A stretch of 64,000 nucleotides of DNA from Paramecium tetraurelia (taxonomy: Eukaryota). Below are positions 1 through 64,000 of this stretch, piece after piece (position 1 is the first letter of the stretch; every line of letters begins with the position of its first letter). A model generated the notes under the pieces. It did no database searches and was not told the DNA's origin. It was given only the letters and a program-made list of their open reading frames with translations. The position numbers were made by a program, and so were the translations under genes. The stretch covers positions 62,001 to 126,000 of the forward strand of contig CT868037.1 in assembly GCA_000165425.1 (NCBI GenBank), written 5' to 3'.

Positions 1-2222
1 AGTTTTATTAGATGTAGGTGCCTCAATGTATGAACCATACAAGTAGGCTCAAGGAAAGAAAATCACTAGATTAGAATTAGCTGTTGATTGCATAGGGATG
101 ATGATTTAATAAAAGATCTTTAATTACAAGAATCATGAAGTTGGATTAGTTTTGTTTGGAACAGAGGACGCTGAGGATGGGAATACTTTTTACATCTAAA
201 CATTGTCGTCTCCAGATCTAGAGTTTTATAGAAATCTGACAGAATTACCTAATCATGATATACCTAAAATAATTGGTGGAGATATTTTTGATGCTTTGGA
301 CAAATCAGTTAGCACTTTAGATGAGTATGTGAAGACCAAGAAGATGGATAAGAAGATATTTGTGCTCACAGCAGGATTTGGTTAGACAGAATATAATGAG
401 AAGAAGATTGCAAAGCTTATTAAAATGATTGAAAAAGTAGATGTGAAGATCAATTTCATAGCATTGGATTTCATGAATGAATATGATGCTGAATTGGATG
501 ATCCTTCCAAACCTGAGAATCAAGAAACTCTAAATGATCGAATGCTTAATGCTGTTTACGAAAGTTAAGAGCAATCAATCAATTCACGTTTAGTTTATTA
601 CATGGTTCAAGAACTAAGGAGTCATATGAGAATATTCCCAGCTAATATCGCATTTGAATTGTATTCACAATTTCACACCAAACAAATGCAAGCAAGAGCC
701 TCATTTAGAGGAGATTTTCAAATAAATGATGAGACATCCATCTCTGTATTGGTTTACAAAAGATGCACAGAGGAGAAATTACCAAGTTTAAAAAAGCATT
801 CTGCTACTGGAGAATTCAGCAGTGAACCCACTAGAAATGTAGTTAGAAATGACACCATTCATTACAATCCAGAAGACCCAAACATGACTCCAATTGAAAG
901 AGAGAATATCATTAAGGGTTACTTATATGGCAGAAGCCTAATTCCTGTGGATAGTATAATGGAAGATAAAATGAAGTATTAATGTGTTAGGTCATTTTAA
1001 TTATTGGGATTTGTTGACAAGTCATAAATTCCTAGACATTATTTTATGTCTAGTGTGGACATGGTTGTAGCTATTGATTGTGAAAAAGCAAAGAAATCTT
1101 TATCTTCTTTGATCATAGCCTTAATTGCCACAAAGAAAATTGCTATTGCAAGATTTGTTGGCAGAGAAAAGAGTTCTCCAAAAATGGTGGTGTTATTGCC
1201 TCATAAATCAAAGAGCTATTAGTGTTTTTGGATGATTGCCTTACCCACTTCTGAAGACATCAGGCATTTCCAATTTGCTGCTTTAAGAAAGTCCACTCCT
1301 CATCAATAAATAGCTGTAGCCTCCTTGATTGATAAAATGGATCTAGAAGCACTTCCAAACGAATCTGGAGAACCAGAAGAATTACTTAAAATGAAATACA
1401 TTGCAAATCCAACTAGACAATATTTCTAATAAGTAGTCATGCATAAAGCTATCACAAGAACTGATGTCATTCCTCCAATCTCTCCTTTGATTCTAGAATA
1501 TTTGCATCCCGAATAACGAGTATACAATTATGCTTAGGATGCTATATAGAGAGTGAAGAATGCTTTTAAATTCAAAGTTAATGAAATCAAGAAACCCTAA
1601 GATAAAAAAGTATTTTGGAAACAATTATTCGATGAACAAACTACATAATAACAACAAGCTTAACAATAAATAGAGGAAGAAGTGGTTGAAATCAATAGAG
1701 AGGAGGAAGAGATGGTCAATATGTTTGCCAAATAAAAATTGGGATTCAATGATGATATCATTTAAGAAATTGGTTCTGTGGATCCAATCTCAGATTTCAA
1801 GAAAATGATCACTGAAAAGAGAGTCGATTTGGTTGATTCTGCCCTTCAACAAATTCAGAAGGTTATAATTGGATTAGTCGATTAATCAGTAAAAGGCAGT
1901 TTCTTCCCCAAGGCCTTGGAATGCTTAAAAGAAATGAGAAGAGCTTGTATTTCAGAAGATGAAGCTCCAGTTTTCAACAAGTTCCTCTTTGTACTTAAGG
2001 ATAAGTACAATCAATCTATATTTTGGGCCCAAATTGTACAATAAGGCATCACTTTGATAAGCAACATAGAGAATTAAAAATCAGGTGTCACTGCTGAGGA
2101 AGCATAAGATGTATATATATTTAATTAATTATTAGTTCCTGAACAAAGAAGATAACAAACATTAGTAAATGGTTGATCAATTATAACATGAGGAAGAAGA
2201 TTTATTAGCTGATATTGAATGA
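1..2222 (+). CDS. KU80: Ku80 (NHEJ DNA end-binding subunit), 5' end outside window; one 25-nt intron at 2111-2135
   Basis: Code-6 frame from position 2: vWA start VLLDVGASM..EVGLVLFGT, core IKGYLYGRSLIP and LLGFVDKSQIPRHYFM, IARFVGREKSSPKMVVLLP, IANPTRQYFQQ, C-terminal domain GSVDPISDFKKM..KALECLKEMRRACI, and terminal EEEDLLADIE-TGA (2220-2222). Confidence 0.95.
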
Positions 2223-2707
2223 TTATAATAATTTTATTAAAATACAAAATAAACCTGTCATTTTTGTACAAAAATCAGCATCCTTCCAATTTTTATCTTA
2301 ATCCTGATAGTAGTTGAATAGTTGGAGTTTAAAAGTAAGGAAGCTGATTCATTGCACTACCTTATTTCTATTGTAGGATGATTTAGAATGTTGTTCATTT
2401 ATTGTGTTTTCTTATTGGAATATAATTATTTCTCTTTCTGTCTGATGACTTTGACTTTGATTTAAATTATCTGAAGAATTTAGCTATTTATTAGGTTTGA
2501 TGAAAAATTGGAATCATTTTTTTATTAACATTATTTATTTATCTGAATATGAATTGAAATATTTTAGATAAAATATATAGATTTGCTAAAGTTAGAAATT
2601 GAAATCAAAAAGGATTATTTGCATACATAAAAATCAAATTAGACACTTTTAGTAATAGAATATATTAACTAATAATTTAGATGAATAAGAATGAATGAAA
2701 TTTAAAC

Positions 2708-3343
2708 TCATTTCAATTATACACATTAATATTGGTGATGTTTTGCTATTTCATCTAATTTCTTCAATAAATCCTTTTAATATTCCTACGATATTCTTTT
2801 AGGAAATTATATTTAGATTTAATTTTATTCTAGATCTGAATATATTTTAAATGAATTGTCAATTGTATTTTCTGTATTCTCATTGCTAATAGTTTTATTT
2901 TCATTAATGCTCCAAGTTGTCATTTATTCAGATTCCTTTAATTACTAATCAACAGAATTGTTTGCTAATTATTCATCCTATGTGGAATATATCGAGAATG
3001 CTTTGCAGCATTATGCTTTGAACTCAGTCTTCACTTTTTCATAATTCTAAACTAATTCTTCTTTACTCAAAATTTAATTAGTGATGGGTCTGAATTTTGA
3101 TAAGTATTATTTTATGTGTTATGATTATTTAGATAAATTATTTTGAATTTCTTTAGTTAAAGCATTTTACTTAGTTTTTACAACTTTCAATAATAATTAT
3201 AATAATTTTTGTGTGTAATAGATAGCATTTTTAAGAAAATAAGCAGATTTGTCTTCTTCATCTACTTCTGAAATCAATGTTAATTGATCATTATCTTGTA
3301 TTAATTCGATTTGTAATTGGTCATCCGAATTATGTCTTTTCAT
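2708..3343 (-). CDS. Hypothetical protein, 211 aa, intronless
   Basis: Open code-6 frame ATG(3343) MKRHNSDDQLQIELIQ... to TGA(2708); 636 nt; no recognisable domain. Confidence 0.7.
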
Positions 3344-3381
3344 ATTAATTAATTTTTGTATTAAAATTAATATAAACAAAA

Positions 3382-5153
3382 TCAATTATTGAATTTCTTA
3401 GCTCTTTTCTTATTCTTCATTTGTGGTTTTCCTTTTTTTGGTTCTGGAATATTATCATCATCTTCAGATTCTTCCATTGGAATTTCGCCTTTTTGAGTCA
3501 TCATCTCAGTTTTTCGAACTTCCATTTCAGCAACCTCCTCTTTAATAACCTTTCTGATTTAAGGCTCCAACTACTATATCTGACGACGCATTTATCTAAC
3601 CTTATTGGTATCTGCAATCATTTTGAATAACTATTATTTAGATTATCGTATCATCTTTTTAAATTTGACAACTTCATTCTCCAAACAAATTGTTACTGAT
3701 ATACCTTATGCACCTATCCTAGCTGTTCTACCGACTCTGTGGATGTACCTCGTAACTTCATATGGAATCTCATAATTAATCACAGCTTTGACATCTGTCA
3801 GATCCAATCCTCTTGCAGCTAAGTCTGTTGCTAATAAAAATTAAAATTTTCCTTCCTAAAATCAATATACATCATACTTTAAAATCTTCATAGGCTTGGA
3901 TTCTTTATTGTTATGATAGATTCCCATGTAATTCACAACTGCTCATATCTAAAAATCCTAGAACTATTGCCAACCTATGACAATCATGTTTGGTCTTAAC
4001 AAAGATTATGGTTTTTTCTTTGAACTTGGTTTTCAATAAAGTAATGAGTCTAAAATCTAAGATTGAATTAGATACGTTGCTTCTCTGTCACTGTCTTAAT
4101 TGGATCTTATTCGCAACAAATACTGTTTTAATCCATAAGCCAAACCACCCACAAAGTCAACATTAACTTTTATTGGATTATTCAAAGCCAATAAGGATAG
4201 TTATTTGACAGTAGCATTAAGAGTAGCACTGATCAAAACAGTCTGTCTATCTTTGGAAGTGGCTTAAAGGATTTACCTGATTTCCTTTTCGAATCCCATT
4301 TCCATTAATCTATCTGCTTCATCGAATACTAAGATTTCAATACTATCAATATATGAGCAATTATATAATACTTCTGAATTTCAAGACTTGATGAATTAGT
4401 TAATAAATCAACAGTTCTACCTGGAGTTGCAATTATGATGTCAGGATATTTCCTCAATTCAGTTTCCTATTACTAGATTGGAACAGCCCCAATGACGAGA
4501 GCTGCTGTGCAATTAGCATATTTATTTAATTTTTCAAACATTTCAAAGCATTAAAGTGCGAGTTCCCTAGTCGGCAATATTATCAAGGCTTTGGAGTATT
4601 GTAAATTTTTCAAATTGCCAAAACGCTACATGATGGGTAATAGGAATGCTGCTGTTTTGCCAGATCCCGTACATGAACTAGCCAAGACATCTTTACCATT
4701 CATAATTATTGGGATTATTTTAGCCTAAACATTGGTGGGATGAGTATATCCCTAATCATGACAAGCTTTGACTAATGCCTTATTTAATTTTAATTGATGG
4801 AACTCTGTGTCAATTGCAAATATTTTTGAATCCAATTATTATTCCTATTAGAGATCCTGTTATGGATCCTCTTCTTCTACTTGTTCTGGCTCTTCATAAA
4901 ATTGCTCGTTCTGTTTTCTGATTTTTAAGGCAACTTTGTTTAATTTTGATTTAATTTTTTAATTTAAGGTGGATTGCTTACTAAAGGTTTGTTTAGTTTG
5001 TTGTATTACCTTATCCTTTATGGTTTAGGTTTCTTGGGGTTTTTGGGGAACTTCTTCACAAGGATCAAACAACCCAGAATAAAAATTGAGATCTCCCTTT
5101 TCTTATTGTTAGATGAATTCTTCGGAATCTGATTGGATTTATGAGTTGCTCAT
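3382..5153 (-). CDS. DDX27: DEAD-box RNA helicase, DDX27/Drs1-like (ribosome biogenesis), several short introns
   Basis: Q-motif [45 protein letters not shown] and [35 protein letters not shown] resembles the Drs1/DDX27 subfamily; acidic/basic tail. Confidence 0.85.
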
Positions 5154-5266
5154 TAATTTTAATTAATGGTAAAAGGATATAAATTCTTAGTTAATTTATT
5201 TACTTAGTTTTTAATATAAAATTAAAGTTAGATGTGAATAATTTGTTTGAATAATATAATAATTCA

Positions 5267-7314
5267 TCACAAAACTATATTGGATTTTTGGCTTGATTTT
5301 TCAATTTCTATTTTCTGTTGATCCATCTTTTTCAATTCTTTTTCTTATTTCTCATTTTCAGCCGATAGATTATCTATTTTTTGTGAGAGACGCTCTAATT
5401 TAATATTCATTTCCTCCTTTTTGGCAAGTTAAAGATACAATTTCTGTTTGATTGCCTCCTCATCCTTTTAATTTAAGAGAGTGGAATTCTCACTAATTTA
5501 ATTAATGATTTGATTCTATCTATCTCTGGTCTCTTAGATTTGTTGTTTGAGCAGATCAATTTTCTTCTACTTTTTTTCTGGGAACTCTTCATTTTGCATT
5601 TATGATAAGTCATACTTGTTTTGAATGCTTTTGTGTTATTGGGATTATTATTTGTTTTCCTCCAATTTGGATTCTGTAAAAGTACTATTAAATATTTCCA
5701 AGATGGTAATTCTATCCTTGAAATCAGTTGATAATTAGGTGAGTTTCTTTTCAATTTCTTATTGGATAGCAATAATGCCTTCTTCCAATTTCATAAAACT
5801 TCTTTTTTCTTCCAAATCCTGAATTTGTTTTTTGAGGAGCAGTCTCGTCTACATTAGGTCGTTGATATAATTATTATTATTGACAACTTCTTCTTTATAT
5901 TTATCAACAGATTCTTTATTCTCTTTGATTTGCTGTAATTATTCCATCTGTTATTCGATAGTCTACTTTAGACAGAATTGCTCTCCTTCAACTCTTGGGA
6001 TTTATTACATTTGAATTTTACAGAAATCTTAACGAGACTTACTGTCATAATTAAGATAAGAGACAACACTCTCTCTCTCATCACTTAAATGCACAGTTCC
6101 ACTAGATCGCAATTTCAATTCACTCATAAGATCCATGTTTTGATTGTTAATTTAGGCTAATTATTATTGAACAGTATTCAACACCTAAGTCAAATTGGCT
6201 TCTTCACTTGCAGACACTTCGATCTTATCCATTTTCTTAAGTATTTTAAGATCCAAAGCCTCATTAGTGGTCTTCACATTATCCAGGATCTTCTTCTTAA
6301 CTGATAATCTCACTTGAGTGATCTACTCTTCCACATCAATACATTATACTGGTTATTATTATTCTTATTCTTTTTCCTCATAAGTTTCTGGTTCCTCCTC
6401 TAAGATTGAAACTATATTAATTTTATCATTAGGTCTTTGGATTCCCTATATCCACCAATGCTCCTTAACCTAGGAGATGGTAATTCTTTTTGATGGATTC
6501 ACTTGGAATATCTAGACCAATAAATCCTACACTCCTTCACTCAAATTCTTTTGTGAAAATATTCCGTTAACAATATTGTGTTACAATACATCTTACTTCT
6601 TCTTACCTTTCAATTGTTCTGGCTTTGGCTCAAATGGGAATTTGCCTGTGAGCATTTAATAGAGCACCACTCCTAAACTCCAAATGTCTAGGGCTTCAGT
6701 CTAAGGTTGCAGATTAAATTATTCAGGCCCGAAGTGATCATTCCCATTAAAAATGCCCTCAGTATGTTGGATGTAAGTACTAAAACCAAAGTCACATAAT
6801 TTAATTGTAATTTGCTTTTTTTCATCTGAATGATAGATAGACAATAATACTTTTTCTGATGAGTATATTTTCAAGTTTGAAATTTCTATGTACCACATTT
6901 TTTTTGTGCAGATGCTCTAAAATGTCTATCATTTATTTGGCATAGAATAGGGTTTCTTATTCTGAGAGCTTTTTGTCCTTCAATATTTTTTATTGCATAT
7001 TGCCATTATTGAAATATTCGGTGACCAGATAGATGGACTTTGTATAGATGAGATAGAATTACTTCCTTGTCTTCAAAGTGATCAATCAATCGAGTTGTAT
7101 ATTAATTATCTCCCAAGACATTCATGATTTCTATCTCCTTAGCAACATTGGGTGATATACGCTATCTTGAGAGAGTTTTTTTGATGTACTTTTTGATTGC
7201 GTATAGTTTGTTTTCTTTTCTTAATTTAGCAGAAAATACCTTTCATTTATTGTTATAGTTTACTTGTGAATATTGCCCACAAGCAATAACTTTCATATCT
7301 TTAAAATCCTGCAT
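5267..7314 (-). CDS. Ser/Thr protein kinase-like protein (probable pseudokinase, HRN) with C-terminal coiled coil
   Basis: IACGQYSQVF, YAIKK, KEIEIM, VVHRNFKLENIL, KLCDFG, GPE, DIWSLGVVLYQMLTGKFPF; introns such as 7240-7263; long Q/E/K-rich coiled-coil tail ending at TGA 5267. Confidence 0.85.
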
Positions 7315-7565
7315 TTTATATTTATTTTATTATTAGTAATTTATACATCATAGAGTGAGAGTGGTATCGCCAATGGTTTCATATTTCATTGAGTATGAAT
7401 GATGCAAATATATAGATTAATTTGTGTGAACATACTGATAATAATTCGGATTGTCATACAATAATCATTTACGTTGGTTATTTCATTCCACAAGAATAAT
7501 AATGCATTAATGAAACATGTTTTGTAGAAAGAATCTAAATTATTATATAAATATACTATTATTAT

Positions 7566-8730
7566 ATGAGAGACAGTCGAGAAAGAGCCAATACACAAAT
7601 CGGTTATGGTTAATATCAGGACATTCTCCAGAAATAAAAGAACTTGTCTCAAATCAACAATTAGACGAATTAATTGGAATCTATTGAGGAAGATGAAGCT
7701 CCATCAAATTTTTCGATTGATCAGATGGAGAAGGATAGAGAAAAGAACCAGTTTCTTCGGAAATCCAACGATCTGGATATTGTCAACTAAAATGATTGTA
7801 ACTATTCAGTCTATCTATATAGCAATCTTTAAATCCACTCTCAGCAGCGAGAAATTAAAGGAACTCAAATCAGGTAAAAATGAATGTTGCATATGTCATA
7901 AGAGTGGCACACTCATCCATAAGATGAAGCAATGTAAATTCTGTGGGAGTGTGGTGTGCAAGGAACACAGTAAAAAGAAAAGAAGGGATCCAAATAATAG
8001 TACAAAATTTAGGCGATTATGTGAAATCTGCGAGGACAAATACATTAGACTCAGTGTTGAAACTGCCTACATCCAGAAGAGAGATTAATAGGCTCAATAG
8101 GCTTTGCAATTGGATTCCTAATCCAAAGAGTTGCTGTAGGATATCAGGGTCTTGTAGAATCAGATTTCAGAGATCCATTAACAAGGGGTGAAAAACTAGG
8201 GAGAATACAAATAAATACAGAATGAGCTTATCTTTAAGACTCAAAAATTAGATTATGAAATCAAGGGGTTCCAGGATGAAAATCTAAAGTTGAAATCTAC
8301 CATTCATTCTATAAAAAAAGAATTGCAATAACTGAATGAACGACTCAATGAAAAAAAAGTGGATTCTCAAAAGAAACAGCATCAATTACATTCAATAGAG
8401 TAAGAGATTCAATACAATGACATTGAGTGTCAAAAGGTGATGTTAGAGATCGAAAAGTTTCAATTGAACATTCAATCAAAGAAACAAAAGGATCAGCAGA
8501 AATAATAATAGTAGAGATCTCAAATTCAAAAAGCAGATATCTAAAATTATCAACAATATATCTTGGCTGATGATAAGCCCACTATTTAATAGTACAATCC
8601 TTATTTGAATGATAATACTACCATTAATGTGAATAGTGAACCTGAAACTTCAAGTAGTAGTAATAAAAAGAAGAAATCCAGTAAGGAGAAGTAAGACCGA
8701 GAAGAAGACAACTGTTGCATAATAATGTGA
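7566..8730 (+). CDS. FYVE-like zinc finger + coiled-coil protein with C-terminal CaaX motif
   Basis: CCICHK..QCKFCGSVVCKEHS..RRLCEICED Zn-finger spacing; one short intron near 7798-7822; heptad-rich middle; ends KKKKSSKEKQDREEDNCCIIM-TGA. Start could be further upstream. Confidence 0.8.
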
Positions 8731-8773
8731 TAATTTTAAATAATTTAATTCTAATAATAATAATAATAATAAG

Positions 8774-10191
8774 TCAATCATATTTAATATTCAAAAAATC
8801 ATAAACTTTTTCTATGATATTAATATCCTAAAATAAGTATTGAATGTTCGTAAGCACTGATTCAATTGGTTTACCACTTATTTTCTATTTGTTGTATTAA
8901 TAAATGCATTACATATCTAAACAATTTAGTCAACTCATCAGATTGTGAATTAGCCATATGCAACACACACGATATCGTATTCTGTATCACTTCTGGCAAC
9001 TCATATTGTTTCATCATATGACCTAACATATACACATAGTCAGTTTTGGTTAGTAAGTAATGATACAGTTACTCGTTGGAGTATTTCCTAATTAACTGTT
9101 TTAGCATTTGACTAATATAAACGAAATCATTTTTGTCCAATTCCTACTCATCCAATGCTAGAATGGTGTTGAAGATTTCTGATGTAACTACTTCAGTTAT
9201 GACATAATCATTTTTGAGGAAACAAATGTTGGCTGTTATGTATATGAAGGCTGTTTGATTCTCTCTCATCTCGAAATACAAGTTGCTAAGAGTCTTCAAT
9301 AGTCCATGTTGAATGAATAAGATTGTTCCTTCATCTGACTCTTCCACTATTTTCGTAATGATGGAAATGGACAGCATCATGCTCTTCTCCAATCGATCCA
9401 TGATCAGATCGACGAATCCTGCATTCGCCAGGAGGTAATTGATAGAGTTCTTGTTGTCTTTTTCACAGGATATCATTGTTAACATGATCTGAAATGTGGC
9501 CAAATCTGTGTCTTGTTCTATGAATTTAATGCATGTCACCACCAACTTCTTAAACTAAGCAATTAGACTTATAATACGTAATAGGATGGTTAATTTATGT
9601 ATGCTCCAAGCACTTCAACTATTTTGAACCACTCTTCGAAATTATCTAATAGAAGTGAGATTTCTACCAAATAAGAGACGAAGTCACATTATTCTACCAA
9701 ATGATTTATTGGGTTGTTTTTTGCAATTTTGTGTAAAAGCACAACAAATTACTTAACGAGCTCGCTATTTTCAAATCTCTAAATTTGAGATAGTAAATAT
9801 GGATTTAAACATTCTGGCAGATAGATCTTTTAGTAGATGCTGAGAACTAGAGCCAAAATGTGAGGATCACAATTCGTTGCAATCTCACCTAGAAAAGTGA
9901 TCGTGTTAATGGATTTAAGATTGGCGCTATATTATGAGTCAGCATATTCATTTAATCTTATCAAGTAATTCTCAGATTCCTACAGGTCTCCCCGATTGTA
10001 ATACTCCAGTGCATACTATGCTAGCAATTCAAGGTCCTTGAAATCACTCACAACACCCAAACCTTATTTTGCACAAAAATTGCGCGTTTCTATTAGAATG
10101 TGTTTTCAGTTCGTTTCCGGCGAATTTCAACTTGGAATTTATTCCTTTTCTCTTACAGTAACTATAAAGCTGAATCTGCTGTCAAATACAT
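8774..10191 (-). CDS. Divergent importin-alpha-like protein (IBB-like N-terminus + ARM-like helical repeats)
   Basis: N-terminus QEKRNKFQVEIRRKRTENTFQQKRA resembles the importin-beta-binding domain, followed by hydrophobic helical repeats (LLANAGFVDLIMDRL, FIQHGLLKTLSNL, AFIYITANIC); three short introns. Confidence 0.6.
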
Positions 10192-10225
10192 TATATAAAT
10201 ATAATTAATGTTTAATTCATTTTAA

Positions 10226-11614
10226 TCAGGTTATAAATAATTTAGATTATTCCTTAGGAGTGCTATGGAAATACTTCAACTCCGAAGTGTTTTATGGATG
10301 TACTTTATCAGATTCTAATTTCAAAAACATATCTCTTTTCTACTTTTCCATGTCTTCAATAACTTTCAACCTTCTCCTTTAAATTTCTAATTTATTTTAA
10401 CTAAATCATTTTATAATTATACATCTAATCTTTTAATCTTTGATCTCTCTAACTTATTTTTAGTTCCAATTGTTGAAGATAGGACAATTTAAGTTTATCT
10501 GCCCTAGCCACTTACGATTGTTGTATCAGCCATTTCTAATTCAGTCTCGAGAGTTTCGACTCCAATTCCAATTAGTTCTGACTTTGCACCAATTGAAAGG
10601 TTTATTCTTTCAAAATCTGCTTATTCAACATATTGAGTGACTTATTCCTAAATATATTCTCAGATCTCGCTCTAATTTAGTTCATTTGTTGATGATGCTC
10701 GTGTTCCTTATTATAAGTAAGTTATAAATTGGTTAATCTCTTCTTCTCAATTATATTTATCTTCTCCTAAAAATAATCTATCTTTTCTTTTATTTTTTTT
10801 ATTTTCATCTAAAATATCTGATTCTACTTTTCCTTGATCTATTCCAAATGTTCCTAAGATTGCTGAGCCTTCTGGTAGATCTAATCCATTTTCTCATATT
10901 TCTGTTTATAAATCCTATTAATTTTGCTTTCATAATTCTTCAACTTTTGTTCACAAATCTAAATATATCATGTATTACTTCTTGAATCCTCTTCATCTGC
11001 ATTTAGTAATTGGAATAGACATTTTGATTATGAGATTCATTGATGTGCATAGACGAATTTAAAGTCAACTATTTTTAGCTCATATAATCATTCAGATATT
11101 TCTGTTTCTGTTCCTATTTCTCAATGTAAAGAACGTTGACTCTTCTTAGATTATAATCCAGTTGATTCATCAAGTCATCGGTCTTCTTTTTAAACTCCTC
11201 AAATTTGAGCTTGGTCTATATTTCGAGTATCCTTTGTTTGATTTCCTTCTCATGTTGTTTCTAATCCATTTACCACAGTTCAGATTAGGATGCCTTCCTC
11301 TCCTTTTTTTGCTTCTCTAGTTCCTGCAGTTATTTCAATTTCTCCTACGAGATCTTCAGTTACTCATTCTAGTATCGTGAGGAGAGGATCTGATTTACAG
11401 TAGGAAGAGTACTTATTCCTTCATTTTTCGATCCTTGGCTTCTAGTTAGAGATTGCGATCGAAAATGTTCTGCAATTTCTATTCATTGATTTTTCTCTGC
11501 TTTGCCTGCAACTCCTCGTGTTTCAAATACACATCCATCTACTGATTCTAGAGTGCTTAAGATATAAGGATATACGAATTTCTGCATCATTTTCTCTGGG
11601 AGTGGAGCATTCAT
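10226..11614 (-). CDS. Coiled-coil protein (E/K/Q-rich), unknown function
   Basis: ATG 11614 MNAPLPEKMMQKF, short GT..AG introns restore frame, continuous charged heptads to TGA 10226. Confidence 0.75.
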
Positions 11615-11727
11615 TACTATTTTAATTATATCATATATATTGTACTATTTGGAATGAAGTAAAAAGTGAATAAATATATTTATTAAAACCAATAATTGTT
11701 ATCACCATAGGCTGAATTTCCGAATCA

Positions 11728-12420
11728 TCAATTTCTTTTTTTCAGTAAATTAATTAATAAGTCAATTTATAGACTGTTCCTATTTTGTGTCTGCATCGGA
11801 ATAGGCGATCTCAATTTCAAAGGGTTAATGTTGTTTTTCTTATAAATTTATAACATTTGTTTGGAGAAGTCCTGTATTTCTGGAACCGAAGGAAAATCCT
11901 TTCTCACTTGTTCCGGACGTATTTTCTTACGACCCAATAAGTCATTTAGCTTTTTGATACTCAATAGATCATTTATATTCTAGCTTTGTTTTTATTCAAC
12001 TTCGGTTATACTTTTTTTATTTTCCATATACTTGGGGGGACTCATTCTAGGTTCTACTGACATTCTATTCTGAGATAGTTCATGCACAGAATAACCTTAA
12101 TTAATCGATGGTAGCTTTTGTCTTACGATCCTTCTTTACAACCCTTATTCAAATTAGTGGTCAGAGTACATCTATCTATGCACCACAGAAGGACGGTATC
12201 GCAGAGAATTAATCTGTCGTTCAGTCACACTGCCACCCAAAACTGGCATTTGATGTAAATTAGTTGGAGATTCATCAGTTATGCATCTAATGTCAGAGCT
12301 GATTTAATTTAAATTTCTTTGAATTGAAATGCTCTTCACTTTCTTATTTGCTTAAAATGCTCTCCTTGATTGAGGTGCTTATTCATTATTTATATAAAGA
12401 TGCAAATCAAAATTATACAT
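11728..12420 (-). CDS. Hypothetical low-complexity protein, about 230 aa
   Basis: Open code-6 frame ATG 12420 (MYNFDLHLYINNEQAPQSRR...) to TGA 11728, 693 nt; no domain recognised. Confidence 0.6.
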
Positions 12421-12429
12421 AATTTTATA

Positions 12430-14467
12430 TCATTAATATTTAAATCCATTTTAATTACCAAATAACAAAGGTTGTGTTCATTCTCTGTTAGTAAATAAAC
12501 ATTATTGAATTATACAATGGCACTTTGAGTGTTGAACTCAATCGAAGTTTGGTAACTCCTTTCGACTTCTATAGAGTCTTCGTCTTCAAATTGAAAATCT
12601 TACTATTAATACAAATCCTGTACCTAAGTTTCATTGCTCTTAACGTCATGCACTGATCCACCCAAAATCAGAATCTGATCATATGAAGTCTTGATGGCAC
12701 AACTATTAAATGGCAACCTCAAATATCCATTGGACAGGAACTTGAACTCTATCTTAGTCTAAGGAATCAATCATTAACACATCATACCCAGGAGTTCTTC
12801 TGAATGTCATAGGACTCAATCGAATTGCAAGGAGTAAAGATATCGCACTTGCCTCCTATTTTGAACAAAGTATTGTTGTCTATTGCAACCAAGGCACAAC
12901 CACTACATTTAAAGTGTGGATCCTCAATTGTTTGCCATCTCTTGGTGTTTAAGTCCAATTTCTCTGCTTTGGCCATTGATGTATTCTCATCATTGGTCGA
13001 GGATCCACCAACCACAAATAAGAAATTGTCCACCTAACAAGCCGAGGTCATTGATCTGGGCAGCACCATTTCTGAATGCTGGATCAGTTACAAATTAGTG
13101 TGATTAAATTCATAAACTGATGCGATTGCTTTGAATCTTGACTTGTCTCTATCCACTCCCCCGATAACCAAATGCTTACCAGCAGTAGTGGTATATAACC
13201 TATGATATAAGGGAACCTTAATTGTGCTGTTGATTGTTTCAATTCTATATTGTTGGGATTAGATGTCATATATATATGCTGCATAACCACCCTCTTCTAA
13301 TCTAACTAGTACTTGGGGTTTGCCATCTTCAAAGTGATTTAGATGATTAATTTGGTATTTGGCTTCCTCATTTGAAAGACTTTCGGAAATCAAGGTGATT
13401 GGATTGACAAGTGGAGGTGGTATTTCAGAAATCTGAGTTATTTTCATTGTTGATAGATTTGATTTATCTTCAAGTTTGAGACTTTTATTAGGGTTGCCAA
13501 TTTATGAAGTATTGGGTTGTTATGTATTTTTGACAAAGTAGCACATTTTTTTACAGTAGGTTTAAAACAGTTCAATATTATTTTTATCAAATATAATTTT
13601 AATTTAAGATTACTGATAATTTTGAATTAATTTCTCTAAAGAGACGAGACTCTTATCTGAGAATATTTCTTGTTTTCCATCACATATTTAAATTACAGCC
13701 CTGACATAGTTATCATTGTGTAAGTCTTCTTATAATTTAGTAAGTTTATGTTGTTATTGCATGATATCTTGTTCTAATTGATTTAATTATTTTATATATT
13801 CATCTTAATTTTATTCCTTTAAATCTTTGTACAATGTTTCAAAATAATCATCGATGATGTTTGAGATCTATTCATGTATTTGTCTCAATTGCTCAAGATT
13901 ATTATTATAAAGAATAGATGGTTGTTCTGAGAAATACTTCTTGGAGTCTTGCAATTTAAATTACAATGATTTGGAGAGTTCATCTATCTTATAAGTGTTA
14001 TCTTTTCTGACTCTCTGGATATTTTCCAATTTAGGCACTCTCCCTTTGGATTAGTGCATTTCAAGATGCTCATTGATGCATTCTGGACAAAGGGGTTCAA
14101 TGCAATTCTGGAGATGATAATAAAATAACACATACTTGATCCTGACATAGATTGGTTATGAAGAATTCCGGATGAGTTGGACATGGCACATACATGAAAT
14201 TAGCAAATTAGGTCATGTTGGACATTTTGCTGGTGTTATTGATATTGACTTCCCCCAAGATACTGCCTAGATCAGATTGATCGGCGTTGATGATTTTAGA
14301 TTTGACTTAGTGAGTGGGTGGCAATTTTCGATGATTCTGAATTGTAATTACAATGTGGTTACTTGTTCATTCTCCTAGGTGTTCTGTCTTTCATTGGGTG
14401 AAACATATCTTTTAGATGCACTATGACTACTGCGACTGTCGTTAATAGGGGACTGAGACCTATTCAT
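12430..14467 (-). CDS. B-box zinc finger + coiled-coil + Kelch-repeat protein; 3' end shows apparent indels
   Basis: CPTHPEFFITNLCQDQNCIEPLCPECINEHLEMH (B-box), then coiled coil, then Kelch blades HLVIGGVD, LFVVGGSS..KRWQTI, LFKIGGKC..SYDIQKNSW, ILILGGSV. The last blade needs small frame corrections. Confidence 0.8.
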
Positions 14468-14486
14468 GAAATTCAAATTTTATAAT

Positions 14487-15517
14487 ATGTTAAATTTAAT
14501 TTTCATTCTTGCTTTAGGAATTCATTCTCAAGAACCAGAACTTTGTTATAAATTGGAGGGTCATTTATGTGTGAATAACCAAATCGCAGACATGACCTTT
14601 GCTCCCTTGGATTCAATCATAGGTCTCTGGAGATTTGACAAAAATCAAATGGATGACAGTCAATTGCTGAATCACATGTCTCAACCCTGTGATCTGGGTC
14701 CTGGCAGAGGAGCCGTTGGCAATTCAGGCTATTATAGTGGAGAACAATATTCCATCATCCCTCATCACGATCAATATCATGAGATAGTCACCATCTCCAT
14801 GTGGGTCTATCCCTTATCTTCCCAGCAGTCATTCACGACCATTCTGCGTAAGGCTTTGAAGTCTACCGAGTACACTCCCACAATTCTGTTGTGGCCATTT
14901 CATGATGAGGCCAATGTTGGAGGTGGACAAATCGAAGTGATAGTTAGTACATCCTACGACAAGGAGAACCTTCGCAGCAAGGGGAGTGTCACTGGCAGGA
15001 AATGGAACCATTTAGCAATCGTTTTGCAAGGGTTAAGCATTGATTTATACATAAACGGCATTCATGATAATGTATTGTCTCTGAAAGCCAGACCCTTAAA
15101 AAATGATGGACCCTTCTATGTGGGAGGAGATCCCTGGTTCAACGGTCCTCTGTTGTACTTAGACGATCTCACCTTCTACAACATACCATTCTTATGTATA
15201 TATTTTATACATACATAGAATTGGAAATAAGCAAATTAGTCAACTTCCCTGGGCAAGTCAACAACAGACTCTTCTATTTGGGCTGCGATGGATGCAATTA
15301 TCATCAGAGTTTGAGTAGTTGCAAATAGGGTTCGCATTTATGTTCTCTCTCAGAACTCACATCTGGAATCTATATGCATGCTCGTTAAAATGGTTGGCTA
15401 CGATTAACCAAAGATTTCTGGTCCAGAGTTGATGAAATAGATCAGGAACTGGCTAAAAACTATTTAGATCCCCAAAAAACTAAGGCCGCTATTTGTTGTT
15501 CAGATTCTTTTTATTGA
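14487..15517 (+). CDS. Secreted ConA/LamG-like domain protein with Cys-rich C-terminal domain; intron 15196-15218
   Basis: Signal peptide MLNLIFILALGIHS; LamG-like motifs GLWRFD, TISMWVYP, KWNHLAIV, LYINGI, FYVGG, LDDLTFYN; tail GCDGC..CKQGSHLCSLSEL..ARQNGW..AAICC; TGA 15515-15517. Confidence 0.85.
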
Positions 15518-16125
15518 TTATTATTAGCATTAGTATTACCATGGGCTTACTCACACATTCTAGAATATGTAAAATATTATTATATATTAATAATCAAATA
15601 CTCCCACTTACATAGTCTTATCCGTAAATCAATTTATAATTTATAGTATACTAAAAATAACACAACATTAATGGTACTCTTCAATTATTTCAAGTAATTA
15701 TGTATCATCTAATATTAACACTCTATAATTATGAATGTGGTTTAGTTAAAAATAATACAAACATTGAATTATGATATCGTCCATGTTGTTATGCATAGAT
15801 CTAATGAAACCAATTATTTATTAGAAATCCCTGTCTATTTCAACCCTTTACGTATTACTACTTAAATAAAACAATTGATATGTTCCAAAAATTAGATCCT
15901 TTTGATTCTATTGCGATAACTCAATTGCACTCTAGTCATTCAGATATACACAGACAATCAACCAATGAGGCTTGGGGTTATGGAAATCTCTTATGATTGA
16001 TGAGATGATTGAGTTGCGAGTCCGTTTTAGTCTAATGAAGAAATATTATGTAAAAATTAGGAAAACTGGGATTTGTAAATTAATTAATCATTATCACTTT
16101 ATATTGTATTTAAAATTAACATCAA

Positions 16126-17210
16126 ATGGAGGCATTTTTTGATTTCAGGTAACCATCCTCAAATACTTTAGTTATTTCCAAGATCTCAGAAAAATTTGTT
16201 CTTAGGATACTTACAAGGAAAAGCTAAGGGTCTTCCTATTTAATCCGTATATGGAATTGAAGGAGCACCAAGAAATAGTGGACCTCTTCATTGAATATGT
16301 ATTTTGTTTCTCATCTCAAATAGGCGGAATTGTCTCGCGAGTATGGAATCACTTTCGAACATATGATCAATCATAACATTGGCATTAAAGAACCCTAATT
16401 CTATCATTACTTTTTCAATAAGCTCAAAGAGACCAATTCCAGAAAAGCTCTCTAATGTATTTAAATGGCTAAGCAGTATAATTTTATATATTATTATAAA
16501 ATAGATTTTGTTATTCAAATTTTGAACAAATCGAGAGTATGAACAAGGAATTGGAGAACATCCTCCTCTTCTAATTCGAATCCTATTATCATTCTCAAAA
16601 CTGCTCCAAAAAACAAATAGAAGAGAAACTCAAACAATTTGAACTCAAGTTCTATTAATCCAAGAACAAGAGAATCCAAATCCACATCGATGAACAATAC
16701 AGAAAACTAGATCTCAAAGCCATCATCCATGAAATCGAGTCATTCAAAGAGAACAAATGCCATCCCAACAACTCCGCTCAAATCCCAATCGCCTAATCCT
16801 ACTTTCTGAATCCAGAAGAAGCAGACTTCAACAGCCAACTTGAATCAAAGGAATTCAAACTCACCAAACCCAAATTTCAGAACAATCGCAGCAACCTTCA
16901 AATAGCCCCTCAATCCCCTAATTTCTCTAATGACATTGCTGTATCGGAAGAAATCAATAAACTCACTCCCATCAGTTCCTCTTCCACATCCAGTAGATAC
17001 ATCTTCAAAATGAATAACAATTACAACATCAAATCCAACCAACAACAAAAATTAATTATACCAATACCCACAATCAATTAATAAATCAGTCCATTAAAGT
17101 CATTGAACAGAATGAAGTACAAAAGCATCCAGAAACTAAGATAACTGATTTTTGAAGACAACGTTAAAAGTTCTGTCAAGGAACCCTTAAAGTTTGATTC
17201 CCCTTAATGA
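16126..17210 (+). CDS. Mad3/BubR1-like spindle checkpoint protein (TPR-like domain, ABBA-like and KEN motifs, no kinase)
   Basis: After three short introns: EIVDLFIEYAELSREYGITFEHMINHNIGIKEPQFYHYF..RKALQCIQMA resembles the Mad3/Bub1 homology region; IQIHIDE at 16674-16694; KEN at 16746-16754; disordered Ser/Pro tail. Confidence 0.55.
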
Positions 17211-17253
17211 TTTATATACTCATATACTTAGAACAGTATAATTAATTAAATAA

Positions 17254-18421
17254 ATGTATTGCTTTTTTAAAACAACCACAACAACAAAAAGAAGTTTTTT
17301 TGAACTCAAATCCATCAACTTAGCGTTGTATCCAATAGAACTCCAAGTCATACAGGACGCCGATGAATTGAGAAACAAAATCATCTAGGGAGATTTTTAA
17401 GTCATTCCACAATATTTACAATTTTTCCTTAACAATTTAGTACTAATCCAAATATCATTAGAAACCCATCCTAAACAAATAGTCGCTTTTCCATCCCTCT
17501 TTCACCTATGAACCAATTGTAAGCAATTGCTAATTGAAGTCACCCTAAGGTAAATATTCAATTCCATATCTCAGATAGCCAAGAAGCCTTTGAAACAGAT
17601 TATGTGATGCTAATCTACACATATTGTTGCGGCTAGTTATTTGATAGTTTACAGCAAATCAAAAATATAAGATAAGCAATCATTGAGAACAAATGTCCTA
17701 ATCCAAAAGATGTAGACGTTATCTTGCAAAAGATGAAAACTTCATACGCTTTCCTAAAACACATAAAAAGTGATTCCTAACAGTTGTTGCCTAAACTTTC
17801 TGCGAAGAAAATCTTTGATTTCGAAGAATTTAGTTCTTAATTTTTCATTAGATATAATACATACTTTATCATTATGGCCAATTTAATTCACTTTGAAAAG
17901 ATGTAGTAACTGAATTAGGAATAGGAGTTGATCAACAGACAAAATTTATGCAGCACTATGTTTAAATTGTTGGTCTCTATTGGGAATTTTGGACAAGATA
18001 GGTTGGGGGTGTATTTAACCTACTTATCAATCTACTTGAAATGCTTAGGATACAAAAGTATTATGGATCGATATTTGTACAACATTCAAAAGGAGATTTA
18101 TAGGGAGAAGGGTATTGAAATATCAATTAAATTTAAGGCTTTACGGTAATGGTTTTAGAAATGATTCAATTGTGCTAGGAGTTAAAATAGATTTGTATGA
18201 TAATCCTAAATAAAGATTTGAATGAAGATTATATGGATATATTCAAAATTTAAGCGTAAAGATGGATAGCGTTTTCAGATCTTCAAGTACGAGTGCATTC
18301 AGGAATTGCCAGAAATCCGTAACCAGTTCAAACCAATGAATAGATCCTATTGAATTCTGGCTATTTCAATTGTGTTGGATTGATTAATTCATATATGTTA
18401 CTATTTAAATTTATTTGTTGA
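17254..18421 (+). CDS. Hypothetical helical protein (possibly BRO1-like), multiple short introns
   Basis: Frame restored by GT..AG introns (about 17440-17461, 17550-17575, 18113-18138); SFTYEP..AFETDYVMLIYTY weakly recalls BRO1 domains; exon structure uncertain. Confidence 0.55.
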
Positions 18422-18499
18422 CTTTATTCTATAACATCCCAGATTAGTATTTAAATTAAAAAATATTCTTTTAGAACAACCAATAATTTAAACATTTAC

Positions 18500-19398
18500 A
18501 TGGACATCCAAGTCAGATATTAAAATGAATAAACCACCTATAATGGTGTACAATCATTCGATGATTTGTTGCAAGAGATTGAAAAAAAGTACCCTCTTCT
18601 AACAAATTTCGAATTGTCATATTAAGATGAAGAGGGCGATACAATTTAGGTCTCAAACACAAGTGATATCATAGCAATTGTAAACATATGATTTATTATC
18701 ACTAGACTGATTTACATAAAGTGATAATTTAGATGGAGGCTTAAATAAACTAAAATAAGGTCCAAGAATTGGAGAAAGCTAAGAAAGTGGAAGAATTAAG
18801 ATAGAAACGACTTGAAGAGCAAAAAAGAAAAAAGTTGGAGGTAATAATACTCACAATTAATCATTTAGGAATTATAAAAAGAGATGAATAAACTTTAAGA
18901 ATTGAGCCAAGAGAAACTCCAAACAGAGCAATAATATAGAGAGCAAGCTGATCAATTGAATCATCTCCTAATACAACTGAGTCAATTCCAAAATCAACCT
19001 TTGGCTGAGTTTAAAAAAGTGTTTTATGACTCTGACATTTTTGATTAAATCAGAGAAAAAGAATAAGAATTATTGGTGTTAGAGGTACTGATGTTGAATC
19101 ATATATTTTGTAGGATAAAAAAGGGTTTGACACCAAATTAAAAGCAATTCAGAAGGATGTGTAGGAGACATTTGAAAAATTGTTCTCAAAAAGGACTGTT
19201 TAACATTAGGAGAACTATTAGAAATGGTTGGAAAATAAACACAAAATTCAAATTGTTAATTAATAGATTGCTTAGAAGGAAATCGAGAAATAGGGAAAAC
19301 TTTAAAAATTAGATGATAAATTGAAGAAAGTTCAAGAGAGTGTGGCCAAGATGAAAGCAGAATTAAATGTACCCTAGTAGATTGATGATTTATTTTGA
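18500..19398 (+). CDS. PB1-domain + coiled-coil protein
   Basis: MDIQVRYQ..SFDDLLQEIEKKYP..FELSYQDEEGDTIQVSNTSDI contains the OPCA motif of PB1; three short introns; coiled-coil tail; TGA 19396-19398. Confidence 0.8.
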
Positions 19399-19541
19399 TT
19401 CATTTTGATATTTTGATAGATTTGAGTCTTCTGTCCTAAAATTCTCAAAATCAGTTTAGAATATTATAGAAATATTTATGAATTAGAAGTGATATGTGAA
19501 TTAAATACAATGAAATCCGTTTTTATAATATTTTATTAAAA

Positions 19542-22500
19542 ATGAGAAGTTCGGCATTAGTCATATGTATACTAGTGTTAGGAAGTGGTATAATTGTATA
19601 ACATTCTAGCCCTGTCTGCTGAATTGGATTTGGGTACATCCCTATTATCTATGGATTTATCTGATGTGGCCCTTCTGGACACCACATCGATGAGTTGTTC
19701 GACACCCCAGAAATGAGTTTGAGAGAGTCTCCGCTTAAATGGCAGCTTGGGCTGATATTGTTCAACATAAGGATTCCTTGCATAGAGATATCGATAGATT
19801 GGAAACCATCAAAGAGCTCATTCAAAAGAGAAAGTTCAAATCATTAGAGAAATAGCTGAATAAATTGGAATTGCCAAAGACAGAAAGCAAAATCGGAGAG
19901 CCTATTTTGGCAGAGTTCAGACAAAAACTGTAAGGACTAAGCAATCCAGAAACTGCTGATGAATGTGAAGCAACCTTACTAAAATTATGCATCTATCTTC
20001 TCAAATAATTTAACAGTTGCAGATAACAATGCCAATCTAGCCCTGTGACAGTCATTAAAATCAAAGGAAAGATCAAGGACTTATAAGTCGTCCAATAAGG
20101 CTGTGGATAACCTGCACCATGTGAAGATGAACCAGGAGTACCTGATGAACCTGTCCCAGAAGTCCCAGAAGTACCAGAAGAGAAAGGTCCCGAAGAAAAG
20201 GATGTTCCACCTGAAGTTGAACCACAACCACCTACTCCACCTGGAGAAGAAGATAAACCAGAAATCCCAGATGAGAAAGGTCCAGAAGAAAAAGAAATTC
20301 CACCTGAAGTTGAACCACTACCACCTGCCCCACCTGGAGAGGAAGATAAACCAGAAATCCCAGATGAAAAAGGCCCTGAAGAGAAGGATGTTCCCCCTGA
20401 AGTTGAACCTTTACCACCTGCTCCACCAGGAGAGGAAGGAAAACCAGAAATTCCTGATGAAAAAGGCCCTGAAGAGTAAGATGTTCCCCCTGAAGTCGAA
20501 CCATAACCACCTGCTCCACCAGGAGAAGAAGGCAAACCAGAAATCCCTGATGAAAAGGGTCCAGAGGAAAAACATGAAGAAGGTGAACCTCCTGTTGAAC
20601 CACCTGTTGAACCAAGTCCTGAAGAGAGTCCTGAGGAAGAAGGAGAGATTCCTGATGAACCACCTGTCAATCCAAATCATGAAGAATCACCTGAAGAATC
20701 AACAGAAGAATGGGTTGAAGAAATTGAAGAGGAATTCGAAGAATTTGAAAAACCACCTATTGTTGCTCCTCCTATTGAACCACCCAGTGCTGCTGAAAAG
20801 GCTTGTTTGAATTCAGTAAACGAGATTGTTTATACATCATCTGTTGATGAAGCCACTCCATTAATCAATAAATAATTGGAAGGTGATGATTTAAGTTGTT
20901 ATGGATTTGGATTTTACGCTAGATGGCTTTAAGCTTATCCAACATTCTTGGTTCATGGAATGATAATCTGAAAAGATATTTCGTTGCAAGAGTTTCTGAA
21001 TCTGATCACACAACCAGTGAAGTTACTGATAGTGCCTTGAGCGTATATTTGACTAAAGAAGGTTTTGAATTCTAATCATATGACGTTTATGGATTATCAA
21101 CAACAGTAATTTCAGTTGGGGACATTGAAGGTAAATGGATTTATGTTTATTACTCATATTGCAATGAAAAAGCAGTTGCATTTGTAAAAGATGGTGAATC
21201 GGTATAATTGACTGAAGTCATTGTTATCCATGAAAGACCATCTCAATTGTATTTCTAATTGGCAGGTAAACAAGGGGATGCTCCATCATTCTAAGGTCAA
21301 TTCAGATTGGTTTAAGCTAATGTTGGTTAAAATGTCTTCATAGGAACTTTACCAGAAGCTAATGATTTCGTATTTGCTTGCAATCAGTTACCTGAAGAGA
21401 AATGCGAAAGATAGATCTCAAATCTTCATGATTTCGAATTCCACGGTGCTGATTCCTAATTTGATGCATCAGCTGTCGTTGAGAATGCTGACCCAATTTA
21501 TGCTTAAGAATACTCAGTTTCTGGTTGGTTCAAATGGAATCCAGTTCAAACTTCAGAATCCTGGTATTCAGCATTCAGATTGACATTGAACAATCTTGCA
21601 ACCAATCAAAATTCAAAAGAATTGGGAGATAGAGATTTGGCATTATTCGTCGGAAGTGAAAAGAAGGATTCAGTCTTGGCTTTCACTACATATACTTACA
21701 CAGACTTATACGGCAATGGTAACCCAACTTATTGGTAAGCCATCCCATATGAAAAGGATTTGGTCCACTGGCATTATATTTACTTCGGATACAGCAGACA
21801 CATCTCCAAAGCTTATGGTTATGTTGAATTTTTCACTAGAAAGGGAGAAGTGCACTTTGAAAATGTCAAGCACTTTGATGCTCCTCACAAATACTTGTAT
21901 GTCGGACAAGATCAATTCTATAAATCTTACAGCGGTAAAATCTTCAATCTCCATTACAACCTTTGTGATGGTTCATACAGAGAATTGAAATACGATGAAC
22001 ATTGGGGATACACTCCTAAACCAACCGATCCAGTCCCACCTCCTCCAGCTCCAGTTCCTGAAACACCATCCGAACCTGCAAGTGAAGAAGAATTTGTTGA
22101 ACCACCCCTCCCAACAATCCCATCTGAACCTGAAGATGATGTTCCTTATGAACCTGAACCTGAAGATAAACCACTCCCACCTCCCTCTGAGAGTGAAGAA
22201 GAAACTCCAGTTGAACCCCCTGTCGAACCACCAGTTGAACCAGAAGAAGAAACTCCAGTAGATCATGAGGAAGAACCAGAAATCCCTGATGAACCTGTTC
22301 CTGATCCAGCTCATGAGGAAGAGCCAGAAGTTCCAGAGGAAACATCTGAATCAGAAGAAGAAACTGTTGAACCACCCGTTGAACCACCCGTTGAACCCCC
22401 TGCTGAACCCCCCGTTGAACCACCTGTTGAACCACCCGTTGAACCAGAAGCACCATAACCACCTGCTCCAGTTCCTTAACCAAAGTATATATATTTAATA

Positions 22501-22801
22501 TAATTTCTAAGATGTCCACCAACCATTGAAGTTAATAAAGACAACGCTGCTGACATTTTATGTGAATTATCACACTATTTGGGTGAATTTGCTTAAGGCC
22601 ATGTACCAGTTGCTGGACCAAGCACCAAGACTGTTTGCTTCTGCATGACTTACAATGGAGGTTTAATTTGAAATGTTATCTTTAGATTATGCTCCACCAA
22701 CTTTATTGCAATTGGCATCAAAGATTCCAGGACATATCCAAATGAACGAAGCTAAAGTTGCAGTTCCATTATTGAAGAAATTCATCAAACAAAGATAATG
22801 A
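19542..22801 (+). CDS. Large secreted Pro/Glu-rich protein with two LamG-like domains; two apparent frameshifts (about 19705-19716 and 20960-20975)
   Basis: Signal peptide MRSSALVICILVLGSA (intron 19588-19609); LamG-like blocks YGFGFYARWL..WIYVYYSY and YSVSGWFKW..GDRDLALF..WHYIYFGYSR; acidic Pro-rich repeat tracts; C-terminal TLLQL; TGA 22799-22801. Confidence 0.75.
20165..20572 (+). repeat. Coding tandem repeat, 93-bp unit (31 aa PEIPDEKGPEEKDVPPEVEPLPPAPPGEEDK), about 4.4 copies
   Basis: Unit starts at 20165, 20258, 20351, 20444 and 20537, exactly 93 nt apart. Confidence 0.95.
22366..22446 (+). repeat. Coding 12-bp tandem repeat encoding (VEPP)n
   Basis: gttgaaccaccc-like unit repeated about 6-7 times (VEPPVEPPVEPPAEPPVEPPVEPPVEP). 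Confidence 0.9.
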
Positions 22802-22819
22802 ATATTTTTAATATTAAAA

Positions 22820-23509
22820 ATGGCTAATGAATTAGATACAATTTAGTTTTCTGCCTCGAGCAAATTTCATTAGCATATCCCTTCGATTGACTCTCATATA
22901 TAGAATAAAGTTTATTAATACCCGTCCAATTTTGACTATCATCAAATCAACAAGGAAATTTAATTCATAGCCGATTATGCATAGAGACTAATAAAAACCA
23001 CTGAATAGAGTTCGGATAAATACAAGTACATAATTAGGATTGCAGAGATAAGCATGAAAGCCAAAGAGGTGGATAACAACAAAAAATTATTGGATGACAT
23101 AGTTGATGAATTATCCATAATACTATCTCACTGTTAGAAATCAAAAACTGTGTAATTATTGCTTACCAAATTAATTTCGCTATATAGAAAAAAATAAACA
23201 AACTTTAATAATAGAGATTCAAATATCAAAAAATTTGGGTTAATATTTAATAAAAATATTAACAATCGAAATAACGTACTCTCCAATTTCATAGAATCCA
23301 CAAGAATGAATACTCAAACTTAAAAATCATTTTCCCCTTCCTCCCAATATTAAAATTCGATGTTCCTTCAAAAGAGGGACAAGTAGATCTAGAATCAGGT
23401 CCATAAAGGCGATAATCTGTAAAATTACAAAGATGAACATCTCTAAGCCCTATTCAACAGACCCATGAGCTTTTAGAGGTAAAAAAACTATTATCTCTCA
23501 AAATATTGA
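22820..23509 (+). CDS. Hypothetical protein, 229 aa
   Basis: Open code-6 frame MANELDTIQFSASSKF... to TGA 23507-23509 (690 nt), starting 18 nt after the previous stop. Confidence 0.65.
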
Positions 23510-23635
23510 CTTTTTCGTGTACAAAGAAAGTAATTGAAGAGATATTTCAACATTTTCTAAAATATTTAATAAATTCGTTATAAAATAAACTATACCACAA
23601 AATTATATATAATAATTGTAATTTTCTAATATTTA

Positions 23636-25514
23636 TCAACTAATTGGATTCTCGTTGACCTTAAACATATTTTTGATCCTTTTCTTTTCATCTTCGTCTT
23701 CAACCAAAGTCAAAATATTGATTCCTTATGATTTTGGTCCATTATATGGTACCTTCTTAATGAATGTCAGACAAAAACAATAAAGGAGTATTGCAGTCAC
23801 AACCAGACCGCCAGAAACTCCTATTATAATATAAGGAGCATCCTTTGGATAGACCTTCCAATAAGGCAATATCTCAATACTTTCAACCTTAATCGTACCT
23901 GATACCAAGTATCCTGAATTAGCATTTGAAGCTGTCTAATCCGTTGTCTATAATAGCCTTCTTAATAATAATCTTCTCCTAGAATCAGCTGGATAGTTGT
24001 CGTCTAAATCTCTCTCAACCAATTAGGCAGTGATTGAAATTGTACAATTCTACACTGCAAAAGGCACTTAGAAAGTATAAATAGTAGCAGTCTGATTTTT
24101 TTCACTTACACCTTAAGATTTCAAATTGATTGAAGTTCCATTACCTAGAGCCATAGCACTCACTAACTAAAATTTGAAATCTGCTCCAAAATCTATGTAT
24201 TTATTGTCAAGCATCACCAAGATATAAAAGGGATCATTTAAATACAATACTTGAGGTTCATCATAGAATGACCTACAAGTGGAACTCTAACATAACAGAA
24301 CCTTGCCCTCCACTTTTGTAGAGGCTTCCCCTAGATTGATTTCAGAAGTCAAGACTCCAAATTACACTTAATCTGAGGTAATGTCTTTTGCAATTAAGAT
24401 AGAACTCTCATTGGGATAATAGAATTCCTAAGTCCATGTTAAATTGACTAAGTCAACTGATGTGTTGTTCAAGAGCAAATAGAATTCAAATAGACATGAA
24501 TATCCTGCCTATTAAGAGAGTGGTAGTTTAAGTGAATATTGACAACCAGCAGTAGTTAAAGTAGATTCTGAAATTTTGAATCCATATTAATATAGAGCCA
24601 ATGACGGATTTGATGAATCTACGTAGTCATTGTTGGCTTTGTTCATAATGAATTTTACCATGTGGCATTCCTTTATTTTAACATTCTTCAAAACTATACC
24701 ATATAAAGAATTCGATTCTGAAACCCACCCTACTGAGATTTTATTAGCTGTGATGCTGCCTGCATCGAAGTAACAGAAATCAGATATGCAGGCACCTCGA
24801 TAGAGTCTTCCTACTTCACATGATGTACATTCAAAATAGGATAAGCAACTGTTGCATCCTGGAGAACAAATTCCCCTGTCAAATATCGAAATGTTGGTAA
24901 TCAAAAATTGACCTGCATAATCAGTAGCATCAGAGTAGGCCTCAAAGACTATTCTAAATGGTTTTGTTGAATTTGGTTTTATGTGAACCCTGACCTATAA
25001 TATGTTAATGATAGTGTACCTTTGTCCAGGTGTTCTCAGCGAGACTATTTATTGTAACAAATTAAGCGTATTCATTTGTTTAATTTACACCAGAGGTTAT
25101 CAAGGTTTTGTCTTCTGCTCCAATCCAATAAAATTCATCGACATCATTGGTCCAACCTACCACAATTCCTGTATACGGTTTTTCAGATTAAGGATGATGG
25201 ACAGCCAAATAAGCGAATTCCAAAGTTACTACATCGTCTACCGATGTGAAATTTAGACTAGATTGGATTTGTTTGGTGAAACAATCTCCTCCATAGGTGA
25301 GTTTAGTTATCACCATACAATTTTATTGTCTTGTAACCACAGTGCATGGAACAATCAGACAATTGTGAGTACTTGACAAATCTGATTCATTTTTTGAGGT
25401 TATAAATGTTGAAATGTGTTCGTTGAAATTGAAGAATGCGGGCGTCTATAAATATTAACCGAGCACCAATTCTAATCCTAAGAGAATAATATAGCAAAGC
25501 ATTATTTTAAACAT
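23636..25514 (-). CDS. Type I membrane protein with a furin-like Cys-rich repeat
   Basis: Signal peptide MFKIMLCYIILLGLELVLG; CSPGCNSCLSYFECTSCEVGRLYRGAC; TM helix YIIIGVSGGLVVTAILLYCFCL; short cytoplasmic tail; one intron near 24995-25019. Confidence 0.8.
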
Positions 25515-26448
25515 ATATAATAATGATTGAAAAATGATGAGGAATCCTGGAATTCGACTAAAAATTGAAATATTCTATTTGAATTACATAATTGATTTTC
25601 TTGTGCCATGCATTTAAAATTTATGTAAGTGTGGTTTGTGATTTTAACTCGATAAATGAAGCTCTTAATTCTATTTGATTTCTCAATATTATTAACGAAA
25701 CCCTCATTTGTCCTCCCATTTCTATGCTGCCCCCAATTTATTTACCAATGCTCCTTCTTCTGTATCTCAATCCAATGCTCCCTTTGATTTGCTGATCCTC
25801 ATTTATCTGAAATGAAATCCCCTATTTGTATTAAAGGATTATTACAATTAACATTTTTCCATTGTCCCCTATTCACTTAGAATCAGATGCTCACAGCAAT
25901 CTAAATATAATTAAATGAACATAATTGACTATCAATCAAATAATAGGCGGTTTCTATCCATGAAATTGAGAACTCATTGATTATTTTTAATAAATTATAC
26001 AAACTAATAAATCAAATTTAGATTAATCATTTAAAACTAAGGTTTCGTTAATACATTAACACCAATAAATTAATATATGTATATTCGAATCCATTTTAAA
26101 TAAAAGAATTTAAATATATATATATAATCTTGTAATCTGTTACCTTAATATTAACAAGTAACTTATTCTAATGATGTTAATTAAAATGATTTATCCAAAA
26201 TTAATTATGAAGGTTTACTTAATCTGGAGGTTTATTTTTGAATAATCTCTTCAAAATATTAAATTCTTTTGTAATTCTTTCTTTTAAAATTTAAGGTTTT
26301 ATATTATCATATAACAAATTCTATCTTGATTTCAATTTTTGTAAGAATATTATATTGATTTAAATTTAAAAACAATTAAGAATGATATTCTAGCAATCTT
26401 ATAGAAAACCTTTAAATAAAAAGTTCATTTATAGTTAATTTATCAAAA

Positions 26449-26901
26449 TCAATTAAAAAGCCCAGCATATTGTGCAATTTCTTTAGCATCTTCTTCGTAT
26501 TCCCTTTCTTCCTGTCCTTCTTCTTTATCTTATGTGTTTTCATTCATGAATGATTTTTTTTTACTCATGTCATGCAACCTACTAATATAGATTATTTTTC
26601 TAGCACACAAATCCAAAAATTTGGGTTGATTCTAAGGTATGTTTAATAGCATTACTCTAAATTAATACATGACGTCTTCTATATTCAATTTCAAATTGTC
26701 TTCCTATTTCTCTATTGATCTCTTTATTGATTTTTCCAATACTCTTTACAGAAAATGGACAGCTGCCTTTTACACTTCTACAATAGCCAAGGGATCAGGA
26801 TCCTTTTCTCCTGCATTAGATTAAAATGCTGTTCGAATAGGTCCTTCAAATATTTTGTTGGAGATCTTTGGGTTTTTGCTACTAAATAATTCATTTTTCA
26901 T
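26449..26901 (-). CDS. TAF13/Spt3-like histone-fold protein
   Basis: KIFEGPIRTAFQSNAGEKDPDPLAIVEVQKAAVHFLQRVLEKS..LNIEDVMYQFR/NQPKFL matches the TFIID-18kDa (TAF13) pattern; acidic tail; probable 24-nt intron. Confidence 0.6.
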
Positions 26902-27052
26902 GATTATCAATAAATATTAATATTTATGAAAATAATAAAATAAGAGTCCTTATATTATCTATTAACAATAAAGATAGTATGAAACATACCTATAGTGATC
27001 AGTTATAGAGTATATAAGTGCTGCAGATAAAATTTAGTATTTAAAATAATAT

Positions 27053-27781
27053 TCAATAATTAATTAAACTATCAAGACAATGCTCCATATTGAATCTGTT
27101 TTAGCAATCCAATTTGTATTTTAGATATTTAAGTGGATTGTTAAGCAACTTTTAGTTATCTGGCATGAATTGATCATAATATTTGATTCTATGATATTCT
27201 AACTTCTCAGACAAATTCCCAAAAGGATCAGGACGAGTATTCTGGACAGTTTTATTGTTTGTAGAGTGCAAATGAGGCAATTAATAACTTTATGCTCCTG
27301 AAGAATATGATTGGTTTTATGTTTAATTGTTTGGTTGTTTATTGGTAGTGAATGTTTAGGGTGTTTTGGTATCGGTAGTTTGTCTGATAGAATGTAGAGA
27401 TATTTTATAAGGATCAGAAGTAGGAGGATCAGTCTACAATTCCACCTATAATTCCTGGATTTTTTATTTAAATTGTTCTATATTTGAAGAAAGATTGTAT
27501 CGATCTTAGTGACTTTGTGATTCATTAAATTTCTTCGTGTATTATTGAATGGATCTATTGAACTCTTGCAATCCTGTCTTAACATCACTCAATTCATCCT
27601 TTTTGTCAGAGCTTTCTGGAGCATGAAGACTACTCATGTCAATCCCAAGGCGTTGCAATTTGGATTAACTCAAATCAACGTCTGAATCCTCAGACATTAT
27701 CTAATCGTTTTGAAGATCAGCTAAGGTGAGTGCAGCTGGAAAGTAGGCTGAAACTTTGTTTCTGTTAGTGTCTGTTAACAT
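27053..27781 (-). CDS. Hypothetical protein, 242 aa, intronless
   Basis: Open code-6 frame MLTDTNRNKVSAYFP... to TGA 27053 (729 nt). Confidence 0.7.
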
Positions 27782-28091
27782 TTATTATTTGCGCAATATT
27801 ATTATAATTATTATTATTCAACGAGATTGTTTAATATTTAATATAAATAATCATCAATATATTATATATTTTATACTATCCTCTTATAAAGGAAATACAA
27901 ATTCTAAGTTTATCATATGATTATAAGTAGTAATTAAATATTATACATAACCTCAATCTTATGAGTTATTAAGTATCTCTATTCTTCGATAGTTCTAATT
28001 TATGTTAATTATCAGGCTATTATATTATTTTTGATTGCTACATCTATTTATGGAACTGTGAATATTATACAAATTCATAAAAATAAAATAA

Positions 28092-30245
28092 ATGAATTAA
28101 GTTGCTAATCATTAAGGTGTAAACTAATTAGTCTATGGAATCCTTGTTAAAATAAAAATGCACAAAGCCAAACGAACTTAGATAATTTTGTTTTTGAGTC
28201 CGAATGAGGCTCGAATGATTCAAATGGTAATGCAATAATAAAATTCCTAGCTTGATCCACTTGGTACATTCAGTAATTACTTTGATCTCACATAAATTTC
28301 AGATATGACATCTGAAGAGCAGAACAAATTGAAAATCATCAATTCCCAAGGCATCTTCATTAAACTCTACTTTGAAAATTACCAATAACTAAACATCATT
28401 AGAGAAGGTTTGCAATATCTTATGGCTGAGGCATTCCGCATCTAAAAATAACTAGATAGTTACAATCAAATATGGAGCAACGCCCTAAAATTGATTACGA
28501 AGTCAGATCTCGATATGGATAATAGACTCAGCTTTAAGGAATTCTAATTTCTAATTGGGGAATTGTAAATTGAAATCCCAGAAAGAAAACTCTTATAGTT
28601 ATTTGATAAACATTAAAAAAATAACCAATTGGATGAGGCTACTTTGTATAAATTGCTTATGGAGATTACAAGGAAACATGAATTGATTCAATTATATCAA
28701 AAATATTGCAGTAAATAAGAAGGTATATTTGATGATCCACACAATACAATGTTGATGAGTGCCCACGACTTAGAAACCTTCTTCTTAATTGAATAAGGTC
28801 AAAAAGATTATAAGGCATAAAAATAGTGTTACAACTTTTACGATTTCTAAAACATCATTTTCAATCAAGAAAATTCAATATTCCAAGCTAAAGATTTTGA
28901 TAAATCTTAGCCTCTTACACAATATTTAATCAACTCATCCCACAATACTTATTTAGAAACCAATCAATTAACCGGTTAATCAAGTTGTTTTGCCTATCAA
29001 GATGCCTTCAAGATGGGTTTCAAATGTGTAGAATTGGATTGTTGGGATGGATAAGATGGAGAACCAAATGTTACACATGGTCATACCTTAGTGAATGATA
29101 TCAAGTTTATCGATGTTATCAGAACTGTCAGAGAATTCGCCTTCATTAAAGATGACAATCCTGCTATATTATCTTTAGAAATGCATTGTTCTCTTAAATA
29201 ACAAAGAAGAATTGCTGATATAATAAGATCAGTCTTAGGAGACATGCTCTTTGTTATTAAGGATTATAAAGCCAAGCAATTTGCCACCTTGTAAGAATTG
29301 CAAAGAAAGGTATTGATAAAATATAAGGCCGATGAAGAATTCTTGTAAGAGAAACTGCAATTGAGTGATCATTCCTTATCCTTATCCTTGTATTGTACAT
29401 CAACAAAAGAAGATATGCTCATTTAGTTTGAAGATGAACAAGATAATGATAACTAACTTAACTAATATAGCAAGACACTTGATAGTAAACAAGGCAAGAA
29501 GAGTTGCAGAGAAATATTGGAAATAACTTCTTTATTCGCTGTATCACTTAAACTGAATATCAATCCAGATTTGGTGTGGGTAGTTTCAAGTGTCTCTGAG
29601 GATAAGATCTAAGATGTCGTAAAAAAGAATTAAGGCAAATTTTAAGATTATGTGAATACGTACTTCGTAAGGATATATCCCTTAGGTTTGAGATTCGACT
29701 CTAGTAATTATGACCCTTTTCCATCATGGTCAGCAGGGGCTTAGATGGTGGCCTTGAATATACAAACCAAAGACATCTTTATGCTTTACAATTACGGTAT
29801 GTTTCTCAATAGTTCATATGTGTTGAAGTCTAAAAATGACATTTAAATGACAATCTTCATCCAAATAATTAGTGCCAGTAATATAGTATGGGAAGAGGAG
29901 AAAAGGAGACAGCAAGAAGTTGTCGACCCATACATCAAAGTCAGGATTGCTGGGAACAAGGAGGATGTAAACAACTCAGAAAAGTGGAGAACTGAAGTTA
30001 TCTACGACAATGGGTATCACCCAATCTTCAATTATAAATGCAAAATTCAACTGAAACATGCTTAATAGGATGTGATTTACTTCCAAGCCTATAGTTATTC
30101 GCTTTTGGGGGATTCCTTATTAGGACAATATTGCTTGTCTCCATTAAATTTGAGAAGAGGTTATCGAATAGTCCCTTTATTAAATTCTTAATTGAAGCCA
30201 TTATTAAACTCTTTTGTTTTAGTAAATATTAAAATAGAGTATTGA
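28092..30245 (+). CDS. PLC: Phosphoinositide-specific phospholipase C (delta-like: PH-like, EF-hand, X, Y, C2)
   Basis: X box YLINSSHNTYL..CVELDCWDG..VTHGHTL..ILSLEMHC; Y box RIYPLGLRFDSSNYDP..GAQMVALNIQT; C2 DPYIKVRIAG..DNGYHPIFN..LRRGYRIVPL; EF-hand SDLDMDNRLSFKEF. Confidence 0.95.
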
Positions 30246-30431
30246 AACAGTATAGTCAAACATTAACTTTATAATATCATTTTATTTTACATCAAATATC
30301 ATCATCAATCTTCAACACGTTATATTATAAGAATGTCTTTTAATATATTCAATTAATATGATTTTGTAAAATGAACACTATATTAACTTAATAATAATTT
30401 TAAAACACAAATATAAAACTTTTAAGATAAG

Positions 30432-31691
30432 TCACACATCAAATGGATCGAATTACACTTATTGAATACTTGGCAACCACTAATATTAAAGTGGTTAACA
30501 TGGAGTTCCATCACCTTATTTAAACGTAACTGATAACTTTTTCTTGTCTTGAATATTAATTTGAATTTACCTATCAAATGTCCATCCATAGCTTCTTTTG
30601 CTTTTTATGCACTCTCTTATTTGTCAAAACTCACAAATCCAAATCCCTTACTTTTACCAGTTTTTGGATCTGTCATTACTCTTGCTGAAATTACATTGCC
30701 ATAAGATGAAAACAAATCCATTAAATCTGAATCCTTATGCTCATTTGGTAAATGAAAAACAAAGAGATTCGCTCCAGGAGGTCCTGTTTTCTTGGAATTG
30801 AACGTAGCCAAATCATTCAAATACTTTTCTTTAGTAATTATTTCCTTGCTTCCATCTGGTGAATATATGATTGAACCGAAACTCACACTATTAAAATGAT
30901 ATGAATATCCAACCTTCTCACAATTTCTCCAGTCTCCCAATGAATGTAAATTGGTTTCTTCTTCTGATCCAGCCACCTTGTATATGATTTAGTCTAGCTT
31001 ATTATAATAAATGTACAATGTCTCGAATTGGATCTCCTTCTTCAGTCGCAGGAGTGTCTGGATACTGCTTGTTCGCAATTGTGGCAGGCTACCCCAAAAA
31101 TCTTACATCTAAAGGACGATCTCTATGTTTATAGCATTAAGAGCATTACCCTAACTAATTCTTATTATGATTATTCTTGATTGCTAATAAGCAACTCTCC
31201 TTGAATGTATAAGACACGATGGCACTAATTGAGGACTATCCCTAATTCTGGATCTAAACGTCAGTGACTTGACCGTATTTCATAAAGATCTCCTTAATCA
31301 TTGCCTCTTCGCAGTCCTTCTATAATCCATCAATTTGAATCTTGGGAGAAGTTTCCTCAGCCACTCCTAATCTTTCTTTTTCGCCCTCAGCCCATTTCAG
31401 TACCAGAGGCTGCATTCCATCCACAGCCACTTCTTTCAATTATTTTGTGGCTTTTTCTCCCTCTTGCATTTTATTGAATTTGACTATTGCTGCTCCCTTG
31501 GATTTAGCTTGATTTTAGATTATTTCAGTACGATCATCCTTTTTTAACATCTATACATCAGACACAGTATATCCTTGACTTGATAGAAAATGTTTCAATT
31601 TCAGTTCATCCCATGCTGAAGGAATCTAGGAAATCTGTATTTTGAGATAGAGTGGCTATTCACTTGAAACGAAAGTAGGAACATATGACAT
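30432..31691 (-). CDS. CELF/Bruno-like RNA-binding protein with three RRMs and a WW-like segment
   Basis: RRM3 [43 protein letters not shown] is CELF-typical; RRM1 ends [14 protein letters not shown]; linker [19 protein letters not shown]. Confidence 0.85.
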
Positions 31692-32006
31692 TCTGTAAAA
31701 TAAATATTATTAAAATAAATGGAATAAACTTTTAAAGAATAATTATCAAACATTGAAGCATAAGCTCGTAAATTTGAAGAATGTAAAATTGCATTTACAT
31801 TTCAAATTCATAAAAACTTCACAATTGGAGTTAGCTGTAAAAACCAATTGTAATCTCTTTACCTATTAAATCTTGGAAAATTTAAGAATCAATCATGATG
31901 CCATAATGCAATAATACTATAACACAAGTTCTATTGGATTAAATAAGATCATAATTTCGATTTAGTATTATTATTAATATATATATTTATATTTATATAA
32001 GATAAA

Positions 32007-34105
32007 ATGAATAACAAAAGATAAACAATCGAAGATGCTATGAGAGCTGAACAAATAAATTCTTATTAACCTTAGTAATAAGGCGGCTATCAAAATTATT
32101 ATGGTTACAATTCCAATGTGAATTACAGATACCAACCCAACATTCCTGTCTAATATCAATATAATCAATATTATCAATATAATTATCAAGGAGTTGGAAA
32201 TCAATGTAAGCCATTATTAATAATCTAGAAGCAATGATGCAAAACAACTTTTATAGAGCTCCTCAATTTGTTTAACAACCGAGTACGGTTTTCAATTAAT
32301 AATAAAATAAATTCCAACCACCACCACAACAATAATTTGGCAATCCTCCATTACCATAATAATAATCTGTGTCACAACAGCTTGAGCAACAATCTATATA
32401 GTAATAATCTTCAAAGATTCAAATCGAAACCAATAATGATCATCAATTTCTGCCTCCAGTCAACATTTCAGAACTGGATCAACCCACGAGATGGGAAAGC
32501 GAACTGAAGGTCTATTCGTATCTGTATCGCAAACTCAACGTTGAGATGCCTAATTTAGTTAGTATGATTGTTGCTTAAAATAAATAGGCGCTAGATTTTG
32601 CAATTCTAGAGAAGTATTCAATGAGTAATCATCGATTACTGTGAAGTAGTATGTTGAGAGGGCATTTAACAAATGCCAATCTGATGAAGAGAGGAACATC
32701 ATGGAATAACATTTAAAAGCCACAATTGCTGAGGCTAAACGGAAGAATGAATATACTATCAGAGACTGGTCTAAATTTCCTTTGCCCACACTTCAAAGAG
32801 AGAATTAAATACGCACGCAGTCCTTATTTTCATCAAACTTACAAATTAAACAAAGCACAGCTATGGCATTGTCGTCATTAGGTTAAACTAGTAAATTTGG
32901 GGCACCAAGTCAAGCCCAACCTACTGGACCAGCTTAAAGTAATGGTTCTTAATAATAGAAATCACAGCATCTACTAATTTGCACAATTTGATCTCATTAT
33001 ACGATTAATTGGTTCAGTAATAGGTTGAATCAATCAATCAAAATCATATGAAAAATAAGAAAATTGACTATAGCATGGATTTGGCTATTCTGTAGATTGG
33101 AAAATTGTAACCCAATGCTACTACATAAATAAAATAACAATAAAAATAGTTAAAAAAAAGAATAGAAGAAGAAGACCAAATTATTGAAACAAATATGAAA
33201 ATCATAGTATTATGGAATTTCATTTATTTTTAAGGGGACATGTGAAGATCTAGAAAAACCTTATTTTAGACTAACTGGTTTGCCAGATCCTAATATGATT
33301 AGACCTGAGCATATCTTAAAAAAAGCCCTTGCATAATTATTAGATAAATGGAAAAACTGTCAAGCTGATTACAATTTCATAATTGAATAATTTAGATCAA
33401 TTCGACAAGATCTCTTGGTCTAACACATCGAAAATAGATTCACCGTGCAAGTGTATGAAGAAAATGCCCGAATCTGTTTAGAATGCGGCGATTTCCCTCG
33501 ATATGAAAGTTGTTGGACAATGCTGGTGGACTTATATGAGATGATCAGCATTAGTGAGGGCAAAGATGTGAATCTCATTGGGAACAAAGTCGAGTTTGAT
33601 AGTTACAGAATATTCTATCTCACCATGTTGAACAAATAAGATTAATTAGTGAAGATAATGCATCAAAATCTGGATGATTCAAGAATCAAATTCGCATTAG
33701 GGTACATATTCAATCTCATATCATTCCAGATTAAGAGAATCCTTTAAGTGTGGCAATTATGTTAAACTATTTAAAGATTACAAGGAATCAAGTGACACCA
33801 TGGGGAGCATCATTAATCACTTTTTAGTAAGAATCAGAGTTAGGGCATTGAAATAAATTGTTAAAACGTATATAAATCTTATATCATAATCATAGTTACA
33901 TTTCTAACATTGATCTTGAATACCTTGCCGATCTATTAGCATTCTAAGATGTTGAATAATTTAAATAATTCATGCAATTTTTTGGTATCATAATCTATTT
34001 ACCTTTGTAGATTTAGTAAGATTTGATGAAACCTTAAAGTTTTTATTAATAAAATAAAGCATAAATGCTTTTGATAATATCAATTTTGATAAAATGAATG
34101 AATGA
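32007..34105 (+). CDS. LENG8/Thp3-like SAC3/GANP (PCI) domain protein with Q/P/Y-rich N-terminus
   Basis: [68 protein letters not shown] is the LENG8/Thp3 signature; several short introns; TGA 34103-34105. Confidence 0.9.
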
Positions 34106-34576
34106 GGTCAAAATAATATAATATAAAGGTATAGTCTAATCAAATCTCAAGAATTATTTCTTCTCCAATTAACTTATTCTCTTTTCCAATCATATCCATC
34201 TCAATTAATGTTCTATTCTAAGAATTATCTCTCCAACTCCTATTAAAATGGTTTATTGTCTTAAATTAAATTGTTTTTGTAAGCTATTATTTTTGATTTC
34301 TAACCACCAAATGCCTGAAATGCTGATAATTATAATATTTTCATTAAGTTTACCTAATAAAAATATATTATTGAGTAATTCTTTTTTCTTATATATACAC
34401 TTCTATCTATTTATGTATTGGCTACAATTAGGAATAATAATTCAATCAAAATGAATCTTATATGCAATAGAAAAATCAAGACTATCTAATTTTGGATTGC
34501 AAAGATTATGAAAATTTGATTTCATTATTGAATTTAATTTAACAATAAAATTATATAACGAAAATTCAAAAGAAAA

Positions 34577-36684
34577 ATGAAAGGATATCTAGTTCAATCT
34601 TTAATCAGCCTATTTCCAATTCAATAATAGGAAACATTGATCAAGTGCGTGTTTATTATAGGATTTGATAAGCTTGTAAAAAAGGGTTTTTTCATTAATG
34701 GCAAACCCAAAATATAAGAAATAATAGATTATTCAAGTAAACTTACATATCATCTAGGTAAATTATAAACAGCTGGGAGATTGAACTTTGCTCAACAAAA
34801 CTGTGATGTGAGACAAGAGCTCGATCACCTGAAAGATGAAATAAGCAAGTTGACATAGTAAATATAATATAATAATTCAATAATGTAAATTTGTTGTCAT
34901 GTATTTTAGTTAAAAATAAACACAAAGAAGTCATGATAGGCTATTATTTTAGAATATCTCGACTTAATATGATGACAGAAAAAGGTCTGCATCAGTTGGA
35001 TATAAATAATAATAACAATAATTGATTTAAAAGAAAACCAAAGAAATAACTCCGAAAATTACAGAAACCATACCATAAACAATCAACTAAATCAATATCA
35101 CTATTTCTAAGCATCATTTGGATGATACAGAGATAAAGTCTATAATGAGGGACAATTTGATTAAAGAAAAACCTCCAAAACCCAATAAAGTGAATTAGGA
35201 TCAGCTTTTCAAAAAAAATAATTAGATTGATTATTAGCGCGTAGATACAGAAGAACATCACATGTACGAGGATACTGATAGCGTACCTGTCAGAGAACAT
35301 TATATTCCATAGATTCTATAATATTCAAATCTCTAAAATAGTTAGTTATCATAATATTAATAATAATTACAATAATAACAATAATAATAATAATTACAAT
35401 AATAATAACAATAACAATAATAACAATAATAATAATAATAACAATAATAACAATAATAATAATAATAATAATAATCTAATATCTTCTAATAGTAAACATT
35501 TAACTAATTACAATAACCTTAGCTATAATAACTCTAGCAATCCTAAGTATCATCATAATCCAATGCAAAATTAAGTGATCATTAATCTCATAATACAAAT
35601 TAAACCTTTGCTTAACCTTAGTCAAGCCAGAAGCATTTAGTTCCGCCTTAAAAATCTCCAAATAGTTAATCAAGATCTCCTAGTAAATCTCCAAAATTTA
35701 AATATCAACAAAAGCAGAATTCAAAAAGAAATTTAGAAACAGTGCAAGAAGAGAGTTTTACTTTAGTAAAACATCAAAGCAGCCATTCAGCTTCATCAAA
35801 GGGAAGAGGATCCTACCGATAGCAAAAAGCTCAATAAAATAATCAAGCTGTATCTAAGATCAAAGCTTTACTAGATTAAGATAAGAAGATTTACAAATAG
35901 CATATGATAGATGTCGCAAGTGAAAGAAGGTCATTTATCAATTCCTCCGATAAGATGAGGAAGATTTAAGAAGAGATACAATCTGAGCAAAGCCAAACCA
36001 AAAATCAAGAAATCGGTGATTCAGTAAATAAAAGAACCTTTTCTAACAATAGCTTTTATAAGCAATAATAGCACCAGTAGATCTCCCCGTAATTAGATTC
36101 TGAATCTAAATGCCAAGGTCTAAATCAGTTACACCAATTTTAAGGTTCTGTCTCAATGACAAACTCAAATAGAGTAAGCAATTTCCTAGCAAATCCCCAT
36201 CTACAAGATAATATGCCAAATAACAGCAAATACAAGTAGCAGATGCCAAATCAATACTCTCCTAAAATAAAATATTAAGCAAGACCATAGAGTGTTGGTA
36301 AATAGTAGGAGAGTGACTTCAAAAGATCGAATGATTTTAATAGAAGTTCAGTTAGCAGTACATTTTCAATGTTTAATCCTAATGAGGAGTTGAAGACATT
36401 TTTTTAGAATGATTTTCTTGAGAGAAAACGATATATCCCATAAGGGTACAGTGATATGACAAAATAAGTAATTTATTTAGTAATTAAATTAGTCATCCTT
36501 AAACTCCTCTTAAGATCATAATTAACATTAAAGCAAATATATTAGTTAAAGTCAAATTGAAGACTAGCAGAACTATAGTAAGAATTTATACAGTCCTTAG
36601 CAATATTAAAACATTGATAAGTCTAATGTTTTTAATAATAATAGGCTTAGCGTTACTAGAATACTAAATAATTCATAAATATGA
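34577..36684 (+). CDS. Large low-complexity Q/S/N-rich protein with a polyglutamine tract
   Basis: Code-6 frame maintained across three short introns to TGA 36682-36684; no globular domain recognised. Confidence 0.7.
35358..35474 (+). repeat. (TAA/CAA)n trinucleotide repeat encoding polyQ (37 Gln in 39 codons, 26 consecutive)
   Basis: In frame with the surrounding CDS; TAA read as Gln. Confidence 0.9.
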
Positions 36685-36705
36685 AATTATATTTTATTAT
36701 TTTAA

Positions 36706-37973
36706 ATGAAATTATTATTGCTATATATCTCACTGCTACTTTTATTAGAGTAATTTTAAATATAAGTTCGAAGACAATTCACACATTAAGTTGGTGAATC
36801 AAATTTATGTTAAATAATAATTTAAATTAATGGTCATAATAATTACTTATATATTAATTAAGATTTATGTTATCATAATAGTGATTTAGTTTTGAATCTG
36901 AGTAATAGAGGATCATTTGATATTAAAGTATGGATTGCTCTATTTGCTAAAAGGAATAATAGAAATAATGAAGTACTATACTCAAGTGATCATTGAATTC
37001 CTTAGAAATAGACTAGAGCGATTGATTTTAGGTTTTGGATGTTATTTCTGAATGAATTTGGGAAGACATTTTTAATTCTCTTACTATCATATTTAATCGG
37101 GTTCTTCTTGTTAAATATAAAAATTATATTGAATACACTAATTATCATAACAAAAATAATGCTAAGCTAGGTAACAGCCTTAACTTTTGTATACTTTAAA
37201 GATTAGAATGGAGAATAGAATACAGAAAGATTTATCTAATATTGTATTGTAATAGGTATCCTGAATTTTCTGGGTTTGTTTTTAAATGCTTTTGAGTAGC
37301 ATCCAAGGACTAAACACAATTCTTTTAGAATCGTGGTGGAATTGGGTATTCCTGTATTGGGACTAGTTCCAATTGTGACCTATTTTATTAATTACTTGGA
37401 ATTTTCGATGATTAGCATATTGATAATGATAAGTATGATTTCAATTTGGACGATTGAATGCCTCCTATATTATACCTTAAGTGAGAAGGGAATTCAAAGC
37501 ATGCTTAGTTTATGTATTACTACGAATGCTTTATTGATTTTCGGAGATATTGCTCTGAGAGGCAGCTCATAAATTAGTGTAAATATTATTTTTACACATA
37601 GACTATATTTGATTACAGTTCAATCAATTTTTTGGTGTTATGCGCTCAATTTTCTTGGTCAGGGGATTTAAGCACGAAGAAACCAAATAGTTTGTTTAAC
37701 ATAATTTCAAGATAAGACTGTTTTAGGTTGATAGTGTACTTTCTAATATTCAATATTGTGAATAATACAATCAGAACAATTAAAGAGAATCAGAATGCAA
37801 TTTCCCCTACTCTGGCTATTTTTTTACCATACATTTGGGCTACAATTAATTTTAATAAAAGAAAATACAGATAAGCATTTGGACTATTCATGTTAAGTAT
37901 ATTTATATATTTTCCAATGGAAATATAAATAAAATACAGCTAGCAAAGATTGGAATAAACAATTTAGCTTTGA
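36706..37973 (+). CDS. Multi-pass membrane protein of unknown function
   Basis: Hydrophobic N-terminus and many TM-like segments (TFLILLLSYLIGFFLL, FSMISILIMISMISIW); 33-nt intron 36973-37005 removes an in-frame TGA; second intron near 37579-37601. Confidence 0.65.
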
Positions 37974-38284
37974 TTTTTGTTATAGAATTTATTAAAAATA
38001 AAAAATTAGATCTTAAAGTATCTTAAATGTAAATTCTCGTCTAAAGTGGAATTTCGTCTTAATTTTTATAACTTCAATAAATATTGATACTAAAACACAG
38101 TGATCTATTGAAATAGGACTAAATAAAGTTAAATTCATGATTACTAAGAATTCTGAATTGAAAGTTTAATCCTCAAGCAAGTTGCAGTCGAATGTATCAA
38201 TATCTAAATAATAATATAGGGCGATAATTTGGTAGGAATAAATTCCGAGAGAAACAGTTACATATATAAGATTTTAATATAAAT

Positions 38285-39455
38285 ATGAATAATAAAGAGA
38301 AGTTGGCGAAGTATAAAGAAAAAGTGAATTAAGTGATATAAAAAATGGTATATGAGCTATTCAAGCATCAACCAGACAATTACGTATGAAAATATATCAA
38401 TCTTAATAACAGGTCGATTGGATGATTGAATACTTGCAATTAATAAGATTAAGCAAACATCAAAGAGAAAGTTTGATTGTTGAATATAACGTAACTTCTG
38501 ATGATGAAGCATTCGAGGATATTGATGAATTACCTAAGCCTCCTGGAAATCCAAAGCAATTCAGAAGTTCTGTAAGTGCTGAGGTGTTTGGTATACATAA
38601 TAAGAAAGAGGATTTTTAGCCCAGAGTGATTGAAAAAACAGAAGAATAAAAGGAGAGAATATAGGAAAAGCTGATGAAAGTGTTCATGTTTTAGGCGCTT
38701 GGAGAAAATGAAAAGAAAATAGTTGTAGATGCAATGGAGGAGAAGCATTTTGGATAGAATGACTGGGTGATAAGGTAAGGGGATGATGGCAATGAACTAT
38801 ATATTGTTTTCTCAGGCGAATTGAGTTGCTACCGAAAGATGCATCCTTAGGATACCGAGCCAAAATTTTTAAAGGAATATTCAGCTGGAGATATGTTTGG
38901 AGAATTAGCTCTATTATACAATGCTCCAAGGGCTGCGTCTATTTAAGCCAAAAATGATGCAGTTCTCTTTGCTCTGGATAGAAGCACGTTTAATAACATA
39001 GTAAAAGATGCGACCATCAAAAAAAGAGAATAATATGAGGAAGTATTGTCAAAGGTTGAATTGTTGTATTCAATGGATGCTTATGAGAAAACTCAAATTT
39101 ACGACGGATTGAAGGAGGCACATTATGGGGCAGGAGACATCATAATTAATGAGGGAGAAGAAGGGGACAAATTCTATATGGTAGCTGAGGGAAATCTGAT
39201 AGCCTATAGGGAAGTGAATGGGACTTAGGAGGAGGTCTTACGATATAAAGCAGGTGATTATTTCGGAGAATTGGCTTTAATCCACAAAGTTCCAAGATAG
39301 GCTACTGTCAAAGCTGAAGTAAAATATTATATCCACTATAGACTGATTGTAATGTGGTCTATCTTGATAATAATTCGTTCGTTAGATTGCTGGGTCCTGT
39401 TTCTAACATTCTAAAAAGGAATGCGGAAGCTTACAAAAAGTTTATTAAAAATTGA
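38285..39455 (+). CDS. cAMP-dependent protein kinase regulatory subunit
   Basis: Inhibitor site FRSSVSAEVFG; two cNMP-binding domains with phosphate-binding cassettes FGELALLYNAPRAASI and FGELALIHKVPRQATV; two short introns. Confidence 0.93.
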
Positions 39456-39547
39456 CAAATGCGATTTATTTCCAATATATTTAAGAAAATAATTTATTTT
39501 GTATTCTTGGAATTTAATTAGTTATAATTTATTCAATATATATATAA

Positions 39548-42500
39548 ATGCAAAAAGCCTAATTTATTGAATTATTTCTTCTAGCATTTTTGGGAGTAAT
39601 ACATAGTCAAGAGAAGAGTGGGAATCCAATTACAAAATTTTAAATCACCAATTGCACCTATTTTGATCAAAACATCTCCTATATACCAGAATCATGCTAA
39701 AATGTTTATTTAACATCCTGTAACTTCGTTTGCTAAAAGAATTACTTGATTTTGAATGTTCAAGAAGTGCATTTTAAAAGATCAAACATAACAAATTGCG
39801 AGATAACAAAAATAGATTCTGATTACATTGAATTTCATAATATCAATTTAATCAACCCCAACACTAGTCAGTATAAATTGTAATCAAGGGGGAGTATTTC
39901 TCTACAAGGAAATCTTGAGCAATAGTTGAATCATACTTAATTACTCATAGAATCACAGACAGATATTATAATAAAAGATGCCTAGATAAATATTGATTAT
40001 TTAGCGTTCATATCTCATATTGGCCATATTGAAATTTCAAACAGCTCTATTACAAGCTTAAGTCCTAAATGCAACATGAATAAAGATCTAGAATTGACAT
40101 CAAATCTTAAGATAGTTTCTTAAGAAAATGTTACCATTGATTCAAAGTCAAAGATAACTGCTTCTACTCTAATTCTATACTCTAATAACACAATAGTAGA
40201 TGGAGTAATTAAATCTCCTTTTGATTGTTACACTAATCAAGGAGTAGGAAAGGCTCCTACGTTTACAATTGAAGAATTAGTCTGTTTAAGTGGAGGTGGA
40301 TCATCAGCTGGCCTGGGAGGAAGAGGAAGCCAGAATAAATCATGTTAAGCTCTAGAGAAGACTTCAAAGTAATTCATAAAGTCTCATCCTTATAACCATC
40401 CTAATTATTTAAGAAGCGGAAGTGGGGGTGCAGGAACAATATCTGTTGGTAGTGGAGGAGGCATAATTCTAATGTAATCCCTTAACTCAATTTCAATAAA
40501 TGGTGAATTGTTATGTAATGGAGTCGATGGATAATATATTGATTTGTAAAATTAGTTTGGAGGTGGGGGAGGAGGAGCAATTCAAATACTAGCCAAAGTT
40601 ATCGATGGGAATGGTGTCATCTAAGCCAAAGGAGGAAATTCAGATGCTTCTAACAAAGTAGGTGAAGGAGGAGGAGGAATAGTTACAGTGTAAGGAGAAT
40701 TATCAAATACTTCCAAACTCAAAATAGATGTTAGGTCAGGAATAAGATAAGATTAATAAGCCTAAAATGGTACAATATAATTTTTCCCATGTGAAGATGG
40801 GTTTCACTTATATAAGTTTTAGTGTGTTGAATGCCCAAGTAATTCTATGTCTTTTGCAAAACGAGGGCACTGCTTCAAATGCCCAGGAGTTCTTTTTGGA
40901 TAATAGTATATCGATTGGCCATCTTGTAATGAAAAAGTCTGCAATTAGTTTCACTGCGATCCAATTACATTCATCTCAAATATAGTGTCCAGTCTAATGA
41001 ATCTCATTCTGTATCTAATGCTATTCATGTTTGTAACAATCGGATATGTAATTAGAAGGATGTATAGAATGAAGGAGATCAAATATGAGAAATTACCTTT
41101 CGACTTTGAATCAGCCACAAGATATATGACCATAGATCATTTGTTGACTGATGAATTGTTGAAAAACAATAATTTCTAATTGATTGATCTTATGTATCAT
41201 GTTCATAGGATTACATTGCTTGGAAACAATTCTCCTGAAAACCCATGGAAATTGCCATCTCACCCTGAATCTGGTATTGAATATCTCATGGATCTTGAAG
41301 AGTATAAAAGATTTGCCAACAAAATCAATAAATTGGCTGAATGGAAAAAGTAAGAAAAGGTCTTATTGATTATTTTCTCTATCCTATATTACCCATTGTA
41401 TTGGGTGATTTTAACTTATACAAAAAAAAAGAAATATCTAAAAATAATCGAATACTTTCATTAATCGAATATCATGAAGCTAATGGATGATCAATTCATT
41501 AAAATCAAAATATCCAAATCCGCTGATTATACATTGCTCTATTTTGATATTTTCAATTACAAGATAAGTGATTTAAAGTACTTCTTTCTAGCTTGTCCAT
41601 ACTATATTCTAGTTTCAGGGGAAGGCAACTTTCTGAAGCCATTTTATTTATGCGAAAGTAATCCTTTTCTCTCTTGTCTCTATTTTTCCATCAATAGAAA
41701 TAAAGAGATTCATGAAGATAGAAATAAAATTCTGGATAATCTGGTTACTCACAAAACAAGAATGGAAAATAGTTAAAAGCTAAATAACTTCATTATTAAA
41801 TTTAATAGATATGCCAGAGCTATTGATGTCGATAGCAATGACTTTACATAAAATGTATAATAATTAATCATCTTTTGCAATAATTAGAATGTTAAATTCT
41901 TTTCAGATTTCTTAATTACAATCAACATCATTATTATTATAGATGATGAATTTACTATTTTGGAGAATTATGAATCCTAAGAGTTTATTAAATTTATAGA
42001 AGGCGCTAAAAATAAAAATTTGAGATTGGGATTGTTCATCTATGATTCAGAAGCTAATCCTGAAGAAATAGAGGATGTGTTAGATAATCAAAGAATTTCA
42101 TTGGAATAATCAAATCAATTCCAAGTTTTTGAAGAGGACAAAGAGAGCTTTGATAATCTACAAAACCTTGAGGATCTTAAACATTAGTACATTGAAAGAA
42201 TGCAAGATTCAGTTTAGTCATCCTAAGAAATTTAATAAGAGCAATCAAAAAAATCTTAAAATAGGAAATCTGATATGAAAATATTTGGTAAAATTCGATA
42301 CCTATTCCTATCTCATCAAGTTCCATCCGTTGGTCAGAATACAAAAATATATGTTCAATTATTGTTAGCAATTTTGGATGCAGTATAATATTAGATTATT
42401 TTAGATATTTTTGCCTTTATTAATTTAATAAGGACTCTTGGCAGATGATCTTTATTTAGAATAAATCTTGTTGATAAGTTTTCCTTATCCTTTAAGCATT

Positions 42501-42764
42501 TTGATAAGTCCAATTTTGGGATGTGTTTGGATGACTACTCAATCATATGGTATTGCAAAAGCTCATTCAATCTTCAATACATTATCAATTTTCAACCTAG
42601 TTGTTCATATTATTGTAATGATAAAAAAGTTGATCCCACTTGCCTTTATTATTTTATTTATCAACCTAATTCTAAAAATATTGTTGATGATAAATATTAA
42701 GAGAATACTGTCACTAAATATTAAATTAAATAAACTTAATTAAATTAAACATATTGTTTAATGA
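39548..42764 (+). CDS. Large Gly-rich, Cys-repeat multi-pass membrane protein (family also seen in plants)
   Basis: Signal peptide; GGGSSAGLGGRG, GSGGAG..GSGGGII, GGGGGGAI, GEGGGGIV repeats; CEDG..CVECP..CFKCP; TM; HVHRITLLGNNSPENPWKLP, SGEGNFLKPFYL; C-terminal TM helices; TGA 42762-42764. Confidence 0.8.
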
Positions 42765-43755
42765 TTTTTAATTTTTTATACACAATCATTTATTTGTATT
42801 ACATAATTATGCTTATTGTTTTATTATCTCAATTAAAATGATAATTGAATATTGAATTAATATTTATTTATGATTCTAGTTTTATTATTAGATCCTTCTA
42901 TTGGATTCACATTATTGTAAAGATATTCCATTAAAATATTTATAAAATATGTTTACAAATTAATTATTTTTATGTAATCAGATGCCAATCGCATTTACAA
43001 TATTAATCTCTGACATAGTTTCTCTAATTTTACAAGGTTTTAGCTACCAGAACTCGAATTCCCTGAAGGAAGTAGGAAAGTAAAGCAAATTTTTATTCAT
43101 AATTCCATTGTAATTGAGATTGTTTTCAAAGATTGGTAACAATAGAAATAATCCACCTTATTTTTAAATTAAGGCGTTTAATGAATAAAAGCAATGTGGA
43201 GAATCAAAGGCGCTAGCAATTAATGATTTTTCTAGGTTCTTTAACTGGACTTGCAGTTTCTTAGGACATATTTACAATTCAATTTAATCTTTTTAAAATT
43301 AAACAAAATGAAGATGTCTATATAATTAAAATTTGATTAGATCAAGTTGGGCCGTTTTTGTTTTGTGAATAAGGTTCATTAATAAATACGAAGTAATTAA
43401 CATATAATATGTAAGTGTAAATAAATAATCCTAGTGAATGCTATTTAAGAAAGGAGATCAACAAAGATTAAGTTTGTATGGGAGTTTTTGAGTACCTAGA
43501 TAATTTAATTTAGTTATTGTGTAAATTTATTGTATTTTTCGATTGATTTACTAGTCAATAAAAAGTGAATGATAAATAATAATGCTAAATAAAGATAGTA
43601 TAAGCATCCTCGTAGAGTTAATCTTGGAAGAGTTTCACAGAACTGGATAAGTTGTAATTAAATTGATATTTTTGTGCATAGGAACGTGTATAATTATTTT
43701 GATATATATATAAATAATTTGTCAATTTAATCAATACTATTTTTATTTGAAAAAA

Positions 43756-45171
43756 ATGTCATAGTGCGGAAGATTTTATCACGAGGTAACATCAAACTTC
43801 TGTCAACATTTTCAATTTAATTAAATAAATGCCTTATCTTTGTGGGGATCACTCGTCATCCCCATATCGATAGGAGTATTCAATTCAATTGGGCTAGGAG
43901 CATAGGGGTTCTAGATTTTTATTTTGCTGCTGGTGTTCAACTACGGAAAGAAAGTATTATAACAATTTAATGAAAGGATGCTTCATTGATGAATCAACCT
44001 ATGTAATTGGCATAATATTTTCTAACTTCGATAGAGAATTTGAAGAAAAGAAAATAACCTAATTAACCAGCAGTAAATGAAAATTTGGTATTATTACTGG
44101 GCCCAATGATGATATCAGGATGCACAATAGGATTACATTCAAAGTAAAGTGATTAGTAAATCTATTTTTAGAGATTATATCCCTACATTTTTCACTATTG
44201 TAATCACTTTAATTTCCCTATTAATATTGATGATGACAACTTATAAAAAAACAAAATAAGTGAGATATTTAGAGTCATTGGCAACAAAAGAACAGTTAAA
44301 GGAATTCGAAGACGATTTTATTAATGTAGGTGATGGAATACTGATAAATGTGGAGCAATTCTTTTAATAAATTTAAAGCTCTCTTTAAAGAGAATCCTTT
44401 ATTAAAATACTCCCTTAAGAAATGTTGGAAATGAATTTGACAATCGATGAACATAAAATAAAGGCCAAGGACTTTTTGAATTAAAACAAAGAAATTAGAG
44501 AGTAAATTCATAAGAAGTTGGTGACAAGATCAATCCCAAAATTAAAAGTGTTTTTTTATGCTCTTACAATTCTCATTAATGTTGGATTATTGTTTAAGAC
44601 TACTGAAATGCATGTATGTGATGTGGATGCATTTAAAAATTTCATGATTTAAGTTTGGCATAGAAATTAATTGCAAGTAACTTGCAATGTGAGCTTATTC
44701 TTCTTCCTTGCTTTAATTACAAAGACATTTGACATCATATTGTTAATATAATTGTTTGTTTCATCTTACATTTTTGGATTTCTTTTAGGTTCTGTAGGAG
44801 CAGCTGCCTAAATTGTAGTGATAATCCTTTTAACAAAATTAAAGAGAGTTGAAGTAAGTACTGCAGAAGTGACAATGACACTTCCCATAATCATGTTCTC
44901 AGTAACATTATCAAGTACAATTATATCATTGGCAACTGGAATGATTCATGATGTATGCGGAGTGATTGCTATCTTCTTGTTGTCTATCATTGGATAGAAA
45001 GTAGTCAAACCAAAAGGTGGGTAGTAATATGTTAAACCCTCTGTTTGCATTGCATCTTGGACTTTATTTTTTAGGCTGTCATGTTAATAGTCTTTGTGGT
45101 TACTTAGTTTTTTAAGGAACTAAGGCAAAGGATTGTCAGAACTATTCATACCAAGAGCAGTGTGTAAATGA
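43756..45171 (+). CDS. Sulfite exporter TauE/SafE family membrane protein
   Basis: IGVFNSIGLGAQGFQIFILLLVFNY..DASLMNQPM, LVLLLGPMMISGCTIG, second repeat IFGFLLGSVGAAAQIVV..EVSTAEVT; many TM segments; TGA 45169-45171. Confidence 0.75.
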
Positions 45172-45219
45172 GTCTGAATTATTTTATTCATAAAAATCAT
45201 TTCATAATAATAATAATAA

Positions 45220-46523
45220 ATGCACTCTAATTAGGAGTTTAGCTGCAGAATTCCACACCACAAAATAGTCAATAAAAAGATTGTCTATGTGGTTATATTT
45301 GTTTCCCACTCCTATTGTTCTGCAAAAGTCTAACATCTTCGGTATTCAGAGGCTGAGAAATTGCATGCCAAATTGGACAAGTCATCATAACAATTACGTA
45401 TCTCTGTTACACTACCACAATTCCCTGGCAAAAAACTATTTGGCAGTCATAATGATTCTGAATAAGGCATTTTAAGGCGTGTATACATTGTCATCATCTA
45501 TTATTTTAGAGATCTGATTTGCAGGATTATTTCAACCAACTACTTAAAATTGATAAACTCTACTCTATTCCATGTCTGAAATCTATGTTACCAGATATCA
45601 ATGATGATAAAAGTGATCTTACCTAATTCTTGTAGGATAAGTAATTATTAATCATGACTCTTAGACCCTTATAATAATACAATTTTATTATTGATTCATT
45701 CTAACAATTAGACATGTTTGTACTGTATTTTGTTCAAGTTATTGACAATTTTAATAAATCCAAATGGAGATTCAAAACCAGATATTCAGATCTCAGGGAC
45801 ATCCATTCGGCACTCAAAGAACAAATCAAAGTCAATACTATTCCTGAGTTCCCAAAACGAAAGATCTTTGGAATTACTAATGATGATCCCCATGAAATTG
45901 AAACCAGAAAAAAAAACCTTGAAGTATATCTCAACTCTATTTATGCGTACTCCAATTATATCTAATTAGAGTAATCCAGAACTAGCCAATACAGATATTT
46001 TAGATTATTTCATACAAAATAGCAGAAGAGAATCCAAAAAATTATAAAAATTTGATGAACAAAAAATGCTATTAAAAATGGTATTTATATTATAATTACT
46101 AATTCAATTTAGAAACTTAAATAAAAACAACAAAAATAATAATAGATAGAATAATTGCAAAAGAAATTATTGAATCCTGAAAACCAATCAGATACCAATA
46201 CTGCAGATAAAGCATCTCAAAAACAAATCAAACAAATACCCAGAAAAGGACTCTTCGTCATTAAAGAGCTCTTAGATAAATACGAAGATGACAATACCAC
46301 TCTTCTAAGATACAGCTCCCTATCTACCAATCCATTAAACACAGTTGGTGCTACCTAGATGCCAATAAACATTTTACAAAATAACTAATTGGAAGATGAT
46401 TTTATGAAAGCATCCTCGTAACCGCATGCTGCACAAATTGTCATGGATGATCTTGAAGATGATTTTGTTATCCAAATTGACGAAAACCAAGAAGAAGAAG
46501 CTTAATTAACCTATTAAAAATGA
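45220..46523 (+). CDS. Tandem PX-domain protein
   Basis: PX1 LRYSEAEKLHAKL..LPQFPGKKLFG..RRRSDLQDYFNQL; PX2 TRYSDLRDIHSAL..IPEFPKRKIFG..ETRKKNLEVYLNSI; acidic tail. Confidence 0.85.
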
Positions 46524-47264
46524 CAACAAAATATTAATTTTATATTTTTATAAACTATTTTATTGAAATCTAATTGCTTTCCCAATTTTACTTTTTTCCT
46601 GTTGTTTGGTTTTGGGGGAATAAGAGTGTATTTGAATATTATTTCCATTAAGTATAATTAAGAGGGAATTTAAATTCTCCAACTCTTAACTGCTAGGCAA
46701 ATCTAATTAAATTTATCTAAAATCATTCCATTAATAAACTATTATTGTAATCTCCTACTCATCAAGAATATCAAAATAGCATCGTAATTACTTTGAAATT
46801 ACAAAAATTAAATATTTTTGTTCTAGTCTATAAAATAATATCTTAACAACTTTTTAATTCATTAGAACATTCAATTAAGGAACGAGAAAATTAATGATGA
46901 ATTAAAAATATCTGTGCAAATTTAGTAGTCGTATGTCGAAGGTTTCACCTTTTTTAAATAATATGCTGGTAATTAATTAATTAGTTAATTATTTTAATCT
47001 TAGTCTATTAGAGAATTTTAGCCTATAAATGTTAAAAGCGTTCATATTCCAAAGTCTTCAAAACTTGAAAGTAGAATAAGCACATGTAGAATAGTTAAAT
47101 TATGCAAACATTCATAAAAGAAAGGTTAGTAATCAACAATTAATTTATACATGTAAAATATAAAACAAATTTCTCAATGTCAATTATATTTAATTCGAAC
47201 CTATGGATGTTATAATATGTTTATAAATCTTTTAATATAATATAATTATTTAAAATTTCCTTTA

Positions 47265-47513
47265 ATGAGTGAATTTCAGAAAATAGATGAAGATGATTAT
47301 TTTCGGTTGAATGACATTTTTTGTATTTGGTTAATGAAAAAACAAAACACTCACTTTGAAGATCTCTCATATAAAGATGCTAAGAAAAAATTTAAAAAAT
47401 TTTGCAAAAGGTACAACAACCAAAAGCTTGATCCCTTATATTACGAGCATGAAAAATTAATAGAGAAATATCAATCAGATATCCAATCGAAACACAAATG
47501 GAATTTTAAATGA
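47265..47513 (+). CDS. Small SCI1 (style cell-cycle inhibitor 1)-like conserved protein, 82 aa
   Basis: IDEDDYFRLNDIFCIWL..FEDLSYKDAKKKFKKFCKRYNNQKLDPLYY..HKWNFK matches the conserved core of the SCI1 family; ends with TGA. Confidence 0.75.
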   Translation: MSEFQKIDEDDYFRLNDIFCIWLMKKQNTHFEDLSYKDAKKKFKKFCKRYNNQKLDPLYYEHEKLIEKYQSDIQSKHKWNFK

Positions 47514-47561
47514 GCTAATTTATCATTTATTTAATGAAATTAATAAAATATCAAAATATAT

Positions 47562-49328
47562 ATGATTATAGACAACCTATTGGATCAGACTCATCGTAAC
47601 ACAAGGAGAGGCATAGTGTTTTCCCATACTCGCAAGACTTTTACAATAAAGCCAGACTCACCCAAAACGAGAGAAGCATGCTTAGCTTTAGGGTATGATC
47701 CCCAAATCTTTTAATTTAAGTAATTGTTTGCTTTTCTAACATTCAGAACTTTCGAAGAGTTTGCTGAACCAGGGATAACTGAGAATGTCTAAAAAATGAG
47801 ATATGATCATTATATGAAAAAGACTGAAAGTAAAACGGAAAATGGATTAAAATAGGTGCTTTGCAAGAAATAAGCAAGTAGCGAAAGGTGATAATCAAAA
47901 AATAAAAAGCGATCACAAATCTACACCTGGAGAAGAGCTATTAAAGAGACGAGGAGTATCTAACAATTGATATTAAAGATTAGTGAATGATTTGATTGAG
48001 ACTTACAATAAGAAGATGAGCAACATCAACAATGTGGAGAACGATGATTCCTATCTTTCATTTGATGAAGAGGATCCTATTCTCGTTTTGGAATAGCAAT
48101 TAGAAAAGGAGATTACAAAGTACAAGAAACAATTGCAAGTGAAAGCCAAAGAAGTTTAACATCAATTGGAGAACGAAAAAAAAAGATAAAAGCTATAACA
48201 CGACATGATTGAAAGAGAGAAAAAGATTGAGGATTTGTAATAGAAGATAGCGCATTAGAAGGAACTGAAAAAGAAAGAACTAAAACGAGCAGCACAGAAA
48301 AAGTTTAATGAGATCAAAGAGAAGGAGAGAGAAAGATAAAAGAAATTGCTTGAAGATAAAAAGAAGTAAGCTGAAAAATTCGAGAAAATGTACATATGCA
48401 TATCTATAAATTAGACGTAAGAAACTGGAGGCAGATGAATTATAGTAAAAGAAAGAACTAGAGGAATAGGAGAGAAGATATCAAGAAAGAAGGCATGCAA
48501 TTCAATAGAGAAAGGAATTGTAAGATAAAGAATACAATTTACACCTGGCTTCAACAATGAATTAGATTGAATAGAAGTGGGCTGAGACTTCATAAAATAA
48601 GGATAGACAAATATGGGAATCCAAATTGGAAAGATTAACTATGAGAAGTACTTTACATGAAGAAAAGTTAAGACAATACAAAGCCAAAACTCAATAAAGA
48701 GAGGAGTCTATGGTGTAGTCAATTGTTAAGAAGTTGGCTACGAAAGAGGATGATCTAAAAGGTAATTATTGAATCTTTTCTCTATAGCCTTAAGGTAATC
48801 TAAAGAAAGGGAGGAGTTATTGAGAATCAAAGAAGAAAAATTAAGAAAAAAGAAGATTGAAAAAAGCTTAAAGAATATCAAATCTTAGTAGTTTGGTAAA
48901 GTTGAAAGTTTGTAAAAGAAATTTCAATTGCTTGAAGATTTCTCTTAAAAAAGAAAAGAGGAAACAGAAATTTAGAAGTACCTAAAGAAAGAGAAAATGA
49001 AATTGAAATAATTGGATCTTGATGAAAATTATTAAAGATAAGAGAGATTGAAGGATCTAAGATTTAAGCAATTGATAAAATCAACTCAATAATTAAATGA
49101 ATAAAAATCATTAGAAAAGATGTCTAATGAACTTGTACGTAGAGCCTAACAGGAACTCTAAAGAAGATTAAAGAAGGATGCCGAAAACCTAGATTAGAGT
49201 TTATTAAATGTTAGTTTAGCTGATGAGAAACTATTGAAGTAATTCAAAATTTTATTTCTAGTTAAAAAGTTAGTTAGCTTGAAAAGAATTTATCAAATCT
49301 GGCTCAAAATTCTAAAATTTTAAGTTGA
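47562..49328 (+). CDS. Coiled-coil protein, CCDC177/CCDC185 (DUF4659)-like N-terminus
   Basis: DSPKTREACLALGYDPQIFQFKTFEEF..KMRYDHY followed by long E/K/Q coiled coil; several short introns; TGA 49326-49328. Confidence 0.7.
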
Positions 49329-49406
49329 AAATGTCTTTATGATGTCATTATTTAATTATAATAAACTTTTATTTTATTTTTAATTTATTACAAAAAGGAA
49401 ACTTCT

Positions 49407-51467
49407 ATGGGATTTGATTAGTAATTGATGGAACGATTTGAACGTCTATTGCCTTTAGCGTTAGAAGTAGAAGGAGGATAAATATATCAATAGGAGTATT
49501 AGAACCAACCCAACAACTCTCGAATTTCATAAGATTCTTATAATCAATCACAATATAAAAGATAACAAAAAAATTAGAACAAAGGAAATAACTAAATTAA
49601 GGATGTTTCCTTACTCACCAAAGAAGATATTAAAGAATATTATTTTGATGTATTTCTCAAAAATAAGTGCGACAAAATTCTAGACTTGAGAACCTGCTAC
49701 TTATATTTTGATATGGTAATTAATTTAGGATCTGAGAATGCTGCTCTAATAATGCAAAAAGCTTGTAATTAAACCTTGGAAGGTGTCATAAATAAAAACA
49801 CTATTTCAATAGCTAATAATTTGGATTAAAATAAATTATAAAAAAGTATTATTGAGGCCAGAAAGAAATAATTTTAAAAGTTTTGTGAAGTGAAACCATT
49901 TTGCAGGAAGTTTGAAAAGGATCTCAATAATAGACTCAGCAAAATCTAAGAACGAATTGCATCGGAACTATCGGATAATGACAGTGCTTCCAGTGCTCCT
50001 AATATTTAGTAAAGAGCTGTTATAAAGAATAATTAAATGAAAGATATTAAATCGAAAATCAATTAGCCAAAGCCTCAAAAGCCTATAACTCAACAAGTAG
50101 TGGTTGATAAACTAAAATAAAATCAAAAGGAAATTCAATAGATTGATAATAAAATAAATCTATAGACATTGAATAAAATCAAAGGAGTAGATAAATAGAC
50201 AGCACAATTTTTAATTGATAAAAATGATAATATTCATTTATCTGACTTAGCAACTGTACTATTAGTTTATAATGACCCAAACTTAGATGATAAACACAAA
50301 GGCATCTGCTTTAGTTTAGATCCACTAGTATTGCCTAACTAGGAAGAATTCAAACAATAGGAGAAAGTGTGTTGGCCAGATAAGTTTGTGAATAGGAATA
50401 TTATACAAGATACTGAATTTGCCTAAATACTATTTGAAACAGATTATTTGCTAAAATTAATGAGTCTTGGGGTTTAAGATGATGGCAAAACTCCTTTTGT
50501 ATATCCGAAAGAACTTTCAGATAAGGGTTTAAAATCATGTATAGCATTTGGATAGGGAAAATTTATAAAATTATTGTGTAGATTTTGGTTAGTACCATAA
50601 TAATGCACTTATCAATTCTAAGATAATAAATATGTAGTGAATGATATAAAAATAATGTGTTAAGCTAGACAAATAGAGAGAGTTAATTCATAATTGTAAG
50701 ATAAGTAAGCTTAGGATATCAACGATATGTCATACTAGTTTGCTGAGAAGTTCACTGAATTGTATGATTAAATAGCAATTCATTATCCAATTTTTAATAG
50801 ACTTAAATAATTGTTCAAGGCTGTTGCTTTAGGTAAATGGATGTATTCGAATAGAGTAAGAGTGGATTACCAAAAATTATAATAATCAATTATAAAAGTT
50901 AATAATCAGCCAAAAGTGATTCCAATTCTAAAGTATGAGTAGATTGGAGATGAAATGAAGATACCAGTTAATTACACAAAAGAGGAGAAGATTCAGAAGG
51001 CAAAAGATTATTTGGTTGAGAAAGGCCATCCAACAACTCAAAATTTAATTGACTAAGTAGTGTAGCAAATTCCTGACTTGAAGGGATATTAGATTTCATA
51101 ATAAGTCTTTTATACTCTTGGAGGTATAGATCCAAATTGTTAGAATATGATTGCTTAGGATGTTGTGAAAGAGAAGAAAGGATAGGAGAGAGAGGAAGAA
51201 GAGGTTTAGGCAGAGATACCCTTCTTCCCTTGTATAAAGTGTAAGGAATGTTAAAGGATGGTTGAAAAATAATTAATTTATATGGATCAAAGTAAATGTT
51301 CAGTTCACAATGATTTTACATGTTTTTTATGTTTAGAATTGGTGACAAACGAAGACAAGGAGCCGAGATGTTGTGTAATAAATAAATTCAAATATATATT
51401 TCACAAAGAATGTAGCGAAGAGTATGAGACAATATTAAATAGAAAGAAAGATATATTAGATTTTTGA
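49407..51467 (+). CDS. Intronless 686-aa protein: GH108 (lysozyme-like)/peptidoglycan-binding module + DUF1598-like domain + C-terminal Zn finger
   Basis: Continuous code-6 frame, 2061 nt. N-terminus FERLLPLALEVEGG..DVSLLTKEDIKEYYFDVFLKNKCDKI..YFDMVINLGSENAALIMQKAC..EGVINKNTI..EARKKQF..FEKDLNNRL; middle FSLDP..DTEFAQILFETDYLLKLMSLG..RFWLVP..FAEKFTELYDQIAIHYPIFNRLKQL..GG; tail CKEC..CSVH..CFLC..FHKEC. Confidence 0.8.
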
Positions 51468-51517
51468 AGTTTATTCTTATAATTGATAGAATTTATGATT
51501 GTATTATTATTGTTTCA

Positions 51518-52678
51518 TCACACAACAATTTCCAAAAGTGCTGCTCTTGTTCTATCATTAAAGTTGTTTTCAAATAGTTCCAACAATTAAAGTACAATCT
51601 AGATTTATTCGTTTCTAGAAACTCTAGCTTGTTCAGCAGCATTGTTGTCCTCCTTACAAGCCACTTCAAATGACTTTCTTTCAACTTCTTTGTTGTCATA
51701 GATGATCTATTAAAGAAGGGCCTATTGTTAGAGATCCTCTAATCTTTATTAAGCAAATTCAGCAGCAGCCTAGTCATCAGCGATTTGACCTGACAATCTG
51801 ACATTCTCTTTCTGGAGTCGGATCCTAAGGGAATTATATGAATGAGACATACAAGTCTTATTAGAAGAACTTCTCTGCCCAATCCTCAGCATACATTTCT
51901 CTCTTTTGGACATCATAAATGCTTTCGATCAAGTCGTTGATGATATCTACAATCACTTAGACATTGTCATTGTCTGAATGTATTTTGGCATCAGAGCATA
52001 ATTCCATAAGTAATGAGGTGATGCTCTTGAATTCTGAATTCTAGGCGTAGTTCTTTACTTTGAATATGATCAACGTATATACTTAGTTGTTCGTGATGAT
52101 CTTTTAATTAAACTAGAGCACCTCCTGGATGTGGGGTTTATAGTTATCTGATGATTTGTTATGCTTATTTTAAACCATTAATTAATCCTATCAACTCATC
52201 TCTTTTTTGTTCATATAATTGATGATCTTTTCTTCTTTGTTCAGATAAGTTTATTTATAATTGATCATTTCTTTGAATTTCAGCATTCTTTTATTCTACT
52301 TAACCTAATTTGTTGGCTAATTCTTCTTATTTTCCTGGGATTTACCTTTCGTAATCAGCCTTAGCTACAACAGCCTTCTCCTGAATTGAATTGATTAATG
52401 AGAACTGATCAGCGCATTAAGCCTACCTTTCTCCGTTGGCCTTACTAGATCGTGCATCTTCATCTCTTAAATCGTAGAAAAGCTTGTTCAACATAGTATA
52501 AATTTATCTGGCAGCATTTCTAATACATTTTAAAGATAGACAAGTACTCTTATGTAAGTTCAAGCTGGATAGTTTGTAGTATTTGGCGACCAAAACTATT
52601 TGAAGCTACTTGTTGTAAAAATTCAGGTTGCTGACCTAAAGCGCAGATCAGAAGGGTAACCAAAATAATGAATTTCAT
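51518..52678 (-). CDS. TMP: Trichocyst matrix protein family member (divergent)
   Basis: Signal peptide MKFIILVTLLICALG; SFGRQILQTIQLEL..ARQIYTMLNKL; conserved Cys in helical blocks; ALVQL motif; short introns; TGA 51518. Confidence 0.75.
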
Positions 52679-52755
52679 TATGAATATTAAAAAAACGAAT
52701 ACACATCTAAAATACAAATAATGATAAAATCATAATACTAAAATAGATTATCAAT

Positions 52756-54854
52756 TCATTGGATTCCTACCTCTCTAAAGAATGCCTTTACGTGATCAAA
52801 ATCTAATTCAGTCAAATTGTTGTTATGTCCACAGTCCACATTAATTAATTGTCCAATTTTGGTTATGTAATGGGATGTCAATTTCATCTCAATATTGGTT
52901 CCTCTCTCAGTAGATTCATTCAGATTATGCGTCTATTAGGTGTCATCCATATACTCTGAGAAGCGATCAACAATTTTATTGAATTGATCTAAGATTATTT
53001 AGCCATCTTGTTTTAACTAAATAATTATAGTTTAATATACATTCTCCCAATCATTTTGATTTGCCTCTAAGTTCAAGAACTCCGTCATTTCCTACCTGTA
53101 GAATGAATACTGTTATATAAAGTTACGATGGTGGTCGTGCATCCCAAAGGTGAAACAACATGCAAAGAAGCACTAGATCTTCTCCTCAAAATTGTCTTAG
53201 CTGTAAATCAACAGATCAATCAAAGCTGTATTACTGTACTTTAAGGCGTACATTATTTCAAACATTGAATACAGGAGGGGCTACATTCTCTCCAACTCCT
53301 CAACAGTAATCAATTCCACGTAGTTTTCTTAATTGTGAATCGTTTAAATAGTGTTCATATTGATCAGAGTTCTATCTTGAAGATACTCCATTTATTATTC
53401 CAGTTAGTTCAATTTCACTAGCAAACTAACTACTCTATTTAAACTATCTGATAGAATCTTCATTTGTTAAGGATTGAGAATGTTTTGGTAGAAGAATTTC
53501 TAAAAACTGGCTGACTCCTGATCTAACATAGACGTAATCTTGCTGAAATATTTCTCTTTATAGGGACTGAACCATTCTCTCGCTACTGCTACTTGTAATT
53601 GAGCAACGTAAGGGATGATTTCATCTTTGGAATCTTGCACGATCAATTTATGTCCTTTGTAATTCCAATAGCTCATGTATATAGGTTTATCCCAGTCCGT
53701 TACGATATTGAGAATCATCCTTATACAACTGCTAAAACACTTTGAAGCCACCTATCCCAGAGATGAGAATGTTCTATCAACAATCAAAAAATCTAGATTG
53801 TTTTACAAAGCCACCTCTCCCGCAATTGATCCCCCTAATGAATACCCTTAGATGCCAAACCGAGTTATGTTGAAATGTTCTCTGAAGTAATTGACTAGGG
53901 TATTGGCATCTTAGAGGAGGGCTTTGGGATTGATTTAGCCAGTACTATAACCATATTATCTATAATTCCAAACTATCACATTTATTTTATTGTATTCATA
54001 GAATCTAAACCAATTACACTAGAATATAGATTCATTATTTACATCATAGTACATATATTCATAATACCCTCCATTGGGATTACAAAAGAGCACTGTGTTA
54101 TTTGGCTGATCGTCTGTTTGATTGATCAAGTACATGCAATCAATTTTTGTGTTTCCATTGATGATCATCACTCTCTTAGCATTTTAATTCTACAATTATA
54201 TCATTGCCCTAAATTCATTCAAACCACCAAACAGTTCCAAAGAGCACCACCTTTTAAATTTTTGCAATCCCTTCAATTCTTGCACATGCTTATTTGCGAT
54301 ATTGTACATGGCATCCAAATTGGTTATCAAATAATCAACATACTTTTATTCAATCTGATTACCTTTCAATATTTACTAATACAAATATTCATCGTTGCAT
54401 TTGATTCGAAGTATTTAGAGTATTTGCTTGAGACAATTGCTATACTCCTACTGGAGTTCGCTTTGGTTTTGCATTGTTTAAAATATCTATCCTTATGTTT
54501 CAGACCATTGTAAAATGTTTACGTTTGGCTGTTTGCGTTGGCACAAGATTTCCTCGAATTCCTTGACCTGCTATTGCACTCTCTATTATTTTGGTTGAGT
54601 CTTACTTTGGCATGTAACAATCCTTGATTATTTTGGTTGATCCTCTGGTATAATTTGAATGAGCCAGGGTAGATCAAGGCCTGGCAGATCAACCTCAAGA
54701 ACAGGTAGAGGATTCCCAATAGGAATAGTAAACTGAGAGTAAAGTCAAGGAATAAGTGAAGAACACCAAATGTTCCAAATATAAATAGTATAACTATGGC
54801 GTAAAGGCAAATAATATGAGTATCCGTTTTAATATTAATAATAATGAAAGTCAT
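52756..54854 (-). CDS. Membrane-anchored alpha/beta hydrolase (ABHD13/Bem46-like); start codon ambiguous (ATG 54854 or ACG 54827)
   Basis: Two N-terminal TM helices + ALIYPGS; TVLFCNPNGGYYE, VIVWNYRQYGYSTG, nucleophile GYSLGG, IVDRTFSSL, DEIIP, C-terminal CGHNN; several short introns. Confidence 0.85.
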
Positions 54855-55963
54855 CGCTTTAGTGTTAGTTGGTTTATTGTGTGTTTCCGCTGAAACCCAA
54901 ACAAGATCACCAGGCTAATTGTTGGTTGATCACATCAATAGTTTGATCCTCTCCATCCGTAACGAACAAACAGAACACGACGACATCTACACAGTCTAAC
55001 AAAGAGAATGCGGAGATGAATTGGGATTCAGAAAGAAGGAAGTCCAAGACGCTGTTGATGCCTTAACTAGAGCAACAGAACACAAGGGAAGAGCCCAAGC
55101 TGCTCATGCTTCAGCCACAGCCGATTTGATCAGAGTCAAGACCTATCAATAAATCCTTGAAGACTAAGTTGAATTCATTACCACCAGAAGAAACGACAGA
55201 GCTGCCAACTTCAACAAGAAAGTTTAAAATATCAACACATCATTGTCTTTGATCGATGGTGCTGAATAAATCGTCAATGTAAATTGTTTAAATTCACAAC
55301 TCTTAGGAATTCGCCAACTCCTCAGCTTCATTCATCCAAGTCACAAAACACTTCAACAACATGTTCCTCCAAGCCACCAAAGCTGGTAATGCTGGTGAAT
55401 ATGCTCCCTTGTTGTCTGTCCTCGTCGAATTAAGTGGAGACGGAAACGTTAGCGTCGATAACATCAACAGAATCAGATAATTATTAAACGAATTAAGAGA
55501 AAAATTATCAGCTGCTCTCTCACAATTGACAGATAACGAAAACACCCAAATTGAAGTCTTCTAAGCCAGAAAGAACAGAGTCCAAGACGTCATCACCCTC
55601 TTAGTTAACGTCTAAGGATAATTGACTGCCTACATCGCCCAATTATAAGCCACCATCACCAAAGAAGAAGACATCATCAACTCAGCCACCAGCAAGAGAA
55701 TCAGAAACTAAAACTTACTTAACTATGCTAGTGATATGTGCAATGCCTTCAATACTGAATACAGTGACAGCACTGGTGCCAGAAGAAAGGAAGTCGAACT
55801 CTTGACCAAATTGAGAACCTTCGTCGAATAAAGAGTTGAAGAATTCAATCAATATGGAGGAGATCCCACCGACGTCTTCGCCAGTTATGCCAAATAAGGA
55901 TCTGCCTAAGCTGCTGAAGCTCAATTCCTCTAACTTAGAGCCAACCTTAGATCCAGAAAGTGA
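54844..55963 (+). CDS. TMP: Trichocyst matrix protein precursor
   Basis: Signal peptide MKVIALVLVGLLCVSA; helical blocks EQTEHDD..QQRECGDEL, SFIQV, NMFLQ, DMCNAFNTEY..ARRKEVELL, AQFLQL; codon usage typical of highly expressed genes; one intron near 55279-55306. Confidence 0.9.
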
Positions 55964-56021
55964 GTTTATAATTTCATAAAATTTAAACAAATCATAAATT
56001 CTTATTATTTTATAAATAAAA

Positions 56022-56999
56022 TCAATTAAATTTTGGATAGCTATTACTACTGTAAGGATTCTAGGATTAAGGCTATTGATTATATAAAGCTTAAGCATAA
56101 GGGTTTTATTAATTTGGAATTGATTACTATTATAAATATTAAGGATATTATTGTTATTATTATTATTATGGATAATTAGCATACTATTGTTATTAAGGAT
56201 ATTATTAATACTATTATTATTATTATTAATATGGATTACCTTATTAAGGCTGTTATTATTATAAATTTATATTTTATTATTAATTTATTTAAGGCACTAC
56301 AATTGCAGGAACAGCAATCATAGGCTTTGCTATTTATAGCTTTGGAACACCTGTAAGTGCACCTTATCCAGCGCTGTTTGTAGAATTGCTAAGATTCCTC
56401 TCAGGTTATTCACTAATTCTTTGAATTCTTAGTATTCCTAATTTTTGCATTTCCAATTTGAAGTCCTCTGGTAAGGGTAGCACATCAATCTCCAACCACT
56501 CTACACATTTCTTTTAGCTATTGCTTTACTATTTTATTTTACCCTCCTTTGAATGCTCCAAATGTAAATCCTGGGAAACAAAATCCAAATGACTTGTCAC
56601 CCCTTCCGCCAAATGTTAAAGCCTTCCCTCGATAGGTTACAAATGTAATATTTATGATTCTGTTCTTCTTGGCAGATTAGTATGCACCAAATATTTCACT
56701 TACGTAATCGTCAGGCCCTATTTCTAATATTGTATTCTATAGTTCTTTCTTTGATTTTGGGACATTATGACCTGCTTTCAAAAGATCACCAGCAAATAAT
56801 TTGTAAAATATTTCGAATCCACGTATACTAAAATATAGAATGCAACACATTACTATTTTTCAGTATAGAAAACCCGGATAGCCTATATCTTCTTAAAACC
56901 TCCAGCCTTTTAGAGTTGAATACCATCATCAAAGACATCCAATTTTTAATTTTAAATCCCAATTAAAGCCTTATTTGGGGCAATCACAACAACCTACAT
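56022..56999 (-). CDS. Jacalin-like lectin domain protein with Q/P/Y/N-rich low-complexity tail
   Basis: FDDG..KIQAIRVFY..IRGFEIFY..LEIGPDDYVSEIFGAY..IINITFVTYRGKALTFGG..FGAFKGG; tail of QQQYPQ-type repeats; two short introns. Confidence 0.8.
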
Positions 57000-57950
57000 T
57001 TTATTATATATTAAATTAATTATGATAATCTTTTTCTAATTTATTTGGATTCAACTGTCCTCACTCTCATTAATCTAATATAGATAAGTATTATTATTGA
57101 TTTACATTTTAAAAAAGCTCAAATATTTCATCTATGTTTAACAATTCTATATTCCTATATCAATATTTTTAAATTAGTTTTTACAAATCTTCCTGATAAA
57201 CCAAATCCAATTTCAATATGTACCTTTTTCAAAATAAAATCGTGCTTCTCTTACTATAAATCAATTTAATAATTAATTTTTCGCAATTATTGTTTCTTAT
57301 ATTCTCTTTGAATATCTACATCAACATCATTTTATTTTAGACAGAATTTAATGTTTAATTCCTACTATTAATGAAATTAACTAGATAATTAATTTAATCT
57401 TGAGTATTGTTCGAAATCAATTTTTTAGGTATTCCATATGTCTTTGAATATAAAATTATTTTTGTCCTTGTTTTTTTCTTGAATCAGAAGATTTAAATTG
57501 CAAGAAATATGAAGGTAAATGACTTTCTATTCATCATTCCATTTAATCATTGCTAGTAATATTTTGTTATACCCTTATTCTCAGAATTAGATATTCATAA
57601 TATTGATTAATTTTATAATTTAATTTCTCTGCATAGTTTCCAAATATGAAATTAAAAAATATATAAATACATAAATAACAATCAGTTAATTAAGTTAATT
57701 AAGTAGTTTTTAAGAAATAATAGTATAATAATATTACTGATTGTTTCCCAGATGAAAGTATATAATAAACTTGTAAGAATCTCATTAATTAAATTAAGTA
57801 TTTTTTGAGAATAATTCAAATATTATTTTAAGAAGAATATTTAATTACTCAAATAAATAAAGAAAAAATTATTTAAGAAAAAAAAGTATAATTTGATCCG
57901 AATAATAAATCCCCTTACATCCCAATTTAGAAAATAAAATTAAAAAATGA

Positions 57951-59597
57951 TCATTTTAATTATTAGGCCTTATTTGCTTTATTTCTTTTTTCTATTTCCA
58001 TTAATTATTTTAACCGTTTCTGTTATTTGGAATAACAGTATCCTATCATGGATAACATTACAACACAAACAACGCCAAGTATTATCACAAAAATAGTATA
58101 ATTCTATTACTCTTCGGCAGAGAATAGGGGTCTCCTTACTTCAAAAGTATAATGAAAATCAGTCCAACAATAAAGCAAATCTTCTTATGTTTCTATTTTC
58201 TTTGAACAGTTTGTGCTTTTCAATATCATCTATAATGTGTAGGAATAATAATTACATTTGATTAGTAGCGTCCTGATTTAGCATTATTGCTATTACATAT
58301 CATGTAAGTAGGATAATAATAATAGGAGAACTTATAAAATCCATGAGGAGACACAGCAATGAGAGTATCATTGCTATCCCCAGATGTTTCAACTCCAAGC
58401 AAATTGCCACTAAAAAAATAGTTTTCCCTAATTAAAAAGTAAGAATATACAATTAATGATTTTATTTATCTAAATATTTATCTGGCATTCTTGTGAGTAA
58501 GATCTTATGATCATGCAATCCTCTTATTATAACTAAATTATCATCAATAATGTCAGCCCTTTGTAACTTGCTCTTCGTAACATATTTTCTGATTTGTATC
58601 CATTCGTCATTTTTTACATAAAATTCAACAACTTAATAACTTGATTTGAAGTTTTGAAGTACAATCAAAGTTGTGTCCTTTGCAGAAATGGAATGACAGT
58701 CTTAAAGGTTAATAGTTCCAAATTTATCATTTTTTGTAAAAGTGCCATTGAAATATATGTTAAATAGGGATACTCCATTTTTAGCATCTAATATGTAAAG
58801 TTTATCTTCAAAAACTGCAATGTCAACAATTTAGAGATTTTCTAAAGTTTTATTGTATAAGTCAATTGATTTTATAGTTTTAACGTGTTTTACATGATTA
58901 TGCGATATCTAATAGATTAACAAACCGTCTTCTTCTTAAGCACAATAAAGCCAGCCATTGCTAGCTACAAGTCTCATTTTTTTTTATGGAGAAATCCATT
59001 CAGAGATTAAAGAGGCATCCAATTATTCTTATTGAAACTAAAATTTTATTAAATGATCTTTGAAGAAAGCAAAAAAATATCTTGATTTCTCATCATAAAT
59101 TAATGTTCCTGATTCTTGATTGAGAGTAATATAAGGTAGAGTTTAATTTTTTATATTAATGGGGTTGTTGCCATTTGATTGAATCAAATAGACATTTCCT
59201 TTTGAAGTCAATACACAAATTCCATCAGGACTGTTAGCTATTGAAATCAATTTTTCTCGGTATCCTACAAACAAATCCTCCTCGGAGAGGTCATCCAAAC
59301 TCTTCTTAACTTGTTGAGTCACCAATGGCACCAATCCTTCAGGAGATATTGTTAGAGAAACTCCTTAATAAAAAGGTTAACAAAATGTCTTAGATATGTC
59401 ATTTCCTGTAAAATTGACTGATCTAATTAGATAATTGATGGGGTATACAATATTTTGCCATAATCATCAAATTGCTAGTAATAAATCTATTATTCTGCAT
59501 TCAACAAAACTTTCACTTCTTTGATCCCAGACGTATCGACAAATAGAGTGGTGTTGAGTTGAAGTGTAGTTGCTACTAAAATGAAAATGATCAGCAT
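57951..59597 (-). CDS. Type I membrane protein with beta-propeller-like ectodomain
   Basis: Signal peptide MLIIFILVATTLQL; beta-strand repeats LYCAQEEDGLLIYQI, IVDIAVFEDKLYILDAKNGV; TM LYYFCDNTLGVVCVVMLSMIGYCY; basic tail; TGA 57951. Confidence 0.75.
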
Positions 59598-59665
59598 GCA
59601 AATGAGAATAAATTAAAATATAGAGTTTTTAATTATAATTATAAAATAAATAGAAAAATTGTCAA

Positions 59666-62600
59666 TCATCTTAAAAGTTTCAATAAAGAAATGGTATAAA
59701 TGTCTAGCATAATTTCTAAGGGCAATAGAGTTATTAGCAATCTGATATAAATCAATCTTAAATTGACTTTCACTACGACAAAAACTGATGAAGAAAGAAG
59801 AAATAAAATAAACATTACGCCAACTAAAATCTAATAGATATTTTATTGGTCTTGCTGATCGTGAATCACAGATATTATGCATTCTTGCATCCTGACAATG
59901 AAGGCTTCAAAACCTATAAAAGTGTCAAGTTAATATTGAATGATGATGTTATTAAAATCCTACGTATTGATTTGTGAGTTTAGTAAAGCAAAGTCTTTAA
60001 CTGATTCTCCTGTCTCAATTTCAGTTTCAAAATAAGAAGAGAGAAAATTATCCATTTTACTTACCATCCCAGATATTCCTTTACTTAAATACTCAGAATT
60101 GTTGTCTTTATTTTAAAACTTTCCGTATTTATTCTCAAATTCAATTTTACTTATGTTTTTATTGCAAAATGGAATATAAGAATAATAAAGCTAACAAAAA
60201 TCTCCATTGTACAAACCTAGAATAAATATTTCATCTTCTCCGTTCATAGCATCAGATTAAATTATATTATTATAAATGTCATTGAAATTATTGTGATCAA
60301 AGTTATAAACACTAAGTAAAAGAGGAATTGTATTTAAGTGGTTTTCATAATAGTTGATAGTTTTGGCATAAGAGGGAATGACTTCCTTCATAAAGTCATA
60401 AATCTGTAATTCAGATTTTAATATCAACAAAATTGCAATAGAATTCTCAAAATCAATATAAAATGAAATGTAATCCATGGCCAATTCTTACGTAGGTGAT
60501 AATTTTTAACTCTAATCAATATATATTAGATAACTGCCTAAGAAATACAAAATTATAAAAATGGCTAAGGATAGAACTAAAATGCTTTCTAGAATCAATC
60601 TAATAGAAGGGCTTTATATTCTAGAATTCAAAGGGATTGTTAATTATGTTGATTTTTTATTGTATGATTCTCCTTGATTCGAATTGAAAATGGATTCTCT
60701 CTGTTTTTTGCTATGCAAGGATTTTAGATTGACCCTCTTTGACTAGAAATCAGAGTAGCAAAGCTTACTACAATTTCTCTGTTTGTAACCGAACTCACCA
60801 TACAGTTGCTTTATCACAGTAATTATTAATTTGAACTTATTGATTTGAGTTTCTGCTGCTTTTTCACTCAGACGATTTGACAACATCAATATTCTTTAAC
60901 AATACAACTCTATTTTCTTCCAAAAATATAATTAAGATAGGATAACTAAGCCAATAACTATGATTTAAACCAAAATTGAATTAAAAAATGTAGAAATCTT
61001 TTCGCTTTATTAAATTTCAAAATATGAACTCAACGAAGTAATGACCTTCTCATTGTTGTTGATTATATTTCCAAAATTTATCCTGTATTTTAGAAGGTTG
61101 CTTAAATAATCTTATTAATTATCGCTATGCATTAACCTAAATCCTACTTATTCAAGGTAATACAGATAACCCGTAAATTCAACATCTTCTGCAGGTAGAT
61201 TTTCACTTAAATGGATTATTTAAATGTCATCTAAGTAATTATTTTCTTCAAGAGATATAAAGCTACCATACATGTTTGTAAGATTTATAAAAGTAGTTTT
61301 CATAAGGGTAGATTACTCCTCTAGTTGGTTCTCTAAAAATTCACTTGTATTTAAGATATTCAAATTTTTCATGGTAACCATCCAAGAATGAGTAAAAACG
61401 TTTAAAAAATATTTGTTAAAATTAATTGGTAGATTGATTTCGGATATAAAGTTTACTACTTGATTATTAAAGTTCCTAACTTGAACCAAGTTGATCGACA
61501 TAAAAATTATAAACAGCATAATTATTATAAGTTTTAAGATTGATACAATTGTTAGACTTGAGATTAAGGAGGTTTGAGTTTTGAATTTGTTGACAATTTC
61601 AATAGCAGTCTAAGAGGATGAACCAGATTTACCACTAGATTAAGACTTAAGTAATGCTCCTTGATTGGAATGATGTTCGTTGTTATTGTTCTAATTAATA
61701 TCATTGCTATTCACTTCATGAAAGCTTTCTGATTCTACTAAAGCCAGAGCATCTATTTGTTTAGATCCTCTTTTGTTGCCATAAGTAAAAACTTGATTTG
61801 AGTTAGAATGCTGACCAAGACAACTCTATTATTACATTTGAGAATAAATTGGACTGGCAATTGAAGAATCCATTTACTAATCAGCACTCTTATATTGACT
61901 CTGTTTATTACTAAAATTTCGATTATTGACATTGCGTAATTCACTTTACTAAGCTATGAACTATTTCTTTTCGTCATCCTAAAGATTGCTTTTATCAATA
62001 AACTCAGAGCAATCAAAGATGAAATAATATTATTTTTGTACTTTATTACCGAATTCAACCATTCGTATTTTGGCTGTACACTAATACATGCTTTTTTACA
62101 ACTCCTAAATATAGTAATAGCTTTACTTCTATAGCATTTAGAAAGTCAACCATTTGTTATTCTTTCTATTCGAATAGGGTTGACAAATTGTATTTCCTCT
62201 CTTAATTGTAATCATTTTAGATCTATCTACTTGGATCTATTGTAAGAGGATTTTCTTATTAATTAATGGACTTTATTTCAGTAATCAATCTTTAATTCAT
62301 CCCTTATTTTGGACTATGTATCATAGAACTTAGATGTTCAAATTAAGTAATTGTCTTGTTAGTTTATTCGATTTATTTAAGTGATTGAGCCTGGTAAGTT
62401 GAAAATATAGATTCATGAATTTTAGATAATTTAACTAAGTCTTGGTAAATATAGAGAACCACTGACTTTTATGAGATTGTTTCTTCTTTCTTTGAGAGCA
62501 TATCACTAATATACAAATGGATATGAGGTAGAAACATGTAGACATAAAATAGATCAACATTCTGTAAGAAAAATTCTAAGTTTTCTTTAGGTATCAAAAA

Positions 62601-64000
62601 TTTACTCATTTCTTGTGTAATCCCAATTAATCTACCATACTCATCGAATAACAGATAATTTTGGGATTCTGTTATTTTAGTCAGACCACCAATTAATGTA
62701 AAATCATCCAAGAAATTGTAGTTATTATAAATATTAATGTATTAAGGTATTAAAAATCCAGTCTTCGATCTACCAAACGTGATAACGTCTTTAAAAACAA
62801 GGTCTGTTTTTGCTTCCTTGATATAAGATTGTAGAAATCTATCGTGTTATTAGCCGAAATGCTATGGCATCAATTCTCTGATATTAACAATTTAGTTAAT
62901 TTCCATCACAGAATACCCAAAATAATTTGCTAATTGACTTTTATTGATATTTAATATTTATCCTAATTGTTTTACCATACTAAGGATGACCAGGATAGTG
63001 TTATCATTCAAAATGTTCGATCTTGACAATGTCTTTTATTGAAGTTCTGTGGTTATTAGATCTGAAATTTTCTATTCACATAAAAGTGAGATACAGTAAT
63101 CATTTAATACAAAACTGTGGAACATAGAACAAATTTTCAAAGTTAAAACGTCTTCACAAGATTTTATGAATTCTACTTTTACCACATTGATTTACTACGC
63201 TCTTAAGTATAGAATACAGTCAATTATTTTTTTGCTTAATGGTAGTGCAAATGTTTAAAATTCATATATTGATTGGCATCCTTTTATCTAAAATCTCCAA
63301 ATACTTATCTTATATTAAATAATATCAAGTAGTGCCTTTTAGAAGTACTCCTCTAATTAACAAAATTGATACAATTCAAATGTTGTGATTCTTTTCTCAT
63401 TATTGATATCATTTTTTAGTGACTAAACTTGTTTATTCTGATAAATCTTCTAAACTTCCTGAATCCTTTTCTGTAAGTGCAAATCAATTCTTTCCTTAAT
63501 TAAACTATAATAATAGGACTTCCGATAATTAACATTCTATTCAAATCTCTTAAATTGAACATAGGCTACAAGTGGTTTTTTTCTGACAAAGACCAGAAAA
63601 GTGACAAATAGTAACTGTGTTTCCTCGATTTCATTCTTTTATTCATTTAATAGTTCAATGAACATTTCAGTGATCAGATACAATCCCAATTTATAGTAAT
63701 CAGACATGTTTGTGCTTTTATTACTAATCAGAGCCTTTTGTTTGAATTTTGCAAACTTTTCATTGTTGATCAACTGAAAAATGAGTATATGTTGTCTGGT
63801 TATAGAGTTAGAATTAATATTGGAAATGCAAGAATACAATTCGTAGATTAGATTGAGTTGTCTAGTTTATGTGATGAGGTTGTATTGATAAAGAAAGGTG
63901 AATAAATGATTTCCTATAATTAATCCGAGACTGAGAACGAACATCATGTAAATTGCTATTTACTCTTCAGGGAATGTTCTATTTTTAGATGCAACATTCA
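59666..64000 (-). CDS. Large PAS-domain multi-pass membrane protein (TmcB/TmcC-like), 5' end outside window
   Basis: PAS-like GQILNINKSQLANYFGYSVMEI..IRELMPQHFGQQHDRFLQSY..FGRSKTGFLIP; several TM segments; terminal IRLLITLLPLEIM..TGA 59666; short intron near 62106-62127. Confidence 0.8.

What the first reader, a model, noticed from the sequence alone, without database searches (positions are those of the whole stretch)
49407..51467. Candidate novel bacterial-sensing system: GH108-like peptidoglycan module fused to a DUF1598-like domain and a Zn finger
Seen: an intronless 686-codon frame, invisible in the standard-code ORF track except for its last 61 aa, with three distinct domains and no signal peptide or TM segment, while most neighbouring genes of this size carry introns. 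Established: GH108 with its PG_binding_3 partner is a bacterial/phage muramidase module, and DUF1598 is a mostly bacterial domain of unknown function. Inference: a horizontally acquired, now code-6-adapted, cytosolic protein coupling peptidoglycan recognition to an unknown effector domain and a eukaryote-style Zn finger. It could act against escaped food bacteria or intracellular symbionts. I do not recognise this architecture from any described protein.
Basis: partly seen in the sequence, partly recalled or inferred. Interest (0 to 1): 0.88.

Follow-up and report, generated by a model that had tools for sequence, protein, structure and literature searches.

The report
Ciliate lysin-head, unknown-fold, LIM protein
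A Paramecium gene encodes a three-part protein (a worn-down copy of a bacterial cell-wall-cutting enzyme, a widespread domain with no solved structural relative, and a zinc finger) that belongs to a large, apparently undescribed protist family whose members carry different bacteria-attacking heads on the same scaffold.

Summary
Window 49407-51467 (+) is a 686-codon frame under the ciliate code with 53 in-frame TAA/TAG. It is transcribed on its sense strand, with no sign of an intron, signal peptide or TM segment.

All three proposed domains are real but divergent:
- Head, residues 1-190: GH108/TtsA-like fold (PHROG endolysin E 2e-12; Foldseek prob 1.0). Of the Glu/Asp/Thr catalytic triad only Glu remains.
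- Centre ("X"), residues 251-595: a ~300-residue domain. Pfam DUF1598 models only part of it (hhalign E 2e-31 to DUF1598-type proteins). The model is confident (pLDDT 92) and has no solved structural relative.
- Tail, residues 603-686: a shortened LIM-type zinc finger.

The fusion is not unique. At least three Paramecium paralogue clades share it. The X-LIM part also occurs in Tetrahymena, Pseudocohnilembus and unnamed protist sequences, with other heads: three further lysozyme types, an amidase and a lipase. Some tails add CUE or UIM. In prokaryotes X sits in exported lipoproteins, many with YD/RHS repeats.

Best reading: a probably cytosolic, probably non-catalytic peptidoglycan-binding paralogue within a modular antibacterial family. 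The function is inferred, not shown. A TtsA-like lysozyme gained by gene transfer is already reported for P. bursaria. My searches found no description of the family architecture.

The parts
49407..51467 (+). Complete intronless coding sequence, 686 codons plus TGA, ciliate code (53 TAA/TAG = Gln)
   Evidence: RNA coverage without joints
49397..51618 (+). Extent of an identical 2222-nt RNA-seq contig. It starts 10 nt before the ATG; its 3' end overlaps the end of the convergent neighbour, so the true 3' end is not defined.
   Evidence: table 8
49407..49736 (+). Head, catalytic half (residues 1-110): GH108/TtsA-like lysozyme-type subdomain
   Evidence: PHROG phrog_315 endolysin E 2.2e-12, residues 7-210; PDB 2nr7 E 1e-5, residues 8-174; Foldseek to 2ikb, 7dnp, 2is5, 2nr7 E 1e-4 to 1e-3, prob 1.00; Pfam GH108 19.5 bits, below the 21.2 cut-off
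49470..49529 (+). Degenerate catalytic flap (residues 22-41). Glu22 is kept. The Asp position (Glu+5) is Tyr27, the Gly-Gly loop is Asn33-Gln34, and the Thr position (Glu+14) is Asn36. The stretch is Gln/Asn-rich and modelled with low confidence.
   Evidence: alignment A3; TtsA triad Glu14/Asp19/Thr28 from PMC6996933 (passages); pLDDT <50 for residues 24-32
49737..49976 (+). Head, helical substrate-binding half (residues 111-190), equivalent to PG_binding_3. The 'DGxxGxxT' motif is degraded to 'EGVINKNT'.
   Evidence: Pfam PG_binding_3 is not detected in this copy but passes in paralogues P0004, P0005 and P0172.
49977..50156 (+). Gln/Asn/Lys-rich disordered linker (residues 191-250)
   Evidence: pLDDT 37-47; lowest conservation of all segments, 72% / 47% to the two orthologues
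50157..51191 (+). Central X domain (residues 251-595): alpha/beta domain of the DUF1598 superfamily, with no solved structural relative found
   Evidence: AF2 pLDDT 92.1, pTM 0.87; Foldseek PDB best E 0.39; VIA-align 0 of 48161 chains at Z>=5; hhalign to DUF1598-type proteins prob 99.9, E 2.2e-31, 288 columns; 581 library hits at E<=1e-3, mostly to this part
51213..51464 (+). C-terminal LIM-related zinc finger (residues 603-686): IPFFP-CxxC-x17-CxxH-x4-CxxC-...-HxxC followed by a helix. It lacks the second finger of the relatives' Pfam-detected LIM.
   Evidence: An HMM built from the tails of 16 LIM-positive non-Paramecium relatives hits residues 603-670, domain i-E 6.1e-5. The family profile hits only LIM structures in the PDB, best 2cur_A E 6.9e-6. 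pLDDT is about 90. Pfam LIM itself is not detected in this copy.

Best explanation
This is a real, expressed, intronless Paramecium (aurelia complex) gene for a probably cytosolic three-module protein, and it belongs to a wider modular family.

Module 1 is an endolysin-type GH108 (TtsA-like) head. It keeps the fold and the catalytic Glu but has lost the Asp and Thr of the triad and the Gly-Gly flap. It therefore most likely binds peptidoglycan or muropeptides without cutting them efficiently.

Module 2 (X) is a ~300-residue domain of the DUF1598 superfamily. In prokaryotes it is found on exported lipoproteins, often flanked by YD/RHS repeats. I infer that it is a surface- or ligand-binding (or scaffold) module.

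Module 3 is a shortened LIM-type zinc finger, a eukaryotic protein-docking module.

In the wider protist family an X-LIM chassis carries interchangeable heads that act on the bacterial envelope: GH108, pesticin/T4-type lysozyme, phage lysozyme, GH19 and class-3 lipase, sometimes with PG_binding_1. Some members add ubiquitin-binding CUE or UIM tails. One Amidase_3-X protein of unknown origin, without a LIM tail, was also found.

Proposed working: the head and X recognise bacterial envelope material that is exposed to the cytoplasm. The LIM tail ties the complex to host machinery. A paralogue clade with an intact triad supplies the muramidase activity.

Shown: the gene, its transcript, the domain homologies, the loss of the motif, and the family architecture. 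Inferred: cytosolic location, peptidoglycan binding, loss of catalysis, and any immune or sensing role.
For: Gene and transcript.

Head homology: PHROG endolysin E 2.2e-12; PDB 2nr7 E 1e-5. All 8 Foldseek matches at E<=1e-3 are GH108 structures (2ikb, 7dnp SagA, 2is5, 2nr7), and TtsA 6v40 also has prob 1.00.

Triad loss: A3 alignment against the TtsA triad Glu14/Asp19/Thr28 (PMC6996933). The flap has pLDDT <50. Paralogue clade B (P0004-6) keeps Glu, Asn/Asp, Gly-Gly and Thr and passes Pfam GH108 (E 1e-11 to 6e-15) and, for P0004 and P0005, PG_binding_3. In clade C (P0007, P0009) the Glu is replaced by Gln.

Head still constrained: 83%/67% (residues 1-110) and 76%/75% (residues 111-190) identity to the two orthologues, against 72%/47% in the linker. 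This is similar to the intact clade B heads.

X domain.

Family architecture: of 80 hits scanned with Pfam, 17 have LIM and 14 have RHS_repeat. Heads found: GH108 6, Pesticin 3, Phage_lysozyme 3, Lipase_3 2, GH19 1, Amidase_3 1, PG_binding_1 3. One has CUE and one has UIM.

X-domain tree: 42 eukaryote-type rows separate from 36 bacterial-type rows (SH-aLRT 100). The 6 head types on 23 labelled rows need at least 9 changes, where 5 is the minimum possible (similar by FastTree).

Named eukaryotic members: Paramecium spp., Tetrahymena malaccensis, Pseudocohnilembus persalinus, and EukProt and MMETSP transcripts.

Prokaryotic X proteins begin with signal peptides or lipoboxes (judged by eye). The ciliate ones do not.
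Against: No experiment or localisation supports a cytosolic or antibacterial role.

The catalytic Glu is retained, so residual or altered activity cannot be excluded.

X and the tail are more conserved than the head (92-93% against 76-83% to the closest orthologue), so the essential function may lie outside the head.

Expression is low: depth 0.2-14 against 11-84 for the neighbour.

The function of X is unknown. It matched no family in PHROGs or PADLOC.

Ubiquitin-binding tails were seen in only 2 of 80 scanned relatives.

Most eukaryote-type relatives come from unnamed metagenome or transcriptome records. Their eukaryotic origin is inferred from LIM tails and composition. Seven fragment rows were labelled eukaryotic from their place in the first tree, which is circular.
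Confidence: 0.5

Rival explanations
1. The X-LIM part is the working unit, with a housekeeping role (for example cytoskeletal, chaperone-linked or ubiquitin-linked) unrelated to bacteria. In this clade the GH108 head is an evolutionary relic on its way out.
For: X and the tail are the best conserved parts. The head has lost triad residues in clade A and the catalytic Glu in clade C. The clade A head sits on a long stem branch of 1.21. A Tupanvirus protein pairs an X-like fold with a J domain rather than a lysin. Some relatives have no recognisable head.
Against: The head is clearly better conserved than the linker and as well conserved as the intact clade B heads. Every recognised head in the family acts on the bacterial envelope, which is hard to explain by chance.
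Confidence: 0.2
2. It is an active digestive or defensive muramidase that reaches the food vacuole by an unconventional route. The changed flap gives altered rather than lost catalysis.
For: The catalytic Glu22 and the overall GH108 fold are retained. Paramecium feeds on bacteria. A preprint links Paramecium bursaria lysozymes to the control of ingested cells (10.1101/2024.09.14.613017, passages).
Against: There is no signal peptide or TM segment in this protein or in the 9 other eukaryote-type members whose N-termini I printed. LIM, CUE and UIM are cytoplasmic or nuclear modules (established knowledge). The Asp, Thr and Gly-Gly of the flap are all replaced, and the flap is modelled as disordered.
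Confidence: 0.15
3. X is itself an enzyme (a second, unknown envelope-degrading activity), so family members are bifunctional lysins like two-domain endolysins. In this copy X would be the only active part.
For: Nearly invariant polar residues across eukaryotic and bacterial members: Ser303, Thr336, Asp346, Lys350, Arg392, plus Trp394, Phe445, Gly572/573. X is exported in prokaryotes and sits next to lytic heads.
Against: No match to any enzyme family or fold. No Cys or His is invariant across the family.
Confidence: 0.12
4. It is an annotation artefact or a decaying pseudogene.
For: Low expression. A degraded catalytic motif. A related P. sonneborni model, P0008, looks fragmentary.
Against: A 686-codon open frame. 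86% and 74% identical full-length orthologues in two other species. Sense-strand polyA+ RNA across the whole frame. Confident folds for all three domains.
Confidence: 0.02

Closest known systems
GH108 / TtsA-like muramidases (Salmonella Typhi TtsA 6v40, Sen1395 6v3z, Brucella SagA 7dnp, Neisseria NMB1012 2ikb, P. gingivalis PG_0293 2nr7) and phage endolysins of PHROG 315
   Same: The same two-part fold: a flap-bearing catalytic subdomain plus a helical substrate-binding bundle. The catalytic Glu in the 'EGG' motif is kept. Sequence homology is significant.
   Different: The bacterial and phage proteins are stand-alone proteins of about 170-200 residues with a Glu/Asp/Thr triad. Here the Asp, Thr and Gly-Gly are replaced by a Gln/Asn-rich stretch. 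The head is also fused to a ~300-residue X domain and a LIM-type finger, and it is read in the ciliate code.
'TTSA', the TtsA-like lysozyme of Paramecium bursaria reported as a prokaryote-to-eukaryote transfer (bioRxiv 10.1101/2024.09.14.613017; passages seen only, its supplements are closed)
   Same: A GH108/TtsA-like gene in a Paramecium nuclear genome with in-frame TAA/TAG, interpreted as domesticated bacterial glycan-processing.
   Different: The passages I saw do not mention the fusion to X and LIM, the paralogue clades, the loss of the triad or the wider family. I did not test orthology to the window gene.
Pfam DUF1598 (PF07643) proteins and YD/RHS-repeat lipoproteins of bacteria
   Same: The central domain is homologous (hhalign E 2.2e-31). 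The motifs FSLDP, LFEADxLLK, WxRxW, YPxFxRLKxLxKAxALAKW and GGVD are shared.
   Different: The Pfam model covers only about 84 of ~300 residues. The bacterial proteins are exported, often carry two tandem X copies or YD repeats, and have no lytic head or LIM. The window protein has no YD repeat.
Modular phage endolysins (enzymatic domain plus cell-wall-binding domain) and other domesticated antibacterial genes of eukaryotes (dae amidases, GH25 lysozymes; these two are recalled from memory, not checked here)
   Same: An interchangeable lytic head on a constant partner module, and bacterial or phage enzymes reused by a eukaryote.
   Different: The partner here is X-LIM, which is not a known cell-wall-binding domain. 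The proteins lack secretion signals. The head of this copy is probably inactive.
LIM-domain proteins (FHL, CRP, PINCH, LMO)
   Same: A tandem zinc-knuckle pattern. The family profile matches LIM structures, best E 6.9e-6.
   Different: The Paramecium tail has a pre-LIM CxxC..CxxH knuckle plus only the first LIM finger, and Pfam LIM is not detected in this copy.

Membership tests
GH108 (Pfam PF05838; TtsA-like N-acetylmuramidase) | Significant sequence homology to family members | tested here: met
   PHROG 315 endolysin E 2.2e-12; PDB 2nr7 E 1e-5. An HMM of family heads gave E 4.6e-64, but the window head is in that model, so this is not independent.
GH108 (Pfam PF05838; TtsA-like N-acetylmuramidase) | Score at or above Pfam's gathering threshold (21.2 bits) | tested here: not met
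   19.5 bits, E 0.0015. Paralogues P0004-6 score 41.9-55.9 bits.
GH108 (Pfam PF05838; TtsA-like N-acetylmuramidase) | Two-subdomain fold (flap-bearing catalytic part plus helical substrate-binding bundle, the PG_binding_3 part) | tested here: met
   Foldseek on the full-length model: 8 of 8 matches at E<=1e-3 are GH108 structures, target TM 0.51-0.65, 127-152 aligned columns. Pfam PG_binding_3 itself is not detected in this copy.
GH108 (Pfam PF05838; TtsA-like N-acetylmuramidase) | Lysozyme-like catalytic triad Glu/Asp/Thr (TtsA Glu14, Asp19, Thr28; PMC6996933) | tested here: not met
   Glu22 is present; Tyr27 stands at the Asp position and Asn36 at the Thr position; Gly-Gly is replaced by Asn-Gln.
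GH108 (Pfam PF05838; TtsA-like N-acetylmuramidase) | Muramidase activity on peptidoglycan | not testable with these tools
   Needs a zymogram or turbidity assay with the recombinant head.
DUF1598 (Pfam PF07643) | Score at or above the gathering threshold (25 bits) | tested here: not met
   14.9 bits, E 0.032, residues 333-359 matching profile positions 51-77 of 84. The same weak match recurs at the same place in all 7 Paramecium relatives scanned.
DUF1598 (Pfam PF07643) | Profile-level homology to proteins that pass the family threshold | tested here: met
   hhalign A2 vs A8: prob 99.9, E 2.2e-31, 288 columns. A8 includes P0174, which passes at 37.8 bits. The A4 profile finds P0174 at E 5.3e-8 in 5.8e9 sequences.
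LIM domain (Pfam PF00412) | Pfam LIM match | tested here: not met
   No LIM row for P0001 even at E<=10. 17 of 80 relatives match at E<=1e-3.
LIM domain (Pfam PF00412) | Homology of the tail to LIM-bearing tails, and a tandem Cys/His zinc-ligand pattern | tested here: met
   An HMM of 16 LIM-positive tails hits residues 603-670, i-E 6.1e-5 in a 14-sequence search. The family profile hits LIM structures only. The pattern CxxC-x17-CxxH-x4-CxxC-...-HxxC is read directly from the sequence. The second finger of the relatives' LIM is absent.
RHS / YD-repeat polymorphic toxins | YD repeats and a C-terminal toxin after a DPxGL-type cleavage motif | tested here: not met
   0 YD motifs and 0 DPxG[LWMI] motifs in P0001. 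Only the X domain is shared.
HGT-derived TtsA-like lysozyme of Paramecium (preprint 'TTSA') | Orthology to the P. bursaria gene; bacterial sister group in a head phylogeny | tested here: inconclusive
   Head tree of 27 rows: only 4 of 24 inner branches are supported, and Paramecium clades A, B and C are not resolved against stand-alone GH108 proteins.

The most novel reading that the evidence does not exclude
The gene is one member of a previously unrecognised cell-autonomous antibacterial system of ciliates and other protists. Cytosolic proteins combine phage-endolysin-type or lipase heads with a bacterial-surface-binding domain of novel fold (X), co-opted once from exported bacterial YD/RHS-type lipoproteins. 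They are wired to the host through LIM, CUE and UIM modules, in a xenophagy-like, ubiquitin-linked way. Heads are swapped repeatedly in an arms race with prey and symbionts. Catalytically dead paralogues such as this one act as peptidoglycan sensors or regulators for the active ones.
Probability: 0.2. Interest if true: 0.85.

Novelty: new variant of a known kind. Interest (0 to 1): 0.66.

Why it matters
Little is known about how free-living protists deal with bacteria that escape digestion or settle inside the cell. This family shows repeated recruitment of bacteria-killing enzyme heads (four lysozyme families and a lipase) onto one conserved chassis with eukaryotic docking modules; an amidase-X protein of unknown origin was also found. 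That gives a concrete, testable candidate for a protist innate-defence or bacterial-handling toolkit. It is testable in Paramecium and Tetrahymena, where RNAi, GFP tagging and natural intracellular bacteria are available.

It also defines the true extent (~300 residues) and breadth of a 'DUF' domain. The domain is confidently modelled, has no solved structural relative, and occurs in bacteria, an archaeal MAG, protists and a giant virus.

The window copy offers a natural pair with its paralogue: a triad-less head against an intact head. That pair can be used to study how a lytic enzyme turns into a binding module.

Tried and rejected
- Whole-genome search for ohnologues: no genome is held for this window. 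Paralogue clades were therefore inferred from other Paramecium species. tblastn of 5 family members against the window found only this one copy.
- ESM Atlas search with the X domain: no usable hit.
- Earlier findings of this scan, by place and by sequence: nothing.
- The search for homologous proteins: the word index is swamped by low-complexity candidates, so it returned only Paramecium hits plus P0174. The taxonomic breadth rests on the exhaustive representative search and on names from 30 cluster look-ups.
- Fold searches for X. Foldseek PDB: 0 matches at E<=1e-3, and the top rows (serpins, RNA polymerase) have TM <=0.16 and are noise. VIA-align wide: best Z 4.4 over 44 residues, a helix pair only. 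The profile against PDB sequences matched LIM domains only. Caveat: sub-domains of X were not folded and searched alone, so a known sub-fold is not excluded.
- BFVD gave one real-looking match, a Tupanvirus J-domain protein, E 4.2e-11. I did not follow it up.
- X homodimer test with complex prediction: no verdict (score 0.00; the partner's own fold was uncertain without the alignment). It says nothing either way.
- GH108 head phylogeny: unresolved star tree. It cannot decide between one capture and several, or identify a donor.
- X in viral contigs using bacterial patterns: 25 pattern matches, 0 confirmed.
- PADLOC: 0 families for 8 proteins. PHROGs: nothing for X in 4 bacterial X proteins.
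- RanBP2/NZF-type fingers that I thought I saw by eye in the P0060 tail were not confirmed by Pfam. Only P0029 has a sub-threshold 16.5-bit match. I dropped this as evidence.
- Literature. 'DUF1598': 0 papers. 'Paramecium' + 'GH108': 2 versions of an unrelated phage WO paper. Ciliate + LIM domain + lysozyme + HGT, and LIM domain + peptidoglycan + Tetrahymena/Paramecium: no paper describing this architecture among those listed. Subscription journals and bioRxiv supplements were not searchable.
- Neighbourhoods of X genes in prokaryotic loci L002, L004 and L007 gave no consistent partner (F5/8 type C, WD40, S-layer/NosD proteins).
Full report
1. THE OBSERVATION

Under the ciliate code (table 6), window 49407-51467 (+) is a single 686-codon frame from ATG to TGA, with 53 in-frame TAA/TAG read as Gln. 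The frame is preceded by about 60 AT-rich bases after the end of the upstream gene. The closest database proteins are from Paramecium primaurelia (86%) and P. sonneborni (74%), so the window is from the Paramecium aurelia complex.

Three stranded oligo-dT RNA-seq runs cover every 104-nt bin from 49316 to 51499, in one orientation, at depth 0.2-14. They show no joints, indels or loose ends inside the frame. The same runs show loose ends at 51824/51852 in the convergent downstream gene. These bracket a 28-nt GT..AG intron on the - strand (51825-51852). This has two consequences. The data can reveal introns. It also fixes the library's strand sense: first mates read opposite to the RNA, so the reads over the ORF are sense transcripts of the + strand. 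One RNA-seq contig of 2222 nt equals 49397-51618 with no difference. The gene is therefore real, transcribed at a low level, and intronless.

The maximum 19-residue hydropathy is 1.17, and the protein starts directly with the first helix of the head, so there is no TM segment and no signal peptide (judged by eye).

2. THE HEAD (RESIDUES 1-190)

In this copy Pfam GH108 scores 19.5 bits against a 21.2-bit cut-off, PG_binding_3 is not detected, and NCBIfam's holin-associated muramidase scores far below its cut-off. Homology is nevertheless secure:
- PHROG 315 (endolysin) E 2.2e-12 over residues 7-210.
- PDB 2nr7 E 1e-5 over residues 8-174.
- In the full-length AlphaFold model (mean pLDDT 85.3), all 8 Foldseek matches at E<=1e-3 are GH108 structures: NMB1012 2ikb/2is5, Brucella SagA 7dnp and 2nr7. 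Sen1395 and TtsA follow at prob 1.00.

The TtsA paper gives the catalytic triad as Glu14, Asp19 and Thr28, on a flap loop (PMC6996933, passages). In an alignment of 21 heads the canonical motif reads EGGxV(D/N)DxxDxGGxTNxGI. The window protein keeps Glu22. It has Tyr27 at the Asp position, Asn33-Gln34 for Gly-Gly, Asn36 at the Thr position, and Arg39 for the following Gly. The DGxxGxxT motif of the second half is EGVINKNT. The flap is modelled with pLDDT <50 for residues 24-32.

3. PARALOGUE CLADES

Paramecium species hold at least three clades with the same overall layout.
- Clade A: the window protein, P0002 and P0003.
- Clade B: P0004-6, and the truncated P. tetraurelia model P0173 by its X domain. 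Clade B keeps Glu, Asn/Asp, Gly-Gly and Thr. It passes Pfam GH108 (E 1e-11 to 6e-15) and, for P0004 and P0005, PG_binding_3.
- Clade C: P0007, P0009 and P0172. In P0007 and P0009 the catalytic Glu is replaced by Gln.

In the X-domain tree P0007 groups with clade B and P0009/P0172 form their own branch, so clade C is defined here by its head motif.

The clade A head is still constrained. Identity to the two orthologues is 83%/67% (residues 1-110) and 76%/75% (111-190), against 72%/47% in the linker. This is similar to the intact heads within clade B (83%/75% and 76%/71%). I infer a head that has kept a function, most simply substrate binding, while losing efficient catalysis. This is an inference, because the Glu remains.

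4. THE CENTRAL DOMAIN X (RESIDUES ~251-595)

Pfam gives only a weak DUF1598 match (14.9 bits, residues 333-359). It recurs at the same place in all 7 Paramecium relatives scanned. An exhaustive phmmer search of 1.84e9 representatives found 581 proteins at E<=1e-3 (59 at <=1e-10, 14 at <=1e-30), most of them matching only residues ~270-515.

A profile-profile comparison links the mainly eukaryote-type alignment A2 to 12 bacterial DUF1598-type proteins: probability 99.9, E 2.2e-31, 288 columns. That set includes P0174, which passes Pfam's threshold at 37.8 bits. P0174 is also found by the family profile at E 5.3e-8 in 5.8e9 sequences. So X is a ~300-residue domain of which Pfam DUF1598 models about 84 residues.

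Shared motifs are FSLDP, GTxFGxxLFEADxLLK, WxRxW, FAxxFTxxYDxIAxxYPxFxRLKxLxKAxALAKW and GGVD. Nearly invariant residues are Ser303, Thr336, Asp346, Lys350, Gly355, Arg392, Trp394, Phe445 and Gly572/573.

The AlphaFold model of residues 245-600 is confident (pLDDT 92.1, pTM 0.87). It is an alpha/beta domain with three very long strands and a helical layer. I found no solved relative:
- Foldseek PDB best E 0.39.
- VIA-align: 0 of 48161 chains with Z>=5.
- The profile against PDB sequences matched only LIM domains, through the tail columns.
- BFVD gave one match, a Tupanvirus 'J domain-containing protein' (E 4.2e-11, prob 1.00, 349 columns).

Sub-domains were not searched alone, so 'novel fold' remains provisional.

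5. THE TAIL (RESIDUES 603-686)

The pattern is IPFFP-CxxC-x17-CxxH-x4-CxxC-...-HxxC, followed by a helix. Pfam LIM is not detected in this copy, but 17 of 80 scanned relatives carry Pfam LIM after X. An HMM built from the tails of 16 such non-Paramecium relatives matches residues 603-670 (i-E 6.1e-5) and matches the paralogues better (1e-6 to 3e-9). The alignment shows that the Paramecium tail has the pre-LIM knuckle and the first LIM finger but lacks the second. UniRef names the P. tetraurelia paralogue model 'LIM zinc-binding domain-containing'.

6. THE FAMILY

Pfam scans of 80 hits show two classes.

(a) Proteins of about 600-1000 residues without signal peptides. X is preceded by a head and followed by a tail.
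- Heads: GH108 (6), pesticin/T4-type lysozyme (3, one below the cut-off), phage lysozyme (3, one below the cut-off), GH19 (1), class-3 lipase (2) or Amidase_3 (1), with PG_binding_1 in 3. The Amidase_3 protein (P0077, origin unknown) has no LIM tail and grouped with bacterial-type X domains in the trees.
- Tails: LIM (17), plus CUE (P0017) or UIM (P0094).
- PHROGs confirms that the heads are endolysin-like, for example P0013 at E 3e-62.
- Named members are Paramecium spp. (including a phage-lysozyme-headed P. sonneborni protein, P0037), Tetrahymena malaccensis, Pseudocohnilembus persalinus, and EukProt and MMETSP transcripts. Many others lie on ~3-kb contigs of unnamed metagenomes.

(b) Prokaryotic proteins. 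These start with signal peptides or lipoboxes. They are stand-alone X proteins, proteins with two tandem X copies, or 1400-1800-residue YD/RHS-repeat proteins with X in the middle (14 of 80 with RHS_repeat). Genomic examples come from MAGs of Chlorobiaceae, Rhizomicrobium, WOR-3, Bryobacteraceae, Polyangiaceae and Alphaproteobacteria, a Peptococcaceae bacterium genome, and a Ca. Methanoperedens MAG.

In an X-domain tree (IQ-TREE quick, 78 rows) the 42 eukaryote-type rows separate from 36 bacterial-type rows with SH-aLRT 100. The six head types on 23 labelled rows need at least 9 changes, where 5 is the minimum possible. So heads have been exchanged repeatedly on one chassis. A FastTree of 127 rows agrees, with a 98-supported set of 43 rows holding all 34 LIM-tailed rows.

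Caveats: the root is not known; 7 fragment rows were labelled eukaryotic from the first tree; composition is heterogeneous. The GH108 head tree was unresolved.

7. HOW IT MOST LIKELY WORKS

Shown: the domain identities, the motif loss, the absence of export signals in the ciliate proteins and their presence in the prokaryotic ones, and the head diversity.

Inferred: the family is a cytoplasmic toolkit aimed at the bacterial envelope. The head supplies recognition or cleavage of peptidoglycan or membrane lipid. X supplies a conserved binding or scaffold function inherited from exported bacterial surface proteins. LIM (and CUE/UIM in some members) supplies the connection to host proteins. The window copy would be the non-catalytic, binding or regulatory paralogue of the active clade B enzyme.

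Rivals:
- X-LIM has a bacteria-unrelated role and the head is a relic.
- The protein is an active digestive enzyme exported unconventionally.
- X is itself an enzyme.

I put the architectural statements at about 0.95 and the proposed mechanism at about 0.35.

8. COMPARISON WITH WHAT IS KNOWN, AND NOVELTY

A TtsA-like lysozyme acquired by gene transfer has been reported for Paramecium bursaria (bioRxiv 10.1101/2024.09.14.613017; passages only). UniRef already labels some paralogues 'TtsA-like GH108 domain-containing'. The GH108 element is therefore not new.

My searches found no description of the following:
- the fusion to a DUF1598-superfamily domain and a LIM finger;
- the triad-less paralogue clades;
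- the head-swapping family across ciliates and other protists;
- the link to prokaryotic YD/RHS lipoproteins;
- the absence of any solved relative for X.

I classify the finding as a new variant of a known kind, namely domesticated bacteriolytic enzymes in eukaryotes. It has a real chance of representing something larger.

9. VERDICT

Interest 0.66.

Noticed in passing
window 51500-52000 (- strand): The convergent downstream gene is expressed about 10 times more strongly than the ORF. It has a 28-nt GT..AG intron at 51825-51852, seen as loose ends in the RNA reads. Eight positions (for example 51587, 51619, 51885) show a second base in about 10-50% of reads in all three runs. This may reflect reads from a near-identical ohnologue or an allele.
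   Followed up: partly
BFVD entry A0A6N1NXY0 (Tupanvirus soda lake): A giant-virus 'J domain-containing protein' is the only structure-library match to the X domain (E 4.2e-11, 349 aligned columns, 20% identity). X therefore also occurs in a virus of amoebae, paired with an Hsp70 co-chaperone module.
   Followed up: no
proteins P0046, P0052, P0056, P0093, P0095, P0140, P0149, P0152 (alignment A8): Bacterial DUF1598-type proteins of 900-1250 residues carry two tandem copies of the ~300-residue X domain, followed by a YD-like C-terminal region. The Pfam DUF1598 model (84 positions) covers only a fraction of one copy.
   Followed up: partly
L004:5844-10034 (Ca. Methanoperedens MAG contig): A 1396-residue lipobox-bearing protein with YD repeats on both sides of an X domain lies on a contig assigned to an archaeon, next to an S-layer/NosD/FGE-sulfatase protein. 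The binning was not checked.
   Followed up: no
P0173 (P. tetraurelia, 374 aa), P0008 (P. sonneborni, 398 aa), P0006 (P. sonneborni, 616 aa): P0173 lacks the head and the start of X and looks like a truncated gene model. P0008 aligns only in pieces and may be a decaying copy. P0006 lacks about 36 residues of the PG_binding_3 part, possibly through a wrongly called intron.
   Followed up: no
P0014 (Tetrahymena malaccensis, 873 aa): Besides PG_binding_1, its N-terminus matches the GH108 head HMM (E 4e-10, HMM positions 34-135 only). Tetrahymena may therefore also carry a degenerate GH108 head on the X-LIM chassis.
   Followed up: partly
P0031 (179 aa, unnamed source): A stand-alone GH108+PG_binding_3 protein with AT-rich-type composition shares with Paramecium clade C an insertion before the 'KDV' motif. 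It could be a ciliate stand-alone lysin or a close donor-like sequence. Its origin is unknown.
   Followed up: no
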